From positions 132,951 to 196,950 of the forward strand of contig CAZKOW010000001.1 of assembly GCA_964554455.1 (NCBI GenBank): a stretch of DNA of 64,000 bases, read 5' to 3'. The notes under the pieces are model-generated. The model was not told the origin of the DNA. It ran no database searches and saw only the letters and a program-made list of their open reading frames with translations. The position numbers and the translations under genes were made by a program. Positions within the stretch are counted from its first letter, which is position 1. The number at the start of each line of letters is the position of its first letter. This document shows, one piece after another, positions 1 through 64,000 of this stretch. The stretch is from an uncultured Sphingopyxis sp. Its GTDB lineage: Bacteria; Pseudomonadota; Alphaproteobacteria; Sphingomonadales; Sphingomonadaceae.

Positions 1-12
1 GGTGCCGCCTTT

Positions 13-357
13 GTGCGCATATTGGGGTATTTTCGCGAGGATGGCACCAAATCGGTGCTCGCCATCGAAGCGGCGATGCGCGACGCGGATTCGCGTGGGC
101 TGGTCATGCCCGCGCACACGTTGAAGGGTGAGGCGCGGCAATTTGGCGCCGAAAAGCTGGCGAGCCTGGCCGAGGAAATCGAGAATTTTGCCCGGCGCTG
201 CGTCGAGATGCGCGTCACGCCAGAGGAATATCTGCCCAAGGTGGTGGGTCTGCGCCCGCTGTTCAACGCGACGCTTGAGGCGCTGGAGCGCGAATCCAAC
301 CCGCTGGTCCAGCGCCGCGCCGGGGGCTTTGGCCGCGCCGGAGGCTTTGCCTCCTGA
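13..357 (+). CDS. Hpt (histidine phosphotransfer) domain protein
   Basis: 114 aa. The motif 'AHTLKGEARQFGA' is the phospho-accepting His context of Hpt four-helix bundles. GTG start at 13; the frame stays open to base 1, so the 5' end may lie outside the window. Confidence 0.75.
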   Translation: MRILGYFREDGTKSVLAIEAAMRDADSRGLVMPAHTLKGEARQFGAEKLASLAEEIENFARRCVEMRVTPEEYLPKVVGLRPLFNATLEALERESNPLVQRRAGGFGRAGGFAS

Positions 358-375
358 CGCGAACTGCCGCGCGGA

Positions 376-858
376 TTATTCCGAATCCGCGCTGCCCGAA
401 TTGAGCTGGATGTAATTGGCAATGCCCATCCGCTCGATGAGGTCGAACTGCTTTTCCAGCATGTCGACATGCTCCTCTTCGCTCGCCAATATGGCGGCGA
501 ACAGGTCGCGGCTGACATAGTCATGCACCTTTTCGCAGTGCGCAATCGCGGCTTTCAGCTGCGGCAACGCATCATGCTCCAGATCCAGGTCGGCCTTCAA
601 AATCTCTTCGACCGTCTCGCCAATGCGCAGGCGGCCCAGCATCTGGAAATTGGGCAGGCCGCCCAGGAACAGCACGCGTTCGGCCAGCTTGTCGGCATGC
701 TTCATTTCGTCAATCGATTCGTGCCGCTCAAGCGCCGCCAATTTGGACACGCCCCAATTGTCGAGCAGCCGGTAATGCAACCAATATTGGTTGACCGCCG
801 TCAGCTCATTCTTGAGCGCTTCGTTCAGAAAATCGATAACCTTGGGGTCGCCCTTCAT
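376..858 (-). CDS. bfr: bacterioferritin
   Basis: 160 aa. N-terminus 'MKGDPKVIDFLNEALKNELTAVNQYWLHYRL' and ferroxidase-centre E/H pattern are typical of Bfr. Confidence 0.93.
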   Translation of the reverse strand: MKGDPKVIDFLNEALKNELTAVNQYWLHYRLLDNWGVSKLAALERHESIDEMKHADKLAERVLFLGGLPNFQMLGRLRIGETVEEILKADLDLEHDALPQLKAAIAHCEKVHDYVSRDLFAAILASEEEHVDMLEKQFDLIERMGIANYIQLNSGSADSE

Positions 859-969
859 CGCACATCATCCTGCTGGTGTGGGGTGGTAATGGCGACGGCC
901 TATAGCGCCATCCGGCCCTTCCGAACAGTCAGAAAATGGCGGAAAATCAGGGTTTTTGCGCTATTGCGA

Positions 970-1143
970 CTAGCAAGCAGTCGCGCGCTCGCGGCCGATA
1001 ATGTCTCGCGCAAACGGCACGCACTGGCCGCATTTCACCTGGCACCCCAGGTCGCGATAGGCGCGCGCCGGGCTGCGCGCACCCTTTTGCGCGGCCTCGC
1101 GCACCTGGCGTTCCTTGATGGCATTGCAGACGCAAACGATCAC
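970..1143 (-). CDS. bfd: bacterioferritin-associated ferredoxin (2Fe-2S)
   Basis: 57 aa from GTG at 1143: 'VIVCVCNAIKERQV...GCQVKCGQCVPFARDII' carries the C-x-C...C-x2-C Bfd motif. It lies directly upstream of bfr. The longer track ORF (to 1389) is a GC-rich extension. Confidence 0.85.
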   Translation of the reverse strand: MIVCVCNAIKERQVREAAQKGARSPARAYRDLGCQVKCGQCVPFARDIIGRERATAC

Positions 1144-1155
1144 GGGCGAACCTCT

Positions 1156-1175
1156 CAATTGAGAATCATTCGCTA
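1156..1175 (-). promoter_or_regulatory. Fur-box-like site upstream of bfd
   Basis: 'caaTTGAGAATCATTCgcta' partly matches the GATAATGATAATCATTATC consensus and lies 13-30 nt upstream of the bfd start. Position is as expected for an iron-regulated bfd. Confidence 0.35.
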
Positions 1176-1207
1176 GCGTATCTGCGAATGCCTCGCAATA
1201 GAAAAGT

Positions 1208-2449
1208 TCAGCGCGTCCAGGCCTGGCGTTCGCCGCGCGCCAGGCTGCGCCACAGCCATTCGAGCGGGCCATAAGGATGGCGGGCCAGCCACGGCTGCGA
1301 CCAGAGCAGCATCGCCGCCCACATGCCAAAGCAGAAGAGATAGAGGCCAGGGCGGCCCACATGCCCAAACAGGCCCAGGCCATAGCCATAGAAAATCAGC
1401 GTCATGACGATGGAAGTGACCAGATAGTTGGTGAAGGCCATTTGCCCGGTGGCGGCCAGCCGCGCGACCATGGCGGGGCTCGCCACCGTTTGAATGACCA
1501 GCATGATGAGCGCCGCCCAGCCGATGGTCATCACCATGTCGAACGGGGCCGACAGCGCCAGGCTGGCCCCAAAGACCGCCGCCACCGAAAAGCCGGAGAC
1601 CAGCTGATACCAGACCAGGCCGACCAGCGGCGGCACCGCGATCAGGAAACAGCGCACCGCCCATTTGCGATAGCGCGCCGCATCCCATTCACCCGTCAGC
1701 ATCCGCGCCTTGAACAGCGCCATGCCGATCAGCATCAGCGTCATGGTTTCCCAGCTGAACTGCAAAATCTGAACCAGGGGCATGTCAACCAAATGGCCAA
1801 AGCGTTCGCCATAAATGGCCGCCGCATCGCCGCGGTAAATGGCCAGCTCCTCGCCAAAGCGGCCGTTGGACGGCCCCATCTCGCGCGACAGCGCGGTCAT
1901 CGCTTCGGCCAGCCCGGCCTGCGCGTCGGGGGGCAGGCGGCCCGCTTCATACAAAGCGAACATCGCCCATCCCGACAAGAGATACAGCTGTGACACCAGG
2001 AAAAAGCCGCCCGCCCACCACAGCAGCGCGCGGATCGACAGGTTGCGGAAGAAGAAGAGGAGCAGGCCGCACACCGCATAGAGCGTCAATATGTCGCCGG
2101 GCCAGATGAGGTAGAAGTGGATGAGGCCAAAGCCGAACAGCCACACCATGCGCGCATAATGGCTTTTGGCGGCGCTGCGCCCGCCCGCCGCCGCACGCTC
2201 CATGACCAAAAGGGTGCTGGCCCCGAACAGCATCGAAAACAGGCCGCGCATCTTGCTGTCGATCAGCACGAAGTTGAACGCCCAGGTGATGAGGTCGGGC
2301 GCGGACGGCGGTCCGCCCGCAGCCGGATTGAAATAGGCGCTGAGCGGCAGGGCAAAGGCGGCGATGTTCATCGCCAAAATCCCCATCACCGCCACCCCGC
2401 GAATCGCGTCCAGGCTGGTATAACGCTGCGCCGCGCTCACTCCGCTCAT
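1208..2449 (-). CDS. DUF418/YeiB-like multi-pass membrane protein
   Basis: 413 aa. 'RYTSLDAIRGVAVMGILAMNIAAFALP' N-terminus and about 9-10 hydrophobic helices are typical of the DUF418 family. Confidence 0.7.
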   Translation of the reverse strand: MSGVSAAQRYTSLDAIRGVAVMGILAMNIAAFALPLSAYFNPAAGGPPSAPDLITWAFNFVLIDSKMRGLFSMLFGASTLLVMERAAAGGRSAAKSHYARMVWLFGFGLIHFYLIWPGDILTLYAVCGLLLFFFRNLSIRALLWWAGGFFLVSQLYLLSGWAMFALYEAGRLPPDAQAGLAEAMTALSREMGPSNGRFGEELAIYRGDAAAIYGERFGHLVDMPLVQILQFSWETMTLMLIGMALFKARMLTGEWDAARYRKWAVRCFLIAVPPLVGLVWYQLVSGFSVAAVFGASLALSAPFDMVMTIGWAALIMLVIQTVASPAMVARLAATGQMAFTNYLVTSIVMTLIFYGYGLGLFGHVGRPGLYLFCFGMWAAMLLWSQPWLARHPYGPLEWLWRSLARGERQAWTR

Positions 2450-2479
2450 GTCACCCCCACATGCTGTATTATCCGGGCA

Positions 2480-3166
2480 TTACAGCCACGAAGATATCTG
2501 GTCGAGCGCTTTCTTGCGCTGCGCCTGCACCGGCACGGTGGCATCGGCGGCGGGATGGCCGACGACGATGATCATCACCGGCTTTTCATCGGCGTCCCGC
2601 CCGCACAGCTTGCGCAGAAAGCCCATGGGCGACGGGGTGTGCGTCAGCGTCGCCAGCCCCGCCTGGTGCAGTGCGGCCAGCAACAGGCCGCAAGCGATGC
2701 CGACACTTTCGGTCACATAATAATTTTGGCGCTTCTCGCCCGGGGCAATGCCGCCGCGCCGCTGACCAAAGACGACGATCAGCCAGGGGGCCGATTCCAG
2801 AAACGCCTTGTCGGGGTCGGTGCCCAGCGGGGCGAGCGCCGCCAGCCATTCCGCGCTCGCGCGCTCGGCATAAAAGGCGCGCTCCTCGGCCTCTGCGGCC
2901 ATCCGCACGGCCCGCTTTGCCGCGTCCGACCCGATGACGGCAAAATGCCATGGCTGGTGATTGGCACCGTTGGGCGCGGTCCCGGCGACACGGATGGCGG
3001 CTTCGATAATGGCCCGAGGGACCGGCGTCGTCGCAAAGGCGCGGACGCTGCGGCGGCTTTGCATGGCCGTCAGAAAGCCCTCGGCAGCGGCAATCCGCTG
3101 CGAATCGGTGAGCGCGGGCAGTGGCGGTAGCGGAACGGCGGGATGATCGGACATGACGGGGTTCAT
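2480..3166 (-). CDS. nitroreductase-family flavoprotein
   Basis: 'RRSVRAFATTPVPRAIIEAAIRVAGTAPNGANHQPWHFAVI' is the nitroreductase signature. ATG at 3166 (or 3154) is preferred over the track start at 3271. Confidence 0.8.
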   Translation of the reverse strand: MNPVMSDHPAVPLPPLPALTDSQRIAAAEGFLTAMQSRRSVRAFATTPVPRAIIEAAIRVAGTAPNGANHQPWHFAVIGSDAAKRAVRMAAEAEERAFYAERASAEWLAALAPLGTDPDKAFLESAPWLIVVFGQRRGGIAPGEKRQNYYVTESVGIACGLLLAALHQAGLATLTHTPSPMGFLRKLCGRDADEKPVMIIVVGHPAADATVPVQAQRKKALDQISSWL

Positions 3167-3255
3167 AAGGGGTGCCGCCCCCTCTTGCCAAGGCGGCGGA
3201 AAGAGCTTATTAACACCAGTGTTGATAAGCCTGCATCCATCAGCCGAATCAGGAC

Positions 3256-4074
3256 ATGACAATGACCGCAACCGCTCTCTCCGTCGCCCTCCCTCCTGCG
3301 CTCCCCTTGACCCATCCTGACAGGGTGGATGAAGGCTTTCGGCCGCTCAAGGCGTGGGGGCATTTTCGCAAGCTGGTGGCGGACAAGGAAGATACGGAAC
3401 AGGTTTTCCACATCATCAATGCCCTGCGCGACGGTCGCTTCGCGCGGCTGGCAGAGGCCTTTTATGCCACCGAATTTGGTGCCGCGACGCTGACCGAACC
3501 GGTCAGCCTGGTGGCGCTGCTCGATGATCATGATGCGCTGCGCCAATTGCCGGCGGGCACGGTGGGCCGCGCCTATCTGGCGTTCATGGAGCGCGAAGGG
3601 CTGACCGCGCAGGGGCTGGTCGACGAATATGACCGGTTCCGCCGCCACCAGCCGCGCTATGACGATTTGCTCGAACGCTATTCCAACCGGCTGCGTGACA
3701 CGCACGACCTGTGCCATGTGCTGACCGGCTATGGCCGCGACGCGCTGGGCGAAACCAGCGTGCTGGCCTTTTCCGCCTGTCACACGCCCAATTGGGGCAC
3801 GCAGTTCATCGCCTGGGCCGGGGCCCTGCAAATTCGCAAGCAAGTGCCGCGCGCGGCCAACATCCTGGGCTGCATCCGCGAGGCGCGGCGCATCGGCAAG
3901 GCCGCCGCCAATATCGCGCATCAGGACATTGCCGCGCTGCTGCGCGAGCCGCTCGCCGATGCGCGCAAGCGGCTGGGGATTGGCAAGCCGGTCACCTATC
4001 TGCGCGCGCATGAGGTGATGCGCGCCCATGGCCTGGAACCCGCCCAGACCGCGTTGAGCACCCAGGCGGCCTGA
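3256..4074 (+). CDS. Coq4-family protein (ubiquinone biosynthesis-like)
   Basis: 272 aa. 'DTHDLCHVLTGYGRDALGE' gives an exact HDxxH-x11-E metal-binding motif of COQ4. Confidence 0.7.
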   Translation: MTMTATALSVALPPALPLTHPDRVDEGFRPLKAWGHFRKLVADKEDTEQVFHIINALRDGRFARLAEAFYATEFGAATLTEPVSLVALLDDHDALRQLPAGTVGRAYLAFMEREGLTAQGLVDEYDRFRRHQPRYDDLLERYSNRLRDTHDLCHVLTGYGRDALGETSVLAFSACHTPNWGTQFIAWAGALQIRKQVPRAANILGCIREARRIGKAAANIAHQDIAALLREPLADARKRLGIGKPVTYLRAHEVMRAHGLEPAQTALSTQAA

Positions 4075-4169
4075 CGCGAGCGGCCTGCGGGCCACGCACT
4101 GTCGCCGCCAGCCGCTGGCGCGCCGTCAACGCGCTTGGCTAAGCGGCCCGGGTCTGGTCTAAGGCTGCG

Positions 4170-5948
4170 ATGACCGAAACCCAATATGGTGGCCATGCCG
4201 CCGCCGCGCTGGTGCTGGCGGCAGCGGTCTTTTATGCCTTTGCCACCGAACGGGCGCGCAGCGAGATCATCTCGCTGCTGACCATCAGCGCGATTGCGCT
4301 GGGCCTTTATCTCTTTCCCCTGCCAGGCGCGAATGCCAAGGATGGGCTAGCCATCGCCTTTCAGGGCTTTGGCCATCCTGCGCTCATCACCATTTGCGCG
4401 CTGATGGTCATGGGGCGCGGGATCGCGGTCAGCGGCGCGCTGGAACCCGTGGCGCGGCTGCTGCGCCGGGTGTGGCTGGTCAATCATCATCTGGGCCTGC
4501 TGGTCACCATCATGCTGGCCTTTGGCATGAGCATGTTTGTCAATGACACGCCGGTGCTGGTCCTGCTGCTGCCCGTGCTGTTGCAACTGGGCGCACAAGG
4601 CGCAATGCCTCCATCCAAGACGCTGATCCCCGTCAACGCCGCAGTGCTGATCGGCGGGATGGCGACGACCATCGGCACCTCCACCAACTTGCTGGTCGTG
4701 TCGATTGCGCAGGATCTGGGCATGCGCCCGCTCGGCATATTTGAATTTGCGCCGTTGGTGATGACGGCGGCGCTGATCGCGCTGCCCTATGTCTGGCTGG
4801 TGATGCCGCGCCTGCTCGGCGACAATAGTGTGGAGGCGGTGGCGGGGGGCAATTATTTCGCCGCCGTGCTGCGGCTGCGCGCTGGCTCGCCCGCATTGGG
4901 TCAGACGCTGGCCGAGCTTGCGGCCAAATTGCCCGCCACGCTGTCGCTCCGGCCCCATGGTCAGGCGCTCGCCGCCGATGACCGGCTGCTGGCCCATGGC
5001 AGCTCGGCTGACCTGCGGGAAGCGGCGCGGTTGCTCGGCGCATCGCTCGCCCCGCACTGGCTCACTGACCGGATCGAGGCAGAGGCGCGCGCTGCGGAAC
5101 AGGACATATTGCTCGCCGAACTGGCGGTGACCGCCGATTCGCGGCTGATTGGCCTGACGCTGCGGACGGCGGGCTTTGGCGATGTCGCGGTGGTCGGCGT
5201 CAATCCGGGGCGCGCCGCAGTGGCCGGCCATGATCCGTCGCAGGCGGTCTTTGCCGAAGGCGACATGCTGTTGATGCTGGGCACCGAAGCCGCGATCCAG
5301 CGCCGCGCCGCCGATGACGGGCTGTTGCTGCTGGCCGGGGTGGAAGAATTGCCGCGCCGGTCAAAGGCCGCGCTGTCGCTGGCCATCATGGGCATAGCGG
5401 TCGGATCGGCGACGTTGGGGCTGGTTCCCATCGCCATTTCGGCGCTGGCCGGGGCGATTGCCATGTTTGCCACGGGCTGCGTCAAATTCGACCGGGTGGG
5501 CCGGGCCTTGTCGGCGCAGGTCATCGTGCTCATCGCGGCCAGCATCGCACTGGGCGACCTGATCCTGATCAGCGGCGCGGCGGGCGGGTTGGCCAGCGGC
5601 CTGGCGCTTGGCCTGCAATTCCTGCCGCCCTTTGCAGTGGTGGCGGCGATCATGCTGTTCGTGACGGTGCTCACCAATTTCGCATCCAACGCAACGGCGG
5701 CGGCGGTGGGCACGCCCATCGCCTTTGTGCTGGCCCAGCAATTGGGGGTGCCGCCCGAACCGCTTGTGCTGGCCGTGCTGTTCGGGTGCAACCTATGCTA
5801 TGCCACGCCGATAGCCTACCAGACCAACATGCTGATCATGAAAGAGGGCGGCTATGGCTTTGCCGATTATGTGCGCACCGGCCTGCCGCTGGTTGGCATC
5901 ATGATCGTGACATTGTCGACGCTGCTCAGCTGGCATTACGGGCTTTAA
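4170..5948 (+). CDS. SLC13/DASS-type anion permease with central TrkA-C domains
   Basis: 592 aa. Two hydrophobic halves flank a soluble ~200-aa region ('LRLRAGSPALGQTLAEL...', 'LAELAVTADSRLIGLTL') resembling a TrkA_C pair. Confidence 0.75.
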   Translation: MTETQYGGHAAAALVLAAAVFYAFATERARSEIISLLTISAIALGLYLFPLPGANAKDGLAIAFQGFGHPALITICALMVMGRGIAVSGALEPVARLLRRVWLVNHHLGLLVTIMLAFGMSMFVNDTPVLVLLLPVLLQLGAQGAMPPSKTLIPVNAAVLIGGMATTIGTSTNLLVVSIAQDLGMRPLGIFEFAPLVMTAALIALPYVWLVMPRLLGDNSVEAVAGGNYFAAVLRLRAGSPALGQTLAELAAKLPATLSLRPHGQALAADDRLLAHGSSADLREAARLLGASLAPHWLTDRIEAEARAAEQDILLAELAVTADSRLIGLTLRTAGFGDVAVVGVNPGRAAVAGHDPSQAVFAEGDMLLMLGTEAAIQRRAADDGLLLLAGVEELPRRSKAALSLAIMGIAVGSATLGLVPIAISALAGAIAMFATGCVKFDRVGRALSAQVIVLIAASIALGDLILISGAAGGLASGLALGLQFLPPFAVVAAIMLFVTVLTNFASNATAAAVGTPIAFVLAQQLGVPPEPLVLAVLFGCNLCYATPIAYQTNMLIMKEGGYGFADYVRTGLPLVGIMIVTLSTLLSWHYGL

Positions 5949-6196
5949 CGATCGCCGGTGTTGCCGCGATCGCCGGTGTTGCCGCGATCCCCGGTATTGC
6001 CGCGATCGCCGGTATTGCCGCGCGCATCGTCGTCTGCTGCTTCGCCAGCGTCCTCGGCGTCGCCAGCGGCGTCGTCGGCCTCAGGCGCTTCGTCGGCGAC
6101 ATCAATAACTTCGGTGTCAGCCTCTTTGCTCTCTCCGCACGCCGCGAGCGGCAGCATCAACAGCGCGAGCGCGGCGGTGGTCAGTGATTTTGACAT
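5945..6196 (-). CDS. small acidic lipoprotein with C-terminal (GNTGDR)n repeats
   Basis: 83 aa. Lipobox 'LPLAAC', a D/E/A-rich middle and four to five GNTGDR hexapeptides at the C-terminus. Its stop codon shares the TTAA at 5945-5948 with the convergent permease stop. Confidence 0.65.
   Translation of the reverse strand: MSKSLTTAALALLMLPLAACGESKEADTEVIDVADEAPEADDAAGDAEDAGEAADDDARGNTGDRGNTGDRGNTGDRGNTGDR
5949..6020. repeat. 18-bp tandem repeat x4 (cgatcgccggtgttgccg)
   Basis: Four head-to-tail copies at 5949, 5967, 5985 and 6003 with 1-2 substitutions. They encode the GNTGDR repeats on the minus strand. Confidence 0.95.
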
Positions 6197-6223
6197 GGTC
6201 TTCTCCCCTTGCGAATGAACAGA

Positions 6224-8239
6224 CTATAGGAAACCGAGCCGCTGTTGAAGCGCGGTAAAGCGCGGGGCCGAGCGCACCGGATCGAGCAGCGGGTCGTTGC
6301 GAAGCTGCACCAGCCCCGAATCGCCCGCCGCCAGCGCGGCTTCCAGCGCGGTCAGCGCGGCGTCGCCCTCACCCCATTGCGCGCGAACCTGGGCCTGCTG
6401 ATAGAGGCTGTTATCGCCGTATTTCGCGATCATCTGCTGCAACCCAGCCTGAGCCGCTTCGGCCTGCCCCAGCCGGGCATCGGCGATGGCCAGGCCGCGC
6501 AGCTGGGTCAGCCGGTTGGGCTCGCGGGCATAGCGGGCCCGCGCGCCCGCTGCGTCCCCGCCGAGCAGCGCGATATCGCCCAAAATGGCGTGCACCCCGC
6601 TGACCTTTGGATTGAGCGACAGCGCCGCACCCAGCGGCGCCGCAGCCGCGTGATAGTCGCGCGCGACATATTCGATGACGCCTGCGTTGCGAAACACGCT
6701 GGGGTTCAGGGGGTCGAGCCGCTGCGCCCGGGCGATAGCGGCGCGGGCATCGGCAAAGCGGCCCGTGCGCGCGGCAAAATTGGCAAAGGCGGCCAATATG
6801 TCGGCATTGCCAAAGCCCAGCGTGAAGCTCTGCTGATAGGGGGCAGCCGCCGCGCGCGCGTCCAGCCGCCCGTTGAACAGCGCAAAGCCCAACGCGCCAT
6901 GCCCTTCCGCCAGCGTCGGGGCCAGGCGGACGGCTTGCTGCGCCGCATCGACCGCGCGGGCATAAAGCGATTTGAGCTGATCGCCCTTGGCATAATTGTT
7001 GGCGATGACGGTCAGCGCGCGGGCGCGTTCGGCATGGGCGGCGGCATAAGCGGGATCGCGGGCAATCGCTTCGTCAAAAGCGGCCAGCGCGGCGCGGTCC
7101 GACGCTTCGTCGGCGGCCAGCCGATAGAGGGCGCGGCCACGGGCATAGGCGTCAAAGGCGCGCGGATCGCGCGTGCCGCCGACGCGCGGTGCGTTGCGAT
7201 CGCCGCTGCCCGCCAGCTTGGCCGCCAGCGCATCGGCGACCAGCGTCGCAATCTCGCTCTGCACTGCCAGCGCGTCGGCGGCGGTGCGGTCAAAGCTTTG
7301 CGCCCATTTTTCCACCCCGCTCGTCCCGTCGATCAGGCGCGCGGCGATGCGCAGCTGGTCGGCATCGCGCCGCACACTGCCATCGAGCAGAAATGCCACG
7401 TCCAGCTTGGCGGCGATGGCGCGCGGGTCTAGTTCAGCAAACTGTTTTTCGCTCGACGAGGTTTGCGCGGCGACGGCGAGCTGCGCGCTGGAGCTCAGGG
7501 TCGTGCGCACCTCTTCGGCCAGCCCTTCGGAAAAATAATCCTGCGCCGCGTCGCCGCTCAAATTGGCAAAGGGGAGGACCGCGATGCTGTTCGCAGCGGT
7601 GGCATCGGCGAACAGCCCGGCGCGCCAGGCCAGCAGGCCGCCGCCCGCTGCCAGCACCGCCGCACCGCCGCCGAGGATCAGGCCGCGCCGCGACGGGCGC
7701 GGGGCAGGCGGAGGTGAACGGCGTGATGGCAAGGATGCGGCGGTCATAGGCCGCTGTCCACCCACGGCAGCGATGGCGCGCAGCAGCTGTTGAAATGACG
7801 GCGCGGCTGCCTTGCCCTTCCATGCCGTCAGGTCGACATATTGAAACTGGCGAAAGCCGAGCGGCGGCTCGGTGCCGTCCAGAAGCACGGGCACCATCAC
7901 CCCCCGGTCACGACCGCGCGTGGCTTCATCGCGCACCCAATGCGATTGCACCGACCGCTGCGTCCACAGCACGACCACGGCGTCGGCGGTTTCCAGCGCG
8001 GCTTCGGTGGTTTGGAGAAAGGCGGTGCCACCCTCCAACAGACCGTCCCACCACACGCGCAGGCCCGCCGCCGTCAGTGCGTCGATAATGGGCAGGGCGC
8101 GGGCGCGGTCGTCGCGCGAATAGCTGACGAACACCAGCGGTGGCCCTGCGTCCCCGGCTATGTCCGCGCCCGTGCCCATGCTGCGCCGTCTGCCCCTGAT
8201 GAAATCGTGCGGGACATGACATGCTTTGCCCCGGCGCAC
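6224..8239 (-). CDS. TIR domain - single TM - TolB_N-like - TPR repeat protein
   Basis: 671 aa. TIR_2-like 'LVFVSYSRDDRARALPIIDAL...VVVLWTQRSVQSHWVRDE'. Arg/Pro-rich stretch, then the TM helix 'LILGGGAAVLAAGGGLLAW'. 'IAVLPFANLSGDAAQDYFSEGLAEE' module followed by about 400 aa of TPR-like repeats. Alternative start M21 at 8179. Confidence 0.8.
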   Translation of the reverse strand: MRRGKACHVPHDFIRGRRRSMGTGADIAGDAGPPLVFVSYSRDDRARALPIIDALTAAGLRVWWDGLLEGGTAFLQTTEAALETADAVVVLWTQRSVQSHWVRDEATRGRDRGVMVPVLLDGTEPPLGFRQFQYVDLTAWKGKAAAPSFQQLLRAIAAVGGQRPMTAASLPSRRSPPPAPRPSRRGLILGGGAAVLAAGGGLLAWRAGLFADATAANSIAVLPFANLSGDAAQDYFSEGLAEEVRTTLSSSAQLAVAAQTSSSEKQFAELDPRAIAAKLDVAFLLDGSVRRDADQLRIAARLIDGTSGVEKWAQSFDRTAADALAVQSEIATLVADALAAKLAGSGDRNAPRVGGTRDPRAFDAYARGRALYRLAADEASDRAALAAFDEAIARDPAYAAAHAERARALTVIANNYAKGDQLKSLYARAVDAAQQAVRLAPTLAEGHGALGFALFNGRLDARAAAAPYQQSFTLGFGNADILAAFANFAARTGRFADARAAIARAQRLDPLNPSVFRNAGVIEYVARDYHAAAAPLGAALSLNPKVSGVHAILGDIALLGGDAAGARARYAREPNRLTQLRGLAIADARLGQAEAAQAGLQQMIAKYGDNSLYQQAQVRAQWGEGDAALTALEAALAAGDSGLVQLRNDPLLDPVRSAPRFTALQQRLGFL

Positions 8240-8252
8240 AATCGCGCCGGCG

Positions 8253-8882
8253 TCAGCGCCCCTCGCCGCGCCGCGCCTCGCGCGACAGCGCGGCCAGCCG
8301 CCGCTGGTTCGCCGCCGGGCCGCTGAGCGCCGCCGTCAGGGTGATGGTGGTCCGGCGGCTGCGGAAATAATCCACCGCCGACCGCTGGACATAATGGTTG
8401 AGCGCGGGGGCATAGTCCCACTCCAGCCGTTCGATCAGGCGCATGGTGGTGCCCGAATAGCGGTCGCATTTCACCGGGATGGTGTCGAATGTGCCCAGCT
8501 TGATCGTCACCTTGCGCGGCTTCATCGTTTTGCAGGTCCACAGGGTCGCAGTCCGCCGCCAGCCCGCCGTTGGCTTGGCGCGCGTTTCAGCCACCACGCG
8601 AAAACGGACCGATCGGGGCTTGTCCAGCGGCCACAGCTGCGCCGGGGTCCCGCGCACGGTGCGCCGCCCGACCCCGCGTCCCGCGCGCCAGTTCAGCACG
8701 GGCACCACAAAATTGCGGTTGCGGGTATAGGTCGGCCCGGTGAGCCCGGACCAGGTGATGATATCGCCCTTTACCCGCACCACCCGCTCCACCCGCCCGT
8801 CCGAAAAGACAAAGGCGTCGCTGGCGCGGTAGCGGGGCAGGGTCGCCGTTCCCAGCGACAGGGCCAGGCTGGCCGCGATCAT
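8253..8882 (-). CDS. hypothetical secreted, strongly basic protein
   Basis: 209 aa. N-terminal hydrophobic leader 'MIAASLALSLGTATLP' and very Arg/Lys-rich; no motif recognised. Its start overlaps the S8 stop (ATGA at 8879-8882). Confidence 0.55.
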   Translation of the reverse strand: MIAASLALSLGTATLPRYRASDAFVFSDGRVERVVRVKGDIITWSGLTGPTYTRNRNFVVPVLNWRAGRGVGRRTVRGTPAQLWPLDKPRSVRFRVVAETRAKPTAGWRRTATLWTCKTMKPRKVTIKLGTFDTIPVKCDRYSGTTMRLIERLEWDYAPALNHYVQRSAVDYFRSRRTTITLTAALSGPAANQRRLAALSREARRGEGR

Positions 8883-10600
8883 GGCGCCTCCTCCACCAGC
8901 CCCTGGCCAAAGGTCGCATCGCGTCCCGGCGCGCCGAGGTCGGTGGCCGACGCCTCCAGCGCCGCAACGGCGGCCTTGGCCGCCGCGACATTGGGCCGGG
9001 TGAGCGTGGCGGCGAGCCGCGCGGCAATCACGGGCGCGGCAAAACTGGTGCCGGTCGTTGATGTGCGCAGCCCGTTTGGATCCATGGAGGGGACATTGAC
9101 GCCGCGCGCGGCAAAATCGACATAGCTGCCCCGGTTGGCATAGCGATAGATTTGCCGCCGCTGGTCAACGGCGGTCACCGCAATGACACCGGTATAGGCC
9201 CCCGGGAACACGGGCGGGGCCGCTGGTCCGTCATTGCCCGCAGCGGCGACGATGACATGGCCCTTGCTGGTCAGCCGGTCGATGCTGGCCGCGACCACGG
9301 CGTTGCGCGGCCCGGCCAGGCTGACGTTGATCACCGGCACGCCTTGCGCCGCCATCCAGTCGAGCGCCTGCACCAGCGCAAAGGTCGATCCCGCCGTGCC
9401 GCGCGGTCCGGCGAAGATATCGGCCACATGGATGCGGGTGCGCGCGCCGGGCTTGGCGGCGGTGCCCGCAAACAAATGGCCGATGGCGGTGCCGTGCAAC
9501 TGGGGCACGGGGGCAGCGGCGTTAAAGGCGCGCTGCTCGACCTGGACATGGCGAAATGCGGGCAAGCTGCTGGCAACGCCGGTGTCGATCAGCCCGATGC
9601 GGCAACCACAGGCGGCGCGCGCGACCGGCGGCGCCTTTCCCTGGGTGCGCACGCGCGCCGACGAGCTGTCGAACAGATGGTTGAGGCTGAGCGCCCCCGG
9701 GTCGGCCACATCGTCGATCTGGCCCAGCAAATCCTGGTCATTGGCCGATGCCGGTCCGCGCAGCAGATAAAGCGTGCCGGTAAGCGCACCAAGCCGCGAC
9801 GAGCGCACCACCTCTATCCCCCGGCGGCGCAGTTCCGCCAGTTCGGTCGGTTGCAGGTCGATGGCGACAAATTCGTGCGCGCGGTAGCGAAAGCCTTCGC
9901 GGTCGGTGTCGATGCCGTCGCGTTCATCCAGCCGCAGCCGTTCGCTTTCGCTTTCGCTGCCGCCGCCGATGATTTCCAGCACCGCGTCATCATCGTCGCC
10001 CGCGTCGCCGCCGCTGTTGCCCGGCGCATTTTCGGTTGGGCCGTCGTCGTCGCCCCCGCCGCCGGTGTCGCCATCGTCATCGTCATCGTCCTCGCCGCCG
10101 GTGCCGGTGCTGCCCGCGGCCGCAGGAGCGTCGTCATCGTCACCATCGTCGTCGTCATCGTCGCCGCTGCCGCCCGAAGCCCCTGCGGCGGGCGCGCCGT
10201 CGTCATCGTCGCTTTCGCCATCATCGTCGTCGCCGCCCGCGCTGCCGCCGCCTGCCGCCGCGCCATCATCGCTGTCGCCGCCGCCGTCATCGGTGCCGCC
10301 ATCGTCGCCGCCCGCGCCGTCATCGCCGCCCGCGCCGCCGCCATCATCGCCGCCGGGTCCATCGTCATCGGCATCACCGCCGCCGGGATCGCCGTCGTCA
10401 TCGCCGGGGGGGTCGGTGTCGGGATCGTCGGGATCGGGCACCCCGGCGTCATCATCGCCATCGCCGTCGTCGTCATCCTCGTCATCATCATCGTCGCCGG
10501 GATTGCTTTGGGCCATGCTGGGCACATCGATGACATAGGCCGTCAGGGTTCCCGCCAGCGCCAGCGCCGCCGCCGTCAGCAAAAGATTATGCTTGGTCAC
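8879..10600 (-). CDS. secreted S8 (subtilisin-family) serine peptidase with ~170-aa hyperacidic Asp/Gly region
   Basis: 573 aa. Signal peptide 'LLLTAAALALAGTLTA'. Catalytic triad contexts are 'IGLIDTGV' (Asp), 'HGTAIGH' (His) and 'GTSFAAPVIAA' (Ser). Residues ~35-205 are almost only D/G/A/E/P/S/T. Confidence 0.88.
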   Translation of the reverse strand: MTKHNLLLTAAALALAGTLTAYVIDVPSMAQSNPGDDDDDEDDDDGDGDDDAGVPDPDDPDTDPPGDDDGDPGGGDADDDGPGGDDGGGAGGDDGAGGDDGGTDDGGGDSDDGAAAGGGSAGGDDDDGESDDDDGAPAAGASGGSGDDDDDDGDDDDAPAAAGSTGTGGEDDDDDDGDTGGGGDDDGPTENAPGNSGGDAGDDDDAVLEIIGGGSESESERLRLDERDGIDTDREGFRYRAHEFVAIDLQPTELAELRRRGIEVVRSSRLGALTGTLYLLRGPASANDQDLLGQIDDVADPGALSLNHLFDSSSARVRTQGKAPPVARAACGCRIGLIDTGVASSLPAFRHVQVEQRAFNAAAPVPQLHGTAIGHLFAGTAAKPGARTRIHVADIFAGPRGTAGSTFALVQALDWMAAQGVPVINVSLAGPRNAVVAASIDRLTSKGHVIVAAAGNDGPAAPPVFPGAYTGVIAVTAVDQRRQIYRYANRGSYVDFAARGVNVPSMDPNGLRTSTTGTSFAAPVIAARLAATLTRPNVAAAKAAVAALEASATDLGAPGRDATFGQGLVEEAP

Positions 10601-10665
10601 CTGACGCTCCCGCCTTTAAGGCCCTTTGGCGAGTCACCGCTCGGTCTGCGGCGACTCATGGCACA

Positions 10666-11253
10666 TTGTTCCGACCGGCAAAACGATTCAACCATGCGGA
10701 ATATTTCGCGCCGATGAATCGTTCGCAGCAACAGACAGGGCAAATGGAACCAAACGCGCGGATACAGGAGGAGATTGCCTCGCTCATCCCCCGCTTGCGA
10801 AAATTCGCCCGCGTCCTGACCGGCAATCTGGCCGACGCCGACGATGTGGTGCAGGCGAGCCTGGAGAAAGCGATGCGCAATATCGACCAATGGCAACCCG
10901 GAACCCGGCTGGACAGCTGGCTGTTCACCATTGCCCGCAATTTGTGGATCGACGACCGGCGGCTGGCCCGCAATCGCACGCCGCATGATGATGTGACCGA
11001 AATGTTCGATCTGGCGGGCGATGACGGGGTGGATGCGGTGGAGGCGCGCGACCGGCAGCGGGCGGTGCGCCGCGCCGTTGACGCGCTGCCCGCCGACCAG
11101 CGCGAACTGGTCGGCCTCGTCATGCTGGAGGGCTTTGCCTATCGCGAGGCCGCCGCCATGCTCGACATTCCCATCGGCACGGTGATGAGCCGCTTGTCGC
11201 GGGCCAAGGCCGCCCTGGCCGACACGCTGCGCCAGTGGGAGGCAGCGGTATGA
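10666..11253 (+). CDS. ECF (sigma-70 family group 4) sigma factor
   Basis: Region 2 'DADDVVQASLEKAMRNIDQW...SWLFTIARNLWIDDRR' and region 4 'REAAAMLDIPIGTVMSRLSRAK'. The likely true start is ATG at 10714 or 10744. Confidence 0.9.
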   Translation: MFRPAKRFNHAEYFAPMNRSQQQTGQMEPNARIQEEIASLIPRLRKFARVLTGNLADADDVVQASLEKAMRNIDQWQPGTRLDSWLFTIARNLWIDDRRLARNRTPHDDVTEMFDLAGDDGVDAVEARDRQRAVRRAVDALPADQRELVGLVMLEGFAYREAAAMLDIPIGTVMSRLSRAKAALADTLRQWEAAV

Positions 11254-12023
11254 CCGATTTCGATACCGCCATGCTGCAGGCCTATCTGCGCGGCACGCTG
11301 CCTGCGGATCAGATGGATGCCATCGATGCCGCGCTGGAAACCGACATGGCGCTCGTCGCGCGGCTGGAGGCGCTGGCCGACGGCGATGATGCGGCGAGCG
11401 CGGCGGTGCGCGATGCCTTTGCCCCGGTAGAGGCGCTGCCGGTGCCCGCACGATTGACAGCGGCGGTTTATGCAACGGCACCGGCGGCGAACCAGCCCAT
11501 CGACCTGGGCACCGCCCGCGCCGCCCGCCGGGCCGTGCGCGGGGGCGCGCAATGGGGCTGGCCGCAATTTGGCGCCATGGCGGCGTCGCTGGCAGTGGGT
11601 GTGCTGGCCAGCCGCCTGTTCCTGACCCCCGCGGGCGATGGCAGCGCGCTGGTAATCGCCGCCGCCGATGGCCCGCGCCTGACGGCCAGCCTGGCCACCG
11701 TGCTGGATACCGCCGCTAGCGGCGAGACGCGCCAGGCCGGTTCGCTGGGCACGGCACATCTGATGATCAGCTTTCGAAATGGAGACGGGCAGCTGTGCCG
11801 CCAATTTGCGGTAACGGGCCGGCGCGGCGTTACCGACGCCGTGTCGTGCCGCGATGGCAAGGGATGGCGGGTGGAGGCGATGGCGCCGCGTCCCGCTGCA
11901 CCCGGCGAAATCCGCACGGCAGCGGGCGATGCTGCCCCGGCGGTGCTGACGGCGGTCGATGGGATCATCGTTGGCGACGTCCTGCTGGGTGAAGCCGAGG
12001 CGGCGGCGCTGAAGGCACGCTGA
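11250..12023 (+). CDS. anti-sigma factor (single-pass membrane)
   Basis: ATGA overlap with the sigma stop. N-terminal helical anti-sigma region 'MLQAYLRGTLPADQMDAIDAAL', a TM helix 'FGAMAASLAVGVLASRLFL' and a periplasmic C-terminal domain. Confidence 0.75.
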   Translation: MTDFDTAMLQAYLRGTLPADQMDAIDAALETDMALVARLEALADGDDAASAAVRDAFAPVEALPVPARLTAAVYATAPAANQPIDLGTARAARRAVRGGAQWGWPQFGAMAASLAVGVLASRLFLTPAGDGSALVIAAADGPRLTASLATVLDTAASGETRQAGSLGTAHLMISFRNGDGQLCRQFAVTGRRGVTDAVSCRDGKGWRVEAMAPRPAAPGEIRTAAGDAAPAVLTAVDGIIVGDVLLGEAEAAALKAR

Positions 12024-12047
12024 ATCTGGACTGACAGGCGAACGGCA

Positions 12048-12083
12048 AAGGGGGCTGCGACCGATAGGTGCAGCCCCCTTTCC
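12048..12083. terminator. bidirectional stem-loop between convergent anti-sigma and porin genes
   Basis: AAGGGGGCTGC-(11 nt)-GCAGCCCCCTT gives a perfect 11-bp stem followed by TCC/TTT. Confidence 0.7.
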
Positions 12084-12110
12084 TGGTTTCGGCCCCAGCG
12101 GGCCGCATCG

Positions 12111-13166
12111 TCAGATCGCGAACTGCAGCTCCAGAATCGCCACCACCCCGTTGACCGTGGGCTGGCCCAGGCGGCGTTCGCGATATTGCACCAGGTCGCT
12201 GCGCAGTTGCAGGTTCCGGCTCAGCGCATAATAGCCGCCGACGCCAAAGCTGCGCGATGATTGGGTGCGCGCCTGGGTCGTGGCGGCGCTGAACGCCGCG
12301 CCCCATTTGTCCTCGACCCAGCTGATTCCGCCGTTGATTTCCCACTGGTTGAAATTGCGGTCCAGCCGGTTGCTGTCGCCGCGCCGGACATAGGCACCGC
12401 CCAGCCGCAGCGGCCCGCGCCGCAATTCGGTCCCGACGCTCCAGCTGTTCAAATCGGCGCGCCGGGTAATCGGGTCGGCATCGCCGGTGGCATAGCCCCC
12501 CGACAGGCCGACAATCCAGTCGCCCACCGGCTGCTGGAACTGCACACCCAGCTCGATGGCATCGCGCACGATCGTCCGCGCGCGCGGGTTGGCGGCATTT
12601 TCATTCTGCTGAAACTTCGGCGACCAGCTGATTCCGGCGCGGATGCCGTTGATGGGTGGCGACAGATAGATAAGCTTGAAGGCATCGCGCGTGTCGAGCG
12701 CCGACAAAAGCGCCTGCGCTGCGCCATAGCGCGACGCATCGCCGCGCACCTGGCCCAGCGCGATGACCGGCGCATGAAAGGCCAGCACGTCGGCGGGGCC
12801 GTCCTGTCGCCCCACTTCAAACCGCCCCAGCTCGCTGGCCACAAAGCCATAGATTTCGCCGGTCTCCAGCGATTCCGTTTCGCGGCGCTGGTTCGACAGT
12901 TCGACATTGGCCCCGATCAGCAGGCCATCGGGCGAGGTCCATTCGGCGTTCAGCCGCCCGAACAGGTCGATGGTCGCGTCGCTGTTGCCGGTGGCGGGAT
13001 CATTATCGTCGAACAGCGCGCCCTGCACCGCCACCCCGGCGGTCAGGCGCAGGTCAAAGCCGCCCGATTGCAGGCGCAGTTCGGGTATGGTCTGCGCCGC
13101 CGCCGGTGCCGCCGCAAGGGTGATGGCGAGCGTGGCCGCACCGGCCAAAAACAGATGCTTGGTCAT
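12111..13166 (-). CDS. outer-membrane porin (beta-barrel)
   Basis: Signal peptide 'MTKHLFLAGAATLAITLAAAPAAAQ' from ATG at 13166, with alternating beta-strand pattern, aromatic girdles and a terminal '...ILELQFAI'. Confidence 0.75.
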   Translation of the reverse strand: MTKHLFLAGAATLAITLAAAPAAAQTIPELRLQSGGFDLRLTAGVAVQGALFDDNDPATGNSDATIDLFGRLNAEWTSPDGLLIGANVELSNQRRETESLETGEIYGFVASELGRFEVGRQDGPADVLAFHAPVIALGQVRGDASRYGAAQALLSALDTRDAFKLIYLSPPINGIRAGISWSPKFQQNENAANPRARTIVRDAIELGVQFQQPVGDWIVGLSGGYATGDADPITRRADLNSWSVGTELRRGPLRLGGAYVRRGDSNRLDRNFNQWEINGGISWVEDKWGAAFSAATTQARTQSSRSFGVGGYYALSRNLQLRSDLVQYRERRLGQPTVNGVVAILELQFAI

Positions 13167-13176
13167 AAATCCCCCT

Positions 13177-13977
13177 TCAAGCCGTCGCGGCTTGCTTGCC
13201 AGTGACGTATGCGGACAGCGCGGCGGCGGCAAGCGACATCATCGCCGTTTCGCGCGCACAAATGGCGAAATCGTGAACGCCCCCGGCCAGCAGCTCCAGC
13301 TTGACATGGGACTCCGCATCCAGCCGATCGGCGGCGCGCTGCATCGCGCGGGTCCAGCGTTTGGCCCGGCGCAGGCGGGTTTCGCCCTGGTGCATGTTGA
13401 TGAGCGGCGATTGGCGGACCGATCCGTCGATCCGCAAATCCTGTTCCCCCACCGCAACCGTCAGCCGCACCTTCAGCGCAGCGGCCAGATCGCACGGCAG
13501 CGGCGCGCCGCTGCCAATGCCAAAGGGCCAGGCCAGCGCCGCATCGGGCATCGCATACCACCCCGCCGACACGCAATAGGCCGCCGCGACCCGCTTCGGA
13601 TGGAGCAGGGCAAAGCGGTGGCAAAATTGCGCGCCGCCCGAAAAGCCGAACCAGGCCGGTGCCGATATGTCGCAGGCATAGCTGTCCGCCACTTCATCGA
13701 GCAGGGTCAGCATGGCGAGGTCAGAGCGGGTCTGTCCGCCATGGGTGCCCATTTGCTGATATTGGCCAAATCGGGTTTTTTCAAACAGCGGGGCGATGAT
13801 CGTCCAGCCCGCAAAATGCGGCGATTCGGCAAAGCGGGCGGCGAGTTCGGCGGCGTTGCGCGAAATGCCGTGGACGGCGACCAGCACGGGAGCGGCGGGC
13901 CCGCGATAGACGATATAGGCGTCGGGACAATCGGCGCGGCGCGCCAGCACCATGCGGGGCAGGTCATGCGTCTTCAT
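13177..13977 (-). CDS. alpha/beta-hydrolase (esterase/depolymerase-like), cytoplasmic
   Basis: Nucleophile elbow 'GFSGGAQF' and oxyanion-type 'VAVHGISRNA'. No signal peptide. Start ATG at 13977. Confidence 0.7.
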   Translation of the reverse strand: MKTHDLPRMVLARRADCPDAYIVYRGPAAPVLVAVHGISRNAAELAARFAESPHFAGWTIIAPLFEKTRFGQYQQMGTHGGQTRSDLAMLTLLDEVADSYACDISAPAWFGFSGGAQFCHRFALLHPKRVAAAYCVSAGWYAMPDAALAWPFGIGSGAPLPCDLAAALKVRLTVAVGEQDLRIDGSVRQSPLINMHQGETRLRRAKRWTRAMQRAADRLDAESHVKLELLAGGVHDFAICARETAMMSLAAAALSAYVTGKQAATA

Positions 13978-14896
13978 CTTTGGCTCCATGAATGTCGGGG
14001 GTGGGGGTGGCCAGCTGCTGGTCCAGCCGGGCAATGGCAATCATGCCGCCCAGTTGCGCATGCAGCGCGCGGGCAAATTCGACAAAGCGCGCGCCAGCAA
14101 AACCCAGCAGCGCCAGACCGGCGACCAGTTCGCTTGCGCTGCCCTCTGCCTGGCGAAAGGCGATGACGAGCAGGATGGCGGCCAGCGTGGCGGCAACGAC
14201 CATCACCACCTCGATCGTCGCGGCCCAGCGGGTGCGGCATTCGGCGAGGCGCGCGAGCAATTGGGCGCGCTGGCCCAGTTCGCGGCGGCCATGCCGCCCG
14301 CGCGCGACCTGACCGGCCACTTCGGCCCGCACGCGGCGGATGAGGAAACGGGTCAGCCGGCCGCGCGCCTGGCGCTGTTCGCCAATCACTTGCCGCAACC
14401 GCAGCGCGCCAAGCAGGACGAGCAGCAGGCCAAGTGCCAGCGGCGCGAGCGCAGCGGCGGCGGCAGGGTGGGCGACGGCGAACCACAGCGCCGCGCCCGC
14501 CCCGGCGATGGCGCTGGTCCACAGCCGGATGACGCCGCGCGCCGCCCAATTGCGCAGCGCCGTGAGATCGCCAATGAAGGGGGTGAGCCAGCGTTCCTCG
14601 CTCGACCCGCGGCCATGGCGAATGACGCTTTCAAACAGGGCGGCGCGGGTATCGAGGATCAGCGATTGGGCCAGCCGCTCGGCAAGGCTGCGTTCGGTCA
14701 GCAAGGCCGCGCCTGTCACTGCCGCCAGCCCGGCGGCCATGCCGCCCGCCGCCAGCAATTGCGCATCGGGCACCGCCATGGCGCGGCCCAGCGCAGCAGC
14801 GGCAGCAGCGGCGAGGGCCGCCTGCGCCGCCGCCAGCGTCACCAGCAGCGCGACCATCGGGCGGCGCTGCGGTGCGGTGAGCCGGGGCAGCGTCAT
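13964..14896 (-). CDS. ABC-exporter-type transmembrane domain protein lacking a nucleotide-binding domain
   Basis: 310 aa from ATG at 14896 (ATGA overlap with the upstream gene). Long helices with intracellular-loop-like charged stretches, as in the ABC_membrane fold. No Walker or signature motifs. Confidence 0.5.
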   Translation of the reverse strand: MTLPRLTAPQRRPMVALLVTLAAAQAALAAAAAAALGRAMAVPDAQLLAAGGMAAGLAAVTGAALLTERSLAERLAQSLILDTRAALFESVIRHGRGSSEERWLTPFIGDLTALRNWAARGVIRLWTSAIAGAGAALWFAVAHPAAAAALAPLALGLLLVLLGALRLRQVIGEQRQARGRLTRFLIRRVRAEVAGQVARGRHGRRELGQRAQLLARLAECRTRWAATIEVVMVVAATLAAILLVIAFRQAEGSASELVAGLALLGFAGARFVEFARALHAQLGGMIAIARLDQQLATPTPDIHGAKDEDA

Positions 14897-15981
14897 GCCG
14901 CCTGGCTCGCAACCTGCGCGTCGCCAAAGGCCAGGCGCGCGGCGGCGACCGGATCGCGCAGGGCCGCCAGGGTGGCGATGGGCAGGCCGGTGGCGTGGCC
15001 CGCCTCGCGCGCGGCCAGCGGCGATGCCGACACCAGCCCCGATAGGGCGCAGGCCGGGCGGCCATGGTCGGCCAGCCAGCGGGCACCAAAGGCCGCGCCC
15101 ATCGCGTCCCCGGCGGCAAAGACCAGCTTGTCGAACCAGCCGGTGGCGACCGACATGTCGATCAGCGCCGCCGTTTCGCCCTGCAACAGGCCGTCGGCAA
15201 TCTCGACCACCGCAATTTCTATGTCGGCGGCGGCCAGCCGGGTGAGGAGGTAGTTGGTCGTGCTCGCAAGCTCCCGCGCCGACAGGCCGAAGGTGGAGGC
15301 ATGTCCCGCATCGGTGAAATCGATGGCAAGCGCCGCGCCCGCATCCAGCATCGCCCACAAATCGCCGCCCGACCCGGTGCCGGTCAATTTGGCCGCGCCC
15401 GTGCGAAAGCCGGCGCGCGACAGGCCGTGGACCAGCCCGGCGACGGTCGTGGTCTTCCCCGCGTTCATCGAACTGCCCGCCACGGCAATCACCAGCGGCG
15501 GGCGGGTGGCACGCTCGGCAGGCGCGGTGAATTGCGCCAGGTTCAATATGCTGCCGTCGTGGCGGGCGAGCATGCCGATGGGCTCAATCTGGGTGGCGGC
15601 GCGCATTTTGGCGTGCTTGGCGGTCACCTCCCCCGCGACGCCGCCGCCCGCGACCAGATGGCACGGGCCCAGCCGGTTGGGGACAAAGGCCTCAAACTGG
15701 TCGGGGGCATAGCGGTTGCCAAAGGCGACAATGATTTCATCACCGACATACAGGGCGCCGCGGCGGCCATGGACATTTTCAATCCGCTGATGCTGGCCCA
15801 GCGCCGTGACGCGCGCCAGCACCAGGTCACCCGCGCGCGGCGAACCGCTGCGCACCAGCCGTTCGGCGACGGCCAGATCGACATGCCGGGTGGTAAAGGC
15901 GCGCTTGGCCTCATCGAGCCGGGCGGCAAGCCGGACGGTGCGGTCGGCGGTGGGGAGTTTGGCAAGGGTGATCGATGACAT
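14893..15981 (-). CDS. P-loop NTPase-domain protein of unknown function
   Basis: 362 aa from ATG at 15981. Walker A 'VAGSSMNAGKTTTV' and Walker-B-like 'IAVVEIADG'. The N-terminal ~150 aa are beta-rich. A distant DUF1611/MobB-like impression only. Confidence 0.55.
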   Translation of the reverse strand: MSSITLAKLPTADRTVRLAARLDEAKRAFTTRHVDLAVAERLVRSGSPRAGDLVLARVTALGQHQRIENVHGRRGALYVGDEIIVAFGNRYAPDQFEAFVPNRLGPCHLVAGGGVAGEVTAKHAKMRAATQIEPIGMLARHDGSILNLAQFTAPAERATRPPLVIAVAGSSMNAGKTTTVAGLVHGLSRAGFRTGAAKLTGTGSGGDLWAMLDAGAALAIDFTDAGHASTFGLSARELASTTNYLLTRLAAADIEIAVVEIADGLLQGETAALIDMSVATGWFDKLVFAAGDAMGAAFGARWLADHGRPACALSGLVSASPLAAREAGHATGLPIATLAALRDPVAAARLAFGDAQVASQAA

Positions 15982-16106
15982 GGGGGCTCTCCTGCGGTTG
16001 GGTTGCACAGGACGAACGGAGCGGGGTGCGGCTTTATTCCGGGGGCGCGCGATTTTTTTTCGGAGCGGGATGGGGGTTGCTCGAACGGTCACCCTGAACC
16101 CGTGCG

Positions 16107-16156
16107 GCGTTTATCCCGCTCGCAATGACGCGCTCGGGTGCGGAGGGGATAAACGC
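16107..16156. repeat. imperfect 17-bp inverted repeat (REP-like hairpin, possible terminator of the EPS operon)
   Basis: GCGTTTATCCCGCTCGC ... GCGGAGGGGATAAACGC, located between two co-directional operons. Confidence 0.5.
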
Positions 16157-16240
16157 AAGACCCCTGCGCCATGGATGCCGGAAAAGCGCGGCTATCGCTG
16201 AACCAGCATGACACGATCATCAACCTCGTCTTATCACGCT

Positions 16241-17857
16241 CTAAAAGCGGGCGCGCAGCGTGATGCGGGCGATGCTGCGGCGAAATCCGTCGGGCGAAAA
16301 ACTGCGCGAGCTGGAATAATCATAGGCGGCCTCCGCCTCCAGCCGCGCGCTCAGCCGCTTGGCGATGCTCAGCCCCGCATTGACGATGGCGCGCGACGAC
16401 CCGCCCTTTTCGCGTTCAATCCCGCCCGCCAGCCGCAGGTCCCACCGCCAGCTGAGCGACAGGTCGCCATAGCCGCGCAACGTGACCTCGTGCCCGGTAA
16501 AGCCCGCCGGGCTGTAATAGCCGGGCTGCCACGGCAGGCGAAAGGCAAAGCGGGTCAGGCGATACCCGGCGGTCAGGCGGGGCCGGTCGAGCAGGCGGTG
16601 GGCGAGTTCCACCTGTTGCCAGTTGCGGCGGTTGCCATCGGTGTATTTTGTCCGGCTGATCCGCGCCGACAGTGTCGTGCCATCGGCGGGGATGACGTCG
16701 ATGGACGCGCCGAGCTGAGTCGCGATCAGCGCCGCGCGCAGCGTCACCTCGCTGTCAAAGGTCCAGCGCGACACGCCGGCATCGATGCGGATGGCGTCGA
16801 CCGGGCGCAGCGTTGCATAGCCCTCAAAGGTCAGTGGCGCTTGGCGGCGACCGCGCCCCTCCTCGATTATGATGTCCAGCGCGACCGCGCCGTTCACCTC
16901 CACCGCATCGCTGATCCGATAGCCGCCATGGAGCGCCGGGCGGTCAACGCGGATGCCGTCCCGGCGCGCTTGCGGGGGGCGATAGGCGGCGCGGGCATAA
17001 CGCAGGCCCACGCTGCCGCGACCCGCATCGATGGGCAGCCGCAGGTCGATGCTGGCCTCGCTTATCGCCAGATCGTCGGACTGGTCGAACAGGCGCAGGT
17101 CGGCGCGCACCTCCGGCCGCAGGCGTTGCTGTTGCGCGTCCAGCAGCTTGGCCAGATGGCGGTGGTCCGGATGCTGGGCCGCGGCGGCGCGCAGCACGGG
17201 CAGGGCAAGGTCGCCGCGCCCCATCCAGATCCGCGCCTCGGCCAGGATGACGCTGCCCTCCCTATCGCCGGGTTGCAACGCCAACAGCCGCTGGGCATCG
17301 GCGATGGCGGCGCGATAATCGCCGCGCCAGCTGCGCATCCGGGCGCGCCCGCGCAGGGCATCGGCATCGTCGGGGTTGGCGCGCAGCAGCGCGGCATAGG
17401 CGGCCTCAGCCGCGCCCAGGCGACTGGCCCAGCCCAGCACCTGCGCGCGGGCGATGGCGACATCGCGGTCCTGCGGCTGCATGGCCAGTGCGCGGCCATA
17501 TTCGGCAATGGCGGCATCATGCTGCCCCGCCCAGGACAGCGCCCGGGCAAGGCCAATGCGCGCCTGGCGCTGCGCCTCGCCCTGGTCAGCGGCCACGCCC
17601 GCGCGATAGAGCGCGATGGCCTCGGCAAATTGGCGGGACCAGGTGAGTTGATCGGCAAGCTCGCGCCGCCATTCACCCGTCCGCTCGGGCGCGAGCGCAA
17701 TGGCGGCGCGAAAGGCGGCAATCGCCTCCGCATGCCGGTCGGCGCGGGCGGCGGCGCGGGCGGTTTCGGCTGCGGCATCGGCGCTGCTGTCCTGGGCCTG
17801 CGCCGGACAGGCGAGAGCGGCGGCGGCCAACAGGCCGGTTGAACGAAGCCAGGTCAT
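16241..17857 (-). CDS. TPR + C-terminal beta-barrel outer-membrane exopolysaccharide export protein (PgaA/BcsC-like)
   Basis: 538 aa. Signal peptide, about 250 aa of TPRs, then an amphipathic beta-strand region ending '...RITLRARF' (terminal Phe). Confidence 0.75.
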   Translation of the reverse strand: MTWLRSTGLLAAAALACPAQAQDSSADAAAETARAAARADRHAEAIAAFRAAIALAPERTGEWRRELADQLTWSRQFAEAIALYRAGVAADQGEAQRQARIGLARALSWAGQHDAAIAEYGRALAMQPQDRDVAIARAQVLGWASRLGAAEAAYAALLRANPDDADALRGRARMRSWRGDYRAAIADAQRLLALQPGDREGSVILAEARIWMGRGDLALPVLRAAAAQHPDHRHLAKLLDAQQQRLRPEVRADLRLFDQSDDLAISEASIDLRLPIDAGRGSVGLRYARAAYRPPQARRDGIRVDRPALHGGYRISDAVEVNGAVALDIIIEEGRGRRQAPLTFEGYATLRPVDAIRIDAGVSRWTFDSEVTLRAALIATQLGASIDVIPADGTTLSARISRTKYTDGNRRNWQQVELAHRLLDRPRLTAGYRLTRFAFRLPWQPGYYSPAGFTGHEVTLRGYGDLSLSWRWDLRLAGGIEREKGGSSRAIVNAGLSIAKRLSARLEAEAAYDYSSSRSFSPDGFRRSIARITLRARF

Positions 17858-19695
17858 GCGAAAACTCCTTGTGAACGAAGGGCGGTGCGGCGGCGGAGCC
17901 AGGCCGCGATTGGCGGCCCCAGCCGCAGCGCGGCAATCCCCAGCACCAGCCAGAGCGCCGTGACGGCGGCGAGCAGATAGCCCGAGCGGGCGAAGGCGAT
18001 GACCCAGCTGAGCTGCGCCGTGACGAACAGCAATTCGGTGATGGCATAGGCCGGGCGGGCGATGCGGGGGATGGCGAAGCCGGGCCGCGCCGGGGTTCGC
18101 TTGGCCAGTGCCGCTGGCGTGGCCGCTATGGCCGGTGGAGCGACGGTCCCGCCGCTGACCTTTGCGGTTTTCGGGGTGCGTTCAAATTCGGCGTGCATCG
18201 GGCCGAACAGCCCCTCGACAAAGGCGCAGAAATGGTGCGGCAACATGCCCGCGCTGACCACCAGGTAGGGGATGACGCGGAAAAAACGGCGCAGGCGCGA
18301 CAGGCGCAGCGTGCCGTCGGCGCGGGTGTAGCTGGCGCGCGCCTCATGATTGGCCGCCAGCGTAGCGGCCACCGCAAAGACGACCGGCGGGGCCAGATAG
18401 GCGGCGAGCGCCGCCCCCGTCCCATATTCGGCAAGCGACAGGCCGTGTGCCAGCAGGAAGGGGAAAATCGCGATCCAGATGAACCACAAGGGCCATTGCC
18501 ACGAAATGCACACCATCGCGAGCAGGCCCGATTTGCGGCGCAGCCCGGCGCGGTGGCGAAAGAGCAGGCGGCCCAGGTGCAGCCGCTGCAGCTGTGCCCA
18601 GCCCTGCGTCCACCGCTTTTGCTGGGACCGATAGGCCGCCATGGATTGCGGCAGCTCGGCAGGGGCGACTATCTCCTTCACAAATTTGGTGCGGTAACCC
18701 GCGAACAGCGCGCGGACGCTGAGCTCGCAATCCTCGACCAGGCTGGATGAGCTCCAGCCGCCCGCGCGCTCGATGGCGGCGGCGCGCCAGACCCCGGCGG
18801 TGCCAGTGAAATTGACGAAACCCAGGACTTTGGAGCGCCAGCTTTGCTGCAGCGTATGGTGGTCATCGACCCACAATGCCTGCGCGGCGGTGAGCGGGGT
18901 GTCGTCGTCGTTGAGGTGGCCCCACTGCGCCTGGACCAGCGCTAGATCGGGCAGCGGCGCGCCATCGGGCGCATAAAAATGCGGGATGGCGCGGGTCAGA
19001 TAATCGCGCGGCGGGACAAAGTCGGCATCGAAAATAGCGATGAAGTCGGCGTCGGTCCGGTGGCGGCCCGCCTCCAGCGCGCCGGCCTTATACCCCGACC
19101 GGTCGGTGCGGTGGATGAAGGCGATGGCGCTGTGCGTGCGCAGCCCCTCGGTCACGCAAAATTGCTGAACCAGCGCGCGGGTGGCAGGATCGGTCGAATC
19201 GTCGAGCACCTGAATGACCAGCCGGTCGCGCGGCCAGTGCAGCGCCGCCGCCGCCGCGATGACGCGCGTGGCCACGGCGGCTTCGTTGAACATGGGCAGC
19301 TGGACGCACACTTTGGGCAGGCGCGCGGGCAGGGGCCCGGCGGGGTCGGTGCGGCGGGCAAAGAGGAAATAGCCGATCCGTTCGCGCAGCCCGAACAGGA
19401 AAAAGGCAAGGATCCCCGCGTAGGGCACATGGAGCAGCAGCGCGAGCAGCGCCCCGCCCTGTGCCGGGGCGGACGGGGCGATGGTCAGCCCGCCCTCGAC
19501 CGACCAGGCAAAGGCCGCCAGCCACAGGGCAAAGACCGCGATGATGACGGGCATGGGCCGCAGCCGCGAGGCAACTGCGAGCGCCGCATGGGCGGCTGGC
19601 GCGCGGTTGGTGGGTGCTGGCGGGGGGCTGGTATCGGCGGGCCGGTCGTCGACCAGGCGGCGGGGAAGATCGTCGTCAAAATGCTGGTCGAACAT
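17854..19695 (-). CDS. processive family-2 glycosyltransferase (synthase) with N- and C-terminal membrane domains
   Basis: 613 aa. Motifs 'VLDDSTD', 'IAIFDADF', 'LVEDCELS' and 'QQKRWTQGW' (QxxRW). Its stop overlaps the start of the TPR-barrel gene. Confidence 0.85.
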   Translation of the reverse strand: MFDQHFDDDLPRRLVDDRPADTSPPPAPTNRAPAAHAALAVASRLRPMPVIIAVFALWLAAFAWSVEGGLTIAPSAPAQGGALLALLLHVPYAGILAFFLFGLRERIGYFLFARRTDPAGPLPARLPKVCVQLPMFNEAAVATRVIAAAAALHWPRDRLVIQVLDDSTDPATRALVQQFCVTEGLRTHSAIAFIHRTDRSGYKAGALEAGRHRTDADFIAIFDADFVPPRDYLTRAIPHFYAPDGAPLPDLALVQAQWGHLNDDDTPLTAAQALWVDDHHTLQQSWRSKVLGFVNFTGTAGVWRAAAIERAGGWSSSSLVEDCELSVRALFAGYRTKFVKEIVAPAELPQSMAAYRSQQKRWTQGWAQLQRLHLGRLLFRHRAGLRRKSGLLAMVCISWQWPLWFIWIAIFPFLLAHGLSLAEYGTGAALAAYLAPPVVFAVAATLAANHEARASYTRADGTLRLSRLRRFFRVIPYLVVSAGMLPHHFCAFVEGLFGPMHAEFERTPKTAKVSGGTVAPPAIAATPAALAKRTPARPGFAIPRIARPAYAITELLFVTAQLSWVIAFARSGYLLAAVTALWLVLGIAALRLGPPIAAWLRRRTALRSQGVFA

Positions 19696-19875
19696 GGCCG
19701 TGCGCCCTTGCTTTCATGGGGGATCGCAAGGGCTAACGGCGCCAGGGGGGCGGTTATTCCATCGCCCCGGCAAAATCGGCACCCGCTCGGCGAACAGCGG
19801 TTTACTTTGCGGCAGGCGCAGGCATGATGGCGCGCGGCGGGCCATCCCGTCCGGCTGGGTGAAGAGGAAAGAGCG

Positions 19876-20337
19876 ATGATGCATGCTGTGAAACTGGCGC
19901 TGCTGACCGCAGGGTTGATTGCCGTTCCCGTGGCCGTGTCGGCAGCGGCCCCCGAAATCATCAAGGCGCGGCAGGCGCAGTTCAAAAGCGTCGGTGCAGC
20001 GATCAAGGCCGTGGGTGACGAGGTGCGCAAGGGCGAACCATCGGTTGCGGTCATTCGCACCAATGCGACCGCGCTGCACACCCGGCTGACCAACGCCACC
20101 CACCCGCGAAATTTCCCGCGCGGATCGGGCAAGCAGGCCGGCGTGACGACTGAGGCCGGGCCCGCCATCTGGACCAAGCCCGCCGAATTTGCCGCCGCGC
20201 GCAAAAAGGCGCTGGCCGCGACCGATGCGCTCAAGAAGGCGGCGGCGACCGGCGACATCGCCAAAATCCGCCCCGCCGTCGCGGCGGTGGGCGCGGGGTG
20301 CAAGGGATGCCATGACAGCTTCCGCGTCAAGGATTGA
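19876..20337 (+). CDS. cytochrome c' (class II c-type cytochrome)
   Basis: 153 aa. Signal peptide, four-helix-type sequence and C-terminal haem site 'GCKGCHDSFR'. Confidence 0.85.
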   Translation: MMHAVKLALLTAGLIAVPVAVSAAAPEIIKARQAQFKSVGAAIKAVGDEVRKGEPSVAVIRTNATALHTRLTNATHPRNFPRGSGKQAGVTTEAGPAIWTKPAEFAAARKKALAATDALKKAAATGDIAKIRPAVAAVGAGCKGCHDSFRVKD

Positions 20338-21035
20338 CCATGACTGAAGCGGCTGAGGCCGACCGCGCGGACGCAGGCGCGGCGCGCATCCGGCTATGGG
20401 ACTGGCCGGTGCGGCTGGTGCATTGGTCGTTCGCGCTGCTCATCCCCGCCATGTGGTGGACGGCGGAGGAAGGGATGATGGAGCGGCACAGCCAGCTGGG
20501 CATGCTGCTCCTCGTCCTCCTCGTCTTTCGGCTGCTGTGGGGCCTGGTCGGCAGCGAGAGCGCGCGCTTCGCCAGCTTTGTGAAGGGGCCCGCGGCGGTC
20601 ATCGCCTATATGCGCGGGCAGGGCGCGGCAAAGCCGGGACACAGCCCGCTGGGCGCGCTCAGCGTCGTCGCGCTGCTGACCCTGCTCGCGGTGCAAATTG
20701 GCCTGGGCCTGTTTGCGCAGGATGTCGATGCGCTGTTTTCCGGCCCGCTCAACCATCTTGTCAGCTATGAAACCGGCGATGCCGCGCGGGAGTGGCACGA
20801 GGCGTCGTTCAACCTGCTCGCCGCGCTGATCGCGGTGCATCTGGCGGCGATTGCCTTTTACCACTTTGTCCGCCGCGACAATCTGGTCGGCCCGATGGTG
20901 ACGGGCCTGCGCACCGTGCCGCCGGGCACGCGCGCACCGGCGCCAGGGTCGGCGCTGGCGGCGCTCCTGTGCCTCGCCATCGCGGTGGGGGTGGGCTGGT
21001 GGATCTGGTCGGGCGCGCCGACGCTGGGCGGGTAG
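20334..21035 (+). CDS. cytochrome b561-family membrane protein
   Basis: 'RLWDWPVRLVHWSFALLIPAMWWT' with conserved His in TM helices. Overlaps the cytochrome c' stop by 4 nt. Confidence 0.8.
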   Translation: MTMTEAAEADRADAGAARIRLWDWPVRLVHWSFALLIPAMWWTAEEGMMERHSQLGMLLLVLLVFRLLWGLVGSESARFASFVKGPAAVIAYMRGQGAAKPGHSPLGALSVVALLTLLAVQIGLGLFAQDVDALFSGPLNHLVSYETGDAAREWHEASFNLLAALIAVHLAAIAFYHFVRRDNLVGPMVTGLRTVPPGTRAPAPGSALAALLCLAIAVGVGWWIWSGAPTLGG

Positions 21036-21063
21036 GCGCTGTTGAGGGCGATACCGAAGCCTT

Positions 21064-21124
21064 GCGCTTGTCGAAGGGTGCGGCGCTGCCAGGACCGGGC
21101 TTCGACAGGCTCAGCCCTGCGGTG
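21064..21124. repeat. REP family A hairpin (degenerate copy)
   Basis: 'gcgcttgtcgaaggg ... gggcttcgacaggctcagccctgcggtg'; the same 3' arm occurs at 36201-36229. Confidence 0.7.
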
Positions 21125-21137
21125 ACATCATCACGCT

Positions 21138-21869
21138 CTAACCCGCCAGCGCCGCGCGCAGCGGTTCGGCCCAGGCGGGGTGGGAGATAATCAGATCGGC
21201 GACATAAGGGTCGGGCCGGTTATAGGTCAGCGGCGTGCCGTCCAGCCGCGTGACGATGAGGCCATGGGCCAGCGCGACCGCGACCGGCGCGCAATTGTCC
21301 CATTCATATTGGCCGCCGCTGTGCAGATAAATCTCTGCCTCGCCGCGCACCACTGCCATGGCCTTGGCTCCGGCGCTGCCCATGGGGATCAGCGCCGCGC
21401 CCAGCGCCGCCGCCACGCCCTGCGTCTCGGGCGCGGGCCGGGTGCGGCTGACCACCATGCGCGGGGGCCGCGATGGGTCGCAAACGGGCGGGGGAGCAGG
21501 CGCGCTGGTCCAGCATTGGTGAAGCCCGGGCAGCGCGACCGCGCCGACCACCGGCTGGCCATCGACCGCCAGCGCGACATGCACCGCCCAATCATCGCGC
21601 CGCTCGCCATATTCGCGGGTGCCGTCGAGCGGGTCGATAATCCACACCCGCCGCGCGGTCAGGCGGGCGGGGTCGTCGCGCTCCTCCTCGCACAAAATCG
21701 CATCATCGGGGCGTTCGCGGCGCAGCGCATCCATCAGCATGGCATTGGCCGCCGCATCGCCCGCATCGCCCAGCGCGCGGCCCTGCAACGCGCCATCCTC
21801 GGCCAGCGCGGCCAGCAACGCCCCGGCGTCGCGCGCCAGCCGTGCGGCAAGGGCAATGTCGGCCGTCAT
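21138..21869 (-). CDS. cysQ: 3'(2'),5'-bisphosphate nucleotidase
   Basis: Inositol-monophosphatase fold motifs 'EEERDD' and '[12 protein letters not shown]'. The 4-nt overlap with cysNC places it in a sulfate-assimilation operon. Confidence 0.85.
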
Positions 21870-23779
21870 TTCAGCGGCAGGATTTGCTGGATGATATGCG
21901 CCGCCGCTTCGTCGACCGTCATGTCGACCGTGTTGACGCGAATCTCTGGCGCCTCGGGAACTTCATAGGGGCTGTCGATGCCCGTGAAGTTTTTCAGCTC
22001 ACCGGCGCGCGCCTTTTTGTACAGGCCCTTGACGTCGCGCGCTTCGGCCACCGCCAGCGGCGTGTCGACAAAGATTTCGACAAATTCCCCCTCGGGCAGC
22101 ATCGCGCGCACCATGGCGCGTTCGGCGCGGAAGGGCGAGATAAAGGCCGTGAGGACGATCAGCCCGGCGTCGGTCATCAACTTGGCCACCTCCCCCACCC
22201 GGCGGATATTTTCAATCCGGTCGGCATCGGTAAAGCCCAGATCGCGGTTCAGCCCGTGGCGGACATTGTCGCCGTCGAGCAGGAAGGTGTGCCGGTTCAT
22301 CAGATTGAGCTGCTTTTCCACCGCATTGGCGATGGTCGATTTGCCCGACCCCGACAGGCCCGTGAACCACAGGAGCAGGGGCCGCTGATTTTTGAGCGCG
22401 GCGTGGTCGGCGCGGGTGATGTCGGTGGGTTGCCAATGGACATTCTGCGCGCGGCGCAGCGCGAAATGGATCATCCCCGCCGCGACCGTGCGGTTGGTCA
22501 GCTTGTCGATCAGGATGAAGCCGCCCAGCGTGCGGTCATCGGCATAGGGGGCAAAGACGATGGGCCGGTCGGTCGCAATTTCCGCGACGCCGATGGCGTT
22601 CAGCTCCAGCGTCTTGGCGGCCAGCCGGTCGAGCGTGTTGACGTTGATGACATATTTGGGCGGCTGCACCGTGGCGGTCGCCTGCGCCGTCCCCAGTTTC
22701 AGCCAATAGCCGCGCCCGGGGATCAGCGCGTCGTCGTCCATCCAGATGATCGTCGCTTCAAACTGGTCGGCGACCTGCGGCGGGGCGTCCGCCGCCGCGA
22801 TCACATTGCCGCGCGAACAATCGACATCGTCGGTCAGCGTCAGCGTGACCGACTGGCCCTCGCGCGCCGCCGCCAAATCGCCGTCCATGGTGACGATGCG
22901 CGCGACCTGGCTGGTCCGGCCCGATGGCAGGATGCGCACGGCATCGCCGGGGCGGACGGACCCGGCGCTGATCTGCCCCGCAAAGCCCCGGAAGTCGAGG
23001 TCGGGCCGGTTCACCCACTGCACCGGCAGGCGCAGCGGCGCAGCGGCGGCCCCGTCATCCGCCAGCGGCACCGTGTCGAGATGGTCGATCAGCGTCGCCC
23101 CCCGATACCAGGGCATGGCGGCGCTGGCCTGCGTCACATTGTCGCCGCGAAAGCCCGACAGGGGAATCGCGGTCACCGCCCCCATGGGCCGCCCGTCATG
23201 GGCGCTGAGCGTTTGGGCAAAGGCGCGGTAATCGGCGACGATGCGGTCGAACACCGCCTGGTCATAATCGACTAGGTCCATCTTGTTCACTGCCAGCACC
23301 AGGTGCCGGATGCGCAGCCGGTGGCACAGGAAACTGTGCCGCCGCGTCTGCGTCAGCACGCCCTTGCGCGCGTCGACCAGGATGATGGCGGCATCGGCGG
23401 TCGACGCGCCCGTCACCATGTTGCGCGTATATTGTTCATGCCCGGGGCAATCGGCGACGATATATTTGCGCAGCTCGGTCGCAAAGAAACGATAGGCGAC
23501 ATCGATGGTGATGCCCTGCTCGCGCTCGGCGGCCAGGCCGTCGACCAGCAGGGCAAAGTCAATCTCTGCCCCCTGCGTGCCCACCCGGCGGCTGTCCGCC
23601 TCCAGCGCGGCGAGCTGATCGCTGAACAGCAATTTGCTGTCATACAGCAACCGGCCGATCAGCGTGGATTTGCCATCATCCACGCTGCCGCAGGTGATGA
23701 AGCGCAGCAGCGTCTTGGCATCATGCGCGGCGAGATAGGCGGCGGTGTCGGGCGGGGGCGGCGCGGCGGGGAGAGTCAT
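21866..23779 (-). CDS. cysNC: bifunctional sulfate adenylyltransferase subunit 1 / adenylylsulfate kinase
   Basis: GTPase '[14 protein letters not shown]' and 'DCPGHEQY', plus a C-terminal APS kinase P-loop '[11 protein letters not shown]'. Start taken at ATG 23779 (MTLPAAP...), because the track extension to 24034 is REP-encoded. Confidence 0.9.
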
Positions 23780-23885
23780 GCCCAGCCCCTCCATCGCACC
23801 GGCACCGTCCGTGCCCCCGTGCACCGACCATCCCCCCAACACCGCCCGGCCTCCAAAGCCTCTCCATCCTCCCAACACCGTCCGC

Positions 23886-23956
23886 CCTGAGCTTGTCGAA
23901 GGGTCGTCCTTGCCTTTGACCGGGGGAAGGCAGGACGGTCCTTCGACAAGCTCAGG
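23886..23956. repeat. REP family A hairpin
   Basis: CCTGAGCTTGTCGAAGGG ... CCTTCGACAAGCTCAGG inverted repeat. Confidence 0.9.
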
Positions 23957-24103
23957 ACAGGCGGGGTGTGTGGAGGGGGGGTGGTGGAATTGGCGGCGAG
24001 GGTCCTCGCGGGGTCGAACCGCGTCGTCCTGCAAGGTTTATCCATTTCACCCGGCACCGTTCGTCCTTCAAAGCCTCTCCATCCTCCCAACACCGACCAC
24101 CCT

Positions 24104-24174
24104 GAGCTTGTCGAAGGGTCGTCCTTGCCATTGGCCGGGGGACGGAAGGACAGTCCTTCGACACGCTCAGGACA
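24104..24174. repeat. REP family A hairpin (second copy of a ~110-bp duplicated unit)
   Basis: CCTGAGCTTGTCGAAGGG ... CCTTCGACACGCTCAGG. The shared left flank 'caaagcctctccatcctcccaacaccg' also occurs at ~23857. Confidence 0.9.
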
Positions 24175-24218
24175 AGCGGGGCGTTTCGGGGCGGGTTGGA
24201 GGGACAAAGCCGGGGCCA

Positions 24219-25130
24219 TCAGAAATAGCCCTCCTGCTTTTTGCGCTCCATACTGGCGTCGCCGCCGTCCTTGTCGATGACGCGGCCTTCGCGCTCGCTG
24301 GTGGTGGCGACCAGCATTTCGCCGATGACCGCGTCGAGCGTGGCGGCGTCGCTTTCCACCGCGCCCGTCAGCGGGAAACAGCCCAGCGTGCGAAAGCGGA
24401 TGGTGCGCGTGGTTATCGCGGGCCGCTGGCCCAGCACCTGGGTCAGCCGGTCGATATCGTCGGCCATGAACAGCTGGCCGCCAAGGTCATAGGTCGGGCG
24501 CGGCGCGGCGAAATAGAGGGGGACGATGGCAATCCCCTCGCGCCGGATATATTGCCAGATATCAAGCTCGGTCCAGTTGGAGATGGGAAAGACGCGGATG
24601 CTCTCCCCGCGCTGCTTGCGCGCATTGTAGAGCGACCAGACCTCGGGCCGCTGCGCCTTTGGGTCCCAGCCGTGCGCTGCCGTGCGGAAGGAAAAAATCC
24701 GCTCCTTGGCCCGGCTTTTTTCCTCATCGCGCCGCGCGCCGCCAAAGGCCGCGTCAAAGCCATGGTGGGTCAGCGCCTGTTTCAGCCCTTCGGTCTTCCA
24801 CAGATCGGTGTGCAGCGCGCCATGGTCAAAGGGGTTGATGCCGCGCGCCAGCGCATCGGGGTTTTGCCAGACGATCAGCTCCATCCCCGCCGCGCGCGCC
24901 GCGCTTTCGCGCAGCGCATACATCGCCTGAAATTTCCAGGTCGTATCGACATGGAGCAAGGGAAAGGGCGGCGGCGCCGGAAAAAAGGCTTTGCGCGCCA
25001 GGTGCAGCATCACCGCGCTGTCCTTGCCAATGGAGTAGAGCATCACCGGGCGCGCGGCCTCCGCCACCACTTCGCGCAGGATGTGGATGGCTTCGGCCTC
25101 CAGCCGGTCAAGATGGGTCAGCGGGGTCAT
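24219..25130 (-). CDS. cysD: sulfate adenylyltransferase subunit 2
   Basis: '[21 protein letters not shown]...[15 protein letters not shown]' is a PAPS-reductase-like fold. Start ATG at 25130. Confidence 0.92.
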
Positions 25131-25192
25131 CGCGGCGCTAATTGCTGGACGAGGGGCGGGAAACAAGCAAGATAAACTAGGGCGCGGCAAAG

Positions 25193-25675
25193 GTGCGCTG
25201 GATATCGGGGGAGGCCGGATTGGCGGGACGATTTTTCGACGAATGGACGGTCGGCGACCGGCTGGTCCACGACATCCGCCGGACGGTGACCGAGACGGAC
25301 AATCTGCTGTTTTCCACCATGACGCACAATCCCCAGCCGCTGCACCTGGATGCCGAAGCGGCGCGCGCAAGCGAATTTGGCCAGATATTGGTCAATGGCA
25401 CCTTCACCTTTGCGCTGATGGTCGGGCTGTCGGTGGGCGACACGACGCTGGGCACGCTGGTCGCCAATCTGGGCTATGACCAGCTGGTGATGCCGCGCCC
25501 GGTGTTTCTGGGTGACACGCTGCGCGCCGAAACCGAAGTGGTGGAACTGCGCGCGTCGAAATCGCGGCCCGACGCGGGCATCGTCACCTTTCGCCACCAG
25601 GCGCTGAACCAGCGGGGCGAGGTGGTCTGCGCCTGTTTGCGCAGCGCGCTCATCAAGCGGCGGGCGGGGGCGTGA
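25193..25675 (+). CDS. MaoC-like (hot-dog) hydratase/dehydratase
   Basis: '[37 protein letters not shown]' is typical of MaoC. The true start may be in-frame TTG at 25220, preceded by GGGGGAGG. Confidence 0.8.
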
Positions 25676-26535
25676 CGCTGCGCTCGCTGCTCTTCGTGCC
25701 GGGCGACCGGCCCGACCGCATGGCCAAGGCGCTGGCCAGCGAGGCCGACGCCATCATCCTGGACCTGGAGGATGCCGTCGCCCCGGACCGCAAGGCAGCG
25801 GCGCGGGCGATGTCCGCTGCCTTCCTGCGCGGGGAGGGGCAGAGGCAAGAGCAGGGGCAGGGCACCCAGATTTTCGTGCGCGTCAACCCGCTGGACAGCG
25901 GCCTGACCGCAGATGATCTGGCCGCCATCGCCCCGGCGGCGCCCAGCGGCTATCTGCTGCCCAAGGCGCAGGGCGGCGGCTGTGCCGCGCGGCTGGCGGC
26001 GATGCTGACGGCGGTGGGCGATGCCACCGGGCGCATCCTGCCCATCGCCAGCGAAACCCCGGCGGCGGTCTTTGGCCTGGGCAGCTATGCCGGGTCCACC
26101 GACCGGCTGGTCGGCCTGTCGTGGGGGGCAGAGGATTTGCCCGCCGCCATCGGCGCAACCAGCGCGCGCGAGGCCGATGGCCGTTACACGCCGGTGTATG
26201 AGGTGGTGCGCACGCTGGCGCTGATGGGCGCGCATGCCGCTGGCGTGCTGGCGATCGACACGGTGTTTCCGGCGTTTCGCGATCTCGATGGGCTCGCCGC
26301 CTATGCCGCGCGGGCGCGGCGCGATGGCTTTACCGGGATGCTGGCCATCCACCCCGCGCAGGTGCCGGTCATCAACGCCGCCTTCACCCCCAGCGCCGAA
26401 GAGGTCGCCCATGCCCGCGCCGTCGTCGATCTGTTTGCCGCCAACCCCGGCGCGGGCGCGCTGGCGCTCAATGGCCAAATGCTCGACGCCCCGCACCTGA
26501 AAGCCGCACAGCGGGTGCTCGATCGGGTAAAATAA
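25672..26535 (+). CDS. HpcH/HpaI-CitE family acyl-CoA lyase (citrate lyase beta-like)
   Basis: 'RSLLFVPGDRPDRMAKALASEADAIILDLEDAVAP' is the CitE signature. 4-nt overlap with the MaoC gene. Confidence 0.85.
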   Translation: MTLRSLLFVPGDRPDRMAKALASEADAIILDLEDAVAPDRKAAARAMSAAFLRGEGQRQEQGQGTQIFVRVNPLDSGLTADDLAAIAPAAPSGYLLPKAQGGGCAARLAAMLTAVGDATGRILPIASETPAAVFGLGSYAGSTDRLVGLSWGAEDLPAAIGATSAREADGRYTPVYEVVRTLALMGAHAAGVLAIDTVFPAFRDLDGLAAYAARARRDGFTGMLAIHPAQVPVINAAFTPSAEEVAHARAVVDLFAANPGAGALALNGQMLDAPHLKAAQRVLDRVK

Positions 26536-26554
26536 CCAAATCGGTAAAAATAGC

Positions 26555-26585
26555 TTGACAGCGTCACGCTGTTCTGGCACATATT
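26555..26585 (+). promoter_or_regulatory. candidate promoter of the GTA cluster with embedded 13-bp palindrome
   Basis: TTGACA (26555-26560), 17-19 nt spacer, then CACATA/CATATT. The spacer contains CAGCGT-C-ACGCTG (26559-26571). This is the only AT-rich stretch upstream of g1. Confidence 0.4.
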
Positions 26586-34859: not shown

Positions 34860-35141
34860 ATGGCCCATGACATCAAGGACCCCGATGCGCGGGTCGATTA
34901 TCTGTTCGATTGGGGCAGCGATTATCTGGATGGCCAGCATCTGGTGGCCAGCAGCTGGCTGGTCGCGCCCGATGTCCCCGGCGGCCTTGCCATATTGGGC
35001 CACGCCCACGATCTGGTGTCGGCAAAGGTGACGGTCGGCGGCGGCCTGGCGGGCCAGGTTTATGCGCTCACCAACCGCATCACGCTCAGCGATGGGCAAG
35101 TCGACGAACGCAGCCTGGCCATCCGGGTGGACGCCCGGTGA
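34860..35141 (+). CDS. small phage fibre-adaptor-like protein
   Basis: 93 aa. 'KDPDARVDYLFDWGSDYL...GGGLAGQVYALTNRITLSDGQVDERSLAIRV' resembles, from memory, the KDP..DY.FDW family of small phage fibre-tail adaptor proteins. Confidence 0.45.
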   Translation: MAHDIKDPDARVDYLFDWGSDYLDGQHLVASSWLVAPDVPGGLAILGHAHDLVSAKVTVGGGLAGQVYALTNRITLSDGQVDERSLAIRVDAR

Positions 35142-35704
35142 GCGCGGTGGCGATGGATCGCGGCGCGCTGCCGCTGAACCTGGGCGAAGTGCGCGACTGG
35201 CTGCGGCTGGGCACGGGCGATGGCGATGCGCGCGCCGCCGCGCTCATCCGCGTGGCGGCGGACCTGTGTGAGGCCTTTACGGGGCAAATGCTGCTGGTGC
35301 GCGGCGTGGTGGAGGAACGCGACGCCGCCGCCGGCTGGATGCCGCTGCTGCGCCGCCCGCTGGTGGCGGTCGATGGGGTGGATGCGTTGGGTGCGGCGGG
35401 GGCGGGGACGCCGCTGCCCGCCGATGCGTGGGACGTGCGGGGGGATGGGGGCGGGGGCGCTGCCGCCGCCGTCCGCCTGCATGGCGCGCTGCCGCCGCGT
35501 ATCCGGATCCGCTATCGCGCGGGCCTCGCCGATCATGGCGCGGCGCTGCCCGATGCGCTGCGCCACGGGCTGATGCGGCTGGTGCAGCACTTGCACGACG
35601 ACAGGGCCGACGCGGGCGGCGATGGGGCGGTGGCGGTGCCCGCCATCGTCGCGGCGCTGTGGCTGCCCTGGCGCCGGGTCAGCCTGGGGGGAGGCGGGCG
35701 ATGA
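35138..35704 (+). CDS. GTA g6 head-tail connector (gp6-like)
   Basis: GTG 35138 overlaps the upstream stop (or ATG 35153). 'LGEVRDWLRLGTGDGDARAAALIRVAADLCEAFTGQMLL' is typical of gp6-like adaptors. Confidence 0.8.
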   Translation: MSAVAMDRGALPLNLGEVRDWLRLGTGDGDARAAALIRVAADLCEAFTGQMLLVRGVVEERDAAAGWMPLLRRPLVAVDGVDALGAAGAGTPLPADAWDVRGDGGGGAAAAVRLHGALPPRIRIRYRAGLADHGAALPDALRHGLMRLVQHLHDDRADAGGDGAVAVPAIVAALWLPWRRVSLGGGGR

Positions 35705-36129
35705 GCGCCGCCCTTCCCTCAAGCAGCCCAGAGGCAGCGGTGACCGCGCGCCTGCTTGCCCAGCTTGGGGCCGACCGGGCGCTGCTGCGTGCGGTGCACG
35801 GCCTTTATGCCGCCCCCGTGCCGCGCATGACGCCGCCCTTTATCGAAATCGCCGTCATCGCCGCCAGCGATTGGGGAACCAAGGATCGCATGGGGTGCGA
35901 GGCGCTGGTGACGCTGCGCCACAGCGGGCTGGCGGGCGATGACGGCAGCATCGCGGCGGCGCGGCTGCGCGCGCTGATCCCCGGCCTGCGCGGCGACGCG
36001 GACGGCTGGTCCCTGGTCAGCGCCCGGCTCATCCGCGCCCGCCGCGCCTTTGACCGGCAGGGCCGGGTCGAGCAAAGCTTTGACGTGCGCGTGCGCATGC
36101 TGGCCCAATCGCCAGCGACCGCGCTCTGA
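35701..36129 (+). CDS. GTA g8 (DUF3168) tail terminator/completion protein
   Basis: 142 aa. ATGA overlap with g6. 'PPFIEIAVIAASDWGTKD...' is a DUF3168-like pattern. Confidence 0.7.
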   Translation: MSAALPSSSPEAAVTARLLAQLGADRALLRAVHGLYAAPVPRMTPPFIEIAVIAASDWGTKDRMGCEALVTLRHSGLAGDDGSIAAARLRALIPGLRGDADGWSLVSARLIRARRAFDRQGRVEQSFDVRVRMLAQSPATAL

Positions 36130-36143
36130 CGAGCCCACCGGAG

Positions 36144-36229
36144 CCCTGAGCGTGGCGAAGGGCGCGGCGCGTCAAAAGGCCAAGGTGTGCCGCCGCGTGA
36201 CGGGCTTCGACAGGCTCAGCCCTGCGGTG
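36144..36229. repeat. REP family A hairpin (degenerate)
   Basis: 'ccctgagcgtggcgaaggg ... cgggcttcgacaggctcagccctgcggtg'. Confidence 0.75.
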
Positions 36230-36256
36230 CCAGGCGGGCGGACCCTGGCCCGCGCC

Positions 36257-36601
36257 CTAATCCTTTGGCGGCACGGTGTTGCTGGAAATATGGTCGGCGA
36301 ATTTGTCGCGGAAACTTTCGATATAGTCGGCGACCTGCATGTCGGCATTTTCCTTGGCGTCGGCGGGCTTGATGCCATCGGCGCGGTCCAGCGCGACGAC
36401 CGCGGCGTGAAAGGCGGTCTGCTCCGCCTGGCACGCCGTCGTGATGCCCGCATTGAAATCGGCGTCGGGCATCTTGTCCTTCACCGCCTCATATAAGTGC
36501 GCGCGCATGCATTTGAGATAATCGCCGCGCGCCTTGTCAAGCGTGCCGGCGGTCTGAGCGGCAAGCGCCGCCGCGAACATCAGGCTGGTGCCCAGCATCA
36601 T
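36257..36601 (-). CDS. small secreted helical protein, antisense-oriented inside the GTA cluster
   Basis: 114 aa. SD GGGGAG 3 nt upstream of the ATGATG start, signal peptide 'MMLGTSLMFAAALAAQTAG' and two Cys. Native-looking GC3-rich codon usage. Confidence 0.65.
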   Translation of the reverse strand: MMLGTSLMFAAALAAQTAGTLDKARGDYLKCMRAHLYEAVKDKMPDADFNAGITTACQAEQTAFHAAVVALDRADGIKPADAKENADMQVADYIESFRDKFADHISSNTVPPKD

Positions 36602-36647
36602 CCACTCCCCGTTGTTGATGACGATTTTGTGAAAAGGAGATTAGCTC

Positions 36648-37055
36648 ATGGCAATTGAAAATGGGAGTGCCTTCCTGCTCAAGCTGGGAAATGGCGCTGT
36701 GCCGCCGGTTTACACGGCGGTGGCGGGGCTGCGCACGACGCAGCTGTCGATCAATGGTGAGGGCGTGAACGTCACCACCAAGGATTCGGGCGGGTGGCGC
36801 GCGCTCTTGTCGGGCGCGGGGGTGCGGTCGGTGTCAGTATCGGCGGCGGGCATCTTTACCGGCTCCGCGCCCGAGGCGGCGGTGCGCGGCCATGCGCTGG
36901 CCGGGACCATCGCCGATTATGAACTGAGCTTTGAAAGCGGCGAGCGGCTGCGCGGGGCGTTTCTGGTCACGCGGCTGGACTATGCCGGGGATTATAATGG
37001 CGAACGCAGCTATGCGCTGAACCTTGAATCCTCCGGCGCGGTGATCAGCCTGTGA
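36648..37055 (+). CDS. GTA g9 major tail protein
   Basis: 135 aa. 'GSAFLLKLGNG...YTAVAGLRTTQLSINGEGVNVTTKDSGGWR' is TP901-1-type major tail. SD AAGGAG. Confidence 0.88.
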   Translation: MAIENGSAFLLKLGNGAVPPVYTAVAGLRTTQLSINGEGVNVTTKDSGGWRALLSGAGVRSVSVSAAGIFTGSAPEAAVRGHALAGTIADYELSFESGERLRGAFLVTRLDYAGDYNGERSYALNLESSGAVISL

Positions 37056-37366
37056 GCGCGGCGGCAAATGCGCTGCGCGGCGAGGCGGAGCTGCGGCTGG
37101 CGGGCACCGTCTATCGGCTGCGTCCCAGCTTTGCCGCGCTGGTGGCGGCAGAGGCAGAGCTTGGCTCGCTCTTTGCGCTGGTTGACCGCGCCGCCGATGG
37201 CGCGCTGCGGCTGGACGAGCTGGCGCGGCTGCTGTGGCATTGCATCGACAATCGCCCGCCCGCGCTGACCGTGGCGGCGGTGGGCGATGCGGTGGTGGAC
37301 GCCGGGCTGGTCGCCGTGACCCCGGCGCTGCGCCAGATTCTGATGCAGATTTTGCAGGGCCGCTGA
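37052..37366 (+). CDS. GTA g10 tail assembly chaperone
   Basis: 104 aa. 'GEAELRLAGTVYRLRPSFAALVAAEAELGSLF' is typical of the GTA family protein. Confidence 0.8.
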   Translation: MSAAANALRGEAELRLAGTVYRLRPSFAALVAAEAELGSLFALVDRAADGALRLDELARLLWHCIDNRPPALTVAAVGDAVVDAGLVAVTPALRQILMQILQGR

Positions 37367-37368
37367 CC

Positions 37369-37599
37369 ATGGCCGCGCCCCCGGCGAGCGGTGCGCCCGG
37401 CTTTGGCGCGGCGGCGCTGCGCCTGGGCGGGGCAATGGCGCGGCTGGCCGGATGGACGCCCGCCGATTTCTGGGCCGCCACCCCGGCAGAGGCGGTCATG
37501 GTGCTGAACGGCTGGACGAACGGCGAAGCCAGCGGCGTGGCCCCGCCCGATGCGGCGACGCGTGCGCGATTGATGGAGCAATTTCCCGATGACCGATAA
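37369..37599 (+). CDS. GTA g10.1-like tail chaperone
   Basis: 76 aa. 'LAGWTPADFWAATPAEAVMVLNGW' motif. Starts 2 nt after the g10 stop. Confidence 0.7.
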   Translation: MAAPPASGAPGFGAAALRLGGAMARLAGWTPADFWAATPAEAVMVLNGWTNGEASGVAPPDAATRARLMEQFPDDR

Positions 37600-38170
37600 A
37601 GTGGACGAACTGGTGGTCGAACTGCGCGCCGACAGCAGCGATCTGCGCCGCGAGGTGGCCGCGTTGAAAAGCGAACTCGAAGGGCCGCTCAGCGCCGGTG
37701 CGGCGCGCGCGGGCAGCGCGATCGAGGGCGCATTGCTGCGCGCGGTGCGCACTGGCAAGCTGGGCTTTGATGACCTGAAACGCGCGGCGCTGACCGCGCT
37801 CGCCGATATTGCCCGCAGCGCGCTGGCGCAGGGCATGGGCGCGCTGGGGTTGGGGGCCTTGGGCGGGGCAGGGCAGGGCGGCGGCCTGCTCGGCGGATTG
37901 ATCGCGGGCCTGATTGGTGCCCCGGGGCGCGCGACGGGCGGGCCGGTCAGCGCCGGGCGCGCCTATGTCGTCGGCGAACGTGGCCCCGAACTGTTCGTGC
38001 CGACCAGCAGCGGGCGGGTCGACGGCGGCTTTGCCCGCTCGCCGCAGCCCGCTGCCGTGTCGATCACCGTCAATGTCGCCGCCAGCGCCAGCGAGCCGCA
38101 GCGGCTGGCGCAATCGGGGCGGCAGGTCGCCCGCGCCGTGCGCCGCGCGCTCGCCGATCTGGAGGATTGA
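37589..38170 (+). CDS. GTA g11 short tape-measure protein
   Basis: 193 aa. Coiled N-terminus, a Gly-rich segment 'GALGLGALGGAGQGGGLLGGLIAGLIGA' and 'YVVGERGPELFVP'. Confidence 0.8.
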   Translation: MTDKVDELVVELRADSSDLRREVAALKSELEGPLSAGAARAGSAIEGALLRAVRTGKLGFDDLKRAALTALADIARSALAQGMGALGLGALGGAGQGGGLLGGLIAGLIGAPGRATGGPVSAGRAYVVGERGPELFVPTSSGRVDGGFARSPQPAAVSITVNVAASASEPQRLAQSGRQVARAVRRALADLED

Positions 38171-38173
38171 GCG

Positions 38174-40492
38174 ATGGTGTGGGCGCTCACCCCCGAACGC
38201 GAGCCGCACCAGAGCGCGGATTTCATCCACCGCTTTGATCCGCGCTTCTGGACCGTCAATTTCCCGCGCCCGATGCTGGCCAGCGTGCTGGCGACCGCGC
38301 CCGACGCGCTGCGCGTCGATGCGGTGTTTCAGAACCGGCAGGATCTGTGCGGCCTGATCTGGGAGGCGCAGGACCGGTGGGACCATCCGCTGCTCGCCTA
38401 TGCCACCGCGCGCGATTTTCGCCGCTGCCGCCTGGCGTTTCGCTGGCGCTCGGGCGGGGTCAAGCCGCTGGACGCGGTCCATGGCCCGACGCTGACCATC
38501 GAGGGGCGCGATGCGGCGGGAAGCCCGCGCAGCTGGTATGTCCGCCTGTGGAATTATGCGGTCGGCACGCCGGAGGATGCGCTGGTGACGCTGGATTTTG
38601 CCGCGCTCAACGGCGGCTTCCTGCTGCCGGGGGAGGCCGACCCGGTGTTTGCGGGCGACATCGACCGGATGTTCATCTCGCTCGTCGCGCCCGATCATGA
38701 CGGGTCGAGCGGGCTGCGCCCGGCGGCGGCCGAGGGCTGGGCGGAGCTCAACGATATCCGCTGCACCGGGTCGGGCGCGGTGCTGACCATCGGCGATGTC
38801 CGCCTGCCCCCCCATGGCCTGTCGGTCGCCACCGGCTATGACGATCATTATCATCTGACGCCGCAGCGCGTGGTGCGGATGATCGACGCGCTGGGCTATC
38901 GCGGCGATATCAACCATTATGTCGGGATGAGCCATTTTCCCCGGCTGGGGCGCAGCGGCGGGGTGCTGTTTGCGGGGCTGGAGGGCGGTGCACTCGCCGG
39001 GCCATGCGCGGCCTGGCACAACAGCTTTGCCGCCGAGGCAAAGGCCGCCGGGATGGGCATCATCTGGTCGCTGTCGTTCGAGCTGTTCGATGCCTATTGC
39101 CCGCAGCCGTGGAAGCAGCGCAGCGCCGATGGCGCGCCCGCGCTGACCGGTTGGGTGCCGCCATCGACCCTCCTGTCCCCGGCGCACCCGCAGGCGATGG
39201 CCTGGCTTCAGGCGGTGGCGGCGGCTTTTGTCGGCATGGGCGTGGCCGCAGGGCTGCCCGCGAAGTTTCAGGTGGGTGAACCCTGGTGGTGGACCAACAG
39301 CGGGGGCCGCCTGTGCGCCTATGACGCCGCGACAACGGCGGCGCTGGGGCCGCTGTCGGTCGCGATTCCCGACATTGCCGGGTCCAAGAGCGCAGCACAG
39401 CGCGCGATGCTCGACGCGCTGGGCGCGCTGCTCGCCGATGCAACGGCGGCGCTGGTCGCGGCGGCGCGCGCGGCGGCGGGCCCCGGCGGGCTGGTCAGCC
39501 ATCTGCTCGTCTTTCTGCCCACCGTGCTCGACCCGGCGGCACCCGAATTGCGGCGCGCCAATGTGCCCGTCGGCTGGGCCGCGCCGGCCTTTGATGTGCT
39601 CCAGCTGGAGGATTATGACTGGCTGACCAGCGGGCGCGGGGCCGAAACCGCCCCGGCCATCGCCGCAACGGCGGCGCGGCTGAATTACCCGCTGGCGCAG
39701 CAGCATTATCTCGCGGGCTTTGTCCTCGACGGGGCCAATCGCGGCCAGTGGCGCGCGATCATGGCGGCGGCGGCGGCCGCCATCGCGCGCGGGACCGGGC
39801 GGGTGTTCCTGTGGGCGCTGCCGCAAATTGCCCGCGACGGGCTGGTGATCGGACCCTTGGAGGCACAGATGCAGGATTTTGACGCCGTGGATTTCCCGCT
39901 GGCCATTGGCCGCGCGGCAGAGGTGGTGACCGAATTCGCCACCCAGATTATCGCTGCCCCTTCGGGGCATGAACAGCGCGCGAGCGAATGGGCCGATGCC
40001 CGCATGCGCTATGACGCCGGGCCGGGGGTGCGCAGCGATGCCGAACTGGCCGAACTCGCGCGCTTTTTCCGGGCGCGGCGCGGGGCAGGGCGCGCCTTTC
40101 GCTTTCGCGATCCGCTGGACCATAGCTCGGCGCCAGCGGGCGGCGCGCCCGCCGCGCTCGACCAATTGCTGGGGGTGGGCGATGGGACGCGGCGCGATTT
40201 CCCGCTGGTCAAACATTATGGCGAAGCTGGCGATGCCCAGGTGCGGCGCATCACCCTGCCCGTCGCGGGCAGCGTGGTGGCGGCGGTGGGCGGCGCGCCG
40301 ACCACGGCCTTTGCGCTGGTCGACGATGGCGTGCTGCTGTTCGACATTGCGCCGCCGGGGGGTGCTGCGGTGCGCGCGGGCTATCTCTTTGATGTGCCGG
40401 TGCGTTTTGCCGAGGATCGGCTGACCATTTCCCACGCCACCTTCCGCGCGGGCGAGGCGATCAGCGTGCCGCTCATTGAGGTGCGGCAATGA
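38174..40492 (+). CDS. 565-aa unknown domain fused in frame to GTA g12 (DUF2460 distal tail protein)
   Basis: Single 772-aa ORF. The last 207 aa ('MQDFDAVDFPLAIG...SGHEQRASEWADARMRYDAGPGV') match the start and body of stand-alone g12. An internal GGAGG (39859-39863) plus ATG 39869 precede that part. Confidence 0.75.
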   Translation: MVWALTPEREPHQSADFIHRFDPRFWTVNFPRPMLASVLATAPDALRVDAVFQNRQDLCGLIWEAQDRWDHPLLAYATARDFRRCRLAFRWRSGGVKPLDAVHGPTLTIEGRDAAGSPRSWYVRLWNYAVGTPEDALVTLDFAALNGGFLLPGEADPVFAGDIDRMFISLVAPDHDGSSGLRPAAAEGWAELNDIRCTGSGAVLTIGDVRLPPHGLSVATGYDDHYHLTPQRVVRMIDALGYRGDINHYVGMSHFPRLGRSGGVLFAGLEGGALAGPCAAWHNSFAAEAKAAGMGIIWSLSFELFDAYCPQPWKQRSADGAPALTGWVPPSTLLSPAHPQAMAWLQAVAAAFVGMGVAAGLPAKFQVGEPWWWTNSGGRLCAYDAATTAALGPLSVAIPDIAGSKSAAQRAMLDALGALLADATAALVAAARAAAGPGGLVSHLLVFLPTVLDPAAPELRRANVPVGWAAPAFDVLQLEDYDWLTSGRGAETAPAIAATAARLNYPLAQQHYLAGFVLDGANRGQWRAIMAAAAAAIARGTGRVFLWALPQIARDGLVIGPLEAQMQDFDAVDFPLAIGRAAEVVTEFATQIIAAPSGHEQRASEWADARMRYDAGPGVRSDAELAELARFFRARRGAGRAFRFRDPLDHSSAPAGGAPAALDQLLGVGDGTRRDFPLVKHYGEAGDAQVRRITLPVAGSVVAAVGGAPTTAFALVDDGVLLFDIAPPGGAAVRAGYLFDVPVRFAEDRLTISHATFRAGEAISVPLIEVRQ

Positions 40493-41304
40493 CCGCGCCC
40501 TGGCTTGCCGACCCGCTGGTGGCGCTGGCCTGGTGCTGGCGGCTGGCGCGGCGCGACGGGCTGGTGGTGGCGCTGACCAGCCATGACCGCGATCTGTGGC
40601 GCGGCGACCTTCTCTACCGCGCCGCGCCCGGCATGCGCCCGTCACGCCTGGAACAGAGCGACCGGGTGGAGGCGCACAGCATCGATCTGGCCGGGGCCAT
40701 TACCGCCGACGCCATAAGCGCCGCCGATATTGCGGCGGGGCGCTGGGACGGGGCGATGCTGACGTTGGCGCTTGCCGATTGGGCCGATGCCGCCGCGCCG
40801 CTGCATGTCGTGGCGACGGGTCAGCTGGGCATGGTGGTGCAATCGGGACGCAGCTTTTCTGCCGATCTTGCCGGACCCTTGACCGCGCTCGACCATCCCG
40901 TTGGCCCGGCAACCGCGCCCACCTGCCGCGCCGCGCTGGGCGATGCAGACTGCCGCGTGGCGCTGGCCCCGCGCAGCTTTGTGGCCAGCGCAACGGCGCT
41001 GGTAGGCCGCACGCTGACCATCGCCGCGGTCCCGGCGGGGGAGGATTTTGCCCATGGCCGCCTGCGCTGGCTCGACGGCGCGGCGGCGGGGCTGGTGACG
41101 GCGATTGCGGCGCAGACGGGGACCCAGCTGACGCTGGCCGACGTGCCGCCCGAGCCGCCCGCGCTGCCTATGCGCGTGGAGCTGCGCGCCGGGTGTGACA
41201 AGCGGCTGGAGACCTGCGCGACGCGCTTTGCCAATGCCGCCAATTTTCGAGGAGAGGCGCATCTGCCGGGCTTTGACCTGCTGACGCGCTATCCCGGCGG
41301 ATGA
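40489..41304 (+). CDS. GTA g13 (DUF2163 + BR0599-like) hub protein
   Basis: 271 aa. 'ALAWCWRLARRDGLVVALTSHDRDL' and C-terminal 'CDKRLETCATRFANAANFRGEAHLPG'. Confidence 0.85.
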   Translation: MTAPWLADPLVALAWCWRLARRDGLVVALTSHDRDLWRGDLLYRAAPGMRPSRLEQSDRVEAHSIDLAGAITADAISAADIAAGRWDGAMLTLALADWADAAAPLHVVATGQLGMVVQSGRSFSADLAGPLTALDHPVGPATAPTCRAALGDADCRVALAPRSFVASATALVGRTLTIAAVPAGEDFAHGRLRWLDGAAAGLVTAIAAQTGTQLTLADVPPEPPALPMRVELRAGCDKRLETCATRFANAANFRGEAHLPGFDLLTRYPGG

Positions 41305-41732
41305 CGCCACTGGTGATGCACCCGGGCCCCATCGGCGCGCGGGCATGGGCGGCGGCAAAGCGACTGATTGGCGCGCGGTTCCGCTTGCAGGGGCGCGACG
41401 CCGCGACGGGGCTCGACTGCGTGGGCGTGGTGGTGGCGGCTTATGCTGCAGCGGGCGTGCGCCTGCTGGCCAGCGACAGCTATGGCCTGCGCGGCATGGC
41501 GCTGGATGCGGCGGCGGCGGCGCTGGATGGGGGCGGGCTCGCGCGCTGCGCTCAGCCGCTGGCGGCGGGCGATGTCGGGCTGTTCGCGCTGCCCGCCAGG
41601 CAATTGCACCTCGCGCTGCTTGCCCCCGACCGGATCATCCATGCCGACGCGGCGCTGCGCCGGGTGGTCGGCGCGCCCGCCGCGCGGCTGCCGCCACCGC
41701 TGCTGCGCTGGCGCTTTCAAGAGAGGATTTAG
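41301..41732 (+). CDS. GTA g14 NlpC/P60-type cell-wall peptidase
   Basis: 143 aa. 'GLDCVGVVVAAY' (catalytic Cys context) and 'HLALLAPDRIIHAD' (His). Confidence 0.8.
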   Translation: MTPLVMHPGPIGARAWAAAKRLIGARFRLQGRDAATGLDCVGVVVAAYAAAGVRLLASDSYGLRGMALDAAAAALDGGGLARCAQPLAAGDVGLFALPARQLHLALLAPDRIIHADAALRRVVGAPAARLPPPLLRWRFQERI

Positions 41733-41736
41733 AATC

Positions 41737-43926
41737 ATGGCAACCTTGGTGCTGACGGCGGTGGGAACGGCGCTGGGTGGGCCGATCGGCGGCGCGCTGG
41801 GGGCACTGCTGGGGCAGAGCGCCGACGCTGCGCTGTTCGCGCCGCGGGCGCGTCAGGGCCCGCGCCTCACCGATTTCAAGGTGCAGACGTCGAGCTATGG
41901 CGACCGCATCCCGCGCCTCTATGGCACCATGCGCGTGGCCGGGACGGTCATCTGGGCCACCGACCTGGTGGAACGGCGCAGCAAAAGGTCGAACGGCAAG
42001 GGCCGCCCGAAAACGATTGAATATCAATATAGCGCCTCCTTTGCCGTCGCCCTGTCCAGCCGCCCGATTTTGGCCATCCGCCGCATCTGGGCCGATGGCC
42101 GCATCTTGCGCGACAGCACGGGAACGATGGCCGAAGCCGGGGCGCTGCGCGTCCATGATGGCGGCGCGGATCAGGCCCCCGACCCATTGATTGCCAGCCA
42201 TGTCGGCGCGGACCGGTGCAGCGCCTTTCGCGGCATCGCCTATGCCTTGTTCGAGGATCTGGACCTGACCGCCTTTGGCAATCGCATCCCGCAATTGACC
42301 TTTGAGGTGGCGGCCGATGACGGTGACGTCGCCCCAGGCCTGATCGTCAGCGACTTGACCGGCCTTGCTGTCCCGCCCGATGGCACGCTGCTGGGCGGCT
42401 TTGCGGCGGTGGGGGAGCGGCGGCGCGATGTGCTGGCCCCGCTCATCGAATGGGGCGATCTGGCGCTGCGCCGCGCTGGCGCCGCGCTGCACCTTGCTGG
42501 GCCGGACAGCGGCGGCGCGGCTGGGGCCGACCCGGCGGCGGCGCGGGTGCATGCCGCGCAGCCGCTGGTCGCCGACGAAAGCCAGCGCCGCCCCTGGGCC
42601 AAGGTGCCGGACGCGGTGCGGCTGCGCCATTATGATCCCGCGCGCGATTATCAGACCAGCGAGCAACGCGCGGCGGTGGCGGGGGGCAGCGGCGCGGCGC
42701 GCGCCATCGACCTGCCCAGCGCCTTGACCGCAGCCAGGGCGCAGGGCGCGGCGCAGCGGCTGGCCATGGCCGCCGCCAACCGCCGCCGGATGGTCCTCTG
42801 CCGGGGCGGACTGGGGGCCATGACGCTGCCGCTCGGCGCGCCGGTGACGCTGGCGCTGGCCGATGACCATATCCGCCGCTGGCAAGTGAGCGAGCGGCAA
42901 TTGGGCGATGATGGCGTGCGGTTGACGCTGGTAGAGCTGGAGGCCAGCGGCGCGGCGTCCGCGCCCGCCGCGGCGGATGGGGGCACCGCGCTGACCAGCG
43001 GCGATCTGCCCGCCAGCGCCGCCATGCTGGCCATTTTCGACGTGCCGGGTGACGGCGATGCCGCGCGCACCGCGCCGCTGCGGCTGATGGCGGCGGCGGG
43101 CCCCGATCCCGCCTGGCGCGGAGCCGATCTGTGGTGGGTGGCAGCGGCGGGGGCAGAGCCCGAACCGCTGGGCCGCATTGCCGCAGCGGCGGCGCTGGGC
43201 ACTAGCCTGACCGTGCTGCCGCCCGGGATAACCGCGCTGATCGACCGCGCGCAACCCCTTGATATCCAATTGCTGAACGACGCGATGACGCTTCAGAATG
43301 TCCCCCTGACGGGGCTGGCGAGCGGGGCCAATGCGGCGATGCTAGGCGACGAGCTCATCCAGTTTGAGCGCGCCCAGCCATTGGGCGCGGCGCGCTGGCG
43401 GCTCACCGGGCTGCTGCGCGGGCGGGGCGGCACGGGGACCCCGGCGGGCGGGCATCCCATTGGCGCACCCTTTGTCCTGGTGGATGACGCCGCGCTCTTG
43501 CCGTTGCCCGATGCCATGGCGCTGCGTTCGGTCGGCGGCGGTGCAGCCATTGACTGGCAGGTGCGCGGCACCGCCGTGATGCACCAGACCGCCTTGCCGC
43601 CGGGTCAGCGCGCGTTGGTGCCGCTGTCCCCGGTGCATGGCCGCGCGGTGCGGCTTGCCGATGGCCGGGTTCAGCTGCGCTGGACCGCGCGCAGCCGCGC
43701 GGGCGCGGCATGGCGCGACGGTGTGGACGGCCCGGTGGGCGAGGCGCAGTCGCACTTCGTCATCCGATTCACCGGTGCCGACGGCAGCGCGCAGACCGCC
43801 GAAGCCAGCGCCCCCGAATGGCTGCTGCCCGCCACCGGCTTTCTGCCCGGCTCGACCGCCTGGGTGGAGCAGCGCGGCGATTATGCCGTGTCGCCGCCGC
43901 TGGCCATTGCGCTGCCCGCCGCCTGA
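41737..43926 (+). CDS. GTA g15 host-specificity (megatron-like) protein, short form
   Basis: 729 aa. Gly-rich N-terminus 'MATLVLTAVGTALGGPIGGALGALLG' and 'DRIPRLYGTMRVAGTVIWATD', 'FRGIAYALFEDLDLTAFGNRIPQLTFEV'. Confidence 0.85.
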   Translation: MATLVLTAVGTALGGPIGGALGALLGQSADAALFAPRARQGPRLTDFKVQTSSYGDRIPRLYGTMRVAGTVIWATDLVERRSKRSNGKGRPKTIEYQYSASFAVALSSRPILAIRRIWADGRILRDSTGTMAEAGALRVHDGGADQAPDPLIASHVGADRCSAFRGIAYALFEDLDLTAFGNRIPQLTFEVAADDGDVAPGLIVSDLTGLAVPPDGTLLGGFAAVGERRRDVLAPLIEWGDLALRRAGAALHLAGPDSGGAAGADPAAARVHAAQPLVADESQRRPWAKVPDAVRLRHYDPARDYQTSEQRAAVAGGSGAARAIDLPSALTAARAQGAAQRLAMAAANRRRMVLCRGGLGAMTLPLGAPVTLALADDHIRRWQVSERQLGDDGVRLTLVELEASGAASAPAAADGGTALTSGDLPASAAMLAIFDVPGDGDAARTAPLRLMAAAGPDPAWRGADLWWVAAAGAEPEPLGRIAAAAALGTSLTVLPPGITALIDRAQPLDIQLLNDAMTLQNVPLTGLASGANAAMLGDELIQFERAQPLGAARWRLTGLLRGRGGTGTPAGGHPIGAPFVLVDDAALLPLPDAMALRSVGGGAAIDWQVRGTAVMHQTALPPGQRALVPLSPVHGRAVRLADGRVQLRWTARSRAGAAWRDGVDGPVGEAQSHFVIRFTGADGSAQTAEASAPEWLLPATGFLPGSTAWVEQRGDYAVSPPLAIALPAA

Positions 43927-43955
43927 TCGGTCCATAGAGCAAAAAGGAACACCAA

Positions 43956-44408
43956 ATGAGTGGCTTTTACGAAACAAGCCGGTGGAAATTGCCGCTGCTG
44001 GCGGTCAACCAGCTGCAAAAAGAGGTGACGCATAACGAGGCGCTGACGCTGGTGGATTTGCTGCTGGCGATTGCGGTGGCAGGCGCGCCGCAAAATGCCC
44101 CGCCGACTGCGCCAGAGGTGGGCCAATGCTGGCTGATCGGTCCTGCGCCGACCGGGGACTGGGCGGGCCGCGCGGGGCAGATTGCGGGGTGGACCAGCGG
44201 CGGGTGGCGCTGGATTGACCCACCGCTGGGCCTGACCGTGCGCGCCGCCGATGGCCGCATCTTCACGCTTGGCGCCGCGGGATGGAGCGCGCCGCCCGGC
44301 ATCGCCGAACCCAGCGGCGGCAGCGTCGTCGATTCGTCCGCGCGCGCGGCCATCACGGCAGTGATTCAGGCGCTGCGCAGCCAGGGCTTGCTGTCACCAC
44401 TGTCATAA
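43956..44408 (+). CDS. DUF2793-like protein commonly trailing GTA clusters
   Basis: 150 aa. 'RWKLPLLAVNQLQKEVTHNEALTLVDLL' and 'GQIAGWTSGGWRWIDP'. Confidence 0.65.
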   Translation: MSGFYETSRWKLPLLAVNQLQKEVTHNEALTLVDLLLAIAVAGAPQNAPPTAPEVGQCWLIGPAPTGDWAGRAGQIAGWTSGGWRWIDPPLGLTVRAADGRIFTLGAAGWSAPPGIAEPSGGSVVDSSARAAITAVIQALRSQGLLSPLS

Positions 44409-44534
44409 ACGTCGGTTTTCCGTCCATGCTGCTGCATTTGCGCAACAGTTCGGGCAATTGGGCGCTTGCACCGCCGGGCTGGCGCGGGTAGGAGCACCGC
44501 AGAGACTTGTCTCGTTAATGAAAGGGGATTTCTT

Positions 44535-45665
44535 ATGAGGAAGCTTGCCGCCGCTGTGGCGTTGGCCTCCACTGCCCTGGCGTCGCCGGCTCTGGCGCGC
44601 GACGACTCCTGGTATGTGGGTGTTGGGGCTGGTGTGATGATCGTAGAGGATATGCTCCTCGACATTCGCGGCGTGAACGACGCCGGCACCGTCGACTATG
44701 ACTCGGGCTATGACGTCGAAGGCGTCGTCGGCTATGATTTCGGTGGTTTCCGCGCTGAAGTCGAAGTTGGCTATCGTCAGGCTTCGGCTGGCAGCATCGC
44801 CGTCTCGGCTCCGGGCATTCCGTCCAATGCGAACGGCACGGGCACCTTCACCGGCACCCGCCCGACCAACGGCGACGTCAATGTCCTGTCCTTCATGCTG
44901 AACGGCTTGCTCGACTTCGGCGACGATGACGGCATCCAGGGCTTTGTCGGTGGCGGCGTGGGCGTTGCCCGCACCGACATCACCAACGTCTTTGCGGGCC
45001 CGTGGCTCGCCGATTCGGACACGGGCTTTGCCTGGCAGGCCATTGCTGGCGTGCGCGCGCCGATTTCGGACAATTGGGACGTTGGCCTGAAGTATCGCTT
45101 CTTCAACACCGATGCGGTCAATCTGATCGACCAGCGCGGCTTTAACGTGGATTCGCGTTACCGGTCGCATTCGCTGCTCGGCACGCTGACCTACAACTTC
45201 GGTGGCCCGGCTGCCCCGCCGCCGCCGGCCCCGCCGCCGCCGGCACCTCCGGCACCGCCGGCTCCGCCGCCGCCGCCCCCGCCGCCTCCCCCGCCGCCGC
45301 CGCCGATGGTGTGCTCGGGTGCGACCAACATCGTGTATTTCGACTGGGATCAGTCGGCCATCACGCCGGAAGCGGCTTCGACCCTCGACAACGTGGTCAG
45401 CGCGTATAACCGTGGCTGCTCGGGTCAGAAGGTCATGCTGGCGGGTCACGCCGACCGTTCGGGTCGTCCGGCCTATAACGTGGGTCTTTCGCAGCGCCGC
45501 AACGCGGCTGTGCGCAGCTACCTGTCGTCGCGCGGCATCTCGGATGGCGTGTTCAGCGAAGAAGCCTTCGGTGAATCGCGTCCGGCCGTTGCCACCGCCG
45601 ACGGTGTCCGCAACGACCAGAACCGCCGGGTGGAAATCACCTACGGTCCGGGTTCGGGCATGTAA
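44535..45665 (+). CDS. OmpA-family outer-membrane protein (beta-barrel + poly-Pro linker + OmpA_C)
   Basis: Signal peptide 'MRKLAAAVALASTALASPALA' and an 8-strand-type barrel ending 'LLGTLTYNF'. A ~33-residue Pro/Ala linker is followed by 'YFDWDQSAI...GHADRSGRPAYNVGLSQRRNAAV'. Confidence 0.9.
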   Translation: MRKLAAAVALASTALASPALARDDSWYVGVGAGVMIVEDMLLDIRGVNDAGTVDYDSGYDVEGVVGYDFGGFRAEVEVGYRQASAGSIAVSAPGIPSNANGTGTFTGTRPTNGDVNVLSFMLNGLLDFGDDDGIQGFVGGGVGVARTDITNVFAGPWLADSDTGFAWQAIAGVRAPISDNWDVGLKYRFFNTDAVNLIDQRGFNVDSRYRSHSLLGTLTYNFGGPAAPPPPAPPPPAPPAPPAPPPPPPPPPPPPPPMVCSGATNIVYFDWDQSAITPEAASTLDNVVSAYNRGCSGQKVMLAGHADRSGRPAYNVGLSQRRNAAVRSYLSSRGISDGVFSEEAFGESRPAVATADGVRNDQNRRVEITYGPGSGM

Positions 45666-45706
45666 GCCGCTTTCCTCTGATGAAGTGTCAGAGGTCAACA
45701 TTAAGG

Positions 45707-45738
45707 GCGGCACCGCAATTGTGGTGTCGCCTTTTTTG
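45707..45738 (+). terminator. rho-independent terminator of ompA
   Basis: GGCGGCACC-gcaattgt-GGTGTCGCC followed by TTTTTTG. Confidence 0.8.
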
Positions 45739-45871
45739 TGGGTATTGTTTTTCCAGATCGCTCACTTATTTGTTTGCGCTCGGGTAAGATGCCTGAAACT
45801 ATCGTGGGGTAGGCTTCGGACGGTGGGGCATGCAATTGCCAATGTAACCTTCTGACTAAGGCCAATTTATT

Positions 45872-46189
45872 ATGAAGTTAAACCTAGTCCTCGCTTTGAA
45901 TGGCCCAGACAGCGTTGCAACTCTGGCTGAAAATATTGAGCGTATTTATCCCGAGCGCTATCGTCGGAAGCTCTCGGATAAGCCAGCTTGGATCGTTGTA
46001 GATAATGCGCTGACGCGCGATATCTCAGACAAGCTCGGAATCAGTGCTGGAGATGGCGGTATCTCGGCGCTTGTTTCGACAATTACCAGCTATTTTGGAC
46101 GTGCGGAACCAGACCTATGGGAATGGATGTCTCTAAGAATGGAGGAGCGTCCAGATGGCGCCCCGCAGACAGACGCCGACGCAGCGTAA
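45872..46189 (+). CDS. hypothetical protein (AT-rich islet, gene 1)
   Basis: 105 aa with no recognisable motif and AT-richer codon usage than the flanks. Confidence 0.45.
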   Translation: MKLNLVLALNGPDSVATLAENIERIYPERYRRKLSDKPAWIVVDNALTRDISDKLGISAGDGGISALVSTITSYFGRAEPDLWEWMSLRMEERPDGAPQTDADAA

Positions 46190-46232
46190 CCTTCAGACCC
46201 CGCTGTCCCAAGGATTGGTCCCAGGTGGGAAT

Positions 46233-46553
46233 ATGCCTGGTTTGGCAGGGGACGCTGGATTTGAAATCGGCCGAATTGCTGCCAACATTGACAGCATTCA
46301 AAATCGATTGGAACAGCTTGAGACGTCGCAGCGAGAACATGACCGGTTTGTAGAGCGGTTCAAAGGGATAGCCATTGTTTCCGGCGTCTTGATAAGCGCT
46401 GTAATTGCCATTCTTCTGTTTTTCTTCGCTGAAACTGCAACAACCTTGAAGAAGATGGCCGAACGGGAACAAGTCCGAATCGAAAATGAAGCTAGCGAGG
46501 AACGAAAAGCCCTGATCTCAATTGAACGAGTTGATGGTGATAAGAACAAATAG
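46233..46553 (+). CDS. hypothetical coiled-coil / single-TM protein (AT-rich islet, gene 2)
   Basis: 106 aa from ATG 46233. 'IDSIQNRLEQLETSQREHDRFVERF' is coiled, followed by the TM helix 'IAIVSGVLISAVIAILLFFFA' and a charged C-tail. Confidence 0.45.
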   Translation: MPGLAGDAGFEIGRIAANIDSIQNRLEQLETSQREHDRFVERFKGIAIVSGVLISAVIAILLFFFAETATTLKKMAEREQVRIENEASEERKALISIERVDGDKNK

Positions 46554-46594
46554 ATTTGCTACCCTTTCTCACCCATTTACTCTGGCTTAGGCTT

Positions 46595-47146
46595 TCACTC
46601 TCCCCCGCTCTTGCGCGCGTGCTGCGCCATATAGGGGACATAGTCGATCTTGCCGATCGGCACGCCGCGCATGCGCAGGATCGCATAGGCGGCCATGATG
46701 TGGAAGAAAAACTGCGGCACTGCCCAGTCGCGGACATAGTCGGCGGCGGTCAGGTCGAACGCCATGCCATTGGGCAGATCAAAGCTGATGATGGCCTTGG
46801 GCGCGGCGTCGGTCTGGTCTGGGCCAAAGCCCGCAACTATGTCGGCGGCCGCCGCAATGCGGTCGCGATAGGCGGCGATGGAGCCGCTTGCCGCCGCGGG
46901 TTCGGGCAACGCCGCGCCGGTCAGTCGGCGGAGCGGCTGCAGCATCTGGGCCACCACAAAATCCAGCTGCTTGGCCAGCGGGAACATGTCGGGCGCCAGC
47001 TGGCTGTCCAGCACATCCTGTTGGCATTCACCCATATAGGAGCACCAGGCCGCCGCCTTGTCGAGCTGCCCGCACAGCGCGCGTGCCTGCTGCACAAAGC
47101 CGATTACCACTTGATCATGCAGCATTTTTGGGGGCCCTTCCGTCAT
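46595..47146 (-). CDS. DUF1993-family protein
   Basis: 183 aa. 'DMFPLAKQLDFVVAQ' and 'VPQFFFHIMAAYAILRMRGVPIGKIDY' are typical of DUF1993. Confidence 0.7.
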   Translation of the reverse strand: MTEGPPKMLHDQVVIGFVQQARALCGQLDKAAAWCSYMGECQQDVLDSQLAPDMFPLAKQLDFVVAQMLQPLRRLTGAALPEPAAASGSIAAYRDRIAAAADIVAGFGPDQTDAAPKAIISFDLPNGMAFDLTAADYVRDWAVPQFFFHIMAAYAILRMRGVPIGKIDYVPYMAQHARKSGGE

Positions 47147-47158
47147 GCCGGCCTTCTG

Positions 47159-48946
47159 TCACGCGGGTTCATGAAATTGCAGCCGCGCGAGCCGGGCATA
47201 AAGGCCGTTTCGGGCGACCAGCTGATCATGGCTGCCCTGTTCGACAATGCGCCCTTCGTCCATCACGACGATGCGGTCGGCGGCGCGTACGGTGGCCAGC
47301 CGGTGCGCGATGACCACCGTGGTGCGGTCGGCCATCAGCCGGTCGAGCGCGTCCTGCACCAGCCGCTCGCTTTCCGCATCCAGCGCCGATGTCGCCTCAT
47401 CGAGCAGCAGGATCGGTGCCTCGCGCAGCAGCGCGCGGGCAATGGCGATCCGCTGGCGCTGCCCCCCCGACAGCCGCGCGCCGCCCTCTCCCATGAAGGT
47501 GTCGAGCCCTTCGGGCAGCTTGCGCAGAAACTCGGCGGCGTTGGCAGCCTCAGCCGCGGCCCAGATCGCCGCGTCATCGGCCAGCCAATTGCCATAGCGC
47601 AGATTGTCGCGCGCGCTGGCGGCGAAAATCACCACCTCTTGCGGCACCATGGCCAGCCGCGCGCGGACATCGGCGGGGTCGGCCTCGGCCAGCGGCACGC
47701 CGTCTATCGCGACCACTCCGTCCTGCGGATCATAAAAGCGCTGGGCGAGCTGAAACAGCGTCGTCTTGCCCGCGCCCGATGGCCCGACAATCGCGACCGT
47801 TTCGCGCGGCGCGATGGTCAGCGTGAAATCATGCAGCGCGGGGGCATCGGGACGCGCAGGGTAGCGAAATTCGACATGGGTGAAGCTGAGCGTGCCAACG
47901 GGCGGCAGCGGCATGGCGCGCGGCTGGGCGGGCGCGCGGATCGCGGGCTGCGCGGCGAGCAATTCGCTCAGCCGCTCCGACGCGCCCGCCGCGCGCAGCA
48001 AATCGCCCCACACCTCGGTCAGCGCGCCAAAGGCCCCGGCCACCAGCCCGCCATAGAGGACGAAGGCGCCGATGGTGCCGCCGCTGATCCGCCCCGCCGC
48101 CACCTCTTTCGCGCCAAAGAAGAGCAGGGTGGTAATCGCCCCGAACAACAGGCCAATGACCAGCGCCGTCATCACCGCGCGCACCGCCACGCGGCGGCGG
48201 GCCGTGGCAAAGGTCGCCTCGACCGCACCGGTGAAGCGGTCGGCCTCGCGCGATTCCTGGCCAAAGGCCTGGACGATCTTCATCGCGGCAAGCTGTTCAT
48301 TCGCCATCGCGCCGACATCGGCGACGCGGTCCTGGCTGGCGCGGGCAATGGCCTGCAACCGCCGCCCCAGCAGGACGATGGGCAGGATGATGATCGGAAT
48401 GCCCAGCAGCATCGCCCCGGTCAGCTGCGGCGACAGGGTGAAGAGCAGGCCGATGCCGCCCACCCCCATGACAATATTGCGCAGCGCGACCGACACGGTG
48501 GTGCCCACCACCTGTTCGATCAGCGCAGTGTCGGCGGTCATCCGGCTGGCGATTTCGGACGGGCGATTCTCTTCAAAAAAGGACGGGGCCAGGCGCAGCA
48601 GGTTGCGCTGCACCGCCTGGCGAATGTCCGCGACCACGCGCTCGCCCAGCCAGCTGACAAAGTAGAAGCGCACCGCCGTGGCCAGCGCGAGCACGACGAC
48701 AATCATGTAGAAATAGCGGAAATGCGGCGTCACATCGCCGCCGCCCGCAACAAAGCCGCTGTCGATCATCGCGCGAAACTGCCACGGAATGGCCAGCGTT
48801 GCCCCCGCCGCAAAGGCCAGCGCCAGCGCCGCCCCGGCAATCTTCCCCGGATAGGCCGCCGCAAAGCGCCAGATCATCCGCAGGCTGGCCAGCTTGCGGG
48901 GCTTGGGCGGCTCGGCTGCGGCGGCAATCGTTTCAGGCGAACTCAT
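47159..48946 (-). CDS. ABC exporter, fused permease/ATPase (MsbA/ABCB-like)
   Basis: 595 aa. Six-TM domain, Walker A 'GPSGAGKTT', signature 'LSGGQRQR' and Walker B 'ILLLDEATSALD'. Confidence 0.92.
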   Translation of the reverse strand: MSSPETIAAAAEPPKPRKLASLRMIWRFAAAYPGKIAGAALALAFAAGATLAIPWQFRAMIDSGFVAGGGDVTPHFRYFYMIVVVLALATAVRFYFVSWLGERVVADIRQAVQRNLLRLAPSFFEENRPSEIASRMTADTALIEQVVGTTVSVALRNIVMGVGGIGLLFTLSPQLTGAMLLGIPIIILPIVLLGRRLQAIARASQDRVADVGAMANEQLAAMKIVQAFGQESREADRFTGAVEATFATARRRVAVRAVMTALVIGLLFGAITTLLFFGAKEVAAGRISGGTIGAFVLYGGLVAGAFGALTEVWGDLLRAAGASERLSELLAAQPAIRAPAQPRAMPLPPVGTLSFTHVEFRYPARPDAPALHDFTLTIAPRETVAIVGPSGAGKTTLFQLAQRFYDPQDGVVAIDGVPLAEADPADVRARLAMVPQEVVIFAASARDNLRYGNWLADDAAIWAAAEAANAAEFLRKLPEGLDTFMGEGGARLSGGQRQRIAIARALLREAPILLLDEATSALDAESERLVQDALDRLMADRTTVVIAHRLATVRAADRIVVMDEGRIVEQGSHDQLVARNGLYARLARLQFHEPA

Positions 48947-48993
48947 AGCGTGGCCCTAGAGCGCCCACCGCCGCGCCGCAATGGGGCGGATAA

Positions 48994-49027
48994 GCCCCTC
49001 CCCTTCAGGGGAGGGGTTGGGGTGGGG
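48994..49027. repeat. REP family C ('PSPEGEG' palindrome)
   Basis: GCCCCTCCCCTTCAGGGGAGGGGTTGGGGTGGGG; its reverse complement recurs at 57411-57444. Confidence 0.9.
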
Positions 49028-49107
49028 TTTGTCGGCGTTACGCTGTGCCGCATTGGGCGAAGCGACTTGGCCTGAGTAAAGCGACCGGTCGAAACCGCCA
49101 CCGCAGT

Positions 49108-49185
49108 GCTGAGCTTGTCGAAGCACGACGCGCCGAACCAAGCCCATGACTCTGCCCTGCGCCACACCCTTCGACAAGCTCAGGG
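49108..49185. repeat. REP family A hairpin
   Basis: GCTGAGCTTGTCGAAG ... CCCTTCGACAAGCTCAGGG. Confidence 0.9.
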
Positions 49186-49200
49186 TTTCGGTGTTCTCCG

Positions 49201-49458
49201 TCACCGATTGTCGAGCTGCGCGCGCACGGCGCTCAGCCCGGCGCGGGTGATGCGATAGGGCTGGCCGCCGTGCGAGGCGATGAAGCCGCGGCGGCGCAGG
49301 CGCTGGAAAATGGCCAGCGTGCCGTCGGTCAGCACATAGCCTTCGCGGGTGAAGCAGGGCGCTTCGACGATATGACCCGATGGGTCGCGCCGGTGGCGAA
49401 TTTCGCCGCCCTGCGCCAGCGCGTGGAGCACGCGCTGTTCAGCCTTGGAAATATTCAT
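49201..49458 (-). CDS. UPF0386/YjhX-family small protein
   Basis: 85 aa from ATG 49458. '[20 protein letters not shown]...[16 protein letters not shown]' is typical of the YjhX family. Confidence 0.7.
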
Positions 49459-49729
49459 GGGATAATGTCCGAACAGGATTATGGGCGCGCACCGTCCCAT
49501 CGGGTCGGCGGCGGTTGGCCAGTCATCCCTTCACGCCGGGATGCTTAGCGGTGGCCCGCAAGCTCGGACATCAACACTCCATCGGCCCACCATGGGCCGT
49601 GGGAGGAGCTTATCGGGGGCATCGCCCAGCGGCAAGCACCGAAAAATGATGCATTGCACAAAAATCCATTGGGCCTAAACTGGCCGCTTTCCCGATGCTG
49701 GCATCAGACGGGCGCGGGGCAGCAGGGAC

Positions 49730-50956
49730 ATGTTTATGCTTTACCACGCGTTCGAAATGCAAAAGGCCTGGCTGGCGGGGGCGAGCCAGCTGGCCACCGC
49801 GGGGGCGCAGGTGATTGCGCATCCGGCCAATCCGCTGGGCTATATCGGCGGAGGGCAGATGTTTGCCTCTGCGCTTGAGGTGTTCGCCCATGCCGCTGCG
49901 CCGCGCGGCAAGCCCAAATTCGGGCTCGACACCACCATCGTTGCTGGCAAGTCGGTGCCGGTGCGCGAGGTGGTGGAGGCGCGCAAGCCCTTTGGCCAGC
50001 TCAAGCATTTCATCCACGCGGGCAGCGCGGGCGCGCCCAAATTGCTGATCGTTGCGCCCATGTCGGGCCATTATGCCACGCTGCTGCGCGGCACGGTCGA
50101 ACGCATGCTGCCTGGCCATGATGTGTGGATTACCGACTGGCGCGATGCGCGCAACGCGCCGCTGACCGCCGGGGGTTTCGACCTGGAATCCTACATCGAC
50201 TATCTGATCGAATGGCTGGAGCATATCGGGCCTGGCGCGCACATGCTGGCGGTGTGCCAGCCGTCGGTCCCCGCCTATGCCGCCGCCGCGATCATGTCGG
50301 CCAGCAAGCATCCGTGTCGCCCCCGCACGCTGACGATGATGGGCGGGCCGATTGACACGCGCGAGGCCCCGACCGAGGTGAACACCCACGCAACGACGCG
50401 CCCGCACGACTGGTTCGTCCACAATGTGATCGCGACCGTTCCCGCCTATTACAAGGGCGCGGGGCGGCGGGTTTACCCCGGCTTCCTGCAACTTGCAGGC
50501 TTCATGTCGATGAACCTGGGCAATCATATGATGAGCCATTGGCAGATGTATCAGCATCTGGTCGACGGCGACGGCGAAGAGGCGGACGCGAAAAAGGCCT
50601 TTTACGACGAATATCGCGCCGTGTGCGACATGACCGCCGAATTTTACCTGCAAACGGTGGATGTGGTGTTCCAGCGCCATTTGCTGCCCAAGGGCGAGTT
50701 TAATTATCGCGGGAAATTGGTCGATCCGGCGGCAATCACCGACATCGCGCTGCTCGCGATCGAGGGCGAACGCGACGATATTTCGGGGCTTGGCCAGACC
50801 AAGGCGGCCTTGAAGCTCGCCACCAAGTTACCGGCAGCGAAGAAACACTATCATATGGCCGCAGGCGCGGGCCATTATGGTATTTTCAACGGCCGCAAAT
50901 GGCGCGAACAAATTGCCCCGGTGCTGGAAGAGTGGATCCAGCGGCACGGGGGGTAG
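49730..50956 (+). CDS. phaZ: intracellular polyhydroxyalkanoate depolymerase
   Basis: 408 aa. 'MLYHAFEMQKAWLAGASQLA', 'LLIVAPMSGHYATLLRGTV' and 'GERDDISGLGQT' are typical of PhaZ (TIGR01849-like). Confidence 0.88.
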   Translation: MFMLYHAFEMQKAWLAGASQLATAGAQVIAHPANPLGYIGGGQMFASALEVFAHAAAPRGKPKFGLDTTIVAGKSVPVREVVEARKPFGQLKHFIHAGSAGAPKLLIVAPMSGHYATLLRGTVERMLPGHDVWITDWRDARNAPLTAGGFDLESYIDYLIEWLEHIGPGAHMLAVCQPSVPAYAAAAIMSASKHPCRPRTLTMMGGPIDTREAPTEVNTHATTRPHDWFVHNVIATVPAYYKGAGRRVYPGFLQLAGFMSMNLGNHMMSHWQMYQHLVDGDGEEADAKKAFYDEYRAVCDMTAEFYLQTVDVVFQRHLLPKGEFNYRGKLVDPAAITDIALLAIEGERDDISGLGQTKAALKLATKLPAAKKHYHMAAGAGHYGIFNGRKWREQIAPVLEEWIQRHGG

Positions 50957-50979
50957 GCTTTGCGCAGCGACGCGACGCG

Positions 50980-52215
50980 CTAAAGCGCCGATGCGCTGGT
51001 GCAGGCCGTCTTGTTGCCCAGCTTGCACGCCTTTTCGAACAATGTCTTGGCGCGCGCGCGGTCAGCCGGGCCGCCCTGGCCGAGCTGGGTCATCACCGCC
51101 AGATTGTTGCAGGCGTCGCTGGAATCGCCGTCGCAGGCCTTGGCCAGCACAGTCCGCGCACGCGCCGGTTCGGCCGGGCCGCCGACGCCGCGCGCCAGGC
51201 TGAGGCCAAATTCGCCGCAACCCAGCGCATTGCCGCCATCGCAGGCCTTGGCATAAAGCGCGCGGGCCTTGACCGTATCGGCAGGGCCGCCTTCACCCGC
51301 GACCCACATTCTTCCCAGATTGCGGCAGCTCAGCGCATAGCCCGTGTCACACGCCTTGGCATAGAGCGGCCGCGCTCCGGCAAGGTCAACCGCTCCGCCG
51401 CGGCCGAGCGCCAACGCCACTGCCAGATTGTGGCACGAAAGGGCATGATTGCGATAGCATCCCTTGGTGAGCAGGGTGCGCGCCTCAACCTGGTCCGCTG
51501 GGCCGCCTTTGCCATCCGTCAGCAGTGATGCAAGCCCGGCGCAGCCGTCCAGATCCTCTGCCTTGCAGGCCTTGTCGAACAGGCTGCGGGCCCGGGGCAG
51601 GTCAACCGCCCCGCCCTCGCCCGACTGCACCATCGAGCCCAGCGTGCGGCAGCTTCGCGCATAACCGCCGTCACAACCCTTGCCATAGAGTGTTCGGGCC
51701 CGGGGTAAATCAACCGGCCCGCCGCGACCAAGCGCCACCGCCACGGCCAGATTGTGGCACGAAAGGGCGTGATTGCCGTCGCAGCCCCTGGTCAGCAGGT
51801 TGCGTGCCTCCAACAAATTGGCCGGGCCTCCGCTGCCATTTTGCAGCATCGTCGCCAAATTGACGCAGGCATCGAAATAATTGCCGGTGCAAGCCTTGCC
51901 AAATATGGTCCGCGCGCGGGGCGGTTCGGCAGGGCCGCCTTGGCCCGTGGACAGCATCTGCGCAAAATTGAAACATCCGGCCAGCGCGCCAAGATCGCAC
52001 GCCCGCTCAAACCCCGCCCGTGCGGCGGGGTAGCGCGCAGCCCCGGCTTTATAGTCCGCCAGCGCGGCATTATAGGCCTGAGCCGCCGGACTGGGCGACT
52101 GCGCTGCCACCTGTGCCCGCGCAGAGGGCAGGGCCAGCGGGACCAGCATCAGGGCAAGCACCCCACGCGCGCGGCTGGCAACCGAAACAAGCAAAGGCAG
52201 GATTTGGGCGATCAT
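50980..52215 (-). CDS. Cys-rich Sel1-like repeat (Hcp-like) secreted protein, paralogue 1
   Basis: About 10 units of ~36 aa with the pattern 'A..L..KACD.G...(A/G)C.NLG.M...G.GGP.D...'. Start taken at ATG 52215, because the GGAG within the 'ATGGAGCC' of the longer ORF serves as its SD. Signal peptide present. Confidence 0.85.
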   Translation of the reverse strand: MIAQILPLLVSVASRARGVLALMLVPLALPSARAQVAAQSPSPAAQAYNAALADYKAGAARYPAARAGFERACDLGALAGCFNFAQMLSTGQGGPAEPPRARTIFGKACTGNYFDACVNLATMLQNGSGGPANLLEARNLLTRGCDGNHALSCHNLAVAVALGRGGPVDLPRARTLYGKGCDGGYARSCRTLGSMVQSGEGGAVDLPRARSLFDKACKAEDLDGCAGLASLLTDGKGGPADQVEARTLLTKGCYRNHALSCHNLAVALALGRGGAVDLAGARPLYAKACDTGYALSCRNLGRMWVAGEGGPADTVKARALYAKACDGGNALGCGEFGLSLARGVGGPAEPARARTVLAKACDGDSSDACNNLAVMTQLGQGGPADRARAKTLFEKACKLGNKTACTSASAL

Positions 52216-52279
52216 CACGTCAGGCTCCATAAATCAAAGTGCCAAGGGCACGATTTGAGTGTGGCAGCGACGCAAAGGC

Positions 52280-52307
52280 AGCTTACCGTGCGTCAGCCAG
52301 GATGCAA
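52280..52307 (-). promoter_or_regulatory. candidate sigma-70 promoter of Sel1 paralogue 1
   Basis: On the minus strand: TTGCAT-16 nt-TAAGCT. Duplicated upstream of paralogue 2 within the conserved 'GGGACTTGCATC' block. Confidence 0.45.
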
Positions 52308-52428
52308 GTCCCGGTCGGGCGAACCGCTTTGCCATTGCTGCGTTTGGGCCACCGGCGGCGCGCGGCGATGGACCGGGGTGAGGAAAAAGGGGGTCGATGA
52401 GCGGCGCAAATGGGTGCCGATGGACCCG

Positions 52429-54264
52429 CTAAAGCGCCGCCGCGCTGGCGCAGGCCGGTTGATTGCCCAGCTTGCATGCCTTGTCGAACAGCGCCTTGGC
52501 GCGCGCGCGATCAACCGGGCCGCCCGTGCCATTGCGGTGCATCACCGCCAGATTGTTGCACGCCCCATCCGCGTTGCCATCGCACCCCTTGGCCAGCACC
52601 GTCCGCGCGCGCGCGACATCCACGGGGCCGCCGGTTCCCTGATAAAGGAATACACCCAAATTGCCGCAGCCGATGGCATTACCCTCATCGCAGGCCTTGG
52701 TGAACAGCGCGCGTGCCCGCACGGCATCGGCGGGGCCGCCCCGACCGCGCGCGACCATGGACCCCAGGTTCGAACAGCCGGTCGCGTTATTGCCATCGCA
52801 CGCCTTGGTATAAAGCGCGCGGGCGCGCACCGGATCGGCCGGGCCGCCCTCGCCGCGCGACCACATGATGCCCAAATTGGTGCAGGCGGCGATGAAGTTG
52901 CCATCGCAGGCCTTGGCGTAGAGGCCGCGGGCCTCGCGCTCCATCGCCAATTTGTCCGCGCCGCCAAAGCGCGGATCGCCGCCATGGGTCAACAACAGCA
53001 GCGCCAAATTGTGGCACCCCTGGGCATGGTTGCCAGTGCAGGCCTTGGCATAGCTTTCGCGCGCGGCGGTGAGGTCCTTGCGCCAGCCACGGCCCTCTTC
53101 ATACAGGATGCCCAGGTTGGTGCAGCCTTCAAAGGAATTGCGGTCGCATCCCTTGGCAAAGAACAGCCCGGCGCTGGCCGCATCAACCGGCCCGCCGCGC
53201 CCCTCCACCATCATGATCGCCGCGTTGGTGCAGGCCATCGCAAGGTTGGCGGAACAGGCCTTGTTATAGGTTGCGCGCGCACGCGGCGCGTCAGCCTCGC
53301 CGCCCTGGCCCTTATCCAGCATGACGGCAAGGTTGAAACAGCCGTCCGCGCCGCCAAGATTGCAAACGCGCTCAAACCCTGCGCGCGCGGCGGGGAGGCG
53401 CGCGCCGCCCGCGCGGAGATCGGCCAGGGCGGCGGTGAAGGCTTGATCCGCCGCGCTGCCTCCAGGCGGGGTTGCGGGCTGGCGCGCGGCAGCGGGTGGC
53501 GGGGGTGCCGGTCGGGCGGCCGTAGCGGGTGGCGCCGGGCGCGCAGCCGCCGCAGCGGGCGGACCTGCGTTCGCGGCCATTGCCTGCGCTCTGGTGCAGG
53601 CCCCTTGATTGCCCAGGCGGCACGCCTTGTCCATCTGTGCCTTGGCGGCGGTGTGGTCGACCGGGCCGCCGCGCCCGTCGCGCAGGAAAATGCCCAGATT
53701 GTGGCATCCCACCGGATCGTTCCCATCGCAACCACGGACATAAAAGCCGCGCGCAGCCGTCATATCAACCACACCGCCCATCCCGCGTTCCAACATGAAG
53801 GCGATGTTGGTGCAGGCGACGGCGCTGCCCGCGTTGCACGCCTTGGTATAAAGCGCGCGCGCACGCGGGCCATCTGCCGCGCCGCCGCGCCCCTCGCGCA
53901 GCATGAAGGCCAGGTTGGAACAGGCGATGGCGTTGTTCGCATCGCAGGCGCGGCCATAAAGGGTCCGGGCGCGCGGCGAGTCCACCGGCCCGCCCTCAGC
54001 TTTGTCGAGCATATTGGCAAGGTTGGCACAGCCGATGATGCTGCCCAAATTGCAGGCGCGCTCATAACCGGCGCGTGCAGCGGGCATCCTGTCGCCCCCG
54101 GCGCGATAATCGGCCAGGGCGGTGTTCAGCGCCTGATTGGCCTGCTCCGCGGCTGGATTGGGCGGCGGGACGGGACGCAGCTGCGCCTGTGCGGGCACGG
54201 CAATCACGGTGGCCAGAAACAGAAGAAGGCCAGCAGTCAAACGCGGCAAATTGCGGGCAATCAT
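52429..54264 (-). CDS. Cys-rich Sel1-like repeat protein, paralogue 2 (two arrays joined by a Pro/Ala linker)
   Basis: 611 aa from ATG 54264, with a signal peptide. Array 1 is followed by the linker 'ANAGPPAAAAARPAPPATAARPAPPPPAAARQPATPPGG' and then array 2. Both arrays open with 'ALAD(Y/L)RAGG...PAARAG(Y/F)ER' and close with 'KAC(R/K)LGNQ.AC'. Confidence 0.85.
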   Translation of the reverse strand: MIARNLPRLTAGLLLFLATVIAVPAQAQLRPVPPPNPAAEQANQALNTALADYRAGGDRMPAARAGYERACNLGSIIGCANLANMLDKAEGGPVDSPRARTLYGRACDANNAIACSNLAFMLREGRGGAADGPRARALYTKACNAGSAVACTNIAFMLERGMGGVVDMTAARGFYVRGCDGNDPVGCHNLGIFLRDGRGGPVDHTAAKAQMDKACRLGNQGACTRAQAMAANAGPPAAAAARPAPPATAARPAPPPPAAARQPATPPGGSAADQAFTAALADLRAGGARLPAARAGFERVCNLGGADGCFNLAVMLDKGQGGEADAPRARATYNKACSANLAMACTNAAIMMVEGRGGPVDAASAGLFFAKGCDRNSFEGCTNLGILYEEGRGWRKDLTAARESYAKACTGNHAQGCHNLALLLLTHGGDPRFGGADKLAMEREARGLYAKACDGNFIAACTNLGIMWSRGEGGPADPVRARALYTKACDGNNATGCSNLGSMVARGRGGPADAVRARALFTKACDEGNAIGCGNLGVFLYQGTGGPVDVARARTVLAKGCDGNADGACNNLAVMHRNGTGGPVDRARAKALFDKACKLGNQPACASAAAL

Positions 54265-54329
54265 CACGTCAAGCTCCATGGGTCAAAGCAGCGCAAAGCC
54301 TGCCTTAACGGTGATAGCGACGTAAGTTG

Positions 54330-54357
54330 AACTTACAGTGCGGGACGCGCGATGCAA
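54330..54357 (-). promoter_or_regulatory. candidate sigma-70 promoter of Sel1 paralogue 2
   Basis: On the minus strand: TTGCAT-16 nt-TAAGTT, with the same spacing and 'GGGACTTGCATC' block as at 52280-52312. Confidence 0.45.
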
Positions 54358-54408
54358 GTCCCATTGCCCGGAAAATGATGCAATGGCCGCACCTTGGCCC
54401 GGTGCGGG

Positions 54409-54798
54409 TCAGAGCAGGCCGGTCTGCTGCCGATACAAATGGCTGTCAGCATATTGCTGAAATTTCGTAAGCCTGCCCCCGGCCACCGTCCACACATGGC
54501 AAAAGGGTGTCGCCACCCGCCCATCATGCCCGCGATAGGTGCCAAAGGCGACGGCGCGGTCATCGCCCAGTGGCAGCACCTCGTCGGGCACGGCGGTAAA
54601 GTCGGGCACATCGGCGGCGATGGGGCCGAACACCTGGCCCGCCACTTCGGCAAAGCCATGCCACACCCCGCCATAGGGCATGCCCAGATTTTCATGCCAT
54701 TCGATATCGGCGAGCAGCGCCCCCAGCGCCGCCATGTCGCCTGCGGCAAAGGCATCATAAACGCCGCGTGCGGCGGTTTGGGCTTCGGTCATCGACAA
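54409..54798 (-). CDS. SnoaL/NTF2-like small protein
   Basis: 129 aa. 'ARGVYDAFAAGDMAALGALLADIEWHE' and '...HVWTVAGGRLTKFQQYAD' are typical of the SnoaL_2 fold. Confidence 0.7.
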   Translation of the reverse strand: MSMTEAQTAARGVYDAFAAGDMAALGALLADIEWHENLGMPYGGVWHGFAEVAGQVFGPIAADVPDFTAVPDEVLPLGDDRAVAFGTYRGHDGRVATPFCHVWTVAGGRLTKFQQYADSHLYRQQTGLL

Positions 54799-54870
54799 TC
54801 CTCCTGCGGCATGCGGGTTTCCAAAAGATCATAGGCGCGGACCATGGCTTCGGCAAAGCCGCGCCGGGAT

Positions 54871-56064
54871 TCAGGGCCCTGGAGGCCGCATGTTCCCATT
54901 GGCGAAATCACATGCGACCGCCAGCTTCAAATCGCATGCCTTGCGAAACAGGGCGCGGGCCTCCGCTTCATCCTTTGGTCCGCCACGGCCATCCGCCAGC
55001 AGCGTGCCCAGTTTGAGGCACGCCGCAGGCAGATTGTCGGCGCAGGCCGGTCGCAAATGCTGGCGCGCGGCGGCGATCATCACCGGTCCGCCTTCGCCCA
55101 GCAACATCATGTCGGCAAGATTGCTGCACGATTTTGCCCAACCGGCGGCGCATGCGCGTTCATACAGCTGCCGGGCGGCGGGCTTGTCCTCCGCTCCGCC
55201 GCGCCCGTTTTCGAGCAGCGCGCCCCAATTGCCGCACCCCGCCGGTCTGCCGCGTTCGCACGCCAGTTCATAATAGACGCGCGCCTGGATGTCATCCACC
55301 GGCCCGGCCTTGCCCTTGGCATGGCTGACCCCGGCGGCGTTACAGCCCGCGCCCAGCCCGGCGGCACAGCTGCGTTCAAACAATCGCAGCGCCGCGCCAT
55401 GGTCGGCCGGGCCGCCCTGCGGTTCTTCCAGCATATAGCCCAGCCGCAAACAGCCATTGGTGTCGCCGCCGTCACACAGCGCGCGGTAAATCGCCCGCGC
55501 CCGCGCCAATTGCTGGGGGTCGGTCGAGTCATTTTCCCAACCGCCCGCCAAGTTGGAGCAGGCGGTGGTATTGCCAGCGGTGCAGGCCCGATCGTTCAGC
55601 GCCATGGCGCGCTCCGCGTCGGCGGGCCCACCTTTGCCTTCATTCAGCATGGCGGCCAGATTGCTGCATGCCTCCATCCGGCCCTGTTCACAGGCCAGCT
55701 CATACAGGGTGCGGGCGCGCGGCGCTTCGACCGAGCCGCCCCGGCCATCCTCCAGCATCATGGCAAGGTTGGAACAGGCCATCATCTCCCCGCCAGTGCA
55801 GGCGGTGTCATAATGGCCGCGCGCCGCCGCCTCGTCGGTGGCCCCGCCGGTTCCATTTTCGGCGAAGACGCCCAGATCATAGCATCCGGTGACATGGCCC
55901 GCCGCGCAGGCGCGGGCATACCACGCCCGCGCCTGCTCCGGCCGTTCGGCAAGCAGCGCCGCTGTGCCCTGATCATAGAGCTGCTGAGCGGTGGCCTTGC
56001 CCGGTCCGGCAGGGCTGAGCGTCAGCGCAAGCACCGCCAGTCCGGCCAGCCAGCCATTCAGCAT
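54871..56064 (-). CDS. Cys-rich Sel1-like repeat protein, paralogue 3
   Basis: 397 aa. Signal peptide and about 9 SLR units with paired Cys. Lies 41 nt downstream of the thiolase gene on the same strand. Confidence 0.85.
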   Translation of the reverse strand: MLNGWLAGLAVLALTLSPAGPGKATAQQLYDQGTAALLAERPEQARAWYARACAAGHVTGCYDLGVFAENGTGGATDEAAARGHYDTACTGGEMMACSNLAMMLEDGRGGSVEAPRARTLYELACEQGRMEACSNLAAMLNEGKGGPADAERAMALNDRACTAGNTTACSNLAGGWENDSTDPQQLARARAIYRALCDGGDTNGCLRLGYMLEEPQGGPADHGAALRLFERSCAAGLGAGCNAAGVSHAKGKAGPVDDIQARVYYELACERGRPAGCGNWGALLENGRGGAEDKPAARQLYERACAAGWAKSCSNLADMMLLGEGGPVMIAAARQHLRPACADNLPAACLKLGTLLADGRGGPKDEAEARALFRKACDLKLAVACDFANGNMRPPGP

Positions 56065-56105
56065 GATCAGCGCCCCTTTGGGTAAGCCGGGTCAGCGCCC
56101 CCGGA

Positions 56106-57287
<1,182 letters not shown>

Positions 57288-57319
57288 GGGGGGTGTCTCC
57301 TGATCTTCTTTCTACCAAT

Positions 57320-57444
57320 CCCTCCCCTTCAGGGGAGGGAAGCGAAACTTGGCAGCTTGCTGCCTAGTTGCAGCGGGAGGGGACTCGCGACATTGTGCAA
57401 GGCTGACAGTCCCCACCCCAACCCCTCCCCTGAAGGGGAGGGGC
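57320..57444. repeat. two REP family C palindromes flanking a spacer
   Basis: CCCTCCCCTTCAGGGGAGGG (57320-57339) and CCCCACCCCAACCCCTCCCCTGAAGGGGAGGGGC (57411-57444). Confidence 0.88.
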
Positions 57445-57453
57445 CAAATCATT

Positions 57454-57912
57454 TCAAACGAAAAACTGGCTGATCCATTCGCAGATCAGCGCGGGCTTGT
57501 CCTCGCCCTCAATCTCCACGCTCACTTCCTGCACCTGTTGCCACTGGCCCGGGCGCTTTTCTTCCAGTTCCAGCAGCTTGAAATGCGCGCGCACGCGCTT
57601 GCCCGCGCGAACGGGGGCCAGGAAGCGCAGCTTGTTGCTGCCATAATTCACCCCCATCTTCACGCCCTCGACGCGGGGGAAGTCCGATTTGGCGGACAGG
57701 AGCGGCATCAGCGACAGGGTCAGAAAGCCGTGTGCGATGGTGCCGCCGAACGGGGTCGCCTTGGCGCGTTCGACGTCGATGTGGATGAATTGATGATCAC
57801 CGGTGGCATCGGCGAATTTGTTGATCATCGCCTGATCGACCAGCACCCATTCCGATGTGCCGATTTGCTCCCCCACGCGGGCGGCTAAGTCCGCTGCCGA
57901 AATCGCTGCCAT
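57454..57912 (-). CDS. MaoC-like (R)-specific enoyl-CoA hydratase
   Basis: 152 aa from ATG 57912. 'FADATGDHQFIHIDVERAKATPFGGTIAHGFLTLSL'. Confidence 0.85.
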   Translation of the reverse strand: MAAISAADLAARVGEQIGTSEWVLVDQAMINKFADATGDHQFIHIDVERAKATPFGGTIAHGFLTLSLMPLLSAKSDFPRVEGVKMGVNYGSNKLRFLAPVRAGKRVRAHFKLLELEEKRPGQWQQVQEVSVEIEGEDKPALICEWISQFFV

Positions 57913-58012
57913 GGCTTCTGCTCTCCTGTTCAGAATCGGCTGAATGCCGGGCTTTTGCGCCAAGAAACGGGCGGGCGCAAGCCGCCGCCGCTGTGCCCCC
58001 GCCGCCGTAGGG

Positions 58013-59218
58013 TCAGCGCGGCTTGGCCGCCGCATCGGGCGCCGGCGCGGGGGTGGCAAAGGGCATGATCATCGTGCCGTCGGGCGCGGCGGTAAAGGTC
58101 GTCTGGGTGGGATAGGCGAAATGATAGCCCGCCGCCTGCATCAGTTCAAACACGCGAATGCCGACCTCGGTCCGCCCCTCGGCCACCTCTTCAATATCCT
58201 CGCTCAGCACGTCGAAAAGCAATTCAAAATCCAGGCTGGACGGGCCGAACGTCACGAAACTGGAGCGCACAAAGACATGCTCGGTTTCCACCACCGCGCG
58301 TTCGAGCAGCGCGGGCAGCGCGCGCAGGGCGTCGGGCGGCGTTTGATACACCACCCCGATCGTCAGCGTGATGCGCCGCCGTTCCAGCCGCGCGAAATTG
58401 GCAATTTCCTTGTTCAGCAAATTGGTGTTGCTGATGATCAGCAGCTCGCCATTGACCGAGCGCAGGCGCGTGCTTTTCAGGCCAACCCGCTCCACCGTCG
58501 CGACGGTTGTGTCATATCGGATCGTCTCGCCATTGCTGAACGGCCGGTCGAAAATGATCGACAACGCGGCGAACAGATCGGCAAAAATCCCTTGCGCCGC
58601 TAGGCCGATGGCGATGCCGCCGATGCCCAGACCGGCGATCAGGCCCGACACATTCACGCCGATGTTTGACAGGATGATGATCGCGGCAATGGCGAACAGC
58701 GCGACGCTGATCAACAGGCGGATGATGGCCATGGCGTTGACCAGCGTTTCGCTGCCGCTTTCGGCGGCGCGGCGCTGGATGACGCCGATCAATATATCGC
58801 GCAGCCACGCCGCGCCCTGCAACGCCAGCGTCGCGGTGAGCACCACGCTGACCAGCCCCAGCACCGCGCCCGGCGGGCTGGTATAGGGAATGGCAAGGCA
58901 CAGGCTGAGCAGGATCATCGGCAGCGTGCGGGTCCGCGCCGCCGCGCGCAGGAACACGTCGGTCAGGCTGATGTCGGGGGCCAGCCGCACCTCGCGCCGC
59001 CGCGCCAGCATCCGCAGGCCATAAAGGATGGCGAACAGGGTGAGCGCCGCGCCCGTCGCGACGGCGATGTCGCCCCAATGCAGGTCAAACCACCGGGCCA
59101 CCGGGGCCCAGCTGGTCGCCAGACTGTCCCAGGCCGACGTCGGCGCGGCGGCAGCGGCAGGCTCGGCAGCGGGCGGGGCGGGCGTGGGGGAGGGCGGCGC
59201 AGGCGCTTTCGTGGTCAT
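58013..59218 (-). CDS. MscS-family mechanosensitive channel
   Basis: 401 aa. TM3-like 'GLIAGLGIGGIAIGLAAQGIFADLF' and a beta-domain 'GETIRYDTTVATVERVGLKSTRLRS'. Confidence 0.88.
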   Translation of the reverse strand: MTTKAPAPPSPTPAPPAAEPAAAAAPTSAWDSLATSWAPVARWFDLHWGDIAVATGAALTLFAILYGLRMLARRREVRLAPDISLTDVFLRAAARTRTLPMILLSLCLAIPYTSPPGAVLGLVSVVLTATLALQGAAWLRDILIGVIQRRAAESGSETLVNAMAIIRLLISVALFAIAAIIILSNIGVNVSGLIAGLGIGGIAIGLAAQGIFADLFAALSIIFDRPFSNGETIRYDTTVATVERVGLKSTRLRSVNGELLIISNTNLLNKEIANFARLERRRITLTIGVVYQTPPDALRALPALLERAVVETEHVFVRSSFVTFGPSSLDFELLFDVLSEDIEEVAEGRTEVGIRVFELMQAAGYHFAYPTQTTFTAAPDGTMIMPFATPAPAPDAAAKPR

Positions 59219-59300
59219 CCCTGCGCTTTAGCGCAACTGGCCCGGCTTTGGCAAAAAGGCTGGCCAGCCCCTTTGGCCATCCTCTCCGGCCAGCGCGCGG

Positions 59301-64000: not shown

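Follow-up and report, generated by a model that had tools for sequence, protein, structure and literature searches.

Does the run of tightly packed minus-strand genes in this 64-kb stretch of DNA (the window, taken at its full length) form one signalling system with the ECF sigma/anti-sigma pair that diverges from it? A first-pass annotation had read the locus in this way, as a single trans-envelope TIR system of four minus-strand genes plus the ECF pair, in which a secreted S8 protease and a 209-aa protein (U209) would act on the TPR sensor of a TIR protein and the ECF factor would control expression. The genes, overlaps and domains that it listed were all recovered, including the TIR_2, S8 and ECF sigma domains and the TIR glutamate (Table 1). 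The reading favoured here, which we regard as fairly probable when taken as a whole, is that the supposed six-gene TIR operon consists of two envelope modules, each conserved on its own and neighbours in this lineage alone: an ECF module (module A), and a single-pass receptor (module B) through which a TIR enzyme in the cytoplasm would receive a signal from the periplasm. The receptor family is of interest; the operon in its proposed form is not supported.

The spacing of the genes depends partly on the choice of start codons. The ATGA shared by the S8 and U209 genes at 8879-8882 and that shared by the sigma and anti-sigma genes at 11250-11253 were confirmed; the sigma factor most likely starts at ATG 10744 (169 aa, as in its homologues, and 143 nt from the S8 start), and the anti-sigma factor most likely at ATG 11250. 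The TIR gene had been given an ATG at 8239, where the codon is in fact GTG, a possible alternative start. All homologues, and likewise the almost identical P0001 (a database entry of 651 aa at 99% identity), begin at the in-frame ATG at 8179, which has AGGGG upstream, and the true gap to the U209 gene is therefore probably 73 nt. Thus, the gaps described earlier (13 and 27 nt) hold together only for a start at 8239, the former being replaced by 73 nt from 8179; likewise, the catalytic glutamate is E105 from 8239 and E85 from 8179. A terminator was not detected between the U209 and TIR genes, which lie 13-73 nt apart on the same strand, and the TIR gene may be co-transcribed with S8-U209 in the window.

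Table 1. Features of the two modules, in positions of the window.
Feature	Position	Strand	Basis	Open reading frame
83-aa acidic lipoprotein, module B	5945..6196	-	lipobox LAAC, low-complexity acidic spacer, C-terminal (GNTGDR)x4	5945-6196(-)
18-nt x 4.1 tandem repeat encoding the GNTGDR repeats	5949..6022	.	Tandem Repeats Finder score 127, 94% matches	
651-aa TIR - TM - TolB-N-like - TPR receptor, module B	6224..8179	-	Pfam and NCBIfam matches, homologue starts, AF2 model	6224-8239(-)
TIR domain, residues 15-140; Glu85 codon 7925-7927 in SHWVRDEA	7760..8137	-	TIR_2, pLDDT ~90	
Single TM helix RGLILGGGAAVLAAGGGLLAWR, residues 165-186, invariant RR just before	7622..7687	-	homologue comparison, AF2	
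Periplasmic alpha/beta domain, starts with IAVLPFANLSGD, TolB N-terminal-like	7214..7588	-	TIGR02800, AF2	
Periplasmic TPR superhelix, residues 339-648	6236..7165	-	family matches, AF2, Foldseek	
209-aa conserved protein (U209), YmcC/LolA-like beta fold, module A	8253..8882	-	start overlaps S8 stop	8253-8882(-)
Secreted S8 protease, module A	8879..10600	-	Peptidase_S8 match	8879-10600(-)
ECF-type promoter GGAATATTTCGCGCCGATGAATCGTT, GGAAT-N17-CGTT, upstream of sigma gene	10698..10723	+	31 aligned intergenic regions	
ECF sigma factor, 169 aa from ATG 10744, module A	10744..11253	+	Sigma70_r2 and r4	10666-11253(+)
Putative single-pass anti-sigma factor, module A	11250..12023	+	ATGA-coupled to sigma gene; position in loci	11235-12023(+)
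Porin_4 outer-membrane porin, module A synteny partner	12111..13232	-	family match, synteny	

Module A keeps a constant order in about 50 U209 loci, with porin, anti-sigma and ECF sigma genes on one side and the divergent S8 and U209 genes on the other. U209 lies directly behind S8 in every locus where upstream sequence is present, and the porin adjoins the anti-sigma gene in nearly all loci with enough flank. The protease matches Peptidase_S8 (E 3e-24) and carries the motifs IDTG (338), HGT (369), AAGND (453) and GTSFA (517), and its residues 34-215 are rich in D and G (75 D+E, 55 G and no K or R). Neither U209 nor the anti-sigma factor had a family match in Pfam/NCBIfam-type searches, and none of 172 U209 homologues (55-89% identity) carries a family assignment. 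The AF2 model of U209 (pLDDT 91) is best matched in Foldseek by YmcC (2in5, E 1e-5, TM ~0.5), with MucB a weak match (E 0.3), and its only export signal, a short, uncharged, hydrophobic N-terminus, makes export plausible. Every module A locus has an anti-sigma homologue in the corresponding place, and the homologue in Sphingomonas jaspsi shows a weak zf-HC2 match (E 0.073). The ECF promoter of the sigma gene is conserved across 31 aligned intergenic regions, and a similar GGAAT-N17-CGTA precedes S8 in most of the other loci; a motif search found no ECF-type promoter before the TIR gene, which speaks against its supposed ECF control. Module A is best read as an autoregulated ECF sigma/membrane anti-sigma pair, divergent from S8 and translationally coupled U209 and with a porin alongside, that would act like other ECF envelope-signal modules, and the periplasmic S8 and the beta-barrel protein may act on or around the anti-sigma factor or its signal.

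The TIR protein has the topology proposed for it, with a cytoplasmic TIR domain, a single TM helix and a periplasmic sensor of TolB-like plus TPR type. In its AF2 model, residues 15-140 form the TIR domain and are followed by a disordered Arg-rich linker, the TM helix (165-186), an alpha/beta domain (198-322) and the TPRs (339-648). TIR_2 is matched at residues 36-152 (E 7.7e-23) and the N-terminal region of TIGR02800 (TolB) at residues 213-344 (E 7e-6), with weak TPR matches; homologues are about 645 aa long and bear the JGI name 'TolB-like protein'. The motif reads S-x-W-x-x-x-E, with the Glu at W+4 invariant in 27 close homologues and present in 103/103 TIR-bearing family representatives (50%-cluster), bearing out the suggested catalytic-position Glu. 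In Foldseek, the alpha/beta plus TPR part resembles the periplasmic domain of CadC (3ly8, target-normalised TM 0.64), and the sensor part (TM, TolB-like and TPR) is fused elsewhere, at 44-53% identity, to Trans_reg_C, Pkinase or Guanylate_cyc. Identities of 48-66% across many Sphingomonadales genera give the family the look of vertical inheritance. It is core-like in distribution, is flanked by housekeeping genes and not by defence islands, and appears to be an undescribed family of membrane-spanning TIR proteins that is widespread in this order.

The constant partner of the receptor is a small acidic lipoprotein from the next gene downstream. In 65/80 related loci, the TIR gene has behind it a small lipoprotein ORF on the same strand, compared with 11/80 on the opposite strand and 8 at 3 kb upstream as controls. 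Half of these ORFs end in tandem repeats, and a C-terminal DDRGNxxDR-like motif is common to the family. Asp at position +2, the inner-membrane retention signal of E. coli, is rare among them (2/65).

Other neighbours were counted in 44 receptor loci whose flanks reach at least 5 kb in each direction: a protease was present in 34, the 650-aa membrane protein U652 in 29, and neither in four. The proteases are usually exported trypsin-like or CHAT proteins, the former retaining AAHC (69/69) and GDSG (66/69) and mostly having signal-peptide-like N-termini, the latter being lipoproteins. The U652 and TIR genes share contigs, and U652 is often divergent and adjacent; sub-threshold DUF4231 matches in 8/9 members and single weak sub-threshold matches to a SLOG family, nucleoside deoxyribosyltransferase and SLATT_3 tentatively suggest a SLOG/NDT-like plus SLATT-like protein. 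Trypsin, CHAT and U652 genes are all absent from the 64-kb window. For the family as a whole, the counts for the lipoprotein and the trypsin/CHAT proteases support the earlier proposal of a periplasmic encounter between the TPR part and exported proteins, with partners different from those proposed.

For a single system speak the tight packing on one strand with no terminator detected, the plausibly periplasmic location of every partner and the separately fetched genome of Sphingomonas jaspsi, where the receptor adjoins an S8/ECF/anti-sigma set in a different order. However, U209 was not found in S. jaspsi, no ECF or S8 gene lies near the receptor of P0103 from the same subgroup, and the TIR gene lacks the ECF promoter motif. 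Of 79 species-representative loci, none had an S8, U209, ECF sigma or anti-sigma gene close to the TIR gene, and the nearest receptor relatives (76% and 65% identity) have the lipoprotein and two convergent trypsins in their place. Conversely, no TIR gene was found in the ~50 U209 loci, including ~35 informative ones with at least 2 kb of downstream sequence, and what follows U209 varies between them. The one-system reading is largely refuted because this co-conservation is missing, and we consider it very unlikely. The surveyed TIR loci were the best-scoring 80 of at least 532 places with receptor relatives in species-representative genomes, and rarer arrangements are therefore under-sampled. 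It might also be that the adjacency is functional but recent, if the receptor generally needs an exported protease and the S8 of module A took over when trypsin/CHAT was lost here. The receptor does occur with at least two unrelated exported protease families, both missing from the window, and S8 lies directly upstream in the same orientation, as well as adjacent in S. jaspsi. Yet this S8 is an orthologue (57-72% identity) of the one that, in many genomes without the receptor, accompanies U209 and the ECF pair, four of the 44 receptor loci have no nearby protease, S. jaspsi retains two trypsins, and a trypsin gene may sit outside the window; such a displacement is unlikely.

Two further explanations concern module B itself. 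It could be a Thoeris-like abortive-infection system against phages, in which the membrane TIR protein senses envelope attack as ThsB and U652 is the SLATT pore effector (type VII). The catalytic Glu and the often divergent, weakly DUF4231/SLATT-like and SLOG-like U652 are consistent with this, and pairs of TIR and SLATT proteins have been validated as cADPR-using defence systems (bioRxiv 10.64898/2025.12.03.692087). We nevertheless find it doubtful, given the seemingly vertical inheritance, the housekeeping flanks and the lack of U652 in the window; no PADLOC system model fits the TIR protein or U652, only sub-system, domain-level matches being found, as had been expected. Alternatively, the TIR domain could be a scaffold for interactions and no enzyme; the protein would then generate no signal and would have a structural or housekeeping role in the Sphingomonadales envelope. 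Adaptor function is common among TIR domains, the distribution is broad and core-like, and no solved TIR structure is close in sequence. This appears quite unlikely, however, since the Glu and the SHWVRDEA motif are invariant and the TIR position is held by cyclase, kinase or DNA-binding winged helix-turn-helix outputs in homologous receptors.

For the preferred reading, a sensor with a CadC-like layout (TolB-like plus TPR) would control a cytoplasmic TIR domain with a catalytic Glu. Starting from the observed gene content, topology, Glu conservation, neighbourhood statistics and output-domain swapping, a ligand, activation mode, TIR product and physiological role may be proposed. The lipoprotein would serve as a disordered tether whose C-terminal repeat peptides are read by the TPR domain; loss, cleavage or binding of this tail, in most genomes perhaps cleavage by the adjacent exported trypsin-like or CHAT proteases, would alter receptor clustering and switch on NAD+ cleavage or signal synthesis by the TIR domain, with the neighbouring U652 as the likely receiver in most genomes. 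As the usual protease and U652 are missing from the window, this family-level model may not apply unchanged here.

Among known systems, the ToxR/CadC one-component receptors share with module B a cytoplasmic N-terminal output, one TM helix and periplasmic alpha/beta and helical subdomains, and the Trans_reg_C output of CadC occurs on close homologues of the receptor sensor; however, their output is DNA-binding instead of TIR, the helical part here is a long TPR array, and the receptor has no known connection with pH or lysine sensing. Module A resembles RpoE-RseA-RseB-DegS in its ECF sigma, co-transcribed single-pass anti-sigma, periplasmic serine protease and LolA-like beta protein, whereas DegS is an S1/PDZ protease and that of module A an S8 subtilase that includes a long acidic stretch. 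The fold of U209 is of the YmcC/LolA superfamily, homology to RseB is not demonstrable, and cleavage of the module A anti-sigma factor is putative. Animal Toll/Toll-like receptors with the Spaetzle protease cascade offer a purely functional analogy to module B: in both, a solenoid-repeat sensor outside the cytoplasm is joined through one TM helix to a TIR domain inside it, with trypsin-like serine proteases and a small exported protein, a candidate substrate or ligand, near the bacterial receptor; the polarity is reversed (TIR N-terminal), the repeats are TPR rather than LRR, homology is limited to the TIR domain, and the bacterial TIR keeps an enzyme-type Glu. RcsF-IgaA envelope surveillance, likewise only a functional analogy, pairs a small lipoprotein bearing a disordered linker with a signalling protein of the inner membrane, through the periplasmic domain of the latter, and has no sequence or fold kinship to module B. 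Type VII Thoeris combines a TIR protein, ThsB, with a SLATT effector, ThsH (bioRxiv 10.64898/2025.12.03.692087). Module B shares the TIR domain with catalytic Glu and, in most related genomes, an adjacent membrane protein of weak SLATT-like/SLOG-like similarity, but its TIR protein is anchored in the membrane and bears a large sensor in the periplasm, the lipoprotein and exported proteases are extra conserved partners, no curated Thoeris or PADLOC model matches it, the effector-like gene is missing from the window, and its distribution is core-like rather than island-like. In the DdvA/DdvS system of Myxococcus xanthus, an ECF sigma factor and a transmembrane anti-sigma factor with a periplasmic TPR-CHAT region control immune genes, which illustrates that a periplasmic TPR plus caspase-like protease can feed cytoplasmic defence signalling (PMC11506125). 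In some receptor loci here, a CHAT lipoprotein is encoded separately from the TPR ectodomain and paired with it. The TPR region is on the anti-sigma factor in DdvA/DdvS and on the TIR receptor here, and the ECF pair of the window belongs to the separately conserved, S8-containing module A.

The six genes that the first-pass annotation had joined into one envelope-spanning TIR system fall into two modules: module A (8253-13232), a porin, anti-sigma and ECF sigma group divergent from genes for an S8 protease and a 209-aa protein (U209), and module B (5945-8179), the gene for a 651-aa TIR-TM-TolB-like-TPR receptor and that for a small acidic lipoprotein. A tblastn survey was conducted with the window proteins, and with neighbours from the first loci, against 79 species-representative receptor loci, the best-scoring of at least 532 encoded relatives found by scanning one genome per species. 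Module A genes were present at none of them (0/79), which demonstrates that the TIR gene does not form a conserved unit with the S8 protease, U209, ECF sigma factor and anti-sigma factor; tight packing and a common compartment had been misleading in the direction of an operon. The receptor family itself is of moderate-to-high interest, beyond this window.

An ORF check of the window recovered all six reading frames where they had been placed, and both ATGA overlaps, one common to the S8 stop and U209 start and the other coupling the sigma factor to the anti-sigma factor, were confirmed (see table). The start of the TIR gene should probably be moved, as the codon at 8239, read as ATG in the first-pass annotation, is GTG, and the ATG at 8179 is where homologues begin, one of them a 651-aa protein of 99% identity. 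Counted from there, probably 73 nt separate it from the upstream gene, and the glutamate at the catalytic position, previously numbered E105, becomes E85. The receptor and lipoprotein pair is flanked by the end of module A and by a convergent CitMHS transporter gene, the stop codons of the lipoprotein and transporter genes overlapping by 4 bases. A scan of 5800-12200 detected no terminator or sigma-70 promoter in the intergenic stretches of the minus strand, a result that is uninformative at 70% GC; with no terminator detected, co-transcription of the TIR gene with the S8 and U209 genes is possible, and this arrangement is not conserved in relatives. A GC-rich stem-loop lies over the U209 stop codon and may act, between the two modules, as a weak terminator or as an element affecting mRNA stability.

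Positions of features in the window, in its proteins and at related loci
Feature	Position	Strand	Remark
CitMHS/TrkA_C transporter gene	4170-5948	+	convergent with lipoprotein gene (-)
Overlap of transporter and lipoprotein stop codons	5945-5948		
Stem-loop over U209 stop	8150-8300	-	151-nt fold, -83 kcal/mol, z -2.75, no U-tract
S8 stop/U209 start	8879-8882	-	ATGA
S8 Asp/Gly-rich region	9956-10501; residues 34-215	-	~180 aa; 75 D+E, 55 G, no Lys/Arg
S8 catalytic motifs	IDTG 338, HGT 369, AAGND 453, GTSFA 517		
Predicted ECF-type promoter	10698-10723		GGAAT-N17-CGTT
Sigma factor start (most likely)	10744		ATG
Sigma factor stop/anti-sigma start	11250-11253		ATGA
Gene cluster	13177-16092		
ECF-type pattern match	16015-16040	-	GGAATAAAGCCGCACCCCGCTCCGTT
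ECF-type pattern match	19735-19760	-	GGAATAACCGCCCCCCTGGCGCCGTT
Receptor, TIR domain	residues 15-140		AF2 model, confident (pLDDT ~90)
Receptor, Arg-rich linker	after TIR domain		AF2 model, disordered
Receptor, single TM helix	residues 165-186		AF2 model
Receptor, alpha/beta domain	residues 198-322		AF2 model
Receptor, TPR superhelix	residues 339-648		AF2 model
CHAT lipoprotein genes	L003:4374-5897; L004:6449-7972		adjoining TIR receptor
U652 gene	L003:5894-7852		
U209-family gene	L007:8001-8918		no upstream S8/ECF block

As ECF modules go, module A is ordinary, although it is uncharacterised. When 50 loci, five from exact look-up and 45 from metagenomes, were surveyed from the U209 side, the block of porin, anti-sigma and ECF sigma genes divergent from the S8 and U209 genes recurred wherever the flanks allowed, with the S8-U209 start/stop overlap kept; a TIR receptor gene was never found downstream of the U209 gene at these 50 loci, the downstream genes being variable. 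The recurrent block, its own promoter and the fold of U209 argue together for a self-contained ECF envelope module. The sigma factor and the protease had been identified correctly: the former matches Sigma70_r2 (E 6.8e-15) and Sigma70_r4_2 (E 7.6e-14), has regions 2 and 4 only, and scores 79.6 bits with TIGR02937 (cut-off 42.9), and the latter matches Pfam Peptidase_S8 (E 3e-24) with its Asp/His/Asn/Ser set intact and in order. The putative anti-sigma factor has the ATGA overlap, one hydrophobic segment and the same position in all module A loci, and no match was found to anti-sigma family models in Pfam or NCBIfam. A predicted ECF-type autoregulatory promoter, kept in 31 aligned loci, lies upstream of the most likely sigma factor start, and a similar motif precedes the S8 gene in most module A loci. 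The pattern is absent before the TIR gene, which is weak evidence because the S8 promoter of the window also fails the strict pattern.

Three matches to the promoter pattern occur in the window, a number not above chance (mean 3.5). One of the two beyond the sigma promoter, at 16015-16040, lies at the 5' end of a gene cluster whose members may belong to the regulon of the module A sigma factor; a comparable cluster of three genes lies past the porin at other module A loci, and at one of these the genes are annotated as 7TM_transglut and ATP-grasp. In the S8 protease, an Asp/Gly-rich region separates the signal peptide from the catalytic domain and may be a propeptide that binds metal or inhibits the protease itself; a poly-Asp stretch likewise opens the orthologue at locus L005. 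The U209 family is well conserved (172 matches at 55-89% identity, none annotated) and has no sequence-family match in Pfam or NCBIfam. Its AF2 model (pLDDT 91) is all-beta and closest to the lipoprotein YmcC and the LolA superfamily (Foldseek versus YmcC: E 1e-5, probability 1.0, TM only 0.48-0.54, identity 8-10%). Some copies, such as those at L007, L097 and L098, occur without the upstream S8/ECF block, and one of 305 aa, with an N-terminal membrane extension, lies beside ArdA and KlcB genes, neighbours which suggest a plasmid or integrative element.

In the receptor of module B, the TIR domain proposed earlier was supported both by the curated Pfam model TIR_2 (E 7.7e-23; 81.7 bits, cut-off 28) and by a confident AF2 model; a sequence search of PDB with this domain returned nothing at E <= 0.01. 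Matches to TPR models in Pfam and NCBIfam were weak, and a TolB N-terminal-like stretch spans the IAVLPFANLSGD region. An invariant RR before the TM helix puts the TIR domain on the cytoplasmic side, and the layout originally predicted, a cytoplasmic TIR, one TM segment and a periplasmic sensor, agrees with the AF2 model and with this RR-TM motif. Foldseek searches with the full-length receptor gave mostly generic TPR matches, among which CadC alone was informative: its periplasmic sensor (3ly8) is similar to the periplasmic part of the receptor, with a target-normalised TM of 0.64. A word-indexed search yielded 2468 matches to the receptor, the best 120 of which were full-length proteins of ~645 aa with 52-66% identity from Sphingomonas, Sphingobium, Novosphingobium and Altererythrobacter and from many metagenome-assembled genomes. 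In one representative of 986 aa (P0267), a single gene call has part of a trypsin domain ahead of the TIR-TM-TPR protein, and this is either a true receptor-protease fusion or a merged call.

The sequence SHWVRDEA places Glu85 at Trp+4, fitting SxWxxxE and with the Trp-to-Glu spacing of the catalytic glutamate in the plant SxWCLxEL motif. The residue is conserved in 27/27 homologues and in 103/103 TIR-bearing representatives of 50%-identity clusters, or 103 of all 117 representatives. Seven of the 14 without it were checked by Pfam and have no TIR domain (wHTH or cyclase domains in five, no recognised N-terminal domain in two); the remaining seven align poorly or not at all over this stretch. 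With the glutamate retained, the TIR domain may be an NAD+-cleaving or signal-generating enzyme. Elsewhere, a TM, TolB-like and TPR part sharing 44-53% identity with the window protein is joined to a Trans_reg_C, Pkinase or Guanylate_cyc domain, so that a winged helix, a Ser/Thr kinase or a class III cyclase takes the output position (P0280, P0282, P0283, P0302, P0310, P0327 and P0369); Trans_reg_C was found only in the paralogous receptors P0280 and P0282, and the output of the window receptor is TIR. These fusions argue for a portable periplasmic sensor on which TIR is one interchangeable output, and from sequence comparison the family is one of swappable outputs on a single sensor. TIR chemistry would then be an ordinary transmembrane output, and events at the envelope would be linked with messengers derived from NAD+.

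The small lipoprotein is the constant partner of the receptor. A same-strand ORF of 49-118 aa with a lipobox follows the receptor gene in 65 of 80 loci, starting -22 to +101 nt from the receptor stop, compared with 11/80 on the opposite strand and 8 at a control site 3 kb upstream. Once mature, the proteins are acidic and low in complexity, ending in a DDRGNxxDR-like motif or short tandem repeats (at least three copies in 33/65); the window lipoprotein, with (GNTGDR)x4 from an 18-nt tandem repeat, is a typical member. Asp occupies position +2 in just two of the 65, a rarity that by the E. coli rule argues against inner-membrane retention.

Other neighbours are recurrent rather than constant. 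Where at least 5 kb of sequence flanked the receptor gene on each side (44 loci), a trypsin-like or CHAT protease was found within 5 kb of it in 34 and U652, a membrane protein family of ~650 aa, in 29; module A genes occurred in none, and four had no protease, U652 or module A gene. The trypsin-like ORFs keep their catalytic motifs in 66 and 69 of 69 and mostly have signal-peptide-like N-termini, and the CHAT proteins are lipoproteins. The caspase-like CHAT lipoprotein adjoins the TIR receptor in a minority of loci (L003, L004, L013, L026 and L037), a split form of a pairing, TPR with CHAT, that proteins such as DdvA combine in one chain. U652, found at L003 and 40 other loci (e.g., L017, L013 and L040), is usually divergent from the receptor gene; it has a conserved N-terminal G[VI]TGHR motif, four predicted TM segments and 1620 homologues, all of them annotated as hypothetical. 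No Pfam domain was above threshold and PADLOC matched no system to it; weak matches were obtained to DUF4231 in 8/9 members and, singly, to a SLOG family, nucleoside deoxyribosyltransferase, SLATT_3 and PDB 7m5h (E 0.027). Tentatively, U652 may be a membrane effector of SLOG/SLATT type that senses nucleotides.

At the nearest non-identical relatives (76% and 65% identity), the receptor is followed by a small ORF and two convergent trypsin genes. In Sphingomonas jaspsi, it follows an ECF/anti-sigma pair divergent from an S8 gene, and the locus keeps the lipoprotein and two trypsins without U209. A 208-aa gene beside that S8 gene was considered as a U209 homologue and rejected, because BLASTP gave no similarity and the product is an unrelated low-complexity protein; conservation of the ECF/S8 arrangement in the S. 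jaspsi subgroup was also rejected, as its member P0103 has neither gene nearby. The 64-kb window has no trypsin, CHAT or U652 gene, no ThsA-like or other effector was detected in it, and module B there is receptor and lipoprotein only. That the S8 enzyme has functionally taken over the protease role at this receptor is a minority possibility.

The constant lipoprotein and the recurrent exported proteases are a candidate ligand and a candidate activation step. In the periplasm, a change to the lipoprotein tail or to the activity of a protease would alter receptor clustering, clustering would switch on the TIR enzyme, and its product would act on U652 where present. A bacterial Toll-type counterpart, in which exported serine or cysteine proteases process the tethered lipoprotein, the TPR ectodomain reads its C-terminal repeat peptides, the receptors cluster and a TIR-derived nucleotide gates the SLOG/SLATT-like membrane protein, seems to us unlikely; if true, it would represent envelope-to-cytoplasm TIR signalling conserved across Sphingomonadales and new to the literature searched. 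The core-like distribution and housekeeping flanks argue against a typical mobile defence island, and the receptor module may serve either phage defence or envelope surveillance.

As the first-pass annotation expected, the six proteins gave no PADLOC system, only TIR or S8 domain-level matches or none. Curated Thoeris models gave sub-threshold matches only (ThcB4, 25 bits, cut-off 220), and PADLOC SAVED_TIR matched residues 36-106 only. No membrane-anchored TIR receptor of the TIR-TM-TPR/TolB-like kind was described in the literature searched, which also held nothing relevant on COG5616 or on an ECF plus S8 context. In the Thoeris systems covered by that literature, the TIR proteins act in two-gene operons in which a periplasmic sensor is not described, and type VII Thoeris comprises validated TIR and SLATT pairs with cADPR signalling (bioRxiv 10.64898/2025.12.03.692087); in DdvA/DdvS, immune genes can be under the control of a periplasmic TPR-CHAT domain (PMC11506125). 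Module B resembles Toll receptors and their protease cascade by analogy only. Its TIR output is Thoeris-like, the module falls outside every curated Thoeris or PADLOC model, and its N-terminal cytoplasmic output, single TM segment and periplasmic sensor are those of ToxR/CadC, except that TIR replaces the winged-helix DNA-binding output. Module B combines known kinds, a receptor built like CadC and a TIR output of the Thoeris type.

Follow-up and report, generated by a model that had tools for sequence, protein, structure and literature searches.

The 64-kb window, by which we mean the whole stretch of 64,000 nucleotides analysed here, carries genes in the order known from the gene transfer agent (GTA) RcGTA: terminase, portal, protease, capsid, tube, chaperone, tape measure protein, hub, peptidase, megatron and DUF2793. 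Judged by this order and by domain matches, the locus under study is g12 of an RcGTA-type GTA head-tail cluster in a Sphingomonadales genome. Its long open reading frame (38174..40492, plus strand, 772 aa plus stop) encodes an NCTSP module followed by a distal tail protein (Dit) and lies between the genes for the tape measure and the hub, as g12 does in RcGTA and in the roseophage R4C. All neighbours considered here are on the plus strand as well. Upstream is a g11-like tape measure gene (37589..38170, 193 aa), assigned by position and length without a Pfam match, whose TGA stop (38168-38170) immediately precedes the long g12 start and which adjoins the fusion gene in 74 of 80 related loci. 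Downstream follow the g13 baseplate hub (40489..41304; PF09931 plus PF09356), whose start overlaps the g12 stop in an ATGA, a g14 peptidase-like gene (41301..41732, 143 aa), assigned mainly by position with a weak NlpC/P60 match below the Pfam cut-off (E = 0.009), and a short form of the g15 megatron (41737..43926, 729 aa) with PF13550 plus PF23666 only. The synteny of g9-g15 is kept in 64-78 of the 80 loci.

Direct reading of the 772-codon frame revealed zero internal stops, so that the single unbroken ORF claimed in an earlier sequence-only reading was borne out. GC3, the GC content of third codon positions, ranges from 0.73 to 0.87 along the entire frame and remains high through the junction of the two parts; because of this, both the module and the Dit part look coding. 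The long form has its own Shine-Dalgarno (SD) sequence GGAGGA (38161..38166), 7 nt before ATG 38174, with an anti-SD duplex energy of −9.3 kcal/mol, the strongest of the cluster and tied with the internal SD described below. In the relatives, too, the long g12 start has a purine-rich SD and overlaps or adjoins the stop of g11. The current genome annotation lists the long product alone under the name “DUF2460 domain-containing protein”, which masks both the N-terminal module and a probable second product.

The C-terminal part is a Dit of stand-alone size. The nested ORF (39869..40492, plus strand, 207 aa plus stop) runs from M566 to Q772 and contains a DUF2460 domain at aa 571-771 (39884-40486; PF09343, E = 5e-68), which scores 228.9 bits (cut-off 30.4) and covers model positions 2-205 of 205. 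The Dit of RcGTA (Rcc01695; PF09343/TIGR02217; 6TBA, 6TEH) matches with E = 8e-41, query residues 569-771 being aligned with chain residues 3-209, and the Dit of R4C (8GTC) matches the C-terminal part with E = 2e-36; both align end to end with the C-terminal 207 aa, and their lengths are 210 and 208 aa, respectively. In Rhodobacter phage RcDormio, the stand-alone Dit has MAFDEIQFP as its first residues, and the alignment with the RcGTA and RcDormio proteins places the internal methionine at most one residue from a stand-alone g12 start. The earlier observation that the last 207 aa begin like a stand-alone g12 protein is thus supported, and with the full DUF2460 model and a length equal to that of stand-alone Dits the predicted short product would be a complete autonomous folding unit.

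The N-terminal 565 aa, which had been described as lacking a nameable motif, match two curated Pfam families in the correct order: NCTSP_N at aa 18-207 (38225..38794, plus strand; PF23844, E = 4.3e-97, 323 bits) and TIM-barrel_NCTSP at aa 212-556 (38807..39841, plus strand; PF23845, E = 3.3e-155, 517 bits), both against a cut-off of 27 bits. That description was therefore wrong, and the accompanying guess of a TIM-barrel fold was right. The same families make up the sheath of coliphage N4, which is formed by gp65 and gp64 (PDB 9LC0, 9YF4/5). N4 gp64 (9LC0_M) was matched over aa 274-564 with E = 1e-34, which improved to 4e-82 when a profile was used, and gp65 reached E = 6.5e-36 with a profile; gp65 matches the module at aa 18-91 and 197-274 and gp64 the stretch that follows, aa 279-559, so that both sheath chains map to consecutive stretches of the single g12 module. 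Within the NCTSP_N part, the alignment covers gp65 residues 56-129. The motifs GYDDxY, FQ(V/I)GEPWWW, (L/V)Q(L/I)EDYDW and RDG are common to the module and gp64 or gp65, and eight acidic residues (D224, E303, E369, D384, D474, E479, D482 and D555) are unchanged in all 15 sequences of an alignment in which diverse homologs are represented. On these sequence matches, the N-terminal 565 aa are a module homologous to the N4 non-contractile sheath proteins gp65/gp64. This family assignment rests on the Pfam and PDB matches because the AlphaFold2 model of the full fusion, calculated with 28 close homologs, was too poor (mean pLDDT 53, pTM 0.46). When the main plus-strand ORFs, terminase through DUF2793, were scanned with Pfam, no further gene of the NCTSP family turned up, and the smaller g6-g8 ORFs gave no Pfam matches. 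Relatives of the module are also part of lateral tail-fibre proteins in rV5-like phages.

Around the tail tube of N4, the module forms a six-fold sheath built from heterodimers of a large and a small subunit, and its matching segments are split over two chains, whereas the g12 fusion holds them in one. The N4 receptor-binding protein gp65 has ~900 further residues, which hold the plug and are responsible for receptor binding. N4 is a podovirus, while the g12 module is anchored by a siphovirus-type Dit and the particle expected here is a GTA whose long tail is non-contractile. For phiAxp-3, an N4-like phage, the receptor-binding segment of the sheath protein was mapped to residues 795-1195, which the homology to the module does not reach (PMC5862860), and a receptor-binding or enzymatic role of the module is for this reason only putative.

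The fusion is not a peculiarity of this genome. Among more than 5000 homologs, the best 120 are all 770-784 aa long with the same three-domain architecture. A full-length match was present in 80 of 80 species loci, and the frame is open in all of 160 related loci from Sphingopyxis, Sphingobium, Sphingomonas, Sphingorhabdus, Blastomonas, Parasphingopyxis and Thermaurantiacus. Mean pairwise identity is 66-69% for the module and 63% for the Dit domain. When viral contigs were scanned, the best 80 matches were all Sphingomonadales GTA regions filed as viral (60-72% identical), which added only replicate loci, and a pre-fusion state of the module in a phage was not found among them. In Sphingomonadales, the fusion is an ancestral trait found across the order, and the invariably open frame and a module conserved at least as much as the Dit indicate that it is under selection.

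Between the two parts lies a variable acidic linker (aa 557-565, 39842..39868). Its mean pairwise identity is 49%, compared with 63-69% in the flanking domains, its length varies, and its peptide occurs as 45 different tetrapeptides among 81 species. Exactly here, the reported GGAGG (39859..39863, plus strand), separated by a 5-nt spacer from the ATG of M566 (39869..39871), was confirmed by direct reading; its duplex energy of −9.3 kcal/mol equals that of the strongest bona fide SD of the cluster. The pattern GGAGG-N5-RTG occurs three times on both strands of the window (4.5 expected), and with a pattern this rare an in-frame landing at the domain boundary by chance has a probability of ~1e-4. 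The codon aligned with M566 is ATG in 59 and GTG in 101 of the 160 loci and never anything else, with at least 20 independent switches between ATG and GTG. The junction consensus of the 81 species is GGGGAGGAT-GAN-[A/G]TG. An SD core of the GGAG type precedes the codon in 94-96% of loci, at a spacing of 5 nt in most of them; by species the value is 96%, compared with 9% for all in-frame codons and 11% for other in-frame ATG or GTG codons, and the mean duplex energy is −9.9 kcal/mol against a background of −3.5 kcal/mol. The motif is retained through linker peptides as different as GED, QEE, AGD, LEA, KEG, REA and GAS and is the best-conserved SD-like site of the entire g12 ORF. A third-position G at −10 is found in 79% of species, compared with a share of GGG among Gly codons of 34% elsewhere in these ORFs; in the common G-E-D linker, this G completes a GGG glycine codon. 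The junction is also the sole column with 100% GTG among 83 Val-rich columns (mean 58%), but this argument is weaker than the 58% background suggests because columns that exchange Met and Val are inherently GTG-rich: the control columns aa 203 and 210 have 90-95% GTG, with an SD in just 10% and 5% of cases. SD-like strings that result from conserved amino-acid motifs are present elsewhere in the ORF in 75-84% of sequences, and the predicted RNA accessibility of the internal SD and start is 0.38, no gain over the 0.375 at random ORF positions. With the caveat of the Met/Val columns, the internal start and its SD appear to be conserved beyond the needs of the encoded amino acids.

We therefore suggest that one g12 gene gives rise to two products, a decorated and a plain Dit. 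One mRNA would serve both: an ~83-kDa form would be translated from ATG 38174 with its own SD directly after the g11 stop, and an ~22-kDa plain Dit from the conserved internal SD and ATG or GTG at 39869. Through its Dit domain, the long form would hold the module at the tail tip. The nested products postulated in the sequence-only reading, while predicted, are supported by the comparative evidence of an NTG codon in 160 of 160 loci, an SD in 94-96% against a background of 9% and a variable linker. Taken as a whole, the best explanation is in our opinion a module-Dit fusion with two nested products and a proposed mixed tail-tip ring, to which we assign a probability of about 65%.

The weightiest competing explanation, which we consider clearly less probable though by no means negligible, is that only the long fusion is made and that the internal SD and NTG are an ancestral relic, or that the SD is a translational pause site separating the domains and the Met/Val a requirement of the protein. 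The junction site does lie exactly where an ancestral stand-alone g12 would have started, columns exchanging Met and Val are GTG-rich regardless of any start function, further conserved SD-like strings exist within the ORF, and the internal site lacks extra RNA accessibility. However, a neutral relic should decay in a linker that is 49% identical and variable in length, where instead the SD is the best conserved of its kind and is maintained across many different peptides. A pause site would not require an NTG 5 nt downstream, and a tolerance for Met and Val should admit Ile, Leu or other Val codons, as it does in the control columns, while the junction has none in 160 loci. A module gene and a g12 gene could also have been joined by a sequencing or assembly error that conceals a stop codon or a frameshift; the earlier reading had considered a sequencing error with a hidden stop between the parts. 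The SD and ATG at the junction would fit such an artefact, and nothing more does: the same continuous frame is found in 160 of 160 independent assemblies and more than 5000 database proteins, GC3 is high across the junction, and the order-wide conservation of the fusion excludes a hidden stop. The comparative data refute this explanation, and its probability is practically nil.

Two products might also be made without sharing a ring. The short Dit could be the sole ring subunit and the long form an accessory or minor component, acting separately, that might dock elsewhere through its Dit domain as a soluble or loosely attached depolymerase or be cleaved after assembly. The module is found elsewhere as a stand-alone protein or fused to several unrelated C-terminal domains, which is typical of an exchangeable tail accessory, and the N-terminus of the RcGTA Dit is occupied by hub and megatron. 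Nevertheless, the strict order-wide covalent fusion implies that tethering to the Dit fold matters, and a second docking site is not known, so that we regard this arrangement as improbable. The proposal of a mixed ring of decorated and plain Dits draws on RcGTA, in which a ring of six Dit subunits closes off the tail tube and serves as the dock for hub and megatron, the N-terminus (Ala2) contacts the three-fold hub/megatron complex, and odd and even subunits are in different environments (PMC7296036). Given this contact and these environments, some Dit positions may need a free N-terminus and others may accept the extension. We speculate that the Dit hexamer is a mixture of long and short subunits, for example three of each in alternation, and that the TIM-barrel modules form an N4-type collar around the tail tip.

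Such a collar might bind or cleave surface polysaccharide and thereby replace the function of the TIM domain missing from the shortened megatron of Sphingomonadales. The g15 protein is ~575 aa shorter and without the TIM domain; it aligns with residues 13-234 and 996-1390 of the R4C megatron, and from this two-block alignment ~760 central residues of the R4C protein are absent. The RcDormio megatron (1330 aa) has GTA_TIM (PF13547) at residues 455-751. GTA_TIM and the g12 module are both TIM-barrel-type and belong to the tail tip of RcGTA-like particles. The comparison of the two that had been recommended in the earlier reading was run and disclosed no detectable relation: four module sequences gave no PF13547 match at E ≤ 10, and hhalign against the PF13547-bearing RcDormio megatron gave a probability of 0.4%. 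The identification of the module as GTA_TIM was accordingly rejected; in Sphingomonadales the megatron is without PF13547 and the Dit has gained a TIM barrel, the two barrels having no detectable homology. The alternating ring with a collar that takes on the role towards glycans once held by the TIM domain of the megatron is a tentative proposal, and in this specific form we hold it to be rather doubtful. If true, the ring would adapt a tail of six-fold symmetry to a hub/megatron baseplate of three-fold symmetry and would represent the first genetically programmed heteromeric Dit and the first N4-sheath-like architecture on a long-tailed particle. In the literature we found no description of the domain content of the fusion or of its internal start, only a passing mention of length differences of g12 and g15 in Sphingomonadales (PMC7360931).

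In Alphaproteobacteria, GTAs provide a major route for the exchange of genes, and structural knowledge of them comes entirely from RcGTA of Rhodobacter. Our analysis indicates that the tail tip was re-engineered in a whole order, with a megatron reduced by ~575 aa and a Dit extended by a 565-aa module, which comes from another lineage of tail proteins of phages. The extension is absent from Rhodobacterales GTAs and related phages, and g12 of Sphingomonadales, unlike that of RcGTA, has two conserved translation starts.

In the “evolved” Dits of Gram-positive siphophages, a CBM is inserted inside the C-terminal galectin-like domain. These proteins and the g12 fusion have in common a Dit that bears, at the tail tip, an additional module probably directed at glycans. 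In g12, however, the module is a TIM barrel that stands N-terminal to the entire Dit; g12 is thus not a classical “evolved” Dit, and the likeness is functional only. To our knowledge, no nested internal start has been described in “evolved” Dits. In-frame internal starts occur in other phage genes such as lambda C/Nu3 and T7 gene 4A/4B, and decorated subunits are generated by frameshifting in SPP1 gp17.1/gp17.1* and T7 10A/10B. Like these dual-product genes, g12 would supply an assembly subunit in two forms, full-length and shorter or decorated and undecorated, and thereby set a mixed stoichiometry. Unlike in lambda, T7 and SPP1, the predicted short form of g12 is the C-terminal core, to which the long form would add an N-terminal decoration. 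From its sequence, g12 appears to be a Dit “evolved” at its N-terminus, and its conserved internal start predicts a way to reconcile a six-fold ring that bears bulky N-terminal decorations with a three-fold baseplate.

The g12 gene of the RcGTA-type gene transfer agent (GTA) cluster (38174-40492, + strand) is a single 772-codon frame without interruption, in line with the sequence-only reading, and its third-position GC content ranges from 0.73 to 0.87 along the entire length, so that both halves look genuinely coding. The last 207 amino acids, from M566 to the stop codon, match PF09343 over positions 2-205 of the 205-position model (E = 5e-68) as well as the distal tail proteins (Dit) of RcGTA (8e-41) and roseophage R4C (2e-36); judged by these matches, this part is a complete Dit of the DUF2460/Rcc01695 family. 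The 565 residues in front of it, initially regarded as devoid of any nameable motif, match PF23844 (NCTSP_N; amino acids 18-207, 4e-97) and PF23845 (TIM-barrel_NCTSP; amino acids 212-556, 3e-155). Homology thus assigns them to the NCTSP families, and the TIM-barrel fold that had been guessed was correct. Both families take their name from the non-contractile tail sheath of coliphage N4, and the N4 proteins gp64 (9LC0_M) and gp65 (9LC0_I) match the ORF with 1e-34 and 7e-16 directly and with 4e-82 and 6.5e-36 when a profile is used. A kinship with the TIM domain of the GTA megatron (PF13547), for which a comparison had been proposed, is not supported: PF13547 gave no match even at E ≤ 10, and hhalign against a PF13547-bearing megatron returned a probability of 0.4%.

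More than 5000 homologs are present in the database, and the top-ranking 120 each measure 770-784 amino acids and carry this ORF's set of three Pfam domains. Screening a single genome per species yielded 564 relatives, the best 80 of which are all full-length matches with 56-69% identity, from Sphingopyxis, Sphingobium, Sphingomonas, Sphingorhabdus, Parasphingorhabdus, Parasphingopyxis, Blastomonas and unnamed Sphingomonadales; Thermaurantiacus carries a member at 53% identity. The frame is open across the junction in 160 of 160 sequences (the window, the species loci and 79 usable of 80 IMG/VR contigs), which excludes a sequencing error that hides a stop codon between the two parts; the view of the long ORF as an assembly artefact is refuted. 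Mean pairwise identity amounts to 69% for NCTSP_N, 66% for the TIM barrel and 63% for Dit, so conservation of the module equals or exceeds that of the Dit domain, while the linker between them is variable in length and only 49% identical. From these alignments, the fusion is real and ancient. The best 80 viral-contig matches to the module (L081-L160, IMG/VR) are 13-25-kb Sphingomonadales GTA clusters, that is, GTA regions catalogued as viruses. Two full-length fusion genes (L019 and L079, 61-62% identical) come from assemblies deposited under the names Acidovorax delafieldii CCH4-A2 and Arthrobacter sp. TPD3018, which are most likely contaminated or mislabelled and not true occurrences outside Sphingomonadales.

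At the junction, a GGAGG (39859-39863, +) lies 5 nt before the ATG of M566 (39869-39871, +), and the protein read from this codon begins like stand-alone g12 proteins, both as originally noticed. Residue 3 of the RcGTA Dit (210 amino acids, PDB 6TBA/6TEH) pairs with ORF residue 569, and the short ORF starts with MQDFDAVDFP where the stand-alone Dit of the Rhodobacter phage RcDormio has MAFDEIQFP; the internal Met is therefore at most one residue away from the natural start of such proteins. Counting both strands, the 64-kb window contains just three exact matches to GGAGG-N5-RTG (4.5 expected from shuffling), and the location of this string in frame at the domain boundary is unlikely to be due to chance (~1e-4). 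The codon in the M566 column is ATG in 59 and GTG in 101 of the 160 sequences and nothing else (a single apparent GCG stems from a MAFFT shift), and a neighbour-joining tree of 81 species requires at least 20 independent changes between the two. Among 83 Val-rich alignment columns (mean 58% GTG) the junction is the sole one with 100% GTG. This argument is tempered by the Met/Val-exchanging control columns aa 203 and aa 210, which reach 90-95% GTG, because ATG and GTG are one transition apart and such columns are GTG-rich anyway.

The Shine-Dalgarno (SD) motif is stronger evidence for an internal start than the codon pattern. The control columns admit other codons and lack an upstream SD (10% and 5%). 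An SD core (GGAG, GAGG or AGGA, 4-16 nt upstream) precedes the junction codon in 96% of the 81 species, compared with 9% when every in-frame codon is considered and 11% for the remaining in-frame ATG/GTG codons; duplex formation with the 16S 3' end has a mean energy of -9.9 at the junction versus -3.5 kcal/mol. The consensus is GGGGAGGAT-GAN-[A/G]TG, with GGAGG at 5-nt spacing in 48 of 81 species. The motif is retained under 45 different tetrapeptides, including GEDD, QEDA, AGDD, LEAQ, KEGD, REAA and GASA. A third-position G at -10, the third base of the GGG glycine codon in the common G-E-D linker, is found in 79% of species, against a 34% share of GGG among glycine codons elsewhere in the fusion ORFs. 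Over the whole alignment, conservation of SD-like sites within the ORF peaks at the junction (94%). With a predicted strength of -9.3, the internal SD of the window is on a par with the SD of the long form (GGAGGA, 38161-38166) and stronger than that of any other start in the cluster. Predicted RNA accessibility at the internal SD and start is nothing special. The long-form start is conserved too: it directly follows or overlaps the g11 stop, M1, W3 and L5 are invariant in a 28-sequence alignment, and a purine-rich SD lies upstream in most of the 49 loci with a locatable start.

The window holds a canonical RcGTA-type head-tail cluster with large terminase (27231-28574), portal (about 29438-30592), prohead protease, capsid, tail tube at the g9 position (36648-37055), chaperone (37052-37366) and a short tape measure (37589-38170) just before the fusion gene, followed by the hub g13 (40489-41304), g14 (41301-41732; NlpC/P60 at E = 0.009, a weak match below the Pfam cut-off), the 729-residue megatron g15 (41737-43926) and a DUF2793 gene. 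A DUF3800 gene (28716-29477, +, 253 amino acids) lies between terminase and portal. Downstream of the capsid gene, a 547-residue ORF (33025-34668, +) carries Peptidase_S74, an intramolecular-chaperone domain typical of tail-fibre and spike proteins, and possibly represents a fibre or head-spike gene within the cluster. Directly upstream of g9, a 114-residue ORF (36257-36601, - strand) runs against the otherwise co-directional cluster; it has a hydrophobic, signal-peptide-like N-terminus and an own-frame GC3 of 0.81, a Pfam search returned no match, and 32 of 80 related loci have a counterpart at this position in the same direction (42-45% identity among the matches listed). A near-absent SD (dG -1.1) and an overlap of its start with the g13 stop point to translational coupling of g14 to g13. 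The g15 product aligns to R4C megatron residues 13-234 and 996-1390 and is without the central ~760 residues, including GTA_TIM (PF13547), found in the RcGTA, R4C and RcDormio megatrons. By this domain comparison g12 is ~565 residues longer and g15 ~575 residues shorter than the Rhodobacter counterparts, loss and gain being nearly equal; alignments of g15 from related Sphingomonadales loci cover about 690-737 residues, as would be expected if g15 is of similar length there.

The N4 sheath surrounds the tail tube with gp65-gp64 heterodimers in a six-fold array, in which gp65 serves as receptor-binding protein (PMC13434306). While gp65 (9LC0 chain I) matches ORF amino acids 18-91 and 197-274 (N-domain and first barrel strands), gp64 (chain M) matches the remainder of the barrel (279-559), so N4 spreads over two polypeptides what the GTA carries as a single module. 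In GTAs and rV5-like phages the module is a single chain, of which the N4 heterodimer may be a split or duplicated version. The module is present in 326 phage records, including N4-like and rV5/phi92-like phages, the latter with homologs annotated as lateral tail fibre or "tail fibre with glycosidase activity". Among 1.8 billion representative proteins, 627 relatives show many architectures: stand-alone (572-640 amino acids), joined to DUF2460 (about 770-781) or, in its place, to unrelated C-terminal domains (P0123, P0129, P0132, P0122, P0124), or embedded in proteins of 1000-2900 amino acids. The module is therefore a mobile tail-decoration cassette whose attached partner varies between elements. 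Two features point to a putative role in glycan binding or cleavage: the TIM-barrel fold, in which the acidic residues D224, E303, E369, E479, D482 and D555 are invariant, and the glycosidase-type annotations of phage homologs. The N4-like phage phiAxp-3 has its receptor-binding region elsewhere in the sheath protein (PMC5862860).

The sequence shows a conserved gene in which an N4-sheath-type module is fused in frame to a complete Dit, with two conserved SD-plus-start signals, the second exactly at the Dit boundary. We propose, with a probability of about 0.65, that both starts are used: translation from 38174 would give a decorated Dit of ~83 kDa and translation from 39869 a plain Dit of ~22 kDa. 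If the long protein alone were made, the SD/NTG would be a relic or pause site; we consider this unlikely, as the conservation runs deep through a variable linker and the NTG codon requirement would be left unaccounted for. That the short Dit is the sole ring subunit and the long form an accessory is improbable.

In RcGTA, the Dit N-terminus (Ala2), long loops and C-terminus touch the three-fold hub/megatron complex, and odd and even subunits adopt different conformations, resolving the 6-to-3 mismatch (PMC7296036). By analogy, we speculate that use of both starts could give a hexameric ring of mixed long and short subunits. A 565-residue extension on all six subunits would need to leave the hub/megatron interface, a problem that a supply of subunits with a free N-terminus would solve; the modules would form a tail-tip collar where the shortened megatron leaves room.

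Databases already show the fusion itself, and the g12/g15 length difference has been remarked upon (PMC7360931). Our literature search found no paper on the domain content or the internal start of the fusion; neither the order-wide conserved internal start nor the complementary loss of the megatron TIM region appears to have been described before. The whole fusion protein would work like an "evolved" Dit, although in its established sense this term denotes an internal CBM insertion, whereas here the extra module is an N-terminal fusion outside that class. Lambda C/Nu3, T7 4A/4B and SPP1 gp17.1/17.1* are nested or frameshift-generated phage structural proteins. Their dual-product logic resembles that of the predicted long and short Dit.
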